Source: a virus | Taxonomy: Duplodnaviria > Caudoviricetes | DNA length: 64,000 bases | IMG/VR virus record: IMGVR_UViG_3300014205_000170 | Location: 416,001 to 480,000 of that record | Strand: one strand, 5' to 3' | Shown here: piece after piece, positions 1 through 64,000 of the stretch | How the letters are laid out: the number at the start of each line of letters is the position of its first letter | How positions within the stretch are numbered: position 1 is the first letter of the stretch | Made by a program: the position numbers and the translations under genes | The notes under the pieces: model-generated | The model's database searches: none | The model's input: only the letters and a program-made list of their open reading frames with translations | What the model was told of the DNA's origin: nothing

Positions 1-7569: not shown

Positions 7570-8115
7570 GTGATGCAAGGTAGATTGGCACATAAATTTT
7601 CAGAAAGTGAAATGGATTTTCTTTTAAAAAATATTGAAAGAGGAACCATTCTTATTGAAACTGGTAGAATAGATTTATCCATATTTGGTACTTTAGGATT
7701 TGACACAAAAATATTTGATGGTAAACCATATAATTATTTACATAAAATTGCCAATGCCGCAGCAATAGAAACAAAAGAATATAAAAAAGAACAAATAATT
7801 CAATTTATAAAAGAATCTGATGATTTTAGCTTAGAAGGTGGTCATTTTACAGATGATGATTATTATGATTATAAATTAATTACATATAAACACGAAATTG
7901 AATCAGAAGAAATGTATTTGGAAAGATTATTGTCAGAAGGAAGAGAATTAATACGTAAAACCAAAGCCAAATTAGCAAGAGAACGCAGAAAAGAAAAAAG
8001 AAAAGTTTTATGCGAAAAAGCACCAAAAAAATATACGCGCTTAAAACGAACGCCAAGATACCCGGAAATAGAAATACTTCCTTTTGACGATGGTGAAATA
8101 CTTCTGCCGTTCTAA
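7570..8115 (+). CDS. hypothetical protein
   Basis: 181-aa ORF. Confidence 0.65.
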   Translation: MMQGRLAHKFSESEMDFLLKNIERGTILIETGRIDLSIFGTLGFDTKIFDGKPYNYLHKIANAAAIETKEYKKEQIIQFIKESDDFSLEGGHFTDDDYYDYKLITYKHEIESEEMYLERLLSEGRELIRKTKAKLARERRKEKRKVLCEKAPKKYTRLKRTPRYPEIEILPFDDGEILLPF

Positions 8116-8172
8116 ATTAAAAAACCCTCATTTTTCTGGGAATTACCCATGAAACTCATTTCCATAAGTTTG

Positions 8173-8913
8173 TTACCAAGTTCTACAAGCCCAATATCTT
8201 GCTTTCCATCTAGGCCCTGGAGTATCACAACGATGTCTTGCTCTAAAAGATTTTCTTCTTGCTGGAATGTTTTTCTTAATCCTCATATTTGGGTCGCCAA
8301 AGTTAACTTTTACAACTTTGCCATTTGGATTTTTTACGAATACTTTAAATTTCTTCACATCACCTCTCATTATTTTTCCAAGCTTAACTTTTCTGCCTTT
8401 ATATTCAGCTTCATTTAAGTTTGAATAATGATTTTCATCAACTTCGTATAATTTAAACTTTTCATTTTTAGAACCAAATCTATTTTGTTTTTTTAAAATA
8501 TTATAAGCCTCTTCTAATTCACCATTATCTAATTCATCTTCTTCGGTTTTTTCTTCATAATCATTAAAAACATCTGGATTTTGAGAAATTAGAAAATCTA
8601 AAATAGCATCCATATTGTGTTCTGCTATTGTGATTTTATCTTGAACCCATGCTGGGAGATTATCGTCTTCATCAACTAAATTATTAATATCTTCTGCCAT
8701 ACTCTTTATGTTTAAAAGAGCTATTTTATAACTACCAGCTTCTTGTTCATCATCTTCAACATAATTATGGTTTTCATTTTTTGAAGATGTTTGAGCTTTT
8801 TTCCAAGCATCTTTTTTAGGGTAGTCTTTATCTCCAGGTTTGGCTGGAGATTCTCCTTTTTTTCTTTTTGTGTGAATATTGTCCCAAAGACCTTTGGATT
8901 CATTTTGATTCAT
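8173..8913 (-). CDS. T4-like phage conserved protein (DUF6321-like C-terminus)
   Basis: KKFKVFVKNP..VNFGDPNM..RRKSFRARHRC..ARYWACRTW. Confidence 0.75.
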   Translation of the reverse strand: MNQNESKGLWDNIHTKRKKGESPAKPGDKDYPKKDAWKKAQTSSKNENHNYVEDDEQEAGSYKIALLNIKSMAEDINNLVDEDDNLPAWVQDKITIAEHNMDAILDFLISQNPDVFNDYEEKTEEDELDNGELEEAYNILKKQNRFGSKNEKFKLYEVDENHYSNLNEAEYKGRKVKLGKIMRGDVKKFKVFVKNPNGKVVKVNFGDPNMRIKKNIPARRKSFRARHRCDTPGPRWKARYWACRTW

Positions 8914-8934
8914 ATTTTTTTATTTTTTATATGT

Positions 8935-9762
8935 TTATTTTACATTCATGCCATTTTTAACACCTAATCCTACACCTATACCTTCTTCAACAGCACTATC
9001 AGAGTGTGGAGCATGTTTCCCTAGAGGAATATCTTTACGTATTTTTTCTCTTTGTCCGGCTCTGTTTCTAATTACTTGTGAATCTTCTTCTAAGCTATTT
9101 TCGACTGTATAACCTATTTTGTTAAGCGAATCTATAATAGCTTTCATATTATTGGAGTGCTGTATAGGATGTTTTTGAGTAAATAAATCTATAAATTCTT
9201 TATAAGTATAAGTTTTATCTTTGTTCATTAATTTTGCAACATCTAAAGCATAAGCATCAGCTTGGTCAAAATATATAATTTCATTAATATTCTCTGATGT
9301 TTTTGGTTTCACATCAAAGTTTTTACTTAACTCTGCTTCTAATATTTTTGCAGCTTCGGAATAATCAACTTCTTTTAATTGAAAAAATGCATCCTTTAAA
9401 AAACTATAAAGATTTTTTGTATCAAAAACATATTCTGTATTTTCTTCTTCTTCATTCAAAGAACCACTACCAAATCTTTTTAATTGATTTAATTGCTTTT
9501 CAATTTGTTTTAAAGAATTACCGGTTTTACCATTTTTTGCAGCCTCTAAATCAGCTATCATAGAATCAACATCTAAATCTTTCTCAAATTTGCTATCTCC
9601 TAAATCAACAAACTTATCCCCAGAGTTTTTAATATCTTGCATAGCAGCTTGTTTTGCTGAACCCATCATTTCTTTGCTGTCAAAATCAGTCCAAGCACCG
9701 AGGTCGTGGTAGTTTTCTGATAGGTATTTTTGAATGGCTACTCTTAATTCTTTGTTTTTCAT
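8935..9762 (-). CDS. putative internal head protein
   Basis: N-terminal ELRVAIQKYLSE, several L-x-E sites, TATTTA motif upstream. Confidence 0.6.
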   Translation of the reverse strand: MKNKELRVAIQKYLSENYHDLGAWTDFDSKEMMGSAKQAAMQDIKNSGDKFVDLGDSKFEKDLDVDSMIADLEAAKNGKTGNSLKQIEKQLNQLKRFGSGSLNEEEENTEYVFDTKNLYSFLKDAFFQLKEVDYSEAAKILEAELSKNFDVKPKTSENINEIIYFDQADAYALDVAKLMNKDKTYTYKEFIDLFTQKHPIQHSNNMKAIIDSLNKIGYTVENSLEEDSQVIRNRAGQREKIRKDIPLGKHAPHSDSAVEEGIGVGLGVKNGMNVK

Positions 9763-9850
9763 TTTTGTTGATGATTTTATAAGAATAAATAGGCTATAAA
9801 AACAATGCTTTTAAATGAAACAAAAAATTCTTAACTTCGTTTAAAACATT

Positions 9851-10426
9851 ATGAAAATAGGCTTGTTTTTCGGTTCATTCAATCCAGTCCATATTGGACA
9901 TATGATAGTGGCAAATTACATGTTGGAATTTACGGATTTGGACGAAGTATGGTTTGTGGTTTCACCACAGAATCCTCTAAAAGATAAGTCAATGTTAATT
10001 GCAGAAGCTGACCGGTTGAATATGGTCAATATTGCAATAGGAATCAACGAAAGAATTAAAGTCAGTAATGTTGAATTTGCATTACCACAACCTTCTTATA
10101 CTATTGATACATTAAATTTATTAAAAACTCAACATCCAAATGATGAATTTGTTTTATTAATGGGAACAGATAATCTGAATGGTATTTATAATTGGAAAGA
10201 ATCCGAAAAAATTCTTAATGATTATAAAATTTATGCTTATTCAAGACCCAACACAAATTCTAATATTGTGTTTTTAAAACATGAAAATGTTCAAATACTT
10301 AACGCAAATTTAATTGATTTATCCTCTACATTTATACGTCAAGGAATTAAAGACAATAAAGATTTACGTTATATGGTTCCGGCTGGAGTATGGCAATACA
10401 TAAAAGAGAAAAAATTGTATGAGTAA
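9851..10426 (+). CDS. nadD: nicotinate-nucleotide adenylyltransferase
   Basis: FGSFNPVHIGH, SPQNPLK, PSYTIDT, GTDN, SSTFIR. Confidence 0.92.
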   Translation: MKIGLFFGSFNPVHIGHMIVANYMLEFTDLDEVWFVVSPQNPLKDKSMLIAEADRLNMVNIAIGINERIKVSNVEFALPQPSYTIDTLNLLKTQHPNDEFVLLMGTDNLNGIYNWKESEKILNDYKIYAYSRPNTNSNIVFLKHENVQILNANLIDLSSTFIRQGIKDNKDLRYMVPAGVWQYIKEKKLYE

Positions 10427-11042
10427 AGAGTTTTTTACACAATATAATCAATCAAAAAATGACATTTACTTAACTAAGAAATTTGCGAATTTTTTAGTAT
10501 GTAGAAGTGATTTAGAATTGGCAAATAAAAAAACGACTTATGCAGGAAAACCAAGATATCAATATGAAAATATTTTTTTATATCCTTTTAGCATTGAGGT
10601 GGATTTTACTTTAAATGAACGTTATACTTTAAAAGAAAAAGAACGTTTATGTATTCTTACTAAAGGGAAAACTGTACATTTGATTGGAGTATATTCACAA
10701 CTTAAATGTAAGCATGGATGTCCTTCTAAAAGTTGTGCTGGTGGTGATTTTTTAACTGCCCAAAAAATTTTAAAAAAACAAAAAGGTCTTAGGGGTAATA
10801 TAGGAGATTTATTTTATTCTTTATCTGATAAAAAGTTATTTGATTTTTTTGAAACCAGAGGTTATAAATCAAAATTTAAGATTAAAACTCAACCGGATAG
10901 AATATCGTTTACAAAAAGAATTTATAATGATTCGCAAGCAAATAAAGTATATGATGATTTATATGATTTTGATACACAATACTCTCCTACTGGTAACTCC
11001 ACAAGGTTTGTTTTGATAGAAAAACAAGAAAAAGAGTTTTAA
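10419..11042 (+). CDS. hypothetical protein with C-terminal TRFVLIEK motif
   Basis: 207-aa ORF overlapping the nadD stop. Confidence 0.65.
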   Translation: MSKEFFTQYNQSKNDIYLTKKFANFLVCRSDLELANKKTTYAGKPRYQYENIFLYPFSIEVDFTLNERYTLKEKERLCILTKGKTVHLIGVYSQLKCKHGCPSKSCAGGDFLTAQKILKKQKGLRGNIGDLFYSLSDKKLFDFFETRGYKSKFKIKTQPDRISFTKRIYNDSQANKVYDDLYDFDTQYSPTGNSTRFVLIEKQEKEF

Positions 11043-11098
11043 TTTTTAAAATTTATTTGCTTGATAATCAATTAATTAAAACAAATATTCAAAATTTA

Positions 11099-11131
11099 TT
11101 TGGTTTTAATGAAACATTCGTTATATCTTTG
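11099..11131 (+). promoter_or_regulatory. Bacteroidetes primary-sigma promoter of tRNA operon 3
   Basis: TTTG-N21-TATCTTTG. Confidence 0.65.
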
Positions 11132-11204
11132 CGTATAAGTAGGAAAGAAATTTTTTGAAAAATAAAAAATTCTTACTATTTAAAATAAATAAGAGAAATC
11201 TTCA

Positions 11205-11345
11205 ATGAAACAAAGGTTCACATATACAACAAAAACTTCAACTACTTGGCCGGTTATGCCGACAACAGTGGGGGCAATTTGTATTATTATGGCCGGCGAT
11301 TATAGCCGCGATAATAAGGGTGTGTTAAACCAAGGAGTTTCATGA
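11205..11345 (+). CDS. leader peptide 3 of the large tRNA operon (MKQRFTYTTKTSTTWPVMPTTVGAICIIMAGDYSRDNKGVLNQGVS)
   Basis: uORF containing all 12 amino acids served by downstream tRNAs; GGGTGTGTTA (11318-11327) is the exact complement of TAACACACCC (11376-11385). Confidence 0.8.
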   Translation: MKQRFTYTTKTSTTWPVMPTTVGAICIIMAGDYSRDNKGVLNQGVS

Positions 11346-11381
11346 TGAATACATAAAACTTACGGAATTTAAAAATAACAC

Positions 11382-11410
11382 ACCCGGACTATAAAAAGTT
11401 CGGGTTTTTT
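11382..11410 (+). terminator. attenuator terminator 3
   Basis: ACCCGGACT/AGTTCGGGT stem plus T tract. Confidence 0.8.
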
Positions 11411-11525
11411 ATTTTCCAAAAAATTAGTCAAGCAATGACTTAAAAGTTTGCAACGTTTTTTGACATATTGGTAACATTAAAAAGGTAATTAGGAATGGTT
11501 GTGAAATAATTCCTAATTACAAAAA

Positions 11526-11601
11526 GCGGAAGTAGTATAGTGCGTCATTATATTGCATTGCCAATGCAAAGATGGGAGTTCGATTCTCCTCTTCCGCTCC
11601 A
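11526..11601 (+). tRNA. tRNA-Gly(GCC)
   Basis: TTGCA-TTGCCAA-TGCAA; encoded CCA. Confidence 0.9.
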
Positions 11602-11604
11602 CAT

Positions 11605-11679
11605 GCCGTAGTAGCTCAGTTGGTTTAGAGCATTCGTTTCATACGCGAAGGGTCACAAGTTCGAGCCTTGTCTACGGTA
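11605..11679 (+). tRNA. tRNA-CAT (elongator Met or Ile2)
   Basis: TTCGT-TTCATAC-GCGAA. Confidence 0.85.
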
Positions 11680-11692
11680 CACTAAAAAATAT

Positions 11693-11782
11693 TGCGCGGT
11701 CGACTGGAGTTAGGCTACCAGCGGGGTCTCATAAGCCCTAACCAGAAATGGAACGTGAGTTCGAGTCTCACCTGCGCTTCCA
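11693..11782 (+). tRNA. tRNA-Met(CAT), initiator-like with long variable arm
   Basis: loop CTCATAA, unpaired 1-72, encoded CCA, variable hairpin CCAGAAATGG. Confidence 0.8.
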
Positions 11783-11911
11783 ATTCGAAATTAAAAAGTT
11801 GTACAGCTTTTTAAAATTAGAAACCGTTGCTAGTCGGTATATAAAGAATGGTAGAAATACAGAGTAGATTAATTACCTACAAAATATTTTTGCAGCAACT
11901 AGCGCACATTT

Positions 11912-11985
11912 GGCCTTTTAGCTCAATTGCGAAGAGCATCTGTTTTACATGCAGAAGGTTGTCAGTTCGAGTCTGACAGAGGCTA
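11912..11985 (+). tRNA. tRNA-Val(TAC)
   Basis: loop TTTACAT. Confidence 0.9.
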
Positions 11986-11997
11986 CAAAAAATAAAT

Positions 11998-12072
11998 AGA
12001 CGCTTAGCTCAGTTGGTTTAGAGCATCGGTCTTACAAACCGAGGGTCACTGATTCGAATTCAGTAGTGTCTA
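11998..12072 (+). tRNA. tRNA-Val(TAC)
   Basis: loop CTTACAA. Confidence 0.92.
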
Positions 12073-12077
12073 CATAT

Positions 12078-12152
<75 letters not shown>

Positions 12153-12160
12153 ATTAAAAT

Positions 12161-12245
12161 ACACGGTTAGCCTAGTGGTCGATGGCATCAGTCTCCAAAA
12201 CTGACGAATTAAATTTCCGCGTGCGTTCGAATCGTACACCGTGTG
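12161..12245 (+). tRNA. tRNA-Trp(CCA) with long variable region
   Basis: TCAGT-CTCCAAA-ACTGA, G73. Confidence 0.88.
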
Positions 12246-12257
12246 CAAAAACAAAAT

Positions 12258-12340
12258 GAGAGTTTATACCGTAGGGGTAGCGGGAATGCCTGTAGAGCAT
12301 TTATCTTTCGATTCGGGTGGTTCGACTCCATCAGCTCTCA
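12258..12340 (+). tRNA. tRNA-Tyr(GTA)
   Basis: AATGC-CTGTAGA-GCATT, variable arm. Confidence 0.88.
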
Positions 12341-12426
12341 CACTTTACAATCCTGCTTATTTTATCGTCCTGATAAAATAAGTCCAAAGAAAATCTTGGT
12401 AATAGGGTCCTTGAGGATTGTAATAC

Positions 12427-12500
12427 GCAGGTAACGCATAAGTGGTGGTGCACCAGACTTCCAATCTGGAATAGAGCCGGTTCGATACCGGTTACCTGCT
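12427..12500 (+). tRNA. tRNA-Gly(TCC)
   Basis: CCAGA-CTTCCAA-TCTGG, U73. Confidence 0.88.
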
Positions 12501-12750
12501 CTTTAAAATTGTAGATTTTGAATCTTCGGACAACTTGGAAAGACAAGTATAAAAAAAGAAAAAAAAATATGAAAAATTGAAATAATTAGCTGATTAAAAA
12601 TACATTAATAATTTTATCCTTAGTGTATATAATAAACAGTAGAAACTTAAAATGTCGTATCTACGAAGATGATTATGAAACTTCTGTTTACGATTTAAAT
12701 AATAACATTCGAAGAAGAATGTTGAAGACAAAAAAGTATTTGGAAATTAT

Positions 12751-12816
12751 GCCGGAATGTGACGCGTAGATACCTGTGCAGGTATCAAAATCGGGTGAAA
12801 CCGAGTTCTGGCACCA
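12751..12816 (+). ncRNA. CCA-terminated tRNA-like mini RNA
   Basis: acceptor GCCGGAA/TTCTGGC-ACCA, hairpins GATACCT/AGGTATC and TCGG/CCGA; no anticodon loop. Confidence 0.55.
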
Positions 12817-12820
12817 ATTA

Positions 12821-12894
12821 CGGGGTGTAGCTCAGTTGCGAAGAGCGCTCGGTTTGGAGCCGAGAGGTCGCAGGTTCAAGTCCTGTTACCCCGA
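12821..12894 (+). tRNA. tRNA-Pro(TGG), A37 variant
   Basis: CTCGG-TTTGGAG-CCGAG. Confidence 0.9.
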
Positions 12895-12898
12895 CTAT

Positions 12899-12972
12899 CG
12901 AGATGTAGCTCAGTTGCGAAGAGCGCGTGCTTTGGGAGCATGAGGCCGCAGGTTCAAGTCCTGTCATCTCGA
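12899..12972 (+). tRNA. tRNA-Pro(TGG)
   Basis: loop TTTGGGA. Confidence 0.92.
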
Positions 12973-13049
12973 CAAAAAGTTTTCGGAATAAAAAAACTTC
13001 CCAAGTAATTGGGTGCTTGTTGAGACAAGCAGCAAAAAGTCCGAGCTTT

Positions 13050-13124
13050 ACTGTCTTAGCTCAATTGGTTTAGAGCTTTTGCCTGATACGCAAAGGGTTG
13101 TTGGTTCGAGTCCAATAGACAGTA
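13050..13124 (+). tRNA. tRNA-Ile(GAT)
   Basis: loop CTGATAC. Confidence 0.9.
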
Positions 13125-13129
13125 CACAT

Positions 13130-13204
13130 AGTTTCGTAGCTCAATCGCGTTAGAGCACTACACTGATAATGTAGAGGTTGGCAGTTCGAATCTGCTCGAA
13201 ACTA
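13130..13204 (+). tRNA. tRNA-Ile(GAT)
   Basis: loop CTGATAA. Confidence 0.92.
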
Positions 13205-13217
13205 CAAAAAATAAAAT

Positions 13218-13290
13218 GGTTCCGTGGTCTAATGGTTTAGGATACTTGACTGTCTATCATGGGGTGGGAGTTCGATTCTCCTCGGAACCG
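13218..13290 (+). tRNA. tRNA-Asp(GTC)
   Basis: loop CTGTCTA, G73. Confidence 0.88.
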
Positions 13291-13318
13291 CAAAACGTTG
13301 GAGAACGTAAAACTTAAT

Positions 13319-13393
13319 GGTATCGTAGTTCAGCTGCGTTAGAATGCTCCCCTGTCACGGGAGAGGTCGCCGGTTCGAGTCCGGTCGGTACCG
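13319..13393 (+). tRNA. tRNA-Asp(GTC)
   Basis: loop CTGTCAC, G73. Confidence 0.93.
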
Positions 13394-13478
13394 CTTGGAA
13401 GCCGAATGTTGCAAAGCATTCTACCTAAAGTACACGGGGTGGTGAAAACCAGCTTCTGAACGTAGTACAAAAATAAAT

Positions 13479-13553
13479 GGGACCTTAGCTCAATTGGCTT
13501 AGAGCGCTTGATTTGCATTCAAGAGGTTGTGGATTCGAGTTCCACAGGCTCCA
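13479..13553 (+). tRNA. tRNA-Ala(TGC)
   Basis: loop TTTGCAT, G3.U70. Confidence 0.92.
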
Positions 13554-13558
13554 CAAAC

Positions 13559-13619
13559 GGGGGATATGGCAAAGATGCATCGCCAGAAGTTACGGTTAAT
13601 TCTGTAGCATCCTCCACCA
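13559..13619 (+). ncRNA. anticodon-less Ala-identity tRNA-like RNA
   Basis: GGGGGAT/ATCCTCC-ACCA with G3.U70 and A73; only two further hairpins. Confidence 0.6.
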
Positions 13620-13628
13620 ACTAAAAAT

Positions 13629-13701
13629 GGGGTGTCATGTACCAAGGCTGGCGAATGTGCTTTGCAAGCACGTTGGGTGAGTTCAATTCTCATACGCTCC
13701 A
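13629..13701 (+). tRNA. tRNA-Ala(TGC), atypical D arm
   Basis: GTGC-TTTGCAA-GCAC, G3.U70. Confidence 0.8.
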
Positions 13702-13716
13702 CAAAAATTAAAGAAT

Positions 13717-13801
13717 GCCAATATCGCATAGTGGTCGATTGCACCTGATTTGTAATCAGGAACTGAATAAGACAGCGGCGGTTCGAATCCGTCTATTGGC
13801 T
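13717..13801 (+). tRNA. tRNA-Thr(TGT) with long variable arm
   Basis: CCTGA-TTTGTAA-TCAGG. Confidence 0.88.
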
Positions 13802-13805
13802 CAAA

Positions 13806-14047
13806 AAAAGTAAAACAAAGGATTCATCGCTGATTATTATTAATTTAATTAGAGGAAGTTCGCGACTGCAAAACCTAATGTAGGAGGGGGTCCTGAAAAC
13901 CGCCATTTGTACTACAGAAGCAGCAACCTAAACAGCTTAAGATTGTCGGTTTATCTATGAGAGCGGGTTAGGGCAGCCATTAGGCCATTGGAAAATGAGA
14001 TAAATGATGAGTTAAAACAAAATCGCGGCTACGCTTATTTTACTTTT
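13806..14047 (+). ncRNA. rnpB: compact RNase P RNA
   Basis: CR-I GAGGAAGTTCGCG (13852) and CR-V ACAAAATCGCGGCTA (14017) forming P4; P1 AAAAGTAAAA/TTTTACTTTT. Confidence 0.8.
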
Positions 14048-14095
14048 TTTATTTTAATATTATATTCGCCTATAGGTTAAGATAGAAAAAAAAAC

Positions 14096-14806
14096 ATGAA
14101 ATATTATGTATATATGTTATTTGATTTAGAAAATCCTTTTTATATTGGTAAAGGAACAAAAAATAGAATGTACGAACATTATAAAAGAGCTACAAAAACA
14201 AAAATAAAATCTCCTGTTTTAGATAAAATTAGAAATATCATTTTAAATAATAGACAAGTGATTTATAAAAAAATTTTTGAGTCTGATATAGAATCAAATG
14301 TTATAAAAAAAGAAATAAATACTATTTTAGAAATTGGTAGAAGAGATTTAAAAACCGGACCACTGTTGAATTTAACAGATGGTGGCGAGGGAGTAACCAA
14401 TTACATTTGGTCAAAAAAACATAAAAAAAATCTTAGTAAATCTATTAAAAAAGCAATAAAAGAAGGAAGATATAATCCTCCAGGAAATATAATTTTAAGA
14501 GAAGAAAAATACAAAAAAACAATGTCTAAAAAAATACAGGAATATTGGAATAGCGAAGAAGGTAAAAAGCATAAAAAAAGAATTTCTGTAAAAAACAAAA
14601 AAAAATTAGATGATGGAAAACGAGTACTATCAAAAAAGGCCAGACAAAAAATGAGAGAATCAGCTTTAAGAACTAATAAAATAAAAAAACAAAAATTAAA
14701 ATGGTCCCGTGGCCGAGGGGAGACGAAAGTCGATAGGCTCAGTTCTGCAAAAACTGCCACATTTGTTCAAATCAAATCGGGACCTCAACAAAATATGCCC
14801 TCGTAG
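14096..14806 (+). CDS. GIY-YIG homing endonuclease with basic NUMOD3-like C-terminus
   Basis: YYVY..PFYIGKG..R..H..E..LLNLTDGGEG; frame runs through tRNA-Cys. Confidence 0.85.
   Translation: MKYYVYMLFDLENPFYIGKGTKNRMYEHYKRATKTKIKSPVLDKIRNIILNNRQVIYKKIFESDIESNVIKKEINTILEIGRRDLKTGPLLNLTDGGEGVTNYIWSKKHKKNLSKSIKKAIKEGRYNPPGNIILREEKYKKTMSKKIQEYWNSEEGKKHKKRISVKNKKKLDDGKRVLSKKARQKMRESALRTNKIKKQKLKWSRGRGETKVDRLSSAKTATFVQIKSGPQQNMPS
14703..14785 (+). tRNA. tRNA-Cys(GCA) with hairpin inserted in the D loop
   Basis: CAGTT-CTGCAAA-AACTG, U73; GAC-GAAA-GTC in D loop. Confidence 0.8.
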
Positions 14807-14869
14807 TTCAACGGATTAGAATACTAAACTACGGATTTAGAGATGGGGATTCGAATTCCTCCGAGGGTA
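14797..14869 (+). tRNA. tRNA-Arg(ACG)
   Basis: loop CTACGGA. Confidence 0.92.
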
Positions 14870-14874
14870 CAAAA

Positions 14875-14970
14875 ACAGAAATAGTTCAGTTGGTAAAACA
14901 CCCGAATCCAAGGGACCAGACCAAGTATAAACAACTTGAAGATTCGCAGGTTCGATTCCTGCTTTCTGTT
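14875..14970 (+). ncRNA. tRNA-like RNA or pseudo-tRNA with rearranged anticodon region
   Basis: intact acceptor, D and T arms; no canonical 7-nt anticodon loop. Confidence 0.55.
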
Positions 14971-14978
14971 CTTAAAAT

Positions 14979-15051
14979 GTCCTCATAGTTCAATGGAGAA
15001 GAGCGTTCGTTTCCTAAACGAAAAATCCAGGTTCGAATCCCGGTGAGGATA
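14979..15051 (+). tRNA. tRNA-Arg(CCT)
   Basis: TTCGT-TTCCTAA-ACGAA. Confidence 0.9.
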
Positions 15052-15057
15052 CAATTG

Positions 15058-15525
15058 TTAGGTAAGATTTCTAAAAACAATTTTATTTCCCTCTCCAATT
15101 TCTCGGATAATTCCTTTCACTTTAATGTTATCAATATTTTCCCACTCTGTAATATCTTTACTTGCTGCTGGTGTTGAGTTTTTATGAAATGCTAATGTAA
15201 TATGTGGCATATCGTTTACTGAATAATATCCAAATGTTTCTACTGCAATTGCATTAGCAGATTTACCAATCGCCTTTATAATTAAAGTAACTTCTTTATT
15301 TAAGTCTCCTCTTAAATATAAACTTTCCGGAAATTCTCCGGTTTTTATTGTCATGTGAAAATTATGCGGTTTACGCCAACCTTGATTAATAGGAACGTAT
15401 TGCTGAACCAATTTTTCAATCTTAGCAATTTCAGAAGGGTCTTCAATAACCACACCAGAATAGATTACGTTCTGCTTTAGGCTTTCCATAATCATTTTCC
15501 TCACTATCTTTCTTAGATTGCTCAT
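15058..15525 (-). CDS. 2H phosphoesterase (2',3'-cyclic phosphodiesterase-like)
   Basis: two H-x-T motifs (FHMTI, PHITL). Confidence 0.75.
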   Translation of the reverse strand: MSNLRKIVRKMIMESLKQNVIYSGVVIEDPSEIAKIEKLVQQYVPINQGWRKPHNFHMTIKTGEFPESLYLRGDLNKEVTLIIKAIGKSANAIAVETFGYYSVNDMPHITLAFHKNSTPAASKDITEWENIDNIKVKGIIREIGEGNKIVFRNLT

Positions 15526-15576
15526 ATTGTATTAAATAGGGTTTAAAAGCATCTTTTTAGAGCTATTTATCTTCAA

Positions 15577-16089
15577 ATGAAAAACATTCGAAAAGTTATA
15601 AGAAAAGAACTGTTTAAGCTTTTGGAAAATTATCCAGCAAGTACAGTTAATGACCCATCTGCTCCATGGAATCAGTCAGACCCAAAATTTTTAGAACCAA
15701 AAGTTCCAGGTAGTAATCTTTTTGTAGCAATTTATTTTAACAATGAAATTACTATTCTTAAAAATACACAAGATAATTCAAAATGGTTTTTTTACAATGA
15801 TTCAGTTGAAAAAAATGATTACTTACCATATTCCGGAGCAGAGGATGAAAGTGTTTTTTTAGGTAAAGATGATGATGGACCAATATTCGACGAAAAATAT
15901 AATTGGGAATTGAATGGTCCAATAGTTCAAGATTATATTAATGATAATTTAGAAAATTTAAGCCAAGGCGAGGGAGTAAAAGGGTATGAAGATGGAATAG
16001 ACCTTGTTAAAATAGATGAGCCTCTTATTGTAGCCTTAACTGGTTTATACCGTGACCCAAAATTACAAGAAGTTTTATTAAAGGCATAA
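15577..16089 (+). CDS. putative internal head protein
   Basis: IRKVIRKELFKLLE N-terminus; NDPSAPWNQ motif. Confidence 0.6.
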   Translation: MKNIRKVIRKELFKLLENYPASTVNDPSAPWNQSDPKFLEPKVPGSNLFVAIYFNNEITILKNTQDNSKWFFYNDSVEKNDYLPYSGAEDESVFLGKDDDGPIFDEKYNWELNGPIVQDYINDNLENLSQGEGVKGYEDGIDLVKIDEPLIVALTGLYRDPKLQEVLLKA

Positions 16090-16123
16090 TTGACTTTTAA
16101 CTATAAAAAGTTTTAATTTACAC

Positions 16124-16528
16124 ATGCCTATTTCATTTTTTCCTCCAACACAAAACAATAATTCTCTTGCTGATAAATGGGCATCCTCTGGATTATTAGA
16201 TGGATTACATACTACTACTAATACTAATATTGCTTCTTTATTAGAAAGCCAAGCAAGTCAACTTTTATATTACGAAGAACCTGAAAATATATATACACGA
16301 ATAGTTATTTTTGAAAAGTATAAAAAATATAAAGTATATAGAAATTCTAATTCTAGTTTTGAAAGTGTAGGCATACCAATGGTTAGAAGAGTTTTTTCTC
16401 AAATGATTGCTCAAGACCTCGTATCCGTACAACCACTAGCAGCACCAACCGGTACTTTATTTTTTTTCGATGAAATCGAACGCGAAAACGTGTATAAGAA
16501 AAGGGTATTAATTGAAAAGGATATTTAA
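16124..16528 (+). CDS. major-capsid (gp23-like) N-terminal fragment protein with RxVIxEK inserts
   Basis: KWASSGLLDGL..LLESQA..PMVRRVF..DLVSVQPLAAPTGTLFFFD. Confidence 0.75.
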   Translation: MPISFFPPTQNNNSLADKWASSGLLDGLHTTTNTNIASLLESQASQLLYYEEPENIYTRIVIFEKYKKYKVYRNSNSSFESVGIPMVRRVFSQMIAQDLVSVQPLAAPTGTLFFFDEIERENVYKKRVLIEKDI

Positions 16529-16729
16529 ATGATAACACCACAAATAAATTTTGGTTTAGATTGGAAATATAATCTATGGGGACACCAAACTAATGTTTAT
16601 TCTAGAATTGTTATTGTAGAAAAGATTAAAAAGAATATCTTTATATCTCCTGGTGTTTACACTATAGAACTTGATGTAGATTATATTGATGCTACTATGT
16701 ATAATGTATTTATTGATTTTGAGCAATGA
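16529..16729 (+). CDS. small protein with tail-sheath N-terminal motif and RxVIxEK
   Basis: YSRIVIVEK followed by FISPGVYTIELD. Confidence 0.6.
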   Translation: MITPQINFGLDWKYNLWGHQTNVYSRIVIVEKIKKNIFISPGVYTIELDVDYIDATMYNVFIDFEQ

Positions 16730-16968
16730 TAAAATCTTTGGCTAAAAATATACTTCAATCTCAGTTGATAAATCTTCTTGGAAAAGAATTTGAAATCAGC
16801 AGTATTAGTGATATGTATATCACTAATCATGATGAACATACTAGATATGTGATTATGGAAAAGTATCCTGAAAAAGAAAATGGTAATTCAATCATCAATG
16901 TTAATGTTGAAATAAAAAGACCAGCAACTTATATAAAAACTTCTTTTCAAATAGAACAAATTGATTAA
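16726..16968 (+). CDS. small protein with RxVIxEK and sheath C-terminal-like strand
   Basis: TRYVIMEKY; INVNVEIKRPATYIKTSFQI. Confidence 0.55.
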   Translation: MIKSLAKNILQSQLINLLGKEFEISSISDMYITNHDEHTRYVIMEKYPEKENGNSIINVNVEIKRPATYIKTSFQIEQID

Positions 16969-17363
16969 TGCTACGACTAGGAAAGCCTATAACAATTGCA
17001 ACACAAATAGTTGAAACTACTGCCTCAATTATCTTTAAAAATGAAGAAATTATTATAACAAAAATTGATGAGAAATCATTTGGTCACTTTTTTAAAAAAC
17101 GTACAATTCAGAATGAACATGTGTGGTCGATATATTATTTAGAAGATTATGAGTATTTTAATTTATCAAGAACGCGAACAATATTAATTGAAAAATATCA
17201 AAAAAAAGGTCATTTATATTGGCATTATGACTTTTATGAACCGGTTCAACTCATAGGTAAAGGTTCTGAATTGGATGGATATGAAGAAATGTTTAGTGAA
17301 TTATTAGAAAGAAACAGCATTTTTACTCCGGAAACCACTTTAATTCTAAAAAGAACTTTATAA
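16968..17363 (+). CDS. hypothetical protein with TRTILIEKY motif
   Basis: translationally coupled to the upstream ORF. Confidence 0.6.
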   Translation: MLRLGKPITIATQIVETTASIIFKNEEIIITKIDEKSFGHFFKKRTIQNEHVWSIYYLEDYEYFNLSRTRTILIEKYQKKGHLYWHYDFYEPVQLIGKGSELDGYEEMFSELLERNSIFTPETTLILKRTL

Positions 17364-17429
17364 TACTCTGTAAATAAGGATTTTACGTATTTGTAACAAA
17401 TTAAAGATATTTACGTTAAAGTAATAAGG

Positions 17430-17861
17430 ATGAAATTTATTCACGTCATAACGAACCACACCCCTGAAGAAATGGACCAAATCGTTTCTCAGTTTGATAA
17501 GATTTCTTATGAGCTAATGGTTGATTTCTATAAGAGCTTTAGTTATGTGGAATATGTCACGGAAAGTGGCCATATGGCCATGTATGCCCTTATTAGAGAA
17601 CATTCTATAGAAAAGCTATTACAAGAATATATCAAATGGGAAGTTGATTTCTCATATGCAGACATTACAAAGCCGGTATTATTTAGTAAGCTTAAACCTC
17701 AGATAAACAACGAACAAGATAATCTTCAATTACAAGGTATTGTTGAAGGGTTTTTAGAAGATTTTGTAGATATTGATATGGTCCTTGACAAAATCAGCGA
17801 AGATAAAGGCATGCAAACCTTAACAGAACACGAAAAAAGGATTTTACACCCAACCTTATAA
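17430..17861 (+). CDS. hypothetical protein
   Basis: C-terminal IDMVLDKIS..GM..LTE.EK; ECF-like promoter upstream. Confidence 0.7.
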   Translation: MKFIHVITNHTPEEMDQIVSQFDKISYELMVDFYKSFSYVEYVTESGHMAMYALIREHSIEKLLQEYIKWEVDFSYADITKPVLFSKLKPQINNEQDNLQLQGIVEGFLEDFVDIDMVLDKISEDKGMQTLTEHEKRILHPTL

Positions 17862-17940
17862 AAGCAAAAAACCTACTTTTTTAGAGTAGGTTTTTTTGTG
17901 CTCATACTTATTGCGAATCAGTACAAACGTCGTAGGAATA

Positions 17941-18396
17941 TTATTCTCCAGCAGTTCCCATAGAGAAGGCACCTTGACCTCCCATTTTACTTGCTAGTCT
18001 ATCAAATGCTTTTGTTTGAGCATTCCAGTTTGCATTTTTACCATTACCGGCTAAAATTGCTAGACCACCATTTGCCATCATAAAATTGATTAATGCAGTC
18101 TTTAATGTATTTACATCAGTTCCTAATTGTTTTGCAGTATTAGCAATAGTTTTAGCATATGTTTGATTAAATGCTTGCTCTGCTTTTTGCTGATTCCACT
18201 TAGTACCCATGAATTGTCCTAATTTGTTACCAAGACCAAAAACTTCTTCAAGTTCATCAACTTCATACATCTCATTCAATTGAGATACAATTTGGTTTTT
18301 TCTATCTTCAAGTTCTTTAATCTTTTTGAATTTTTTTACTTCTTCATTAATAAGATTAGAAATTTGTGATTTTGTTATTTTAACGGTCTTGCTCAT
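17941..18396 (-). CDS. putative internal head protein
   Basis: KITKSQISNLINEE N-terminus, TATTTA motif upstream. Confidence 0.65.
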   Translation of the reverse strand: MSKTVKITKSQISNLINEEVKKFKKIKELEDRKNQIVSQLNEMYEVDELEEVFGLGNKLGQFMGTKWNQQKAEQAFNQTYAKTIANTAKQLGTDVNTLKTALINFMMANGGLAILAGNGKNANWNAQTKAFDRLASKMGGQGAFSMGTAGE

Positions 18397-18455
18397 TTTT
18401 ATATGTTTTTTAATAAATACACGGAAAATTCTTTTATTCCGAGATTAGGTTTAAA

Positions 18456-18602
18456 TTAATTTTCCTTTGAAAGATTTTCTAAATCAGATAAAATTTTAGC
18501 TTTTTTTCCCTCTAAACACAATTTCTTTTTAAATTTTTTAGCTTCTTTTGAGATAATTTTTTTCAAATCTTCTACAGATATTTTAGTTACTTTTTCTTCC
18601 AT
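18456..18602 (-). CDS. 48-aa paralog of the N-terminus of 17941..18396 (not in ORF track)
   Basis: MEEKVTKISVEDLKKIISKEAKKFKK. Confidence 0.55.
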   Translation of the reverse strand: MEEKVTKISVEDLKKIISKEAKKFKKKLCLEGKKAKILSDLENLSKEN

Positions 18603-18622
18603 TTGAATGTTTAATATAAATA

Positions 18623-19267
18623 ATGAGTAAAAAACTAATTTCTGTTCACATTTTTGAATTTTCAGCTATTTTTAAACTTCTAGATACATATTTATCTCTA
18701 ATGAAAGAAAATTCTCAAGAAAAACTTATACGTACTATTATAGTATCAAACAAAAAGGATGTATTTCGAATTCATGTTTTTGAAAAATCATTGAAATTTG
18801 ACCCTCGTTTTGCTTATGGCTTAAGTAAGAATGATACTATATATCAGATGGTGTTAGATATTGAAAAAATGTGGATAGAGAAGAAAATCGAACTATCCAA
18901 CATTTTTGATATGATGATTGATGTAGTAGGGAAACACGAGAGTTATTTAGAGCAATTTTATTTAAAACCTGAAGAGTTGAATTTTAATGGTCAATTGTCA
19001 CATTTAATTTCTTACTCATCAGTTGATGATAAAAAATACGTTTATTTCATGTGTCGAAAAAACAAACATAAATTGAAGAAAATTACTAGAGAAGAGTTTG
19101 AAAAAAACATGAAAAACGAAGAGGTGGCTAAGTCATATGTGAATAATTATTCGATGAAAAATGCTACTTTTTACAATTATAGAATGTCTGGCATTAGAGA
19201 TAATGGCAGAAATTGCTACCTTATGGTAGTTGGAGATAATTTAAAAGTCGGTTTTGTTAAGAACTAA
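18623..19267 (+). CDS. hypothetical protein
   Basis: 214-aa ORF. Confidence 0.65.
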   Translation: MSKKLISVHIFEFSAIFKLLDTYLSLMKENSQEKLIRTIIVSNKKDVFRIHVFEKSLKFDPRFAYGLSKNDTIYQMVLDIEKMWIEKKIELSNIFDMMIDVVGKHESYLEQFYLKPEELNFNGQLSHLISYSSVDDKKYVYFMCRKNKHKLKKITREEFEKNMKNEEVAKSYVNNYSMKNATFYNYRMSGIRDNGRNCYLMVVGDNLKVGFVKN

Positions 19268-19303
19268 AAATTCATTATATTTGAATGGTCAATATTTTGA
19301 ATA

Positions 19304-19786
19304 ATGAAACCATTTAAATTAATTCCTTCATTTTCCTTTTCTGAAAAAGATTTTAAAGAATCTATATCTAAAGAACATTGGGATGACATTCGACAAAAAG
19401 CACATCAAAACAGCTTTGATTGTTATGGATGTAATTACTCTTCTGATAACAAAGAATCTTTACAACTACATTTACATTGGTACGACGGTATTGATAAAGA
19501 CACTGCTGAATTTGTATTATTATGTAAGGCTTGTCATGCTGTTAAACACTTCGATATCGCCGTAGAAAATGGTTGGGTTGTATTGGTTAATTCTGTTTAT
19601 TCTCAAGAAGAATTAATTAAGAGAAATCGAAGCGCAAAAACTATAAAAAAAGATATAGAAGAGCATAAAATAATACTTCTAAAAAAGCATCCTTTAGACT
19701 ATTTAAATGAACTTAAAGAAAGCGAATTTAATAGAAGTGAAAAAATAAAGTTGCTTTTTGGAAATAAGTTTTCCTGGTCTAAATAA
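19304..19786 (+). CDS. HNH-fold Zn-binding protein
   Basis: CYGC..HLH..LCKACHAVKH. Confidence 0.7.
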   Translation: MKPFKLIPSFSFSEKDFKESISKEHWDDIRQKAHQNSFDCYGCNYSSDNKESLQLHLHWYDGIDKDTAEFVLLCKACHAVKHFDIAVENGWVVLVNSVYSQEELIKRNRSAKTIKKDIEEHKIILLKKHPLDYLNELKESEFNRSEKIKLLFGNKFSWSK

Positions 19787-19838
19787 TAAAACCTAAATTT
19801 CCCTTTTTCTATCCTATTTATTTCAAAAACATAGGATA

Positions 19839-20612
19839 ATGGCAACTATTAAAAAAATCACCCCAAAAGAATTCAGAGAAATGGTTCTTGCAGAAGCAAA
19901 AGCTATTAAGAAAAAATTATATGAAGAAGAAGCATATAAAACTCTTGAAGACCCAATTGAACAAGATATGAATCAAAACGATGGTTTAGAAGATTCAGAT
20001 AAAGCATTAGTATTTAAAAATGCTGATAAAACAGAAACCAAAAAAGGAAAAGCTAACAAAACGGCTCCAGCGGATGTTAAAATGAATGCAAATGCTAAAG
20101 ACGGTGGTAGTGATGAAAAAGCTGCTACTGCTGTTGAAGTAAAAGCAGGTGCTGAAAAAGGTGGAAAGGGCGTAACTGCCGGTCAAGCTAAAGCTAATTT
20201 TCAATCAAAAGAAGGTAATCCTAAAAAAGAAGTTTCTCAACCATTTGTTGAAAAAAGTGAAGAGAAAATGAATACTATGGATTCTCTTACTGATAAAGAA
20301 ACTAAAACTTATGTTGAAGCAGGTGCTGAAAAAGGTGGAAAAGGCGTAACAGCTGGACAACACAAAGCAGTTGTTAAAGAGAAAGCTCCAGAAACCAAAG
20401 ATAAAGAACCTATCACTAAAGGTATCCAAACTGACCAAGGAAACTCTAATAAAGAAGGCGAAACTAAAGATGCTCCTAAAGTAAACTTAAAAGAAAGTTA
20501 TACTAAGAAAGAATTAATTGAAACAATTAAGAGAGAAGCAGCTAAAATAGCTAAAAAAGCTATGTTACAAGAAGAATTAAAAAGAATCGACGACGAGCTC
20601 TCAAAACTCTAA
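19839..20612 (+). CDS. low-complexity putative head/scaffold protein with internal repeat
   Basis: AGAEKGGKGVTAGQ repeated twice. Confidence 0.7.
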   Translation: MATIKKITPKEFREMVLAEAKAIKKKLYEEEAYKTLEDPIEQDMNQNDGLEDSDKALVFKNADKTETKKGKANKTAPADVKMNANAKDGGSDEKAATAVEVKAGAEKGGKGVTAGQAKANFQSKEGNPKKEVSQPFVEKSEEKMNTMDSLTDKETKTYVEAGAEKGGKGVTAGQHKAVVKEKAPETKDKEPITKGIQTDQGNSNKEGETKDAPKVNLKESYTKKELIETIKREAAKIAKKAMLQEELKRIDDELSKL

Positions 20613-20693
20613 TTTTCATTCTTAATTTTAAGAAATCCGGCAAATTATAAAATTTGTCGGATTTTTTGCTTTTAAAAAAGTTAAAATATATAT

Positions 20694-22778
20694 TTGAATT
20701 ATCAATTAAACAAAATGAAGCAATTAATAACCAAAGAAGAAATTTCTAAAAATTTTACCTTTCATTACGATGATGAAAAAAACGGATGTGATTTGTTTTT
20801 TTGCAGATGCGGCTCTGTTATAACAACAGATAGAAAAACAACTGCAACTGAAATGAAAATCAGCGTAAGAAATGGACAAGACATTTCAGATATCACAAAT
20901 CTTTTTGACGAAAATGCGTTAACGCGTATTGCTGTATCTTGCAAAGATTGTAAAACAGATTATTCATTAAAAGAAAATTATGGTTTAATTCAAGAGACAA
21001 ATAAACAATTTTTTGAATCTTATTTCTTTGAAGAAACGGATACTTACATTAAAATAATCAAGCAAAGATTTTTAGGAGCGGTTTCTTTTAAAGAAAAGCG
21101 TTCAATGTTAGTTGTGTCTTCTGAAGGTGAACCTTTTTTAGAAGTTCAAGAGGCTATATCTTATATTAAATTCAATAAAGCAGATAAAAAATTATTCTTT
21201 AAGGATTTCACAACAGAAGAACAGGAGTTTAATTTAGATAAGGTTATGTCTAATTCAAAAAAGTTTTTCTTAAATGGAGAATCTAAAATAACAGATAGAT
21301 TATTTGAAGTACACCTATTTTTAAATAGAATCGCAAATTTCGTTTCTGATTCACGTAATATTAATATTATCGATGAATTAATGAGTCAAATGGTAGGTAA
21401 ATCTGGACTTGATATTATTACTAAAGTAGCATCAATATTTTTGGGTATTATATGCTATTCTAATCTATCAACTATTGCCCTTACGAAGGGTACTGTCTTT
21501 TTGTTTGATATGATGAATGATTGTACTTTACCTAATCCACAAGAATTATCTGATAATGAAGCAACTTCTCCGATAAAAATATTTAATTATTTAGTTAACT
21601 ATAAAAATGAAGAAATTAGTAAAGAATTAGATTCTTATGACCAACAAAAAACAGGTTATGCATTTATAACTAAAAGTGGTAAAGAAATTAATTTAAACTA
21701 TAAAGCATCCAGATTTGATAAAGAAAAACAAACTTCAAGCAATAAAACTGGAGACATATTTTTAAGAGAAGACATTACAAAGAAAAGTGTTTCTCCTTAT
21801 ATATTCAATAGTATACAAAATTTTGCTGATTATAAAACAATAATAAAATATACCAAATTCGTATCTTATGATAATGTTATTGATATTGTAAAAAAACACA
21901 ATATTAATTTATTAATTTATTTGTTTTCAAGTATTGAGTTTAGAGCTGACATGAATTATAAGAAATTAAATCAAATCATTCATTTGGCAACTAGTTATTT
22001 AGAGAGAAGAAGAAAAATACAAACTCACAAACATGTTTCTGATTTAAAATTTACTAGAGACAAATTTGCAATAAAAGAAATAGAAAGCTCAGAAGTACAA
22101 TCGGAAATAGAAATTCCTTTAGATTATTATTCATTAGTTAATTTTGATTTCACTTCATACGATGATAGTTTACGAATGATTCGTTCTTTAACTTGGGACC
22201 CAGATAAAGAATTTTATAAAATTAAAAAAATAGATGAACTAGAGTTATATCACAATAAACTTACAGAGCATTTTAACTTATTATCAAATGATAACAAAAA
22301 TAAAGATTTTGTTTCTTTCGTTAAAAAATATACTATACTTGAAGAATACGAAGGTAAGTTAGCGGTAAAATTAATTAAGACTCCTGAACTACTTTTAAAA
22401 TATGCTAATGACATGAAAAATTGTGCTGGTTCTTATGTAAACCGTGTTTCAAATGGACAATATGTATTGTGTATGGTAAGTGATATTGATGAAGAAAGAA
22501 CTAAAATAGACCCTGAACTTTATATGTTGGGATTAACAGCTAACAAATATGGTGAGTTAGAATTTGACCAAATAAAAGCAGCTTGTAATGTACAAGGTTC
22601 AGATAGGTTTAAAAAGAATGTAATGGATTTCTTACAAGAAAAAGAAATACCTTATAGAGAACTTGCTGATTTACGATTATCTACCAGTCGTGGCACTTCA
22701 GCAGAATTTATTAATAATCTTGCAAACGATGATTTAATTAACTTGTTACGAAACAATCCAAGACTTAATCAAATTTAA
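20694..22778 (+). CDS. PcfJ-like domain protein
   Basis: C-terminal MKNCAGSY..QIKAACN; N-terminal Cys motifs. Confidence 0.7.
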   Translation: MNYQLNKMKQLITKEEISKNFTFHYDDEKNGCDLFFCRCGSVITTDRKTTATEMKISVRNGQDISDITNLFDENALTRIAVSCKDCKTDYSLKENYGLIQETNKQFFESYFFEETDTYIKIIKQRFLGAVSFKEKRSMLVVSSEGEPFLEVQEAISYIKFNKADKKLFFKDFTTEEQEFNLDKVMSNSKKFFLNGESKITDRLFEVHLFLNRIANFVSDSRNINIIDELMSQMVGKSGLDIITKVASIFLGIICYSNLSTIALTKGTVFLFDMMNDCTLPNPQELSDNEATSPIKIFNYLVNYKNEEISKELDSYDQQKTGYAFITKSGKEINLNYKASRFDKEKQTSSNKTGDIFLREDITKKSVSPYIFNSIQNFADYKTIIKYTKFVSYDNVIDIVKKHNINLLIYLFSSIEFRADMNYKKLNQIIHLATSYLERRRKIQTHKHVSDLKFTRDKFAIKEIESSEVQSEIEIPLDYYSLVNFDFTSYDDSLRMIRSLTWDPDKEFYKIKKIDELELYHNKLTEHFNLLSNDNKNKDFVSFVKKYTILEEYEGKLAVKLIKTPELLLKYANDMKNCAGSYVNRVSNGQYVLCMVSDIDEERTKIDPELYMLGLTANKYGELEFDQIKAACNVQGSDRFKKNVMDFLQEKEIPYRELADLRLSTSRGTSAEFINNLANDDLINLLRNNPRLNQI

Positions 22779-23698
22779 GGAGCAAACGGATTGTCGTTTG
22801 TAGTATTTTCGATGTATTGATTTGGCACAAGAACCATGTTGATGGGTTGGTCTGCAAATTCTTCTCCAGCAAAATTAGCTACATTCCCATTAAAAATTAA
22901 ATCATTTAAGGGCGCAAATCTCTCTTGTATTGCTTGTATATATTTATTTGGCAACGTAATGTCTGCTTTTTTCCATTTTATTTCACCTTCCTTAATTTGG
23001 TGTAAAAACTTATAATTATAAGTACCATCCCACTCAAAGGTCGTTTGTTTAATATTTTGTAAATCGTACTTAAAGTGTTCTTTTTCTCCAATAAAATCAT
23101 GAATTGCATTCATAACAAATTGTGTGTTATTGGTCAAATCAAAATATTTTACAAATAATATTCTTGAAAGATTTCTATTTTCGATTGCATCTTTAAGTGC
23201 CACTAATGGAAATCCTACTATTCCATCTTCGTTTGTATAAACACCAATTCTACGGTCAAGTGTTGCGAAAGCTCCTGGGATTGATTGTTCATCAGCATTT
23301 TCCAATAAAAGTGTTTTTTGATACTGAGCTTCAATGGAGCCAATAATTTCTACTGGGTCTCTATAACACCAAATTATTTTAGATTCTTGGTTTGATAATA
23401 CATTATCTAATAATGGTAAATTATTTACCCATGCTCTACTTTTATCAAAAACAATTTTTTTATCATTAAAATATCCATCTAAAAATCCTTTAAGTCCACT
23501 CCTGAAATTTTCATAAGTTTCTATTCTGTCTTGAGCTTTAAAGGTTGGGTTATGAGAAAAAGTGCTCCTCATATTTTTAAGCATATCAATTATTCCAGAA
23601 GTTGGAGTAACGTGAAAATTAGGATTAGAATTTAAGATTTGACACAACAAAGTACTGCCAGCTCTTGGCAAACCACTTACTATATTGAATTTTTCCAT
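22775..23698 (-). CDS. sulfotransferase family protein
   Basis: SGLPRAGSTLL 5'-PSB motif, DKSR, RDP. Confidence 0.85.
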   Translation of the reverse strand: MEKFNIVSGLPRAGSTLLCQILNSNPNFHVTPTSGIIDMLKNMRSTFSHNPTFKAQDRIETYENFRSGLKGFLDGYFNDKKIVFDKSRAWVNNLPLLDNVLSNQESKIIWCYRDPVEIIGSIEAQYQKTLLLENADEQSIPGAFATLDRRIGVYTNEDGIVGFPLVALKDAIENRNLSRILFVKYFDLTNNTQFVMNAIHDFIGEKEHFKYDLQNIKQTTFEWDGTYNYKFLHQIKEGEIKWKKADITLPNKYIQAIQERFAPLNDLIFNGNVANFAGEEFADQPINMVLVPNQYIENTTNDNPFAP

Positions 23699-23757
23699 GA
23701 TATTATTTTATACAAACATAAGGTTTAGTATAAAAAAATAAAGTTTAAAACTGTTTT

Positions 23758-25083
23758 TTAAGACAATTCAACCGATTTTGTACTACCGCCTATTCTGAAT
23801 TTTAATAATGCGTTTCCAGTAGAACCAGAAACTGCCCATAAATCTCCATCATTAAGAGTGCTTGGGTCTGCTGTTAAAATTGGAATGTTAATTGGGGCAA
23901 CTGTTGTGGCTGTTACAACTAAAGTGCTCGTTGTAGTAGCTCCAGTTACGTAAAGATTATTAAATATGGTAACTCCCGTATTTGGGTCTTGAAACAAACT
24001 AGAATTTATCAATGATGCAGAACCATTCCAAAGGGGGATAAAGTTTGAAGTTCCTACTCCTTGTATTGCGGTTGAGAATATTGATTGAAATACCAAAGAT
24101 AAATCAGTGCTTCCAGAATAAATTGTTTTACCACTAAGTGTGTTAGCGCTAAATCCATTTGCAAGTCCTGTACCTGATAGTGTTAAACCATTAAAAGAAG
24201 GGGAAGCAACAGTATTGATTATTGGGTTTGCAGCTGTACCACCGGTTAGAATGTTCGAGCCTTGACCTACTACCTGAATTGTGGTATTTGCTTGTTGAAA
24301 TATGGAATATAAGTTCGTGTTGCCACTTAATATAGTTCCGCCGCTTAAAGTTGTTGCGCTTAATCCTGGTGCTAAAACTGTACCTGTAAATGTCGCTCCA
24401 CTTAAATTAGCTTTAGTAGAAATTTGCCCATTTATTATATCCAAATATGTTTGTAGATTGGTACTACCAGTATAGATAGTTCCGCCACTTAAAGTATTTG
24501 CCGAAAAACCATTAGCAAGACCAGTACCAGAAATGGATATACCATTAATAGATGGTGTCGCAACTAAACTTACAATTGGATTTGTAGCTGTTCCTCCAGT
24601 GTTAATGTTGGAGCCTGGAGCTACGATTGTTTGAGTTCCAGAACCTATTTGTTGAAATATATTATATAGATTTGTCGCTCCACTAAATATTGTTCCTCCA
24701 CTTAAAGTTGTTGCGCTTAATCCTGGTGCTAAAACTGTACCTGTAAATGTCGCTCCACTTAAATTAGCTTTGGTAATAAGCTGTGAATTAAACGTATTAA
24801 ATAAGGTTTGTAAATTTGTACTTCCAGAAAATAATGTGCCTCCGGAAATTGTATTTGCTGAAATAGAATTGAGAGAAATATTATTGCTTAGCGACATTCC
24901 AAAGTGGTATATAGCTGGACTTGTAAACCCTGATGACATTGTTATGTTTGTCCCAGCGGACACAATAGTTGCACCGGTTGTAACTGCTGTGATACCTCCA
25001 CCAATTAAACTAAAGTTGTAATTGATTTTATCTCTACCACCATTTGGTGTATCAAAGGTCTCTATTGTTTGGAAAACACTCAC
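23758..25083 (-). CDS. repeat-containing virion fibre-like protein
   Basis: repeated SATTLSGGTIFSGxTNL and KANLSGATFTG units. Confidence 0.7.
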   Translation of the reverse strand: MSVFQTIETFDTPNGGRDKINYNFSLIGGGITAVTTGATIVSAGTNITMSSGFTSPAIYHFGMSLSNNISLNSISANTISGGTLFSGSTNLQTLFNTFNSQLITKANLSGATFTGTVLAPGLSATTLSGGTIFSGATNLYNIFQQIGSGTQTIVAPGSNINTGGTATNPIVSLVATPSINGISISGTGLANGFSANTLSGGTIYTGSTNLQTYLDIINGQISTKANLSGATFTGTVLAPGLSATTLSGGTILSGNTNLYSIFQQANTTIQVVGQGSNILTGGTAANPIINTVASPSFNGLTLSGTGLANGFSANTLSGKTIYSGSTDLSLVFQSIFSTAIQGVGTSNFIPLWNGSASLINSSLFQDPNTGVTIFNNLYVTGATTTSTLVVTATTVAPINIPILTADPSTLNDGDLWAVSGSTGNALLKFRIGGSTKSVELS

Positions 25084-25193
25084 TTGTTTCTATTTAGGAA
25101 TAAATAGTTCAGAAAAACTATTGGGTAGGAAAATTAATTAAGCATTTCCTTTGTGGTTAAAACCTCATTTTTTTGTATTAAACACTAGAAACA

Positions 25194-25676
25194 TTGGCCT
25201 CAAAAAGTAAATATATTTTTAAATACAATAAGGATAATAGCCTGTATAATTATGTTGAACTTAATAAAGTTGACAAAGTAATTTCTTATTTTAAAATTGA
25301 GGATAAAACTTTGGTTAGATACGATAGAAGTACAGACACAAAACAATTGATAAAATTCAAAAAACCGGTAAGATTAGAACAAAAATTTATGGCCAACGAG
25401 AGTTTTATTACGGTGTTTGATGTTCAATCAAACCAATCTGTCCAACATAACATGCCTGAATATGAAAGAAGGATAACTTTGGTTAAAAACAATGTATCAT
25501 TATCAGATTTTGGGAAATATGTTATCGAGAGATGGAAACAAATAACCAATAAAGAGTTGATTAAAGAGAAAGATGGATTGACATTTAAAACTATTGATGA
25601 CTCTATTACTAGTAATTTAGGAAAAGCCACGGATTTTTTTAAACACCAAAGATTCAGCCTAAAAGCGAAAACATAA
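25194..25676 (+). CDS. hypothetical protein
   Basis: 160-aa ORF. Confidence 0.6.
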   Translation: MASKSKYIFKYNKDNSLYNYVELNKVDKVISYFKIEDKTLVRYDRSTDTKQLIKFKKPVRLEQKFMANESFITVFDVQSNQSVQHNMPEYERRITLVKNNVSLSDFGKYVIERWKQITNKELIKEKDGLTFKTIDDSITSNLGKATDFFKHQRFSLKAKT

Positions 25677-25736
25677 TAGGTAAAATACCTTTTTTAAGCT
25701 AAAATTTAACTTATTTGGACCTATTTAATCTTAAAT

Positions 25737-26219
25737 GTGTCTATAATGAAAAAACGCAGCGTAAAAAGTTGGTTATTTGAAAATATTATCAATGAATCTG
25801 AGCAACCTTTTTATAGGTTAGCTCCAACAGATGTGAAATCAATAGCTAATGCTACACTAAATTCAAATAAAAAAGTTTTCTCATTGTCATTTACAACAAA
25901 TGATGGTAGAGATATGAAATTAAAGGTGAAAGATAAATTGTTTTATGATTGGTCAAAAAAGCAACCAGATAACAATGATAGTGATACTATAAAAGAATTT
26001 TTGTTTTGGTTTTTGAATAATTCGAAACCAAGGGAAGATAAAATGATTGCTGAAATTGTAGATGAATATAACAACTTAATTGGCGACGAAGATTTACCTA
26101 AAGATGTAGATAATAGAATGATAGGTCTTTCCTCGGTTGATTCTGATATTGCATCTTATCAAACTAGAACAAAATCGAAAAATTATAATTCTTGGGGACT
26201 TGGATTTATAACTTGGTAA
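25737..26219 (+). CDS. hypothetical protein
   Basis: 160-aa ORF, TATTTA motif upstream. Confidence 0.65.
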   Translation: MSIMKKRSVKSWLFENIINESEQPFYRLAPTDVKSIANATLNSNKKVFSLSFTTNDGRDMKLKVKDKLFYDWSKKQPDNNDSDTIKEFLFWFLNNSKPREDKMIAEIVDEYNNLIGDEDLPKDVDNRMIGLSSVDSDIASYQTRTKSKNYNSWGLGFITW

Positions 26220-26234
26220 TTTAAAAAAAAAGAC

Positions 26235-26693
26235 ATGAAAAAAAACAATAATCAAAGAGATAGAATGAAACAACTTGTTCAATCTTTTGAAGAAAAAAAT
26301 GAAATTATAAAAGAAACTGAAACCAAGAAAGTAGATGAAGAAGCTCTTTTAAAAGAATCAGGACGTTTAAAAGAAATTGCTAGAATTGATGAATGGATTA
26401 CTAATCCAAAATTAAATCCAACAGCTCAATTTACCGGTGGTCATGGAGTAACTGTTAACACATTTATTCCTAACACTGCTGAACAAAATGTAAAATTATA
26501 TAATCCCAATTATACATATTTACAAGCAAGTGAGGCTTTAGAGTTGTCGATAAAAAGAGCCATCGAATCAGGGTCTCCTATTAATGACCTTGGATTTTAC
26601 GAAGAAGTAAATTGGAATTTGAATAACATGGGTTTTAATTCAAGAATGCCTTTAGATATTAAAACAGCTATGAAAAAGATGTTGTCTGCCTAA
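26235..26693 (+). CDS. putative internal head protein
   Basis: RMKQLV and RLKEIA motifs. Confidence 0.6.
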   Translation: MKKNNNQRDRMKQLVQSFEEKNEIIKETETKKVDEEALLKESGRLKEIARIDEWITNPKLNPTAQFTGGHGVTVNTFIPNTAEQNVKLYNPNYTYLQASEALELSIKRAIESGSPINDLGFYEEVNWNLNNMGFNSRMPLDIKTAMKKMLSA

Positions 26694-26708
26694 ATATCTT
26701 AAACTATT

Positions 26709-29318
26709 ATGAATCTCACAGAAAGCTATATTGACAGACTTTCCCTGCTTGCCGGTATTCTTTTTGAAAACAGAATTGATAAATTACGTGCTCAAAAATT
26801 TCCAGAAGACATAGTAAATTTTGCTTTAGAATTTGCAAAAGAAACATCTCGTAATAATTCTGATTTATCTATAAATCAAAATCAATATATCCCTTGGATT
26901 GCACAACAAGCCAAAAACAATCCTGAAATTATGACTGACAAGGATAAGCTTGCAGTAATAACAAACTGGATTAAAAAATCAGGATATAATAAAATCAATT
27001 CTACTGAACCGTTTAATACGGTATATGATAAAGCAAAAGAATGGTTACGTTTAAAAAACATTAATGTAAGTACTGGAGAAAGAATAGAAGGTGGTAAAGT
27101 TGTAAAAAAATATCCAAACGATTATCAGTGGATTCAAGCAACAGAAGTAAATTGGTGTATAAATGTTGGAGAAAAATATGGCTGGTGCTTTAATCAATTA
27201 AACAGAGCAGAAAGATTTGTAGGGTTAGGGGATATTGGTGTGAATAATAAAGGTTATTTTTTATTAAACAAAAAACTAGAACCTGTTGTTGCATTACAAT
27301 ATAATTCTAAAACTGGTATTGTAGAAGACATACAAGGTATTCATAATCAATTAATAAGTGCCGATTTATTCCCTTATATAATAGATATTTTTAAAACTTT
27401 TTCTATTATAACAGACATTCAAGGACATAAATTAACCTTTTGGAATTCAATAATACAACCTGAGTCAAAAAAATTTCAAACAGATTTGTTTGCATTACCA
27501 AATGTAAAAATTCCTGTCAACATCAAAATACAAAATGGTGTCGATTTAAAAGACGAAGAATTAAAACAATTAAGCCCAACAGTAAAACTTACATATGGTT
27601 ATGCTCATTTATTAACGCCAGAAGAAATTAAAAGTCTACCAATTAAAGATAAATTAGATAATGGATATCGATTAAGCGATTCAGAAATTAGATTATTGTC
27701 AATAGATGACCGAATAAACTATGGATATATTACTGATGAAGAAAAAAGAGAATTACCAATTAATATTAAAATCGAATATGATATTGCATTAACTCAAGAA
27801 GATTTGAATGTTTTAAATCAGCCCATTCTAACTAAGATTAAGCAAATTATAGACGAAGAAGCAGACCCAAAAGATTTATTTATCAAAAAAGATTTCAAAG
27901 ATTTCAAAGAATCTTATGTTGATGATGAAGGAATACATTTAGATATTACACAAGATGAGTATGATAAAAAATATTCTGGCTTAGATGAATACAATAGATA
28001 TTATGAACATTATTCAGCCTCTGATAAAGAGTTGGATTCAGAAGAATTGAATTATATGGATTCTTATTTAGATAAAGAAAATATTCAAACTTTAAAATAT
28101 TTATCTGAGATATTAGGTGTTGAACAAGATTATAATTTTGAAGAAAGTGAAAATATTAAAAAGTTTATAGAAGAAAATTTAGAAAATTCCGATGATATTC
28201 TTGAAACTTTTTTATATGATTTAAGTAGTATACATGGAATTGCCAAAGAAGAAGAAATAGAAAAAACCTTAAAAGAAGAACAAAAATTTAAATATAAAGA
28301 TGGGTATTTAATTTTACCTTGGAAAGATTTATATGAATTTTTATCTAAAAAAAGTCCAATTTCCGATTTTAAAGAATTAGAGGACTTAGAAATAAATGGT
28401 GAAATTAATTTAGAAGATATAATGTATAATTATACTTCAAGTTTAAGTGAGAACTTAATTAAAGATTTAAATGAAACTATAAAAAGTAAATTAAATAAAT
28501 CTTTAGAAGATATTGAAGCGAATCCAGGATATTTTAATAATGTTGCAGATTTTAAAAATCTCATTAAGAGTTTGAACTTTGTTTCTGGAAATTTTAGTTT
28601 TTATGGTTCTATCAAAAAATCGGGACCTGTTTCAGTACATAGAGGTAATGCTAAATACAAATTGGAATTGCCTAAAAAAAATATTTTTATACAGGAAGTT
28701 AATTATATTGAAAGAAAGATTTCCATATTTATAATAGAATACACAAGTAAAGAAAAAAATAGAGTAAAGAAAATGTTAAAAGGAGATATTCCATATGAAA
28801 ATTTAGCCAGTTATATTCAACAATATTCATTGTTTGAAGCTAAGTTACGCAAAGAAATATCAAAACTTTTATCAGAAGATTTTAGATTTTTATATGACCA
28901 GCAAACTTATACCCCATCTCAAGATGTGGTTCAAACTGCACAAAACGCTTTAAACATAGTTCAAAAAAATAAGCTTGTTCAATCAGACGGTTCAAATGAG
29001 GGGTCTGGCTTACAAAAGGCTCAATCCTTAGTATCTAAACAACCAATTTCCCATGCTCAATTAAAGCGTATGAAGGCTTTCTTTGACAATAACTTACAAG
29101 CCGTTAGAAACGAAAAAAGTGCCGGAAAAAACATAAACAACTCTCCTATAATTCAAAAATGGGAACTTTGGGGAGGAGATGCTGGTCAAAGATGGGCTAA
29201 TACTCACATTAACAAAACTCAAAGTTCTAACAAAACTAGTAAAGGCGTTCGAAATTCTGACATGATAGCTCGTGATAACAGAATAATGGACCCTACCAAC
29301 ACTAGAATACACAGATAA
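26709..29318 (+). CDS. large multidomain putative virion protein
   Basis: RLSLLAGILFE N-terminus; C-terminal LKRMKAFF..WELWGGDAG..WA domain. Confidence 0.7.
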   Translation: MNLTESYIDRLSLLAGILFENRIDKLRAQKFPEDIVNFALEFAKETSRNNSDLSINQNQYIPWIAQQAKNNPEIMTDKDKLAVITNWIKKSGYNKINSTEPFNTVYDKAKEWLRLKNINVSTGERIEGGKVVKKYPNDYQWIQATEVNWCINVGEKYGWCFNQLNRAERFVGLGDIGVNNKGYFLLNKKLEPVVALQYNSKTGIVEDIQGIHNQLISADLFPYIIDIFKTFSIITDIQGHKLTFWNSIIQPESKKFQTDLFALPNVKIPVNIKIQNGVDLKDEELKQLSPTVKLTYGYAHLLTPEEIKSLPIKDKLDNGYRLSDSEIRLLSIDDRINYGYITDEEKRELPINIKIEYDIALTQEDLNVLNQPILTKIKQIIDEEADPKDLFIKKDFKDFKESYVDDEGIHLDITQDEYDKKYSGLDEYNRYYEHYSASDKELDSEELNYMDSYLDKENIQTLKYLSEILGVEQDYNFEESENIKKFIEENLENSDDILETFLYDLSSIHGIAKEEEIEKTLKEEQKFKYKDGYLILPWKDLYEFLSKKSPISDFKELEDLEINGEINLEDIMYNYTSSLSENLIKDLNETIKSKLNKSLEDIEANPGYFNNVADFKNLIKSLNFVSGNFSFYGSIKKSGPVSVHRGNAKYKLELPKKNIFIQEVNYIERKISIFIIEYTSKEKNRVKKMLKGDIPYENLASYIQQYSLFEAKLRKEISKLLSEDFRFLYDQQTYTPSQDVVQTAQNALNIVQKNKLVQSDGSNEGSGLQKAQSLVSKQPISHAQLKRMKAFFDNNLQAVRNEKSAGKNINNSPIIQKWELWGGDAGQRWANTHINKTQSSNKTSKGVRNSDMIARDNRIMDPTNTRIHR

Positions 29319-29396
29319 AATTAAAGTTAATCATTAACTTGATTTTGTCATTTCAGCCTTTTATATTTGTCCTATAACATTTAAACACATTAAAAA

Positions 29397-29975
29397 ATGG
29401 ACAAAGATTTAGAATTAAAATTAAAAAACTCTACACCAATTTATCAAAGTATCGAAAAGTTTGAAGATGCAGATGAAGAAATGCTTTTTATCGCAAATCA
29501 TATCAAGCGTACAACACAACACAATGAATATATAGAACCAACAAGAATTAAGTTTTTATATTCAAATAAACCAAAAAAAGATGGAAGTAGCTATAGTCTC
29601 TTTGACCTTTTTAAGCGTAATGATATGGATAAAATGATTAATGATACTTATGATTTTATTTTAACTATATTTTATGATGTTTGGAAAGACCTTGCTCCAG
29701 ACCAAAAATTAATCATGTTAGACAAAGCTTTATGTGGTATAGATATGGGAAATATGGAAAATCAAAAGATTGGAAAAAACCCACCAGACTCAAAAGAATA
29801 TAAATCTAACATGCGTTTTTATGGTGCAGACAAAGTAATGAACACTTCTGATACTGTAGATTTGGCTTGTAGAAGAATTTTAGAAGAGAGAAAAGAGCAA
29901 CAAAAATTGGCTAAAGAAGCGGCTGGAGGTAAGAAAAAAGGCAAAAAGCATGCTGATGTAGCAGAAGATTTTTAA
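29397..29975 (+). CDS. phage metallopeptidase-fold protein, probably inactive
   Basis: IKFL..YDFIL..W..L...Q..LDKALC where HExxH is expected. Confidence 0.5.
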   Translation: MDKDLELKLKNSTPIYQSIEKFEDADEEMLFIANHIKRTTQHNEYIEPTRIKFLYSNKPKKDGSSYSLFDLFKRNDMDKMINDTYDFILTIFYDVWKDLAPDQKLIMLDKALCGIDMGNMENQKIGKNPPDSKEYKSNMRFYGADKVMNTSDTVDLACRRILEERKEQQKLAKEAAGGKKKGKKHADVAEDF

Positions 29976-29977
29976 TA

Positions 29978-30280
29978 ATGAAAAGTTCAAATAACATATT
30001 AAATGCAGTTATATCAAAACTTCAAGCTGAAAAAGATGAAGTTATTGTGCAATTGGATTTAATTATAAATAAAAACCTATCAGATAAGGGGGTTTCCGGT
30101 CTTGTAGACCAAGCAACACTTATGTTTAAAAAGCTATCAGAAATTGATTTAACGATTGAAACTGTTCTGCTTACAATAGAGAATAATAAATCAAATCAAT
30201 TTATTCAACAAATAGGAGAATTATCAGAGCTTATATCTAAAAACAATAAAAATACAGAAAACAATGGAGATAATCCTTAA
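29978..30280 (+). CDS. hypothetical coiled-coil protein
   Basis: ORF in operon. Confidence 0.6.
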   Translation: MKSSNNILNAVISKLQAEKDEVIVQLDLIINKNLSDKGVSGLVDQATLMFKKLSEIDLTIETVLLTIENNKSNQFIQQIGELSELISKNNKNTENNGDNP

Positions 30281-30503
30281 AATATTCTTGGGCTTACTAA
30301 GTATAGCCTTTGGTTATATATCTTATTTTATTCTTAAAGAATACAATAAGTTTAAAAAATCTGATGATGCTGAAAAAGCATCTCTTATGGAAAAATTCGT
30401 TTTAGGAGCAATCACATTCAGTTGTGTATGTTTTTTAGGAGTTTTAATATGTTTTAGTATTACTTTAATGTTTAGTACTATAATAATACAATTGCCTTTT
30501 TAA
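30264..30503 (+). CDS. small two-TM membrane protein
   Basis: two hydrophobic segments. Confidence 0.6.
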   Translation: MEIILKIFLGLLSIAFGYISYFILKEYNKFKKSDDAEKASLMEKFVLGAITFSCVCFLGVLICFSITLMFSTIIIQLPF

Positions 30504-30773
30504 ATGAAAGATTGGTGGAAATATTCTAAATTAAGATTCTACTATTTAAACACTTTGTGGAATTATAATTTTTGGTTAAAAACTACCCGCGTTTATGAAA
30601 CCTTTGTTTCAAGTGAAAAACCAAATCGTTTAGGAGAAACAAAGTCGCCAACAGCAAGAAAAAGATTTAAAGGTTATCTTTATAAAGGTAATATTTACTT
30701 AGATAATCCTGGTATTCCAAATATACCTAGAGATGTCTGGAATGCTTGGAAAACCAAGGGATTAATCAAATAG
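30504..30773 (+). CDS. hypothetical protein
   Basis: abuts upstream ORF; terminator follows at about 30776-30804. Confidence 0.6.
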   Translation: MKDWWKYSKLRFYYLNTLWNYNFWLKTTRVYETFVSSEKPNRLGETKSPTARKRFKGYLYKGNIYLDNPGIPNIPRDVWNAWKTKGLIK

Positions 30774-30845
30774 TGAATCCGATGTAAACAAACATCGGAT
30801 TTTTCATTTATATCCAATTAGATTTTAGTAATTTCTTTCTATTTA

Positions 30846-32423
30846 TTGACAAATAACCTTATAATGGCTAAACCGAAAGATAACGAACCTTCAACAAATT
30901 CAGAAGTACAAAGGTCTGATGAATTTCAGAAGGAAGTAGAAATAAAAGAAACTACAATGGAAGTAGCAAAAGATTTACTTGAATCTACTACTGAAAATGA
31001 ATTTTCTAAATTAGGCTATGAGGAAGTTAGTAAGTCTGCTGGAGAATACGGTACAGAAAAAAAGTATGGTGCTGGTGTTGAACAAAATCAATTTAAAATT
31101 AGAGTAGCCGGTAAAACAAAAACAAGTCTTGAAAAACAAGTAATGTTAGGTGCTAAAAGAATCCAATCTGATATAAATTTTTCATATAATGGAAAAATGG
31201 TTAATGTTGAATATAAAACAACAGAAGCCGGTTTTTTCAGGGGTGTTGATAGTAATTCAATTCCTTATACTTTTACTAAAACCATTACTATTGATGGGTC
31301 TAAAAAAACAGAATTAGAAAAACAAATGAAAGAACTTTTTGCAATAGGTGCAAAAAAAGAAGTTGGATATCTTACTAATACCAAATTAGGTGTTGAGGAT
31401 ACAACAGATAAAAGTACAACTTCAACCGTTAATGAAAACCAAGAATCAATGAAAAAATTAACTATTAAAAGTATATTTTCTAACGAAGATATATCTGATG
31501 CTCTTAACGAATCTAAAAATTCAGATAACGTTAAAAAACAAAACACTATTCCTTTAGATAAAACACATCCTTTTGATAAATCTGATGAAGAAGTTGATAA
31601 AGACAAGTCTTTGCTTTTTGATGATAAAGAAGAAACTGATGTAAATGAAGTAACAACAGCAGGTCCTTCTGGTGCTGGTGCCGGAGCGTTTTTAACCCCT
31701 TTTGCTTTTAAAGGAACTTCTTATGGCAAATATAAAGGTAAAAAGAAACCAACAATAACAAAAGAATACAATGTTGTTCCTAACAGCGAAGGTTATAATT
31801 CAGATGGATTTTGGCAAAAGGTTAATGTTGATGCTCTTAAAGATACACATCCTCTTGGAATGCCTGGAATTAAACCAGGAAGCAAAGAAGAGTGGGATGC
31901 AACTACAAAAGGCGATAAAAACAAATTAAAAAGACTTGGCTTAAAAGAAGAAGTTGAAGCTCCAAAAGTTAATCTTGATTTAACAAAAAAGAAAATATTT
32001 TCTGAGGCAGAAAACGTTAAAAATGGTGTTAACAAAAGATACCTTATAACAGAAAAAACATCAGAAGAATATTTAAAGGATAGATGGAAAAAGTTAACAA
32101 GCTTCAAATTATATGAATCTATTCAAGAAAGCGAAGAAATCAATTTAACGCTTAATGAGTGTGAATGTGAGAACAAACCAGTAAAATCAATTGACCCATT
32201 ACCAATTGACAAAATTGAAGAGAAAGTTGAATTGATTGAACAAACTCCTGAGCCAATAAATGAATCTAAAAATATTTTAGAAGAAACTGTAACAGTTCAA
32301 AAACCAGGGTCTCTTTTTGGAATTGAATATGTTTTTTATAAAAAAGATTTTTTAGATGAAAATAAAAAATACATTTTAGACTTATCGTCTAAAGTATTTG
32401 TGCCAAATCCAAACATTAAGTAA
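30846..32423 (+). CDS. putative internal head protein
   Basis: NEVTTAG..AGAFLTPFAF motif, many x-x-E sites. Confidence 0.65.
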   Translation: MTNNLIMAKPKDNEPSTNSEVQRSDEFQKEVEIKETTMEVAKDLLESTTENEFSKLGYEEVSKSAGEYGTEKKYGAGVEQNQFKIRVAGKTKTSLEKQVMLGAKRIQSDINFSYNGKMVNVEYKTTEAGFFRGVDSNSIPYTFTKTITIDGSKKTELEKQMKELFAIGAKKEVGYLTNTKLGVEDTTDKSTTSTVNENQESMKKLTIKSIFSNEDISDALNESKNSDNVKKQNTIPLDKTHPFDKSDEEVDKDKSLLFDDKEETDVNEVTTAGPSGAGAGAFLTPFAFKGTSYGKYKGKKKPTITKEYNVVPNSEGYNSDGFWQKVNVDALKDTHPLGMPGIKPGSKEEWDATTKGDKNKLKRLGLKEEVEAPKVNLDLTKKKIFSEAENVKNGVNKRYLITEKTSEEYLKDRWKKLTSFKLYESIQESEEINLTLNECECENKPVKSIDPLPIDKIEEKVELIEQTPEPINESKNILEETVTVQKPGSLFGIEYVFYKKDFLDENKKYILDLSSKVFVPNPNIK

Positions 32424-32525
32424 AAAATTTCTTTTAATACTTTAAAGGTTCGAAGTTTAAACGCTATCGAACCTTTCTTTTTTGGATATAATTATTTAGA
32501 TTTGTATTAAACAAACACTTTAATC

Positions 32526-33026
32526 ATGGGAATGAAATTAATTAAAAATTTATCACCAAATAATGTTACAGTTAACATTATGGTAATCAATAATGGTCAA
32601 AACGTAAATTTTACTTTAGAGTACGGAGATTCTGTATTAGTTAACGATGTGGGAGCAGTAACAAAATCAGTTATTATTCAAACGAAAAAAAGGAATATTC
32701 AACTTTTCGATGAGTTTCCAACTGGCATGATAGCTTATAAGAAATATTCAGTTAATGATAATCCGGCAACAAATAATGCTATTGAGGATGATTTATCTAT
32801 ATTAGATAAAAATGAAGCTCAAATAATACCAGTTTCTAGCTCAAATTCAGGTCAGATGGAACCTATTTCTAATACTAATGTGAGCACTAAAAATGCTGAA
32901 CAAAAAAATAAAGGTGGTCGACCAAAAGGAGCTTTAAATAAAAAAAAGAAGAAAAAGAAAACTTCTAAAACAAATAAAAATACTGTCTTCATCTCGCCAG
33001 ATATTACTACAAGAGAAAGTGATTAA
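32526..33026 (+). CDS. hypothetical protein with GGRPKG DNA-binding-like motif
   Basis: KGGRPKGALNKKKK. Confidence 0.6.
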   Translation: MGMKLIKNLSPNNVTVNIMVINNGQNVNFTLEYGDSVLVNDVGAVTKSVIIQTKKRNIQLFDEFPTGMIAYKKYSVNDNPATNNAIEDDLSILDKNEAQIIPVSSSNSGQMEPISNTNVSTKNAEQKNKGGRPKGALNKKKKKKKTSKTNKNTVFISPDITTRESD

Positions 33027-33043
33027 TTCAAACAGTGTAGACG

Positions 33044-33307
33044 TTGGTAACAAAGCAATTTATATTTGATATAACAAAATTCAGAAGAAGAACAAAAACA
33101 GAATTACAACACAAATTAAGAGTTGTAATGAATTGTTATACAATTAGTAATTTTCAATTAAATGAAAATAATAACACATTTTCTTTTACAAAAAATTATC
33201 GTATTAACGGAAAAAGACTTGAAGACAAAAAAACATTAACTGGTAATTATACACACGAAATAATTTCAGAGGAAGAATGTAAAATCACAATAACAGTAAA
33301 TACATGA
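33044..33307 (+). CDS. hypothetical protein
   Basis: 87-aa ORF overlapping the cysC start. Confidence 0.55.
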   Translation: MVTKQFIFDITKFRRRTKTELQHKLRVVMNCYTISNFQLNENNNTFSFTKNYRINGKRLEDKKTLTGNYTHEIISEEECKITITVNT

Positions 33308-34008
33308 TAGATTATAAAAAATTTTTGAAATCCACTACATATAGATTTTACTCTATGATAGTCACTGTAATAGTTAGTTACATTACAACAGGTAATTGGA
33401 TTTTAGCCGCAACTATTGGTTTTGCTGATTCAAGTGTGAAGATTCTTACATATTATGGTTTTGAAACTTTATGGGATAAGATTACCAGAAAAAAATACAG
33501 AACTAGTTTGTTGTGGATGACCGGCTTAAGTGGCAGTGGAAAAACAACTATATCAAAAGTTCTAATTAAAAAATTAAAAGCCGAGGGGTGTAGTGCAATG
33601 ATTTTGGATGGAGATGAAATTAGGGATATTTTTAAAAATAGTGGATTTGATAAGGAAGCAAGAGTTAAACATGGAAAAGATGTAGGAAAAATGGCCGTAT
33701 ATTTACAGAGCCAAGGAATTGTTCCAATTATCAGTTTAATTTCTCCATATGCTGAAACGAGAGATTATGTAAGAAGTATCAGTGACGATTTTACTGAGAT
33801 TTATATTAATACCCCATTATCAGTTTGTGAACAAAGGGATGTTAAGGGGCTTTATAAAAAAGCTCGTAATGGAGAAATAAAGGATTTTACAGGAATACAC
33901 GATAGTGCTCCCTACGAAGCTCCTATTGCGCCGGAATTAACCATAGACACCCAGAATGCAAGCATAGATGATTGTGTTAAACAAATCTTAAAACATATTA
34001 GAAAATAA
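33304..34008 (+). CDS. cysC: adenylyl-sulfate kinase with N-terminal DUF2061-like membrane domain
   Basis: TGLSGSGKTT, LDGD, RDVKGLYKKA..GEI..FTGI..PYEAP. Confidence 0.92.
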   Translation: MIDYKKFLKSTTYRFYSMIVTVIVSYITTGNWILAATIGFADSSVKILTYYGFETLWDKITRKKYRTSLLWMTGLSGSGKTTISKVLIKKLKAEGCSAMILDGDEIRDIFKNSGFDKEARVKHGKDVGKMAVYLQSQGIVPIISLISPYAETRDYVRSISDDFTEIYINTPLSVCEQRDVKGLYKKARNGEIKDFTGIHDSAPYEAPIAPELTIDTQNASIDDCVKQILKHIRK

Positions 34009-34016
34009 GTATTATT

Positions 34017-34685
34017 ATGAATGAAGAGTTGACGAATAAAGAAAAATATCTTCTTGAAACTTTTAAAATTGATGTTCCTTTAGTTAAAAAAATAACTGAA
34101 ATAGGTCGACTTGTTGGTACTCATAAATATGATGTTTGGATTGCTAAAGAGGTAAAAAAGAATAACTCTCTTTTAAATAATTTAGAGGGGTTTTTATTTA
34201 TTATAGATTGGGCACAAAAGAAAAGACCTAACATTTCAGGCATGTCATTCGAACAAGCACACGTACTCTCAGAGGAATGGCATAACAGTATGGAATTTGA
34301 TGAACAAGCTAAAAATAAGGATAATGAAGATGATGATAAGATATTGTATAGATGTAAGGATGGTACACATTATTTTGTATTATTACAGCCAGAAGATTTA
34401 AAATTAGAGGGCGAAATTATGAGGAATTGTGTAGGTTCATATGCTGATAAAGTAAGAATGGGACGTTCTTTAATAATCTCTTTGCGAGACGAGAAAAATG
34501 AGTCTCACGTTACCATAGAAATTGATAGTCAGACTGGTATGGCGATTCAAACCAGAGGTAAAGGTAATGGAGAGCCAGCCCCTAGATATTTAAAGTTAAT
34601 AACAGAATTTGCAATATTTGCCAGCGGATATGCTGATACTATGGATAAGGAATTGTTAGAGCTTATGAATATGAAATTTGATTAA
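34017..34685 (+). CDS. PcfJ-like domain protein
   Basis: EGEIMRNCVGSY..SLRD..HVTIE..QTRGKGN. Confidence 0.75.
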   Translation: MNEELTNKEKYLLETFKIDVPLVKKITEIGRLVGTHKYDVWIAKEVKKNNSLLNNLEGFLFIIDWAQKKRPNISGMSFEQAHVLSEEWHNSMEFDEQAKNKDNEDDDKILYRCKDGTHYFVLLQPEDLKLEGEIMRNCVGSYADKVRMGRSLIISLRDEKNESHVTIEIDSQTGMAIQTRGKGNGEPAPRYLKLITEFAIFASGYADTMDKELLELMNMKFD

Positions 34686-34769
34686 CAAAAAAAAATCAAC
34701 TTTTTTATAACATTTTTTGGTTATCTTACGTTTAATAAAGAACTTTGTATAAATAAACCATTAAACTGT

Positions 34770-35792
34770 ATGACATCAAACATTACACCCGGAATTAGCT
34801 CTAAGCTAGGTAAGAATTTACACAACAAAAAGAACCATCCAATTGAAATCATAAAAAGAAAAATCTATGATTATTTTGGAGAATCATTCAACAAATTTGA
34901 TGAATTGAACCCAGTTGTTAAAATCGAAGAAAATTTTGACAAACTGCTTATTCCAAAAGACCATCCTGCAAGGTCAGCAAGTGACACTTATTATCAAGAT
35001 GAAAATCATGTATTAAGAACACATACATCGGCTCATCAAAACGATTTGTTAAATGCTGGTCATAAAAAATTCCTTGTTACCGGTGATGTATATCGCAAAG
35101 ATGATATTGATGCTTCTCATTATCCTGTATTTCATCAAATGGAAGGTGTTTCTGTTATGGAAGAAGGTCAAAATGCAGAAGAAGAATTAAAAAACGTTTT
35201 AAGTGGCCTTATTGACGTGTTGTTTCCTGGGTGTGAATATCGTTTCAAAGAAGATTATTTCCCTTTTACGCACCCTTCCTTTGAGGTTGAAGTAATGTTT
35301 CAAGATAAATGGTTAGAAGTTTTAGGGTGCGGTATTGTTCAGCCTAAAATTATGGAAAATTGTGGTCTAGAAGGAAAGACAGCTTGGGCTTTTGGTCTAG
35401 GTTTAGAAAGACTAGCTATGATTCTATTTAAAATAACAGACATTAGATATTTTTGGTCTGATGATGAACGTTTTATATCTCAATTCGCTTCGGGAGAAAT
35501 GATTGAATTTAAACCATATTCAAGTTACCCTCCAATAACTCGCGACATTGCGTTTTGGACAACTGAAAAATTTGCACACAATAATTTTTGTGAAATCGTA
35601 AGAGAAACCGGTGGTGACCTTATAGAAAACGTTGCTAAAATAGATGAGTTTGCCAAAAATGGTAAGATTTCGAAATGTTATAGAATTATATATCGTTCGA
35701 ATGACCGTACTCTTACGAATGAAGAAATTAATGAAATTCAAGACACGGTAAAGAATAAAACAATTACAGAGTTAAGTGTTGAAATTCGATAA
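34770..35792 (+). CDS. pheS: monomeric (mitochondrial-type) phenylalanyl-tRNA synthetase: alpha catalytic domain fused to anticodon-binding domain
   Basis: LRTHTSAHQ, YRKDDIDASHYPVFHQMEG, FPFTHPSFE, AFGLGLERLAM, C-terminal YPPITRDIAFW..CYRIIYRS..RTLTNEEIN. Confidence 0.92.
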   Translation: MTSNITPGISSKLGKNLHNKKNHPIEIIKRKIYDYFGESFNKFDELNPVVKIEENFDKLLIPKDHPARSASDTYYQDENHVLRTHTSAHQNDLLNAGHKKFLVTGDVYRKDDIDASHYPVFHQMEGVSVMEEGQNAEEELKNVLSGLIDVLFPGCEYRFKEDYFPFTHPSFEVEVMFQDKWLEVLGCGIVQPKIMENCGLEGKTAWAFGLGLERLAMILFKITDIRYFWSDDERFISQFASGEMIEFKPYSSYPPITRDIAFWTTEKFAHNNFCEIVRETGGDLIENVAKIDEFAKNGKISKCYRIIYRSNDRTLTNEEINEIQDTVKNKTITELSVEIR

Positions 35793-35861
35793 ACTTCATC
35801 TTAAAAAAAGCTCGGAAAGTCAGGGTTAATCCTGACTTTTCCTTTTTTAAAAAAACTATTT

Positions 35862-37388
35862 ATGAGTAGTATGGATGAAAATCTAAAAAAGAGATTACAA
35901 GAATTGGCTGGAATACTTTCAGAATCCAAAGTTTCGGATATATATGAAAAGTATTATCAGGATATTCGTCTTGATTTATTCCACGATATTATAACTGCAG
36001 ACCCTACCACTCCTGTAAAAAACGGAATTCCAGATAAGCTTGGTCAATATTCTAAATGGTTATTATCCTTACATAAAAAAGGTAAATTAAGAAAAGAAGA
36101 TTTGTATAAGGCTAAAGAATATTTAAAAGTATATCAGGAATTAAAAAATCAAAATATTCTTCCTGCAAACAATAGAGATATTGGAAAAATTAATTCTCTA
36201 CCAGAATTATATACTTTAAATTCTCAATTTGGAGGTACAGGACAAATCAAAACTGATGAGTCTTATCTTTTAAATGATAAATATTTTATTAATGCAGGAC
36301 AAGCCGAATTATTTTTCGAAAATAAAAGGTGGCTAATAATCATTCCAAAATCAATTGAGGCTTCTAAGTTTTATGCTTGCACTAGTCAATGGTGTACTAG
36401 ATTTCCTGAAAATTATAATAATTACACAAAAGATGGACCGCTATATATTTTGATAGACAAAACAAAGTTAAATCAAAATGATGCGAACAGAAGATTTCAA
36501 TTTCATTTTGAGTCAAACCAATTTATGGACATGAATGATAGTCCCATTAACGTTGGTGAATTCATGAAAAACAATCCAAGTATTGCTAATGTATTATCAG
36601 AAGCAATTATGAAATATTTGGAGCGCAGTACTGATTTAAGTGAAACGGTTTTATCTTTATTAGGTGCAATGGCATTAAGAAATCCGGATACACTTCGTAA
36701 ATTTATGCCGGCACTAGAATCTAGAATAGCAAGTGGATTAAAAATTCCAGATTCTGTTATTGAAATGATTCCTGGACTTCAAGAATTAAAAATTAAAGTT
36801 TATTCAGAAAAAGGTTGGGTTATTGAGGAGAAATTCTTTTTAAAAATGGAACCTGAGAATCTCCAACAAACGATTGAAAAAAGATTATCAAAACATGGCT
36901 CACAAGGTTTCCCTGCTTATTATTTTAGAAACTCTGAAAACAAACTCAAAGTTTATTATTATAAAGATTTAATCAAACATGGCTCTCCGCTTCCAGAACC
37001 AATTGCAGCAATATCTGACCAACGATTGGTGGGTTATTACACCGACCAAATGATTCAATCAAATAAAGTCATACCAACATTTGTTTATAATATGGCTACT
37101 GAGGCACAAAGGAAGATTTATAGACAAAACTTACTAAATAACAAGGTTCAATTTATAGAACCTGAACAATTTCAAGAGTTCACAGACCAAGAACAAAAAA
37201 TCTATTTAAACAAATATGTAGATAGATTATATACTTTTATGCCTAATAAATTTTTCAATGTTTTATCTAAAGAATTGAGGAATTATTATATATACAAAAT
37301 CATTTCCAAAAAAGGTTTAGACAAAGTCCAAGATTTTCTCACAGATAATCAATTTAAATGGGCTTCTACTGACGGATTTTTATCCTAA
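35862..37388 (+). CDS. putative virion protein, paralog of 57891..59465
   Basis: ADPT..YSKWL, SQWCT, GPLYI, FQFHFESNQFMD. Confidence 0.7.
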   Translation: MSSMDENLKKRLQELAGILSESKVSDIYEKYYQDIRLDLFHDIITADPTTPVKNGIPDKLGQYSKWLLSLHKKGKLRKEDLYKAKEYLKVYQELKNQNILPANNRDIGKINSLPELYTLNSQFGGTGQIKTDESYLLNDKYFINAGQAELFFENKRWLIIIPKSIEASKFYACTSQWCTRFPENYNNYTKDGPLYILIDKTKLNQNDANRRFQFHFESNQFMDMNDSPINVGEFMKNNPSIANVLSEAIMKYLERSTDLSETVLSLLGAMALRNPDTLRKFMPALESRIASGLKIPDSVIEMIPGLQELKIKVYSEKGWVIEEKFFLKMEPENLQQTIEKRLSKHGSQGFPAYYFRNSENKLKVYYYKDLIKHGSPLPEPIAAISDQRLVGYYTDQMIQSNKVIPTFVYNMATEAQRKIYRQNLLNNKVQFIEPEQFQEFTDQEQKIYLNKYVDRLYTFMPNKFFNVLSKELRNYYIYKIISKKGLDKVQDFLTDNQFKWASTDGFLS

Positions 37389-37434
37389 AACCATCCTTTT
37401 TTTATCATATTTATTTAAGAATTTATATTGTTAA

Positions 37435-40026
37435 ATGAATAAGTTAAGCCTAAAATCTCTTTTTATTAAATCTGGATTAATTTCCGAAGTTACTGATGAC
37501 TGGAAAAAGGATTTTTTCATGGGCTCAAAAGGGATGCCTAAAACTACAGAAGATGTTTTGAATTACATTTTCTCCATCTATACAGCCGCTTTTGGTGGTG
37601 AAGGCGAAATTAAAATCATAAACAAAAAGATGGTGAAATGGCTTGTTGAACAAATCCAAGGTTTGGGTGGTCCAACAAACATAGGCACAGCCGACAGAGA
37701 TAAACTTATTACTGTTATGGCTTGGTTTAAAGTTGCTGGAGGTGAAGGTAATTTACCTAAGATGGATTTAAACACAGCTTATGAATTTTCTAAGAAAAAG
37801 TTGGAAGAAAAAAACAAAAAAAATATTGCTGCAAATTCTCAAGACCATCCAGAGCCTCCAATTACAAAGGTTGAAGAAGAAGGATTAGTAGAGAGAGTCT
37901 ATACTATTCCGGATGGTTCCGGTCGTGTATGGGTAAAGGTAAACCAAAAAAGAGCTGGTGAATTCTTTGATAAACTTTGTGATGCCAATAAAGCTTATGG
38001 AGTAGGTTGTCAATCAAGCACTGGTGGATATAGCATGGTTTCTTCACATAGAGAATCATCCAGAATTACATATACATTACTTGGCCCTGAAAGTGGTAAA
38101 AAAGTTCCAATCACCACAATTATGTCTATATCCATAGATATAAAAACTAAAAATATAGTTGAGGGAAAACAAGTAGGAAATCAAAACATTGGAAGTAATT
38201 TATATGGTTGGAATGATTTATATGATAAATTTGTTCAATTTTTAGCAACACCAATAGCTAAGGAAACAATTGATAAAACTTCAGATTATACTGTATTAAG
38301 TTGGCCTTTTGCTAATAAAAAATTTGACACTTTAAATAAACTTGATTTATTAAGACCAGATTTTATTGAAAATAGCAAAACAATTATTAGTAGACTTGAA
38401 GGCGGTAAACAGTGGCTTGAAAATAGAAAAATAGATGCTGTACAAGCTTTGAAAAAATATGGAATTGAATACTTTATAGAAAACATAGAATCTTATAAAG
38501 AATCAGCTTCATTTAAAGATGCTTTATTAGCAGCATCAACGCAGATTCCAGATTTAGCAAAGAAAAAACCTAATTTATTTCTTTCTAAAATAACTTACTT
38601 GTTAGAATTCCTACCAATCGAAGATTTTAAAAACATAGTTCAAAACATTAATTTGGAAAGTTATATATTAACCAACAAAAGCGATTTTGAAAATGTGTTA
38701 AAAAAACTTACAAATGTAAATTCAAAAGACTCTAAATTTTATCGTGAAATTTTTAAATTCTTAATAGAAAATAATTTTGATACAATAACACGTTCTTTTG
38801 GAGAAGGTTTAGATGGAGTAAAGAAGTTTATGAATTTTTTGGAAATGCCAAAATCAGATAAACATAAATTTATTAAGAAAAATCCAGGCGGAAAAATTAT
38901 AGCCTCAAGAAAAGAAGTAAAAAGAGAAGGCGGTATAGAAACATCAAAAGATGTTGAATTTGAATTGCCGGAACAACTTGCTGTAACGACACAAAAAGAA
39001 AGAAGAGATTTATTAAAAAACAATGAAGAATATATAAAAAATCTTATTGAAGGAGATGCCGATAAAAAAGAAGTAAATTTTTTAAGATTACTTTTTGGAG
39101 AATCTAATCCACAAGATATAAGAAAGACTTTAAAACCAGAGAAAGATAAATTGATTAAATATTATGATGACCCTTCTCATTTTGGGAAATTCAGTATAAT
39201 AAGAGGAGTGCCATTGCCGGGTATATTTGAATTTTATAGAATTTTCAACAAAGGAGAACAAGTCGGAGTAGTAGAAGGTAAGGAAAAACCATACTATAAA
39301 TTTGAATTAGAAGATTTGCATAATCCAGAAATTGCAAAGACGGTTATTAATTTTTTTGCTAAACTTTATAAGGCTGATGAAAAAGTTTCTAATATTGATG
39401 CAGTAGGACAATACAAAATATTGGATGATTATATTCATATGTTAGAAATCGCCGGTGAAAGTAAAGAAAAAATTACAGAGATAATTAATAAATATAAACC
39501 AACTCAATTACAGTTTTTTAAAAATTCAGAGGGACTTATTCCTCTTGTGGTATATGAAAAATATTATTCTTTATTAACTAATTATACATCCAAAGAAAAC
39601 GCTATTACGAACATTAAAGAGAATAAAGAAGAAATAGTAAAAAGAATGGGTTTGGGAGAATATGAAAAACTTTTAAATTTATATTCTACACCAGCTTATG
39701 ATGTTGAATACGGTCATATGGTTGAATTTTTAGGCGAACTTCAAGATGATTACGACATAAATGGAAGAAAAATTAAAACAAGAAAAAGTACTGATTTTTT
39801 AGATAAAGGAAGAAAGTATGAAGTAACTAGAGTTGTATATCCAGAAGAATCTGGTGCTGTATTAAATTCTAAAATAAGAGTTTTAGATAATAGTAAAAAT
39901 GAAACAGGATGGATGCCAACAACTGATTTTAAAGTTCCCATTAAATATATCAATGAATCTGAAATTGTACTTGATTATGTTAGAAGAAAATTGGTAGAAA
40001 CTTATTTAAAACAAACTAAAAAATGA
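37435..40026 (+). CDS. large putative virion protein
   Basis: 863-aa ORF, TATTTA motif upstream. Confidence 0.7.
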   Translation: MNKLSLKSLFIKSGLISEVTDDWKKDFFMGSKGMPKTTEDVLNYIFSIYTAAFGGEGEIKIINKKMVKWLVEQIQGLGGPTNIGTADRDKLITVMAWFKVAGGEGNLPKMDLNTAYEFSKKKLEEKNKKNIAANSQDHPEPPITKVEEEGLVERVYTIPDGSGRVWVKVNQKRAGEFFDKLCDANKAYGVGCQSSTGGYSMVSSHRESSRITYTLLGPESGKKVPITTIMSISIDIKTKNIVEGKQVGNQNIGSNLYGWNDLYDKFVQFLATPIAKETIDKTSDYTVLSWPFANKKFDTLNKLDLLRPDFIENSKTIISRLEGGKQWLENRKIDAVQALKKYGIEYFIENIESYKESASFKDALLAASTQIPDLAKKKPNLFLSKITYLLEFLPIEDFKNIVQNINLESYILTNKSDFENVLKKLTNVNSKDSKFYREIFKFLIENNFDTITRSFGEGLDGVKKFMNFLEMPKSDKHKFIKKNPGGKIIASRKEVKREGGIETSKDVEFELPEQLAVTTQKERRDLLKNNEEYIKNLIEGDADKKEVNFLRLLFGESNPQDIRKTLKPEKDKLIKYYDDPSHFGKFSIIRGVPLPGIFEFYRIFNKGEQVGVVEGKEKPYYKFELEDLHNPEIAKTVINFFAKLYKADEKVSNIDAVGQYKILDDYIHMLEIAGESKEKITEIINKYKPTQLQFFKNSEGLIPLVVYEKYYSLLTNYTSKENAITNIKENKEEIVKRMGLGEYEKLLNLYSTPAYDVEYGHMVEFLGELQDDYDINGRKIKTRKSTDFLDKGRKYEVTRVVYPEESGAVLNSKIRVLDNSKNETGWMPTTDFKVPIKYINESEIVLDYVRRKLVETYLKQTKK

Positions 40027-40823
40027 AAACAAATTTAATACAATCAATAAAAGATTTTTTTGCAAAAAAAAACTTAGTAATTTTTACTTTATTAGCTGCT
40101 GTTGTTCTTTTGGTTTTACTGCAATTTAAATCTTTCGGAGATTTACGTGCTCTTAAAAATCAATCAAAACAAAATGAAGAAGCTTTTAAAAAGGAATTGG
40201 TTGTTGAAAAGAACAAGAGTGGACATCTACAAACATCCGTGGTTGCTTTCGAAGGAAAAATTAAAGACGTAGAAAAATATAGTGCAGAACTTGCGAAGGA
40301 AATCAAAGACTTGAAACACAGAAAACCGGAAGTAATAATTAAAACACAACTGGTTTATATTGGAGATACTGCTAAAGTTAATAATCAGTTAACAGATAAA
40401 GGTAATGGTAATTATGATTTAGATTGGCAATACATAAATGCAGATAGTTCTCGAATTTTAAATGGCACAAGTTCTTTTAATGCTAAAGTTAAAGTATCAG
40501 ACCAAACATATTCTATTAGTATTTTGCCCGGAACAACACAAATTAAAAAAGATATCTTAAAAATAGACTTAACGGTTGGAGTTGCAAAAAACAAAAAGAC
40601 AGGATTTGATGAAATTTTCGTTACTCCAAAAAATCCAAATATCACTGTTAGTAAATTAGAAGGCGCAATATTAAACAAACCAAAACAAAATAATTTTAGT
40701 GTAAGTGCACAACTTGGATATGGAATAGTTTATGGTAAAGGAAATATCACCATGGGTCCATTTGTTGGAGTTGGATTATCCTACAATTTATTAGGAGGAA
40801 TAAAAAAGATTTTTCAAAGATAA
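40023..40823 (+). CDS. membrane-anchored coiled-coil protein, possible spanin/lysis protein
   Basis: N-terminal TM helix, coiled coil, C-terminal GYG..GPFVGVGLSYN beta-hairpin. Confidence 0.55.
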   Translation: MKTNLIQSIKDFFAKKNLVIFTLLAAVVLLVLLQFKSFGDLRALKNQSKQNEEAFKKELVVEKNKSGHLQTSVVAFEGKIKDVEKYSAELAKEIKDLKHRKPEVIIKTQLVYIGDTAKVNNQLTDKGNGNYDLDWQYINADSSRILNGTSSFNAKVKVSDQTYSISILPGTTQIKKDILKIDLTVGVAKNKKTGFDEIFVTPKNPNITVSKLEGAILNKPKQNNFSVSAQLGYGIVYGKGNITMGPFVGVGLSYNLLGGIKKIFQR

Positions 40824-41075
40824 TTAAGCTTCTTCTCCTTTAATTTTAGCGATTTTTTTAGCAGTTTCTTCATCTTTATAAACTGCAATATCACTACCAT
40901 TTAATCCAACATGTTTTAATGTGGCTTTTGCAATGTTTTCAACTATTTCTAAAGCAAGGTGTTTTAAACTTTCTTTAGTAGGTTCTTCATTATGCCAATT
41001 AGCGATGCTATTATAAGTTTCGTTAACTAATGCATCTACTTCAAACACTGCTTTGTCATTTTCTTGATTGCTCAT
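40824..41075 (-). CDS. hypothetical protein
   Basis: 83-aa ORF. Confidence 0.6.
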   Translation of the reverse strand: MSNQENDKAVFEVDALVNETYNSIANWHNEEPTKESLKHLALEIVENIAKATLKHVGLNGSDIAVYKDEETAKKIAKIKGEEA

Positions 41076-41494
41076 ATTTCTATATTTTTTGTTAATCCAG
41101 TTAATTTGTTTTTTTCTATATAAAATCCTATACTTTTATTACCATCATATTCCGTAGACCATAAGCGCGGAGTGTTGTTTTTCCATAAAGTATTTTTTGT
41201 GTGAATCTTACCGGTTGTTAAATTTGTTTGTTCAAAGAAAATTTCTTCACCATTATCAGAATACCTTTTTTTTATGTTATATTTTTCACCATATTCTTCT
41301 ATCTCATAATCTTTATAAACATCGTTAATTAGCTTTTGGTGTTTAATTGTTTTGAAATTAGTTTTATTTTTTTCATTTGTAATAAGCACAATTCTTCCAT
41401 TAGCTAAATATTTATACTCATAACGTGTTTTACTGATAGGCTCAAATTGAAAAATGAGTCTACCTAAAATATCATATTCTATATTATCAAACAT
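41072..41494 (-). CDS. hypothetical protein with YD-like repeat
   Basis: EYDILGRL, YKYLANGRI. Confidence 0.55.
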   Translation of the reverse strand: MFDNIEYDILGRLIFQFEPISKTRYEYKYLANGRIVLITNEKNKTNFKTIKHQKLINDVYKDYEIEEYGEKYNIKKRYSDNGEEIFFEQTNLTTGKIHTKNTLWKNNTPRLWSTEYDGNKSIGFYIEKNKLTGLTKNIEI

Positions 41495-42434
41495 TCAAGA
41501 ATTTACTTTAAATCATTACAAGTTCATATTTACATATATGAAGAATGATTCTATACAAATTAATAAAGAAATCATTAAAAAAGCAATATGTCATTATGCC
41601 GCCTTAATAAGGCCGGAACAACTGCCAGAACCTATTTTTAAAATTCTATCTCCATATATTAACCCCAATTTTATTGAGGATAAAGTACTTCTTTCTAGTG
41701 AAAGAATTAAAAACCATATAGATTGGGATAAAATAGACAAAATGAAGCTAATTAGGCTTATTATAAGAGATAAGTTTATTTTAGAACGTATTGATTTGAA
41801 TAAGCATGATTTTACTCTTAGAGAGCTTATTCCCATCTTTATAATGCATCCGGATTTAATTGATTATTTTGATATAGACTTCAATAGTCTATCTGCCGTA
41901 GATGCCATCAAGATGTTAGAGATAAACTCTGCTTTCATTGCTAAAATCGATATAGGAAGGTATTCTTATTCTAAAGGAGAAGTGGTAAAAATACTAGAAT
42001 CTTTTCATGATAAAGCAGAAATAATAGACAAATTAAATTTGGATACTTTAGACCATTATGCTATTAGAACTTTATTATTAAAAAGTGGGGATAAGTACGT
42101 ACACAAATTAGATTTATCTAAAATAAAAGCTTTGGATTGGATAGAGATTTTAAATAAAAAACCAGAATTGATAAATCATTGTAAAACATCAATTTTTGAA
42201 ATTGGTGATTGTTTTTTATTAACTAAACTGGTGCAAATTTTGCCGGAGTATGATTATTTGATTCAAGATAATAAAGATAAGATTTCTGCACTAGGTTGGG
42301 AGCACCTATTAATATTCGATTCAGAAAAATATTCTAAGTATTGTAATTTTGAATTATTGTCTAAGAAAAATTGGGAGATTATAATTAGAAAACATCCGAG
42401 CATGACTAATCTCATGCATAGATATGTATTATAA
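41454..42434 (+). CDS. helical-repeat hypothetical protein
   Basis: repeated L..L...W..IL..KP units; true start probably downstream (about 41538). Confidence 0.6.
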   Translation: MSLPKISYSILSNIQEFTLNHYKFIFTYMKNDSIQINKEIIKKAICHYAALIRPEQLPEPIFKILSPYINPNFIEDKVLLSSERIKNHIDWDKIDKMKLIRLIIRDKFILERIDLNKHDFTLRELIPIFIMHPDLIDYFDIDFNSLSAVDAIKMLEINSAFIAKIDIGRYSYSKGEVVKILESFHDKAEIIDKLNLDTLDHYAIRTLLLKSGDKYVHKLDLSKIKALDWIEILNKKPELINHCKTSIFEIGDCFLLTKLVQILPEYDYLIQDNKDKISALGWEHLLIFDSEKYSKYCNFELLSKKNWEIIIRKHPSMTNLMHRYVL

Positions 42435-42731
42435 ATTCTCTTCGTCTAAAGTAATAGAATGTGGCTCTCTATTAACCATTTCTTTTCCTTTTTTGATTTT
42501 GTGTTTCCACATTTTAAGCATTACGATAGCTTTACCAATTAAATCTTCTGCATCATCATATTGGTCATCATCAATCTTTTGAATCAAAGAATTTACATTA
42601 TTAGCAAATTCAGATTTTACTCTATTCCAATCTAGGCCAGCTCTCATAATAAGGTCATGTTCATTGACGTTATCCATTTCAGACATTATGTTTCTGACAA
42701 GGGTTCTCAATTGTTTTTCTTTATTCTCCAT
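42429..42731 (-). CDS. putative internal head protein
   Basis: QLRTLVRNIMSE N-terminus. Confidence 0.6.
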   Translation of the reverse strand: MENKEKQLRTLVRNIMSEMDNVNEHDLIMRAGLDWNRVKSEFANNVNSLIQKIDDDQYDDAEDLIGKAIVMLKMWKHKIKKGKEMVNREPHSITLDEENL

Positions 42732-42856
42732 CTGGCTTTTTGTTGTGTTAATAACTTTTTAGTATAAATATGAAAAAAAATTGCCTAGACTCTTGGTTTT
42801 TAATTCAAAATATACTTATCTTTGTATCGTTAGTTCTTTTAAATGATTAATTATAT

Positions 42857-42929
42857 GTTGATGTAGCATATTGCGAATGCGTCGCCCTGAACAAGCGAAG
42901 AGTAACAGGTTCAATTCCTTTCGTCAACA
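42857..42929 (+). tRNA. tRNA-Phe(GAA), atypical
   Basis: TCGCC-CTGAACA-AGCGA with C31.A39 mismatch. Confidence 0.7.
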
Positions 42930-42934
42930 CAAAC

Positions 42935-43014
42935 GTGGATGTAGCTTATAATACATTAAAGTGCTGGCCTGAAAAACCAGAGAATGGTAAGTTTGTATCT
43001 TCCCATCCACACCA
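42935..43014 (+). tRNA. tRNA-Phe(GAA), atypical
   Basis: CTGGC-CTGAAAA-ACCAG with C31.A39; bulged T stem; CCA. Confidence 0.7.
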
Positions 43015-43025
43015 ATTAAGAATAT

Positions 43026-43122
43026 GGCAAGGTAGCTCAGTGGTGGTTCTCTGCAAAGAGAATCTTTAAGAGCAATGCCCTGAAAAAGCATGAGTCGGAG
43101 TGTTCGATTCCTCCTCTTGCCA
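43026..43122 (+). tRNA. tRNA-Phe(GAA) with D-loop hairpin insertion
   Basis: ATGCC-CTGAAAA-AGCAT with C31.A39; GGTTCTCT/AGAGAATC insert. Confidence 0.75.
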
Positions 43123-43128
43123 CAAATG

Positions 43129-43159
43129 AACCCCAGAAATAATATTTTTGGGGTTTTTT
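43129..43159 (+). terminator. terminator of the tRNA-Phe cluster
   Basis: AACCCCAGAAAT/ATTTTTGGGGTT plus T tract. Confidence 0.75.
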
Positions 43160-43241
43160 ATTTTGAATATTTATATTTTTAGACTGATAAGTGAAGTTGA
43201 TAACTTAAAACACCAATGAATGGATTCTGATAGTTGCAAAC

Positions 43242-43697
43242 GTGAACAGAAAGAAAGAGACACTCAAGAACAAAATGACGGCCCCAAACAGCACAGAATG
43301 GCTCGGAACCGTAACTCTAATGGGGGGAATGTTTTTCCTTCCACTTGGATACGACGTTCTATTTCTAAACCTAATGAAATTAACCGGTTCTTATTGGATT
43401 ACGGATTTTATTTTTTACTGCCTTTCAGCACTATTCTTTATACTACACTATTCTTTTTCTCGTAAAATCCTACTTATGTTAGGAACATTCTTCCTTCCTT
43501 TTGGATACGATTTCTTATTTAAAACAATTTTAGATTATACTGGCTCTTATGTTATTACAGATTCTGTATTTTACATAACATCATTTGTATTGTTTATAAT
43601 ACATTTTACAATTAATAAAACTAATCCCTTAGATGAAATTCAAAAGAGAACTTTAGAAACGAAGTTAAAAATAATGGATTTTAAATCTAAAATTTGA
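43242..43697 (+). CDS. membrane protein with internal duplication
   Basis: FFLPxGYDxLF..TGSYxITDxxFY repeated twice. Confidence 0.7.
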   Translation: MNRKKETLKNKMTAPNSTEWLGTVTLMGGMFFLPLGYDVLFLNLMKLTGSYWITDFIFYCLSALFFILHYSFSRKILLMLGTFFLPFGYDFLFKTILDYTGSYVITDSVFYITSFVLFIIHFTINKTNPLDEIQKRTLETKLKIMDFKSKI

Positions 43698-43701
43698 CTG
43701 A

Positions 43702-44703
43702 TTAATGAGAATCAGCATTTAAACCAAGAGATTTTAATAATGCAATTGCTGGATTATAACCTCCGCCGCTTTTAAATCTAAGTATGTGTTTATTATTAAA
43801 ATGTTCATCATCATTTAAGAGAGCATATGCTGTATCTTCATCTATTCCAATCTTTTTTATACTTAATTTGTTTTGTAAAATCCAATCCCATTGAGCATTC
43901 GCATCTAATGCATCAAATTCTGTTTTCATTGTATTTAAATCCATAGGATTATCTATGGTATCCAAAAGAGTTTGTATCTTATCAGGAATTTTACCCCCAT
44001 TTATAGATTTGATTCTATCTAATTCTCTTGTTATGGAAGGAGTATCTTTTTTTACGTTGAAACCAGTTTCTTTAATAGCCCTAACTATTCTTTGGTAAAA
44101 TGTATCAATTATATTGTCGGGTATAAAATCTTCACTTTCTTTAAGAATATTTTGAACTGTTTTTCTTATCTCTTTCATAATTTCTTTTGGCTCTGCCACT
44201 TCTTGTGGAGTTTTACCGGTTTTAATGATATTATCAAACAAAGCGTAATCTAGATACATAAATTCTACACTACTTACATTTGCTCTTTTTGGAATAATCA
44301 TCGTTTGACCATATTTATTTCTAAAACCGTCATGATGAAAATTAACTACTTTTTTCTGGTTATCAACCCTTTTAATTAAAGCTATAAATTCGCCTTCTCT
44401 AGGTACTTCATCTGTTTGGCCAGGTACTTTATATTTTCCTCTAAACAAAGCCCAATAACCAGCTTTTATCTCTCGGTTATCCCCTAAAGGATTTTGACCT
44501 TCAATACCAGAGGTTAAATCAACCAAATCAGCCTCTTTAATTCGATTTGCAGTGTCTATCAGTTTTGCGAGGTAAGAAGTGGTTAGTTTTGGTTTATATC
44601 CCTTTAAAAGCTTTAATGCGCGTTGAAGACCTATAGTGCCACCTTCTTTGTATCCTTTTACTAAAAGAAAAAAGTTTAATTGTTTTGTGTTTTTAGATGG
44701 CAT
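43702..44703 (-). CDS. putative virion protein
   Basis: MPSKNTKQLNFF N-terminus; internal IRKTVQNILKE. Confidence 0.65.
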   Translation of the reverse strand: MPSKNTKQLNFFLLVKGYKEGGTIGLQRALKLLKGYKPKLTTSYLAKLIDTANRIKEADLVDLTSGIEGQNPLGDNREIKAGYWALFRGKYKVPGQTDEVPREGEFIALIKRVDNQKKVVNFHHDGFRNKYGQTMIIPKRANVSSVEFMYLDYALFDNIIKTGKTPQEVAEPKEIMKEIRKTVQNILKESEDFIPDNIIDTFYQRIVRAIKETGFNVKKDTPSITRELDRIKSINGGKIPDKIQTLLDTIDNPMDLNTMKTEFDALDANAQWDWILQNKLSIKKIGIDEDTAYALLNDDEHFNNKHILRFKSGGGYNPAIALLKSLGLNADSH

Positions 44704-44786
44704 TAATTCTTTGTTTAATGTTTATAAATATCCTATGTTTTATTAAAGTCAAAGGCTATTTTTCTTATTTTTACAAAAAAGAAAAA

Positions 44787-45971
44787 ATGGAGCAATACAT
44801 TGAACTTATCAAAAGAATCATTAGCGAAGGAAAAGAAAAAGAAGATAGAACTGGAACCGGAACAATATCTATTTTTGGACACCAAAGCGTATATGATTTA
44901 TCTAAAGGATTTCCTTTACTTACTGCCAAAGCTACATATACTAAAGGTATAATTGTTGAATTGTTATGGTTTCTCGGTATTCATTTAAAAGATGAAAAAT
45001 ACCAAAAATTTTCTATGACCAATATCAAATATTTAGTAGATAATAACGTAAACATCTGGAATGAATGGGCTCACAGAGATATGGTAAAGTATCAAAAGGA
45101 AGTTTCTGAAAAAATAAAAATTGAAAATCCGAATGTTGAATTTAATTTAAAAATAGACCTAATTTCACTACAAGAATTTACTCAAAGAATCAAAGAAGAT
45201 GATGGCTTTGCAGAAAAATGGGGTAATCTAGGGTCTGTATATGGACAACAGTGGCGTAAGTGGAAATTTACGGACTATGAAAAAACGCAAGAAAATACTT
45301 TTCAAGCAAAAATTGGTTTTATCGACCAGATTAAATATGCCATAGAGAGACTTAAAACAAATCCGGAAGACCGTGGAATAATAATCTCTGCTTGGAATGT
45401 GGGAGAACTTGACCAAATGGCTTTAAGACCTTGTCATACAATGTTTCAATTATATGCTGAACCTTTATCTTATAAGGAACGATTAGATGTGTATGAAAAA
45501 AATATTAAAGTGGATACGGCTGATTTTAAAACAGAAGAAAAATTAGATAATAGAGGAGTGCCGAAATATAAATTGTCCTTACAGCTTTATCAAAGGTCAG
45601 CAGATGTCTTCTTGGGAGTGCCATTTAATATAGCTTCTTATTCAATATTATTACAAATGATTGCTCAAGTTACCAATATGACTATTGGTAATTTTATACA
45701 CACATTCGGGGATGCGCACATATACAAGAACCACAAGACACAAGTAAATGAATTATTAAAAAAAATATCTCCAGAATTAAGAGACAATCCAGAGTCTATA
45801 GATTTTTATGAGAACAAATCTTTGTTAACACAAGTTGGTAATGATTGGCCGGTATTACCAACATTGTGGCTTAATACGAGCGTAAAAAGTATTGAGGATT
45901 TTACAATTGAAGATATAAAGATAAAAGATTACAAACCCTTCCCAAAAATTGAAGCGCCAATTGCGGTATGA
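44787..45971 (+). CDS. thyA: thymidylate synthase
   Basis: DRTGTGT, ELLWF, MALRPCH, YQRSADVFLGVPFNIASY, GDAHIY; has insertions. Confidence 0.95.
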   Translation: MEQYIELIKRIISEGKEKEDRTGTGTISIFGHQSVYDLSKGFPLLTAKATYTKGIIVELLWFLGIHLKDEKYQKFSMTNIKYLVDNNVNIWNEWAHRDMVKYQKEVSEKIKIENPNVEFNLKIDLISLQEFTQRIKEDDGFAEKWGNLGSVYGQQWRKWKFTDYEKTQENTFQAKIGFIDQIKYAIERLKTNPEDRGIIISAWNVGELDQMALRPCHTMFQLYAEPLSYKERLDVYEKNIKVDTADFKTEEKLDNRGVPKYKLSLQLYQRSADVFLGVPFNIASYSILLQMIAQVTNMTIGNFIHTFGDAHIYKNHKTQVNELLKKISPELRDNPESIDFYENKSLLTQVGNDWPVLPTLWLNTSVKSIEDFTIEDIKIKDYKPFPKIEAPIAV

Positions 45972-48049
45972 GGGACAAAAAATCTTACATATCTATTATT
46001 TTTGATTTAGAGAAAAAACCTTCCTATAAAGATTCTTATACAAGTAATTATGATAGTTCTGGTAATTTAATCTCTACTGTCAAAAAAAAGTTTGCAGGAT
46101 ATTCAAAAAAATATCTTAATCAAAGATGGGGAATATATTGTAAGTGTGGATATTGCACGGAATCTTCGGTTGACAACATTTGTTTGAAAGGTGATAATTT
46201 TTCTTTTAAAGAAAATGTGAATTGCCTTCATTGTAATGAAGTGTATAATTCAAATTCAAATCTGAGATTTTTAAATTCAAAAAACACAGAAGCCAATGTT
46301 GTTTCAAGAAGGTTTGCGTTTGTAGAAAAAAAAGATTTTTACGCATTGTACTCTTTTGCAACCAGCGTAATGATTTCAGTCACAACCAAAAAATTAATTT
46401 TTAAAGACCATGGAAATTTGTCTCTATATGTTTCAAAAAAGAACAAAGCAATTAAGCTACGAATTGGCAAGGGCATAAAAACAATACCATTAAAAAACTT
46501 AACAGTTGCATGCTTAGCTCTAATAGATGAATTATCATCTAATTTGTTATATGAAGATATGATTAATCAAAATGATTTTGAAAAAAGATTCATACAACCA
46601 TTATTGGACTTTTCAAATGCAGTAGAGCAAAAGTGTGACCAAAGAGATGTCCAAAAAATCTTAATGTCTTTAAATGATAATCAAAGCAAGCAGTATTTTG
46701 AATCCTTTTTTAAAGAGTCAACAACTAGAGGTTTTAATTATCCTGATTTTTTCAAGCACGATTACTTATATGATTGGAATTCTTTCAATCGTTGTTCAGA
46801 AAATATTTCTGCTTACCGGTATATATGGATACAATATTTTAAACAAAGAATCCCTTTAATGTTAAGTATTTATTTATATCCACCTCTAGCTACTCTTGCG
46901 ATTTCATATGGTTCGAATAAACTTTTAAATTTATTTCAAAAGTCAACTTTAATGTGTTCTTTAACAGATTTGTTAAGAAAAAAACCTACAAATCCAAAAG
47001 ACATTTTAGAAATAATGTTTAAAAATAAAATTCTAACTGAGTTTCACAAAAACAAAAAAATCAAAAAAGATGTACAAAAAGAAAACAAAAAAAGAGTTAG
47101 AAAATTCACAAAAAATTCTCCAAAAATCATTCGACATCCAACTTTATTTAATGACAGTAGGGTGCCAATTAATAAAAACATTAAAATACAATTAAAGAGT
47201 ATTAAATTTAAAAAACTCTACGTTGATTTATTTTTGCATAGGTTTGATAGTGCAGCCACATTATTTTATGGATTCTTAAATAATCAATCTTCGTTTGATA
47301 ATATTGAAACTTTAAATCGAATACTTTATTATGAAAATTTTGGAACCATTCAAAGGAGAATTAATTTATTATTTGAAATACAAAACAGTTTTCAACACAT
47401 AGAAAGAAGATTAGAAAATTTTAAAATAGACTTTAAAACAGCACAGCATTTATTTAAATTAAATGACAGCAATTTAAAAGATTTCACAAGACTTCTACAT
47501 TGTTATATTGATAGTATATATATGTTACAAACTTTAAATCTTCCTATTGATGATATTTTTAAAATAAAATCTTATACAGAGTTAAATAATTTACATGATA
47601 ATTTAAATAAAACCTTTCAATTAAAATCAGATGAAAGAATAAATACAATGTTAAAAAAGCATGTTGCTCATTTTAAACACACAGAAGTCATGTTAAATAA
47701 AATAAGTTTTTCAATTTTAGATACTCCAGAACGATTTTATGATGAATCTGATTTTATGAATCATTGCGTAAAAACATATTATAAATGTACTGCTGAGGGA
47801 AAATATATAATCTATTCTGTAGTTGATTCTACAACAAATGATAGAGCGACCTTAAGTATTAGTCTAGTTGGGAATGATGGATATTATTTTGACCAATTAA
47901 AAGCCAAACATAATCAAAAAACAACGGTTAATATTATTTCTGCAACTAGAAAATTCTTAGAAAAGTATTTTAAAATCGATACAGAACAAGATAAGTGTGA
48001 TTTGCTAATAACAGAAGAAATGGTTTCACAAACAAATTCTATTTTTTGA
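45968..48049 (+). CDS. PcfJ-like domain protein
   Basis: ESDFMNHCVKTY..RATL..QLKAKHN. Confidence 0.7.
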   Translation: MRDKKSYISIIFDLEKKPSYKDSYTSNYDSSGNLISTVKKKFAGYSKKYLNQRWGIYCKCGYCTESSVDNICLKGDNFSFKENVNCLHCNEVYNSNSNLRFLNSKNTEANVVSRRFAFVEKKDFYALYSFATSVMISVTTKKLIFKDHGNLSLYVSKKNKAIKLRIGKGIKTIPLKNLTVACLALIDELSSNLLYEDMINQNDFEKRFIQPLLDFSNAVEQKCDQRDVQKILMSLNDNQSKQYFESFFKESTTRGFNYPDFFKHDYLYDWNSFNRCSENISAYRYIWIQYFKQRIPLMLSIYLYPPLATLAISYGSNKLLNLFQKSTLMCSLTDLLRKKPTNPKDILEIMFKNKILTEFHKNKKIKKDVQKENKKRVRKFTKNSPKIIRHPTLFNDSRVPINKNIKIQLKSIKFKKLYVDLFLHRFDSAATLFYGFLNNQSSFDNIETLNRILYYENFGTIQRRINLLFEIQNSFQHIERRLENFKIDFKTAQHLFKLNDSNLKDFTRLLHCYIDSIYMLQTLNLPIDDIFKIKSYTELNNLHDNLNKTFQLKSDERINTMLKKHVAHFKHTEVMLNKISFSILDTPERFYDESDFMNHCVKTYYKCTAEGKYIIYSVVDSTTNDRATLSISLVGNDGYYFDQLKAKHNQKTTVNIISATRKFLEKYFKIDTEQDKCDLLITEEMVSQTNSIF

Positions 48050-48088
48050 TGTCTGGATACTTTGAAATATTAAATAATAATATTAAAT

Positions 48089-48871
48089 TTGATTATGGCA
48101 AAGTTTAATATAGAAATACCTGGCGAAATACTAACGTCTAATTCTAAAGAAATAAATTTTGAATTATTAAAAGATAAAACTATTATCGGATTTTGCGGAT
48201 ATGCTAGGTCTGGGAAAGATACATTAGGAAATTTAATGGTTCAAAAGCTTGGTTTTAAACGTATCTCCTTTGGGGATATGTTAAAAAAAGACCTTGATGA
48301 ATATATGAAGGTTCAAGTTTTTAATGAATTAGTTAATAATGGTACGGACATAAAGCTTGAAGATGTTAATTTTTTAAATCCAAAAACTCTTGAAATAAAG
48401 GAAATTTTAAGACCATATATGATATGGTTTGGAGAGACAATGAAAGAAAATAATGGCATGCATCATTGGACAAATAGAGCATTGGCCGAAATTGGAGATA
48501 GTAAAAAAGTAGTCATTACAGACGTGAGAAGAGTGAATGAATTAGAATTGTTTATGTATAACGAAGAACAAAGAAAGAGAAGGATGCAGAATATGATTTT
48601 GGCAGAAATGCCTTCTGAAAATCTTTCGTTTGTTCATGAAAATGAAACCACAGAAGATTTTAAAAGTTTATTAATAAATATAAATCAATTAAAGCTATCT
48701 GATACTGACCAAAAAACTTTGGATACAATTCGTTTGGCTCAAGAAAATTGGTTGTTTGACTATGTGGTTCAGGTTGATTCTAGAATCCCAGACAAAGGAG
48801 GATATAGGGAAAAATACATGTATAATCAACTTCTTCAATTAGTTAATAAATTTCCAAAATATTTTGTGTAA
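48089..48871 (+). CDS. deoxynucleoside monophosphate kinase (T4 gp1-like)
   Basis: GYARSGKDT, SFGDMLK, VVITDVR..NE. Confidence 0.85.
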   Translation: MIMAKFNIEIPGEILTSNSKEINFELLKDKTIIGFCGYARSGKDTLGNLMVQKLGFKRISFGDMLKKDLDEYMKVQVFNELVNNGTDIKLEDVNFLNPKTLEIKEILRPYMIWFGETMKENNGMHHWTNRALAEIGDSKKVVITDVRRVNELELFMYNEEQRKRRMQNMILAEMPSENLSFVHENETTEDFKSLLININQLKLSDTDQKTLDTIRLAQENWLFDYVVQVDSRIPDKGGYREKYMYNQLLQLVNKFPKYFV

Positions 48872-48915
48872 TTTTGTAACATTTTTAGTACTTTTCAGTT
48901 TAAACAATATATACT

Positions 48916-49074
48916 ATGAAAACCAATAATAATACAGAGCCTGCTGTACTCCCAAGGCCAACGACTAAACCTGAGACCAATCCGGGCACATCAGACCCAA
49001 AAACTAATCCTGGAAAAGATAAAGACCCTTGGAAAGTTCCAAACCCAAATTTAGACCCAACCCCAAAAGCTTAA
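48916..49074 (+). CDS. 52-aa Pro-rich peptide (not in ORF track)
   Basis: MKTNNNTEPAVLPRPTTKPETNP...DPTPKA; ECF-like promoter upstream. Confidence 0.6.
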   Translation: MKTNNNTEPAVLPRPTTKPETNPGTSDPKTNPGKDKDPWKVPNPNLDPTPKA

Positions 49075-49085
49075 TTAAAACAGAC

Positions 49086-50147
49086 ATGGCAAAAGATAAC
49101 GAAATATTACGTCCAGAAGTAGAAAATCAAAGATTTGAAACTTATGTTGATGCAGGAAACTTAACACCACACAGAAGAATTGTCGACATGCTTGACCGTA
49201 TGACGTTTCCTTTCTCTGAAAATAATTTTTTCAAATATAATCCATCGTTTATTGCCGCAGATGAATTTAATCGATGCGCAAGAATTTACACTGAACGTGG
49301 GCAAGGGCAAGGTCCGATGGAAGCTATGAGATTGATGCAACAATTACTGCAAATCGAAGAGCCAAATAAACCTGAATTAACGGATTTAGCTATTGAGTTA
49401 GTAAGAGAAATGTATAATGTACCTGACTCCATTAACTTAAGAGCATTTTTGGAAAATTCTGATGAAGATGCCGGAGAAGAGTTTGATGATAGCGATAATG
49501 ATGTCGAAATGCTTAGTGATGAAAGAAAAGAAGAGTTAAAACCAGAAATTGAAAAGAGAAGAATTTTAAATTCTATTGTTCATGGAGCAGCTGTTCATCA
49601 ATGGACATCAGCATATCATATAGTAGCAGATAAATTAAATGATATTAATCCTGAATTATTAGAAAAATACAACAGACTTTCTGCATTAGTAAACTACTTT
49701 AATTGGCAAATCATTCAAAGCGATATGATGGCTATGGGTGGTGGCGCTCGACCTGTTTTACAAGGCTTTAATAAAGTTGATATTAAAAACAAAGATATCA
49801 AAGCTTCTGCAATGAATTTCCCTGTTTTAATTCATGAACTTTCAAAAGGAGTATTGGATTATTTGGTATCAATCGGAATACCTAATCTTCCTCCATATGA
49901 ATTAGAATATGTGTATGCTGAAGCAGATAAGTATTCTCATGAACAATGGCATTATTTCTTTGGTCCAACATTGTGGAGAGCTATGTTGAATACGGCTGAT
50001 GTTACTAGTCATGATTTACCTCAAATCATTTCTGAGATGGCTCAAATGGATTACACAGATTTGTCAAATTTTTGTATTGACATTTGTCACCATCCGGAAG
50101 AACTTGGAAAACCACAAATGCAAGCTTTGAAAAAGAAAGCGTTTTAA
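49086..50147 (+). CDS. conserved jumbo-phage protein
   Basis: KRRILNSIVHGA, FPVLIHELSKG, GPTLW; ATG 49086. Confidence 0.7.
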   Translation: MAKDNEILRPEVENQRFETYVDAGNLTPHRRIVDMLDRMTFPFSENNFFKYNPSFIAADEFNRCARIYTERGQGQGPMEAMRLMQQLLQIEEPNKPELTDLAIELVREMYNVPDSINLRAFLENSDEDAGEEFDDSDNDVEMLSDERKEELKPEIEKRRILNSIVHGAAVHQWTSAYHIVADKLNDINPELLEKYNRLSALVNYFNWQIIQSDMMAMGGGARPVLQGFNKVDIKNKDIKASAMNFPVLIHELSKGVLDYLVSIGIPNLPPYELEYVYAEADKYSHEQWHYFFGPTLWRAMLNTADVTSHDLPQIISEMAQMDYTDLSNFCIDICHHPEELGKPQMQALKKKAF

Positions 50148-50156
50148 TAAAAACGC

Positions 50157-50528
50157 ATGCAATACGAGAGGATAGATTTTCTAAAAAATTGGAATAATAA
50201 ACTTCTGTGCGATATTTTTGTAATTATTCGTCCAGTAAATAAGAAATATTCTCTTGACCAAGTTGTTGATATTAGAATTGATGATAAATTTTTTTCTTAC
50301 GCCAAGGTTCTAAAAAGCGAAATAAGAACTTTAAATGACATTATTGCTTCCGGAATGTTTTTATTAGATTCTGGAATGAATGAAAAAGATTTTCGTGATT
50401 TCATTAATGAATTATATTCTAAAAAAAGTTGGTGGAAAAATGAAGACACGGAATTGAAAATAATTTTTTTCAAGAAAATTACTCAATTAACTATTTTTGA
50501 AGATGGAAATTATCCGATTGCCACATAA
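50157..50528 (+). CDS. hypothetical protein
   Basis: NWNNKL..F..IR pattern. Confidence 0.6.
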   Translation: MQYERIDFLKNWNNKLLCDIFVIIRPVNKKYSLDQVVDIRIDDKFFSYAKVLKSEIRTLNDIIASGMFLLDSGMNEKDFRDFINELYSKKSWWKNEDTELKIIFFKKITQLTIFEDGNYPIAT

Positions 50529-51576
50529 GTTTTTATTTCATCATAGTGCTCACCAAACATTTGAATATTTTGGGATTTCTCCACATTTTCAAGAAGATTT
50601 ACAATGGAAGTTAACTGAAAAACATAGGTTTTATCATAACTATGAACATATTAATCATATTATTGATATGATTGACAAATACGACGCTTCCAAATATAAC
50701 TACAATTTATCTTCGATAGATAAGCAAATATTATTAGCCACTGCTTTATATCATGACGCTATTTACAACCCTCAATTTAAAAATAATGAAGAACAATCAA
50801 TAAAATATTTTATTTCTCATTGCTCTCAGAACTTAAATCGAACCAACGAAATAGAACAAGTGATTTCTTTAATAAGAGATACTATTAAACATACACCGTC
50901 TTCTAAATTGTCTGAAATATTTTGTGATTTTGATTTACAAATTTTAAAAGAAGGAAATTTCCAGGATATGCTTATTATGGAAAAAAAGATATTTTTAGAA
51001 TTTCAAAAATACGATTATACTTTATATAAAAAAGGTCGTATTGAATTTTTAGAATCTTTTTTAAAGAATGTTGTTACCAATAATACAGAAAACATTCGCG
51101 CTCTTATAGATTATATCAAAATAAGAGTACCAAAAATTGGTATTTATGCCGGTTCATTCAATCCTTTCCACAAAGGACATCTTAACATTGTTGAGAAGGC
51201 TGAAAAAATCTTTGATAAAGTGATTATTGCAAAAGGAATTAATCCGGAGAAACCAACAGATAAAGGTTTAAATGGATTGGATGATAAACTTTATTATAGG
51301 CAAGTGGAAGAATTTAAGGGGGTGATTACGGATTATATACCAAAAAAATCTCAAGATGCTGACATAACCCTTATCAGGGGATTAAGGAATGGTAATGATT
51401 TAAGTTATGAAATAAATCAACTTACATTCATAAAAGAATTTGATTCTAATCTTAAATATGTTTTTATACATTGTGATAAAGAATATGAACACATATCTTC
51501 GACAGCAATGCGAAGCATGTTGGCCTCTGGAGATGAGAAAATGATTGCTAAAGCCAAATATTATTGTGAAATATAA
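50497..51576 (+). CDS. HD-domain phosphohydrolase fused to CoaD-like adenylyltransferase
   Basis: RFYHN..H, YHDAIY, NEE.S, DFDL; YAGSFNPFHKGH, IRGLR, ISST. Confidence 0.85.
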   Translation: MKMEIIRLPHKFLFHHSAHQTFEYFGISPHFQEDLQWKLTEKHRFYHNYEHINHIIDMIDKYDASKYNYNLSSIDKQILLATALYHDAIYNPQFKNNEEQSIKYFISHCSQNLNRTNEIEQVISLIRDTIKHTPSSKLSEIFCDFDLQILKEGNFQDMLIMEKKIFLEFQKYDYTLYKKGRIEFLESFLKNVVTNNTENIRALIDYIKIRVPKIGIYAGSFNPFHKGHLNIVEKAEKIFDKVIIAKGINPEKPTDKGLNGLDDKLYYRQVEEFKGVITDYIPKKSQDADITLIRGLRNGNDLSYEINQLTFIKEFDSNLKYVFIHCDKEYEHISSTAMRSMLASGDEKMIAKAKYYCEI

Positions 51577-51689
51577 ATTATTTTAAATAATGTTTGGTCC
51601 TCTTGCTTTTTGAAATTTTTTCTAATAAGTTTACATCATGATAAAATGACTCTTGGTCTTTTAATTAAAAAGAAAAGGAGAAACAAAAG

Positions 51690-51998
51690 ATGGAAACACC
51701 AACAATAATTTTAATATCAATTTTGTCTACTTTAAGTGTAGTTGCCATTATAGCATTAGTGGTAGTTGCGTTTGTAAAGCAAGGTAGAAAGATAGTAAAG
51801 CTAGAAGAAGATTTGCGACGTAGTATTCTAAAGCTAGAAGATGAAACGCGCATTCGAACAAATCGATTAATGGATGATTATACGAGAGAATTTGAAAATG
51901 TACGTAAATTTATCGATTCGAGATGTGATAAATTAGATTTGAAAATTAAAAATTCTGGAACTAAAATTGAAACTCAAAAACAAGTTCTACAAGGATAA
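51690..51998 (+). CDS. single-TM coiled-coil protein
   Basis: N-terminal hydrophobic helix; IDSRCDKL. Confidence 0.7.
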   Translation: METPTIILISILSTLSVVAIIALVVVAFVKQGRKIVKLEEDLRRSILKLEDETRIRTNRLMDDYTREFENVRKFIDSRCDKLDLKIKNSGTKIETQKQVLQG

Positions 51999-52021
51999 AC
52001 AACATAGACCAAGAGTTCATT

Positions 52022-53872
52022 TTATTCATAAATATCTCTGTGTTTTTTTCCGAATTTTCTAATCATGTAACCTGAAAATGAATTAGCCTCATTCTCATGT
52101 GGAGAACCATCTTCTCCAGAAGTTTCAGTTAAAACATTATCCAATTTTTGTTTATAGTGTCTAATTTCATGAGCTAAAGACCTTAGTGGGTCAGCTAACA
52201 TATTTCTGTTTTTTGTGTAAATCCAAATGTGGTCATTGTTGGGATTATAACTTGCAGTTGTAGTTATTGGACCACCGCGTTCAGCGGTCATAAAAACAGA
52301 ACAAGGAGTCTCAATATTAAGTTCTGTGCAACAATCAAGAATAAATTCTTTAATTAATTCTGCCTTTTTAGCATCAATATTATCAACTGATTTTTTGATT
52401 ACCAGTTTATGAGATGGAGCTTTTTGAAACATTGTGTTTTCTTTTTTGTTTGGTTCAGAAATTTCTCCTTCAACATACTTTTTTAATTTTGTATAATAAT
52501 CAGGAACTTCATTTAAGTGTGCTATTGCTATTTTTAAAGTTTTAATTTCATCATCATTTGTAACGTTAGTAGTTGGATTAACAGTGCCATGTTCTTTTTC
52601 TATATCAAAACCTATAGCGAGTTGTTTTAAATCATAACGAGAAATATCTAAATTACCTAACTTAGCAATTTTTTTAATTTTCAATTCAGAGTTAGATAAA
52701 TTACCATTCAATGATTGAGTTTCTGTGTACATTTCTTTAATAATCATTTCTTTTAAAAATTTTGATGGATATAACATTCTTAATGGATGACCTTGAGGTA
52801 TATCTTTTTGTTTTATTCCAAAGACTTTTTTCTCAGGGCACGTATCTTTATTGTCAACAAGAAAATGATTATTACAAGCCCAAACAGTATGGTTCATATT
52901 TAAAACTTGTCCTATTTTAAAAGGAAAATTTATTTTAAATTCATTTTCAACATTAGTTATTTTCCCATCCGGAGTTTTTGTAACTTTTATAATAATTTGT
53001 GGTCTTCTTTTATTTGTAAAAATAACTTCTTGCAAATTTTTTATATTTACAGCTTCGGTTTTAATTTCATTCATGGAAAGATTTTTATCAAAAGCTTGAG
53101 AAGAAATATCCCCTAGTTTTTTTAAATAACCATTATTTCGCAAGAACTTAAAAGCCAAATTTTCAGCAGAAAATTCTCCGGTTTTATCTAAGCCGGATTG
53201 TCTCATCTGTTTTATTTTGTCTTTTAATTTTTTAGATTGTTTATATATTGCATTCCAATCAGGACTTTCATCCAAAGATTTTTTTTCAATTTCTTCTATT
53301 TGCGTAGCAATATCTGAAGATTTTTTCTTTATGAGTTTTTTATCAATTGTTACTTTTTCTTTCTCCGGGCTGTGAATCCATTCATCATTTACAAGGTTAT
53401 ACACCCCCACTGATTTATTTTCTTCATTTTTCTCCTGTACATAAAGCTCTACTGCATATCCTTTCAAAGAAATATCATGACTGTTTTTCCAATTTGAACC
53501 TTTAGCATCAAAAAAATCTTTTGCTAATTTCACATCGTCAGAAATTTTATTAAAATCAAAAACTATATGTAAATCCAAATCACTTGTTTCATTCCAATTA
53601 TAATTTGCCATACTGCCTAAAAACAATATGTTTTCAGGTTTTATTTGCACATCTAAATATTTAATATATTCATCTGCAATTTTTAGTAATTGGGTTCTTA
53701 TTTCTGGATTTAATGTATTATCATGCCAAATTTTTGGATTTAAATGGTCTTTTACATAGCTGCTTGGGATAACAACACTATCTACATCTAACTCTTGTAT
53801 AGAAAAAACACCCTCTAAAATAGGTTCTAAAAGGGTTTTAAGGCCATTTTTATTAAAAATTGAGATAGACAT
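52022..53872 (-). CDS. nucleotidyltransferase + DUF5661-like + zincin multidomain protein
   Basis: GSMANYNW..SDLDLH..ELYVQ; EKEH..IAIAHLNEVPDYYTKL; LAHEIRH..E.EAN. Confidence 0.75.
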   Translation of the reverse strand: MSISIFNKNGLKTLLEPILEGVFSIQELDVDSVVIPSSYVKDHLNPKIWHDNTLNPEIRTQLLKIADEYIKYLDVQIKPENILFLGSMANYNWNETSDLDLHIVFDFNKISDDVKLAKDFFDAKGSNWKNSHDISLKGYAVELYVQEKNEENKSVGVYNLVNDEWIHSPEKEKVTIDKKLIKKKSSDIATQIEEIEKKSLDESPDWNAIYKQSKKLKDKIKQMRQSGLDKTGEFSAENLAFKFLRNNGYLKKLGDISSQAFDKNLSMNEIKTEAVNIKNLQEVIFTNKRRPQIIIKVTKTPDGKITNVENEFKINFPFKIGQVLNMNHTVWACNNHFLVDNKDTCPEKKVFGIKQKDIPQGHPLRMLYPSKFLKEMIIKEMYTETQSLNGNLSNSELKIKKIAKLGNLDISRYDLKQLAIGFDIEKEHGTVNPTTNVTNDDEIKTLKIAIAHLNEVPDYYTKLKKYVEGEISEPNKKENTMFQKAPSHKLVIKKSVDNIDAKKAELIKEFILDCCTELNIETPCSVFMTAERGGPITTTASYNPNNDHIWIYTKNRNMLADPLRSLAHEIRHYKQKLDNVLTETSGEDGSPHENEANSFSGYMIRKFGKKHRDIYE

Positions 53873-53915
53873 AACTTCACCAATAAATATCCTTAAAAAA
53901 GGTATTTTATGATGA

Positions 53916-54308
53916 TTATGACATCGTTGACAATAGCGTATCTAGTATTTGTCTGTCTATTGCTTCTGAAATTGCTTGTGCTAACATATCGGTGATAAAT
54001 GTGGGTGCATCAAGTTTATATTTTTCACATATAACTATTCTTGTTGCTGAATTTGGGTTTGTAAGTAATGCTGCCAATTCAGATTCTGCATCAATTGAAT
54101 GATAGGTGGCCAAATCTTGAGCCATTTCTACATTCCAAGTAGCATTAATTCGTCTTTCTTGAACTTGAACTGGGATGGAGGATATAGTTAAATTTATTTC
54201 TTTAACAAAAGGTGGAAATTTTTCTACTAAAATTTCTCTTATAAAAACATTCTTTCTATAAATTGGCTCAAAAGTATGAAAGTTTCCATATGAAGACCAA
54301 GGATTCAT
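53916..54308 (-). CDS. major-capsid (gp23-like) central fragment protein with RxVIxEK inserts
   Basis: RRINATWNVEMAQDLATYHSIDAESEL ... ISEAIDRQIL. Confidence 0.75.
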   Translation of the reverse strand: MNPWSSYGNFHTFEPIYRKNVFIREILVEKFPPFVKEINLTISSIPVQVQERRINATWNVEMAQDLATYHSIDAESELAALLTNPNSATRIVICEKYKLDAPTFITDMLAQAISEAIDRQILDTLLSTMS

Positions 54309-54916
54309 TACATTTTATTGTGTGGATTTGCTATTCTAAAATTCGTTTTATAAGTTTCTCTTTTTAATAAAAAAAGTTTTGTATTACTATTAGTATCGCC
54401 TGCATTTTCCACCTTTTTAATAGTATCTTTGTTTTCGCGAATTATATCTTTCAGTTTTTCTGTTTTTATTAACCAAATTTCATTGATTTGAGGATAATAC
54501 GTTACGAAGAAATCTGCTTTAGTTACAGAAATACCAGATTTTTTCCCTCTTGATTCATATTCGATAGCCATGTTGCCGGTGTCTCTAAGAGAACCAGTCT
54601 TTTCATCTTCAAACAAATGAGCAACATCAGTTTTAATTTCAAAAATATATTCTTTTCCATTTTTTAAAAATTTATAATCATGTGATATATCTTCACATTT
54701 AGAAAGAAAAATATATCCCAGGTTTTCTAAAAATTTTCGAACTATTGATTCTCCTTTTTCTCCCATAGAAAGAGCAGATTCAAAATTATTAATATAACTT
54801 CCTTTATTTAATTTTATATCTTTTTCTAATTCTGTACATAATTCACTGACAGTTTTAGTAGATAAAGTTTCACTAAGCATATTATCTATGTTTGTGAAAA
54901 ATTCCAAATCTTCCAT
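54308..54916 (-). CDS. PD-(D/E)XK nuclease
   Basis: GEKGE, D, EIKTD, TGNMAIEY..RGK.SGI..TKAD. Confidence 0.75.
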   Translation of the reverse strand: MEDLEFFTNIDNMLSETLSTKTVSELCTELEKDIKLNKGSYINNFESALSMGEKGESIVRKFLENLGYIFLSKCEDISHDYKFLKNGKEYIFEIKTDVAHLFEDEKTGSLRDTGNMAIEYESRGKKSGISVTKADFFVTYYPQINEIWLIKTEKLKDIIRENKDTIKKVENAGDTNSNTKLFLLKRETYKTNFRIANPHNKM

Positions 54917-54979
54917 AAAAATTTTTGTTTGTTTGCTAGAACAAATAAAAAGGATTAAATTGATATAAGCAAGTTGAAA

Positions 54980-55300
54980 TTATCTAGAACGACCTTTAGA
55001 AAGGTCATCGAAATATTGATAAAATCCTTTATAGGCAATTACAGACATCATGGTGGGTCCAATTAAACAACCCATAACAGAGAACAGCCCTCCCATAATA
55101 CTATCGTTAAAACCATCTTTTATAGCATCTATAACCCAGCCAAAGTTTATGAATTCTAAAGTTGTAATGACCAACGCTACAACAAAGAGTTGTAAATAGC
55201 TATTTTGCCACTGTAAAGCAAACCAGAATTTAAAAGAACGTTCAAAATTAACATCTGTTCTGAACCATCTTACTTGTTTTTTTGTCTCACTTGTTGGCAT
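54980..55300 (-). CDS. membrane protein
   Basis: two hydrophobic segments. Confidence 0.6.
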   Translation of the reverse strand: MPTSETKKQVRWFRTDVNFERSFKFWFALQWQNSYLQLFVVALVITTLEFINFGWVIDAIKDGFNDSIMGGLFSVMGCLIGPTMMSVIAYKGFYQYFDDLSKGRSR

Positions 55301-55301
55301 A

Positions 55302-55559
55302 TTATTCGTCTTTTTTTAATAATGGACTTCGAAAGTCTACGAGTTCTTTCATTCGTTTTACTTCTTCTGCTAATAATTTAACATCTTCTAATTGTACAAA
55401 TTCGCTTTCTTTAACTATTTCAGAATTAGAATTTTCAGATTGAATACTTAATTCTTTGGTTGAAGTATTGTCAACCTTTATCCACCCTTCCAAAATAGCC
55501 ATTTTTTCTATTTCGGTTTGTAAATATTTTTTCAATTCTTCTTTAGTAAATTTTTGCAT
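55302..55559 (-). CDS. putative internal head protein
   Basis: FTKEELKKYLQTE; EEVKRMKELV. Confidence 0.6.
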   Translation of the reverse strand: MQKFTKEELKKYLQTEIEKMAILEGWIKVDNTSTKELSIQSENSNSEIVKESEFVQLEDVKLLAEEVKRMKELVDFRSPLLKKDE

Positions 55560-55596
55560 ATTAAATTTTATCTGGTTTTTATAAATATGTATTTTT

Positions 55597-55953
55597 TTGT
55601 TGTTTTATAGGCATTTTTACTTTAAATTTGTTATTAACTCTAAGAAAATTATGACTGTTATTTTTTTACTTCTTTGTCTTTTTGGTACCAGTTTTTGTTT
55701 AACTGGCATTTTGATTTGTGCTATTACATTTTTTCGTAAAGTTTCTAATGGAGAGCATCAAAGAAAGGTTGTGGTTTCTCCTAGAGGTTTTCTTTTTCTA
55801 TTTTTAGGTATCGTATCATTCTCATTTACAGATATTTACGACCAAAAATGGGGAGCTGCAATAGTTCATTTTTCAACTTCAATTTTATACTTGTGTATTT
55901 ATATAATATTGAACAAATCTTACAAATTAAAATTAGAAGATGAAAATCGCTAA
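55597..55953 (+). CDS. membrane protein
   Basis: three hydrophobic segments; start probably ATG 55651. Confidence 0.55.
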   Translation: MLFYRHFYFKFVINSKKIMTVIFLLLCLFGTSFCLTGILICAITFFRKVSNGEHQRKVVVSPRGFLFLFLGIVSFSFTDIYDQKWGAAIVHFSTSILYLCIYIILNKSYKLKLEDENR

Positions 55954-56509
55954 AAGTTATAAAAAACACATTTACTGTCTCGAAGGTAATTGGCAAAAAG
56001 ATTTAAGAAAAAAATCTAGCGTAGATTCTTCATTAATGTTTCTTGAAAAAAATTGTGATATCAAACACATACATAAGCACTGTGGAACTAAAGAAACTGT
56101 ATTTTATTATCTTGATATATGGAAGTATAAAAAGTATTCCAATTATTCGATTTGTTATTTAGCATTTCATGGTTTTGAAGGTGAGATAACAGTTGGAAGA
56201 GATACTGTTAGTTTAGAAGAAATGGCTGATTCTCTAGAAGGCGCTTGTAAAGATAAAATAATATTTTTTGGTAGTTGTTTAGTTTTACAAGTAGATAGAG
56301 CTAGGATAAATAGTTTTTTAGAAAAAACCGGAGCACTTTGTATTTGTGGTTATAAAGTTTCTGTTGATTTCTTATCAAGTTCAGTATTTGAGATGTTAGT
56401 GATAAACATGTTGCAGAACTATAAAGATATTTCTTGTGTTCAAAGAGACATTAATCTTTATTATAGTACTCTAGCAAAAGAATTGGAATTTAAAATTTAT
56501 ACTTTGTAA
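55940..56509 (+). CDS. DUF6642-like caspase/CHAT-fold protein
   Basis: CLEGNW, YLAFHG, FFGSC, GY...VD. Confidence 0.65.
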   Translation: MKIAKSYKKHIYCLEGNWQKDLRKKSSVDSSLMFLEKNCDIKHIHKHCGTKETVFYYLDIWKYKKYSNYSICYLAFHGFEGEITVGRDTVSLEEMADSLEGACKDKIIFFGSCLVLQVDRARINSFLEKTGALCICGYKVSVDFLSSSVFEMLVINMLQNYKDISCVQRDINLYYSTLAKELEFKIYTL

Positions 56510-57170
56510 TTTTTTTTTCAATTATTACTTTTCTTTTACCATCAAAAGAATCGGTCCAGTATTCCATAATTCCATCACCATTCATAAAAAAATCCTCTTT
56601 TAGATTATTTAAATCTGTTGTGGTAATTATAAATTTACTTTTATTTGAAGTGGGATTAAAACAACACATAAAAGATTGAATTAAGTCATCGTAATTATCA
56701 TTAAAACCTAATTCGGAAATATAAATAAAATCAAGTAAATAACCTCTCCCAGCATCGCGTTGTTTTTTTGTCCAATACTGTATTTTGGAATGATTAGAAA
56801 ATTCTGTGAATTTTTGATTGTGTTTTTCTGGAGTAAGAATTGTATTTTCTAAACCTTGTGAATGGAATATCTGTTCTAAAACATGTAAGTTTCCATTAAT
56901 TAATTGTCTTAAAGTTTGAATTTCTTGATGTGAACTTGCTATAACTCCTACTTTAAATTTTGGATTTACAATGACTTTCCACAAAATATATAAAGACATT
57001 GCAAAACTTACTCCTTCTTGTCTTTGTTTATAAACAATGGTATATTTATTTTTTTCCAAAAAGGAAAGAAAATTTCTTTGTGCCAATGATAAACGAATGA
57101 AATTTGACTCTTCTACTAAAGAATGATTTAAGGAAACATCTAATAATTTACAAAAATCATGAAATTCCAT
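56490..57170 (-). CDS. truncated terminase large-subunit ATPase-like protein
   Basis: Q..FL, KQRQEGVS, GRGY.LDFIYISE, IITT; C-terminal KRKVIIEK; no nuclease domain. Confidence 0.65.
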   Translation of the reverse strand: MEFHDFCKLLDVSLNHSLVEESNFIRLSLAQRNFLSFLEKNKYTIVYKQRQEGVSFAMSLYILWKVIVNPKFKVGVIASSHQEIQTLRQLINGNLHVLEQIFHSQGLENTILTPEKHNQKFTEFSNHSKIQYWTKKQRDAGRGYLLDFIYISELGFNDNYDDLIQSFMCCFNPTSNKSKFIITTTDLNNLKEDFFMNGDGIMEYWTDSFDGKRKVIIEKKITKYKF

Positions 57171-57448
57171 TAACTCTGTACGAATTTATTCAATTGAGTT
57201 ACGAATGTCTTTTCAATAATAGTGTGTACTTTATCTGGAATAACAGATTCCTCCCCAGAAGCTTTCCATTTTTCATCATCTTCATCTTCTGATAGTTTAT
57301 TGGTAAATGAATAGTAATCAACTATTACATTAATCAATTGATTTAAAGCAACTACGTCATTAATTTTATCATTAACAATTTCAGTTGAAATTACTTGATT
57401 TTCGTTAGGTGCATTATTTGTCGACATATTTTTTTCTTTATTATTCAA
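57170..57448 (-). CDS. hypothetical protein
   Basis: 92-aa ORF. Confidence 0.55.
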   Translation of the reverse strand: MNNKEKNMSTNNAPNENQVISTEIVNDKINDVVALNQLINVIVDYYSFTNKLSEDEDDEKWKASGEESVIPDKVHTIIEKTFVTQLNKFVQS

Positions 57449-57531
57449 ATAAAAGAAAATTTTAGATAAAAGTCAATATCTATATTTGAAATACAAAAAG
57501 TTTTAGATACATTTGAATTAAAATCAAGAAA

Positions 57532-57894
57532 ATGGAAATAATAGCTAAAGTTAGAAGAGTAGAGCCAACAGAACACATCAATGATAAGTTCAAAAAGAGA
57601 AAATTAATTGTTAATTCAGAAGAAAAATCACCTTACCCTCAAGTGTTATCTTTTGAGGCAATACAAAAAAATACCTCTCTTTTGGATAATTTAAATCCCG
57701 GAGATGAGATTAAAATTTTTTTCAATTTAAAAGGAAGAGAATTTTTAACGAAAGATAGTAGACAAGCAGTGTTTAATACTTTGGAAATCTGGAAAATAGA
57801 TACTCTCAAAAAAGATGCTGATTTTTCAGAACCAATTTCAGAAGACATCAATCTGAATAACCATGAAGAAGATAATGAAACTTTACCTTTTTAA
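57532..57894 (+). CDS. DUF3127 family OB-fold (SSB-like) protein
   Basis: FKKR, YPQ, F.LKGRE, FNTL..WKI, acidic tail ending LPF. Confidence 0.8.
   Translation: MEIIAKVRRVEPTEHINDKFKKRKLIVNSEEKSPYPQVLSFEAIQKNTSLLDNLNPGDEIKIFFNLKGREFLTKDSRQAVFNTLEIWKIDTLKKDADFSEPISEDINLNNHEEDNETLPF

Positions 57895-64000: not shown

Follow-up and report, generated by a model that had tools for sequence, protein, structure and literature searches.

What decides when a phage transcribes its own tRNA genes? Phages T4 and T5 carry tRNA clusters, and huge phages carry tens of tRNA genes. The question is raised here by a locus in which a 46-codon reading frame, termed leader 3, and a terminator hairpin stand before a large tRNA array. 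The locus lies within the window, i.e., the whole 64,000-nucleotide stretch that was analyzed (bases 416001-480000 of a 518,809-bp virus sequence with terminal repeats and 30% G+C). The original prediction, made from the letters alone, read the short frame as the leader peptide of an attenuator that samples the 12 amino acids of the array. The features discussed below are collected in Table 1.

Table 1. Position of the leaders, the predicted RNA elements and the array genes. Positions are those of the window; for L055 the genome positions are given in parentheses.
Feature	Position	Strand	Description
Candidate promoter, Bacteroidota type	11099-11131	+	TTTG (11099-11102), 21-nt spacer, TATCTTTG (11124-11131)
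Leader 3 ORF	11205-11345	+	46 codons, ATG to TGA
Putative sensor core	11241-11303	+	Codons 13-33; 21 of 21 residues within the 12-amino acid set of the array; many rare G/C-ending codons
Hairpin P1	11284-11317	+	-12.6 kcal/mol; directly adjoins region 2
Region 2, putative antiterminator 5′ strand	11318-11327	+	GGGTGTGTTA; within codons 38-41
Inner hairpin, in the antiterminator loop	11330-11365	+	Predicted in nascent-RNA folds; holds the stop codon (11343-11345)
Region 3, putative antiterminator 3′ strand	11376-11385	+	TAACACACCC; the 4 nt at its 3′ end (11382-11385) also form the base of the terminator stem
Intrinsic terminator	11382-11415	+	9-pair stem and 6-nt loop (11382-11405), then T-tract; -12.9 kcal/mol
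Conserved 50-nt element	11426-11475	+	Role unknown; nearly invariant in four lineages, unique in the genome
Hairpin before the first tRNA	11485-11520	+	12 pairs, -13.8 kcal/mol; in relatives a hairpin in the same place with another sequence
Cargo	11526-15052	+	21 tRNA genes for 12 amino acids, reduced RNase P RNA candidate, GIY-YIG ORF
Reduced RNase P RNA candidate	13810-14047	+	~238 nt; specificity domain mostly missing
tRNA-Cys(GCA)	14703-14785	+	Perfect 7-bp acceptor stem, anticodon loop CTGCAAA, U73, 11-nt D-loop hairpin insert
Leader 1	3729-3818 (unit 3729-3880)	+	T/N/S/H/F codons before Phe, Ser, Asn, His and Thr tRNAs
Leader 2	6198-6269 (unit 6198-6321)	+	Five Lys codons before five tRNA-Lys genes
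Leu/Arg/Glu/Ile leader unit	L055 1827-1985 (343827-343985)		Before a tRNA array
Seven-Gln-codon leader unit	L055 4435-4575 (346435-346575)		Before a tRNA array
Val-rich leader and terminator	L055 129-260 (342129-342260)		Five Val codons; before a 450-aa class I aminoacyl-tRNA synthetase of the I/L/M/V group (ORF L055 291-1643)

The leader reading frame and the array behind it

The predicted 46-codon frame was recovered from start to stop. It lacks a Shine-Dalgarno sequence, which is normal here because the genes of this phage generally have none. An alternative genetic code was considered and rejected: under the standard code long frames already amount to 490 kb, and TGA commonly serves as a stop. 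When the translation was compared with the tRNA set, all residues from 13 to 33 proved to be drawn from the amino acids of the array, Trp and Cys included, as had been claimed. The core holds four Thr, three Ile, two each of Pro, Val, Met, Gly and Ala, and one each of Trp, Cys, Asp and Tyr. All 12 array amino acids are present upstream of region 2, and the wider sensor zone spans codons 4-36. In leader 3 as a whole Trp and Cys occur once and Asp and Tyr twice, so that sensitivity to a single tRNA may be low where its amino acid is scarce.

The 12 amino acids account for 50.7% of the residues in the long ORFs of the phage. With this composition, a run of at least 21 such residues in a random 45-mer has a probability of 2.5e-6 by simulation and ~9e-6 analytically. 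Among the 1244 six-frame ATG ORFs of 30-70 aa in the whole genome, leader 3 alone has a run of at least 17, and such a run was found in just one of 357 long ORFs.

Codon choice was also inspected. The Arg codons are AGG (codon 4) and CGC (codon 35), and the Gly codons include GGG and GGC; the tRNA calls place the matching Arg(cct), Arg(acg), Gly(tcc) and Gly(gcc) in the array, in agreement with the original prediction. The GC-rich codons are indeed unusual, each making up 4-11% of its synonymous set in the phage genome (CCG 0.10, GTG 0.11, GGG 0.06, GCC 0.09, GGC 0.09, CGC 0.04 and AGG 0.08; AGC falls within the same range). GC3 reaches 0.43 in the run vs 0.18 genome-wide, and a pooled codon-rarity test on codons 13-33 was only borderline (P = 0.06). 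Three of the leader Thr codons are ACT, whose best decoder, Thr(ggt), is encoded in another array.

The array serves G, M, V, W, Y, P, I, D, A, T, R and C. Its 21 tRNA genes comprise 19 found by ARAGORN, one found by Rfam (14875-14970) and a tRNA-Cys recovered by searching for GCA anticodon loops; this last gene completes the set of 21 tRNAs and 12 amino acids that had been proposed. ARAGORN called a Pro(agg) tRNA at 14703-14785, which we rejected: the D-loop insertion causes the miscall, and the cloverleaf and the GCA loop identify the gene as tRNA-Cys. RNAalifold, applied to the three available copies (the other two are in the related phages L002 and L013), gave a 24-pair cloverleaf in which 9 pairs show compensatory changes. 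The gene overlaps the end of the GIY-YIG endonuclease ORF call (14096-14803, + strand), which lies inside this array (array 3).

An RNase P RNA had also been placed in the array. It was missed by whole-window and whole-genome Rfam searches; when 13790-14120 was searched alone, RF00010 (bacterial RNase P RNA, class A) scored 32.2 bits (E 1.1e-8), below the gathering score of 100, with the model aligned end to end (1-367). CR-I (GAGGAAG) and CR-V are present, the candidate is kept in five other phage lineages, and all eight pairs of the P4 helix are kept in six phage sequences, five of them with compensatory changes. The claim is thus borne out as a reduced candidate. This suggests that the phage brings its own tRNA-processing ribozyme, catalysis being inferred only.

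Several other elements were observed in and around the arrays. The gene at 14875-14970 (+ strand; also in L013, 6676-6770) is tRNA-like (Rfam tRNA, 41.8 bits), lies between two Arg tRNAs, and has a 3-bp anticodon stem, an 8-nt loop with U-CCA-A and a long extra arm; it is possibly a second Trp-type or a recoding tRNA, and its identity is unresolved. An element at 11692-11790 (+ strand) resembles a cloverleaf, its variable arm being long and its anticodon loop containing CAU; it is called by neither Rfam nor ARAGORN and is absent from L002, and the ~100 nt of non-coding sequence after it (11790-11905) are kept in L002. Just past the array, on the opposite strand, is an ORF with a weak similarity to LigT-like phosphoesterases (15058-15522). 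Array 1 contains an ORF with only the catalytic core of HisRS (5064-5747, + strand), and a full-length tmRNA gene (RF00023, 104.7 bits) is located at 59621-59985 (+ strand).

Predicted RNA structures and upstream signals

A conserved promoter-like box is found 81 nt 5′ of the leader 3 ORF. Within it TATCTTTGCGT is unchanged across four homologous loci, and the same box precedes the leader 1 homologues and the tRNA cluster at 42.8 kb. We assigned it to the Bacteroidota type by the consensus that we take from the Bacteroides promoter literature; in the absence of transcription start data, a transcript from this candidate would start near 11140. The conserved TAnnTTTG-type boxes, together with genes devoid of Shine-Dalgarno sequences and with A-rich start regions, suggest a Bacteroidota-like host; the host itself being unidentified, this is an inference only. 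On the minus strand, a sigma-70-like match (11328-11299) was judged to be due to chance: promoters of this kind appear not to be used by the host type, the match is not followed by a minus-strand gene, and it is absent from leader 1; it falls within the invariant P1/region 2 stretch.

Downstream of the core, the RNA may adopt two mutually exclusive structures. The perfect 10-bp antiterminator overlapping the terminator arm, as originally predicted, was confirmed as a complementarity: GGGTGTGTTA in region 2 pairs in full with TAACACACCC in region 3, and the latter shares 4 nt with the terminator stem. The complementarity between the 3′ part of the ORF and the terminator arm exceeds that of 99.8% of shuffled sequences. 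Region 2 starts 14 nt past the last core codon and 26 nt ahead of the stop codon, and the stop codon follows region 2 by 16 nt, inside the antiterminator loop. When 11318-11406 was folded, the two states were nearly balanced (-22.9 kcal/mol for the antiterminator vs -21.6 kcal/mol for the terminator). Nascent RNA ending at 11388-11398 folds into the antiterminator with or without the upstream leader, and hence the predicted default in the absence of a ribosome is readthrough. The pairing and folding analysis of leader 3 disclosed no convincing upstream partner for region 2, i.e., no classical 1:2 anti-antiterminator.

Comparative support for these structures is uneven. GGGTGTG is invariant in 10 aligned units, and in the terminator these units differ by one compensatory change and several changes of the wobble type. 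Neither region 2 nor region 3 varies, so covariation offers no support for their pairing. The sequence GTTTCATGA of the inner hairpin is unchanged in leaders of the leader 3 type, and the 3′ arm of P1 is invariant in nucleotides among the relatives. P1, which has an analogue in leader 1 (3765-3788), is a candidate pause or timing hairpin; this role rests on folding without covariation and is not established.

Between the terminator and the first tRNA lie a conserved 50-nt element and a further hairpin. The element (11426-11475) is possibly a second promoter or an RNA element, and was a good fit to neither the sigma-70 nor the Bacteroidota promoter consensus. Together, the element and the hairpin could hold an independent promoter for the array.

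Leaders in related phages and elsewhere in the genome

Relatives were collected by pattern scans of viral and metagenome contigs (L002, L009, L013, L043 and L048, and the more distant L031 and L044). The leader-array unit is conserved in at least six phage lineages, with a leader ORF of 42-46 codons in six lineages (36 codons in the distant E-type leader). Length differences are multiples of 3 throughout, the start context, the frame and the stop are kept, and synonymous changes occur, e.g., TCA, AGT and TCT for one Ser. In L002 the neighboring protein is only 43% identical, and therefore the leader region is far better conserved. A protein search with the 46-aa peptide returned only the peptide itself, and hence its relatives escape gene callers. 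No match was obtained when the locus was compared by BLAST with 50,697 (cultured-)phage records, or when the backbone pattern was sought in 185,579 genomes of bacteria and archaea.

The two parts of the frame evolve differently. In codons 2-26 pN/pS is 0.71, and residue identity is therefore weakly constrained; codons 27-41 are almost unchanged (pS 0.11, pN 0.036), which points to a constraint on this part as RNA. Only two of the eight variable columns of the core ever leave the 12-amino acid set (one N and one Q, in two relatives), compared with 12 of 12 in the flanks (hypergeometric ~7e-4, by our own arithmetic). Leu and Phe, the commonest hydrophobic residues in this phage, are absent from the hydrophobic core of every lineage examined. 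Such a substitution pattern is the one expected for a putative composition sensor, and not for a folded or membrane peptide.

Leader content changes with array content. The E-type lineage (L031 and L044) has the same GGGTGTG/CACACCC backbone and terminator before nine tRNAs (Ala, Tyr, Gly, Trp, Pro, Ile, Arg, Thr and Cys), without Val, Met or Asp. Ahead of region 2 its leader includes all nine amino acids (P 1.6e-3) and neither Val, Met nor Asp, and it has a 12-residue run from the set of nine (P 1.3e-4); the first tRNA starts 12 nt past the T-tract. The C-type array (Gly, Met, Val, Met, Trp, Tyr, an ORF, then Gly, Pro, Ile, Asp, Ala, Thr and Cys) has no Arg tRNA, and the AGG codon is gone from its leader. 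Trp and Tyr tRNAs that appeared to be missing from relatives were recovered at a lower ARAGORN threshold. In L031 (leader ~3351-3461, tRNAs 3528-3923) the last four sensor residues, A, Y, G and W, follow the order of the first four tRNAs, Ala, Tyr, Gly and Trp, which may be due to chance.

The same genome carries four sister units (Table 1). Leader 1 shares its backbone with leader 3 (the pattern occurs twice in the window, with none expected) and has a 9-residue run from T/N/S/H/F (P 1.35e-4). Outside the window, the Leu/Arg/Glu/Ile leader precedes a matching tRNA array, and the seven-Gln-codon leader precedes four tRNA-Gln genes and a Glu/Gln-type aminoacyl-tRNA synthetase. The true assignment of the five leaders to their arrays ranks first of 120 permutations. 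The match extends to isoacceptors: leader 3 uses ATT, AGG and CGC with Ile(gat), Arg(cct) and Arg(acg), and the Leu/Arg/Glu/Ile leader uses ATA and AGA with Ile(tat) and Arg(tct). The distance from stop codon to T-tract is 49-59 nt in all five, and complementarity between the 3′ part of the ORF and the terminator arm is significant in four; the leader 2 antiterminator was not significant in the duplex test. In four sister units the first tRNA starts 6-22 nt past the T-tract, too short a distance to accommodate a promoter. Both the Lys leader and the T/N/S/H/F leader are kept in L002, L039, L020 and L036.

Both strands of the genome were scanned without bias for a small ORF, a strong terminator and complementarity; only five loci were returned, four of them before tRNA arrays and one before a class I aminoacyl-tRNA synthetase. 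The Val-rich leader before this synthetase represents the classical synthetase form of the leader design. Another phage has, directly before tRNA-Ile(tat), a terminator and a 24-codon leader that contains four AUA and several AGA/AGG codons (L034, 4096-4262).

Proposed attenuation and known systems

The conservation of the ORF, the composition of the core, the mutually exclusive structures and the tracking of arrays by leaders support, at the sequence level, the attenuator reading of the original prediction. There are no RNA or ribosome data, and we consider it likely, not established, that leader 3 is a ribosome-mediated transcription attenuator that links transcription of the array to decoding speed, the tRNAs probably being made only when ribosomes read the leader codons slowly. 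Transcription would start ~65 nt upstream of the leader ORF, and a ribosome would translate the 46 codons as RNA polymerase advances. If the ribosome were slow at any codon of the sensor zone, region 2 would be left free and would capture region 3 on its emergence; four pairs at the foot of the terminator would be lost, and the polymerase would read through into the array. A fast ribosome would reach the stop codon and unwind region 2 and the inner hairpin, which the terminating ribosome would melt since the stop codon sits inside it; the terminator would then form and the transcript would end at ~11410-11415. The net effect would be a feedback in which a shortage of the decoding capacity that the array supplies leads to its transcription.

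The transit time of the ribosome adds up from its dwell times; if any single decoding tRNA were scarce, transit would take longer, and therefore the gate would be OR-like or additive. Stalling, readthrough, OR-like integration of 12 inputs, tRNA supply (and not amino-acid supply) as the signal, and exclusive gating are all inferred. The antiterminator removes just 4 nt from the terminator stem, and with a ribosome at the stop codon region 2 lies mostly just behind the footprint, so that blocking relies on steric or kinetic arguments. Whether the gating of the array is exclusive is left open by the conserved element between the terminator and the first tRNA. As to the wider picture, we lean towards the view that a clade of large phages runs a closed-loop control of decoding capacity, in which each array, here with a viral RNase P RNA, is transcribed only on slowing at its own codons, and in which one GGGTGTG/CACACCC and terminator backbone is reprogrammed by rewriting the sensor peptide for each array.

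Two other readings would deny the ribosome its role as a sensor. The frame might encode a small functional peptide, e.g., a membrane peptide, with the hairpin as its terminator and the array under a promoter of its own in 11426-11475. A peptide kept in six lineages, with a core rich in small and hydrophobic residues, would fit such a function, and the conserved element stands where that promoter would be needed. Yet the pN/pS of the 5′ two-thirds is far from that of a typical functional protein, the hydrophobic core lacks Leu and Phe in every lineage, and a run of this kind is as rare in long ORFs as stated above. Sister leaders with seven Gln or five Lys codons cannot be membrane peptides, the E-type arrays begin too soon after the terminator (12 nt), and the element, which has no second copy in the genome, matches no promoter consensus; we find the functional-peptide explanation improbable. 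Still less credence is given to an RNA-only switch that binds a protein, a tRNA or a metabolite, with the ORF incidental. The 3′ third of the ORF (the P1 arm and region 2) is conserved in nucleotides with almost no synonymous change, and regions 2 and 3 are invariant, which speaks for such a switch. However, the frame, start context and stop are kept, with indels in multiples of 3, and the variable 5′ part follows the amino-acid set and not a structure. No Rfam family reached its threshold: the best match, Thr_leader (RF00506, at 11275-11415; 20.5 bits, E 0.21, gathering threshold 55), is itself a leader-peptide attenuator, and the other matches to the leader (MicC and ohsC) were sub-threshold as well. 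A T-box search of 11000-11560, up to E = 10, gave no match.

A third possibility keeps the translation-dependent attenuator and changes its signal, which could be starvation for amino acids, overall translation capacity or the timing of infection, with the match to the array a loose by-product. Classical leaders report aminoacylation and not tRNA abundance, the ribosome-free default is readthrough, so that any global slowdown of translation would open the gate, and some codons, such as ACT, are not best read by the tRNAs of the array itself. A generic sensor, however, needs no agreement between leader and array, and leader content follows array content in five leaders, in paralogues and across phages, down to the Ile and Arg isoacceptors. 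A signal of another kind is therefore unlikely in our judgment, though it has the strongest claim of the three.

Leader-peptide attenuators are known for trpL, hisL, leuL, thrL and pheL, and multivalent ones for the ilvGMEDA and ilvBN leaders (textbook and PMC1183508). Leader 3 resembles these amino-acid operon leaders in its short ORF, rich in regulatory codons and using rare ones, and in the exclusive terminator and antiterminator, the 5′ strand of the latter being under ribosome control; the Thr_leader match is such an architectural resemblance, not family membership. It differs from them in being encoded by a phage and in its cargo, which is tRNA genes and RNase P RNA instead of biosynthetic enzymes. 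It also has 12 amino-acid inputs as against one to three (Ile, Leu and Val in the ilv leaders), and its stop codon is inside the antiterminator loop. Unlike trp, it has no clear 1:2 anti-antiterminator, and its predicted default is readthrough.

The pheM leader of E. coli pheST attenuates an aminoacyl-tRNA synthetase, i.e., a protein gene on a bacterial chromosome, in response to one amino acid. Leader 3 would likewise be a leader-peptide attenuator over a translation component, reporting the decoding of cognate codons, but it would control the tRNAs themselves and so feed back directly on decoding capacity. T-box riboswitches, which are typical of Firmicutes, bind uncharged tRNA directly through specifier-loop and T-box motifs and have no ORF. 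They too tie tRNA status to translation-related genes by transcription attenuation, whereas the ORF of leader 3 is conserved as coding. As in known phage tRNA clusters, the arrays are interspersed with homing-endonuclease ORFs. To our knowledge, no leader-peptide attenuator has been described before a phage tRNA cluster, and no phage RNase P RNA is known; full-text literature searches found no report of either.

Leader-peptide attenuation is textbook knowledge for the control of amino-acid supply on bacterial chromosomes, with one to three inputs. Here a virus appears to apply the same principle to the supply of tRNAs, and to do so through a single leader that has twelve inputs. Were this so, it would answer how and when huge phages express large tRNA sets, and would mean that the transcription of tRNA genes can be fed back from decoding speed. 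The closed loop would restore decoding when host tRNAs run short or are destroyed, e.g., by tRNA-cleaving defence nucleases, and it would offer a natural, modular sensor of codon speed with its specificity written in a short peptide. The principle is known; what is new is the cargo, the setting in a virus, a sensor with 12 inputs and a backbone that can be reprogrammed.

Follow-up and report, generated by a model that had tools for sequence, protein, structure and literature searches.

What connects four small consecutive genes of a large tailed phage, some of them resembling pieces of its own virion proteins, and what might they do? The locus occupies positions 16124–17363 of the window, by which we mean the whole 64,000-nt stretch of DNA analysed here (bases 416001–480000 of a virus record that is complete at 518,809 bp and has terminal repeats); positions are those of the window unless given as genome positions. 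A preliminary description had read it as an operon of mini-proteins, built from capsid and sheath fragments on a common docking strand and used as decoys for immune sensors or as poisons of competing phages' assembly.

Open reading frames (856 genome-wide) were called with a simple in-house caller. The major capsid protein was of the gp23 type, and the nearest cultured phage shares only 35% identity. The phage is T4-like, with a genome of ~519 kb, and we infer a host in the phylum Bacteroidota, because of the affinity of its GlnRS (54–58% identity to enzymes of Flavobacteriia and other Bacteroidota) and because its genome encodes a T9SS-tail protein and contains TAnnTTTG promoters. Elsewhere the genome encodes two adjoining sigma-70-like factors (L016; genome 305507 and 306453) which by eye resemble the Bacteroidota primary sigma factor, about ten aminoacyl-tRNA synthetases (genome 82898–347359 and 450770), three class II paralogues consisting of the catalytic domain only (genome 91905, 421064 and 490322) and, by eye, NAD salvage genes. 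The window also holds a tRNA-like cluster at 11.5–14 kb and a gene for a 545-aa protein with a serine-rich leader at its start (325–1962).

Genes of the locus and their virion-protein homologies

The features of the locus are listed below; "tag" denotes the shared seven-residue motif.

15563–15570, + strand: late-type element CTATTTAT belonging to gene 15577, which precedes the operon and is untagged
16090–16121, + strand: promoter-like element, a TTGA[CT]TTT box followed by an AT-rich TTTG box just 5' of the start codon
16124–16528, + strand: capsid N-terminal remnant of 134 aa with two tags
16298–16318, + strand: internal tag of 16124, located where orthologues have a basic amphipathic helix
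16499–16519, + strand: C-terminal tag of 16124, a K-variant, with V, E and K invariant in 10 orthologues
16529–16729, + strand: 66-aa protein with a tag (16604–16624) and a tail-sheath N-terminal motif (16637–16675)
16726–16968, + strand: 80-aa protein with a central tag (16843–16863); sheath homology not supported
16968–17363, + strand: 131-aa tagged protein (tag 17175–17195) of no known family, with orthologues in L149 and L153

Both promoter-like boxes were found upstream of the 16124 orthologue in 8/8 loci and differed from the late element of gene 15577. By resemblance the element may be a promoter of the Bacteroidota sigma-A type; a generic sigma-70 scan, whose sites were no commoner than in shuffled sequences, did not list it. 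No terminator was found between gene 15577 and the operon, and read-through from that gene is possible.

The 16124 product corresponds to residues 19–107 of the phage's own major capsid protein (aligned over residues 29–107 at 42% identity, E 4e-22), the intact gene of which lies at genome 355857, and also matched PHROG138 (E 2e-10). It is a gp23 homologue by sequence, with 134 of 519 residues and an incomplete HK97 fold. Its first capsid block (aa 19–48) is probably the cleaved propeptide and its second (aa 79–116) probably the equivalent of the Gol region, which we take it to be from its position and sequence pattern. A 19-residue insert in the alignment to the capsid protein holds the motif. 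Orthologues (P0002–P0009, P0011 and L379) retain both capsid blocks and the flanking tags; in nine of them a basic amphipathic helix separates the blocks, and one triplicates the first capsid helix. Here an apparent copy of the C-terminal tagged segment takes the place of the tag and helix that orthologues have on the N-terminal side, and the internal tag looks like a duplicate of that segment. The only structural model of the protein was of low confidence (pLDDT 52, no confident fold) and drew the internal tag as a helix, which does not bear out a docking strand.

The 16529 family matched the sheath N-terminus over 20 columns (HH probability 95%, E 2e-8), and the motif was closer still in its orthologues. 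The C-terminal sheath strand proposed for 16726 was rejected, with a BLOSUM score below the shuffle mean and an HH probability of 0.4%. The central tag was the only invariant block in the 16726 family (7 orthologues), and its position was likewise central and invariant in that of 16968. For 16968 no structural-gene match was found, and an atlas search returned only unnamed or chance-level matches. Homology to virion proteins was thus confirmed for the capsid blocks and the sheath start motif, and failed for 16726.

All four genes have syntenic orthologues, with 16529, 16726 and 16968 neighbouring 16124. Pairwise dN/dS was 0.14–0.76 in all pairs from the families of 16124, 16726 and 16968, which indicates purifying selection; synonymous sites were close to saturated. 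Locus searches with 16124, 15577 and 17430 gave no matches. Relatives carry a DNA cytosine methyltransferase between the positions of 16726 and 16968 (L091:11188–12057, L093, L149, L153 and L379), which is absent here.

A lineage-specific peptide in a quarter of the proteome

Roughly one in four of the phage's proteins bears the tag, [RK]-x-V-L-x-E-K. Genome-wide, its strict pattern gave 123 matches against 1.05 expected, and an iterated profile marked 211/856 ORFs (~4 by chance), covering 16% of the genome; a few of these matches (PrsW, a glycosylase and two long proteins) are probably due to chance. The window contained 10 copies (shuffle mean 0.48, maximum 3): nine, together with the four ORFs of the locus, stood where the preliminary description had placed them, and the tenth lay in ORF 7570. 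The tagged ORFs of the window outside the locus were:

7570–8115, + strand: 181-aa tagged ORF, absent from the preliminary description
10419–11042, + strand: 207-aa ORF with a C-terminal tag (11004–11024) and orthologues in L091, L093 and L379
53916–54308, − strand: 130-aa capsid remnant with two tags, matching residues 275–323 of the phage's own capsid protein (49%)
56490–57170, − strand: 226-aa terminase ATPase-domain paralogue with a C-terminal tag and a tagged orthologue in L155

An unbiased single-position scan found R (115) or K (27) at position 1, then, after a free position, V/I, L/I and a hydrophobic residue or T. The following E (115 cases) was replaced by no other residue twice and by essentially no D, the final K (115 cases) was replaced by F in 2 cases and by essentially no R, and the spacing was fixed. 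Codons inside the motif were used as in the genome at large and synonymous codons varied freely; selection therefore acts on the peptide, and a DNA-level repeat was rejected. The tag was kept in 50/53 orthologue pairs, with its E identical in 47/56 and its K in 51/56 against 40% elsewhere, in proteins that diverge faster than the untagged ones (39.5% versus 59% identity).

Placement was free, at either terminus, internally or in an inserted loop: 82 of 215 tags lay ≤15 residues from the C-terminus and 58 near the N-terminus, the remainder being internal. Tagged proteins were short (median 122 aa) and slightly basic, rarely had membrane segments (6/211 versus 66/481, p = 5e-6) and were mostly encoded in abutting operons. 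Tags were found in 2/96 small genes at genome 1–40000 and in 30/54 at 500–519 kb; compared with other small genes, the tagged ones showed no excess of 'early' genes (p = 0.38). At operon heads (n = 29) the host-type TAnnTTTG promoter preceded 11/29 and the late element 3/29, the latter being present in 24/62 core genes, and 0/6 genes bearing late leaders were tagged. A T9SS C-terminal domain signal was rejected, given position-free tags and 0 Por_Secre_tail matches among 209 tagged proteins. Tandem arrays of hypervariable, SH3-like-looking paralogues of 65–125 aa with the tag at the end were seen at genome 227015–229596, 240292–241973 and 505168–508939, where the motif may possibly have originated as the last beta-strand.

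Approximately 90% of tagged proteins matched no known family. Profile searches recovered three capsid pieces (one of them at genome 308534), two tail-tube paralogues, and terminase and prohead protease remnants; with the sheath motif as the eighth, virion-gene remnants were detectable in only ~8 tagged proteins. The terminase paralogue 56490 is devoid of the nuclease domain and has SE in place of DE in Walker B. Further tube- and helicase-like tagged ORFs suggested by eye were not confirmed by follow-up comparison. Two tagged proteins passed Pfam cut-offs as homologues of Acb3 (PF25187, E 6e-37) and Tad3 (PF25185, E 3e-27), families which bind CBASS and Thoeris enzymes, respectively. The tag is C-terminal in the Tad3 homologue; in the Acb3 homologue it lies within a 25-residue loop insertion, found in three clade members and absent from a Vibrio-phage homologue. 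Another tagged protein has a UVR motif, as does the phage's ClpC-type ATPase. Tags on the Acb3 and Tad3 homologues favour the link to immunity made by the preliminary description, whereas its small capsid and sheath decoy operon dissolves into a sample of four from a tagged set of ~210.

Contigs of the same clade were dense in tags, and every tag-rich contig recovered by scanning the collection was orthologous to this genome. Relatives with 68–82% capsid identity share the head genes and late leaders of this phage and had 0–3 copies of the motif per 220–390 kb, that is, no tag. De novo motif searches of six other large phages gave no comparable internal tag; three jumbo phages with the AAA+/M41 protease family described below, searched in this way, likewise showed none. 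An unrelated large phage (G014, L241–L249) has expanded motifs of its own, an N-terminal MKYLKTY-like one (~20 proteins) and R..RK.K..R.

Candidate readers and competing explanations

The tag is thus under selection at the protein level, has spread within one lineage until roughly one protein in four carries it, and is freely placed. It is very probably a short linear docking motif read by a single partner, and its carriers may well have a cytoplasmic bait or adaptor role. Because their recognisable cargoes either bind immune enzymes or derive from proteins known to trigger immunity, we read tagged proteins as a bait joined to a handle, that is, as putative two-part adaptors in which the variable part would bind and the tag would be the constant part. 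Virion proteins beyond the Gol–Lit pair also trigger immunity. Remnants of capsid, sheath, tube, terminase and prohead protease would bind partners of the intact proteins, whether immune sensors or assembly partners; the Acb3 and Tad3 homologues would bind CBASS and Thoeris enzymes, and the SH3-like and Zn-finger arrays would be diversified binders. With ~90% of carriers belonging to no known family, the binder role is largely assumed. The tag would couple each complex to one cytoplasmic reader, which would remove or sequester it, and the genes at 16124–17363 would be four members of this set.

We tentatively prefer this explanation, in which bait or binder modules with a docking tag would couple their partners to one reader in the cytoplasm; an ATP-dependent protease, such as the phage's soluble AAA+/M41 enzyme or host Clp, is the most plausible candidate. 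That the reader is a protease at all is, taken separately, somewhat doubtful. More doubtful is the full version, a modular system of targeted degradation in which ~200 fast-evolving binders, among them disarmed copies of the phage's own immune-triggering virion proteins and CBASS and Thoeris inhibitors, would deliver defence proteins to an ATP-dependent protease through one 7-residue handle. Several points count against the preferred explanation: an adaptor with a degron would itself be consumed, the strictness at E and K would suit the active site of an enzyme no less than a docking groove, and 'early' genes are not overrepresented among the tagged ones.

The AAA+/M41 protein (L025:17673–19691, genome 484139) is a soluble fusion of a ClpB-D2-like ATPase and an M41 protease with an inserted domain and with Walker A and HEAGH intact. 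It belongs to a large, uncharacterised family of jumbo phages (1881 matches, 72 viral loci), has about two dozen close orthologues in the clade, where it is near-core, lies in loci that bear tags and has no counterpart in five capsid relatives devoid of them; it was rejected as a diagnostic marker, as many jumbo phages have the family without the tag. The genome also encodes a ClpC-type ATPase near DnaJ (L010:34–2052, genome 173917), with a UVR middle domain and apparently no N-terminal domain, and an intact SET-domain lysine methyltransferase (L015:19431–19952, genome 290277); no ClpP motif was found in the phage genome. When a tag peptide of 32 residues was co-folded with AAA+/M41 residues 1–465 and with GroEL residues 2–500, a chain without beta-18, the strand with which a GroEL mimic would pair, the outcome was no answer (0.00), which is evidence neither way.

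The foremost alternative, though itself unlikely, is a second capsid-loading signal akin to the T4 capsid targeting sequence (CTS), by which tagged proteins would be head-packed and injected as a mix of decoys and inhibitors, perhaps with prohead protease cutting after L-x-E. It would suit small, slightly basic carriers poor in membrane segments, and the tag does contain [LI]-x-E, the gp21-type cleavage consensus, placed in 16124 orthologues where the capsid propeptide carries its own L-x-E. T4 internal proteins, too, are diverse defence inhibitors with only the targeting sequence in common (PMC3012670). Such a signal is hard to reconcile with tags that are often internal or loop-inserted, with a hydrophobic Acb3 homologue tagged in three genomes, with mostly host-type promoters and untagged late leader-bearing genes, and with the head genes and late leaders shared by tag-less relatives; moreover, L-x-E near late-gene starts (only 11 sites) showed no preference for the K that is invariant in the tag. 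Also quite improbable is a role of the tag as a degron or timer acting on its own carriers, by which toxic early proteins would be cleared and the cargo functions would be independent of the tag. The preference for termini and the phage-encoded AAA+/M41 and ClpC-type ATPases speak for a self-degron, and the invariant central position in the 16726 and 16968 families, the Acb3 loop insertion, the double tags flanking capsid remnants and the nearly tag-free earliest 40 kb speak against it.

A modification site, for example for lysine methylation by the SET-domain protein, is distinctly improbable: R does not replace K, and the SET protein, which keeps its catalytic and post-SET motifs, had no match in tag-less relatives, but with only four close orthologues (62–66%) against about two dozen for AAA+/M41 it looks accessory in the clade. 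Mimicry of GroEL strand beta-2 (residues 36–42), a strand that pairs with the adjacent subunit, by which the tag would tether cargo to the host chaperonin or block its assembly, we regard as very unlikely. Bacteroidota GroEL strands did score 16.8, 9.1 and 9.1 on the tag profile, R36 of the strand bridges to E518 of the neighbouring subunit (PMC8292379), and the phage encodes neither GroEL nor GroES. Two other Bacteroidota, however, scored just 6.3 and 5.5; GroEL needs N37 and tolerates S/G where the tag has its invariant E, L is favoured in the tag at a position that is V/I in GroEL, assembled rings already have this site occupied, and a chance match to a single well-known hub is not unlikely. 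There is similarly little chance that the remnants are dominant-negative subunits which poison the assembly of competing related phages, as the preliminary description had also envisaged: their sources are all oligomeric assembly proteins, and fragments are more similar to a capsid the closer it is to this lineage (Spearman 0.65), but their match to the phage's own capsid is as good as to those of relatives, so that they would hit self, and this covers <5% of tagged proteins and neither Acb3 nor Tad3. That the tagged genes are pseudogene debris evolving neutrally, or the tag a repeat at the level of DNA, is extremely unlikely; the divergence of tagged proteins and the poor folding of the capsid remnant would fit it, whereas frames and tags are conserved over saturated synonymous distance, with dN/dS <1 and freely varying synonymous codons.

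Comparison with known systems

Whatever its identity, the reader of the tag would organise the largest unexplained part of a megaphage genome, in which about a quarter of the proteome, nearly all ORFans, bears one peptide. Since homologues of Acb3 and Tad3 bear the tag, the remaining 200 carriers can be ranked as candidate anti-defence proteins, and the segments retained from virion proteins suggest which epitopes Bacteroidota sensors or assembly partners recognise. The portions of the literature that we covered on motifs shared in megaphages, on short linear motifs of jumbo phages and on truncated capsid decoys and anti-defence adaptors did not describe the tag or such a system. The tag is not placed as a T4 CTS would be, and no phage system described in the literature covered matches it; our confidence in the mechanism is modest.

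T4 Gol, a region of gp23, binds EF-Tu and triggers Lit (PMC3014915). No part of gp23 is better conserved, and retention of the corresponding region in 16124 therefore need not mean a decoy. The tagged Acb3 homologue, for its part, differs from that of an unrelated phage by the added tag.

One close likeness is to the T4 CTS on IPI–III, where one short conserved peptide is likewise carried by diverse small anti-defence proteins and its pattern ends in hydrophobic-x-Glu (PMC3012670). Unlike the T4 CTS, which is N-terminal, removed on maturation and confined to a handful of proteins, the tag is position-free (only 58/215 copies near the N-terminus, and loop-inserted in Acb3), occurs in ~210 proteins, and is 7 residues long with an invariant Lys after the Glu. 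If the preferred explanation holds, the set resembles SPO1 Gp53, a phage adaptor of host ClpCP, in redirecting an ATP-dependent protease (PMC6873191). Gp53 differs in being a single protein with no common motif, as opposed to a proteome-wide modular set with a putative reader. Compared with protease adaptors generally, target binding is supported by homology only for Acb3, Tad3, the UVR protein and the virion remnants; candidate proteases are phage-encoded, and binding by the constant module is putative. Poxvirus ankyrin/F-box (PRANC) and BC-box adaptors also join a variable binder to a constant short recruiting motif, and the set is likewise expanded in a large virus genome. They serve eukaryotic ubiquitin ligases and derive from one repeat family, in contrast to the unrelated folds and own-gene remnants seen here; modular degradation, if true, would be a bacterial-virus counterpart of viral F-box families.
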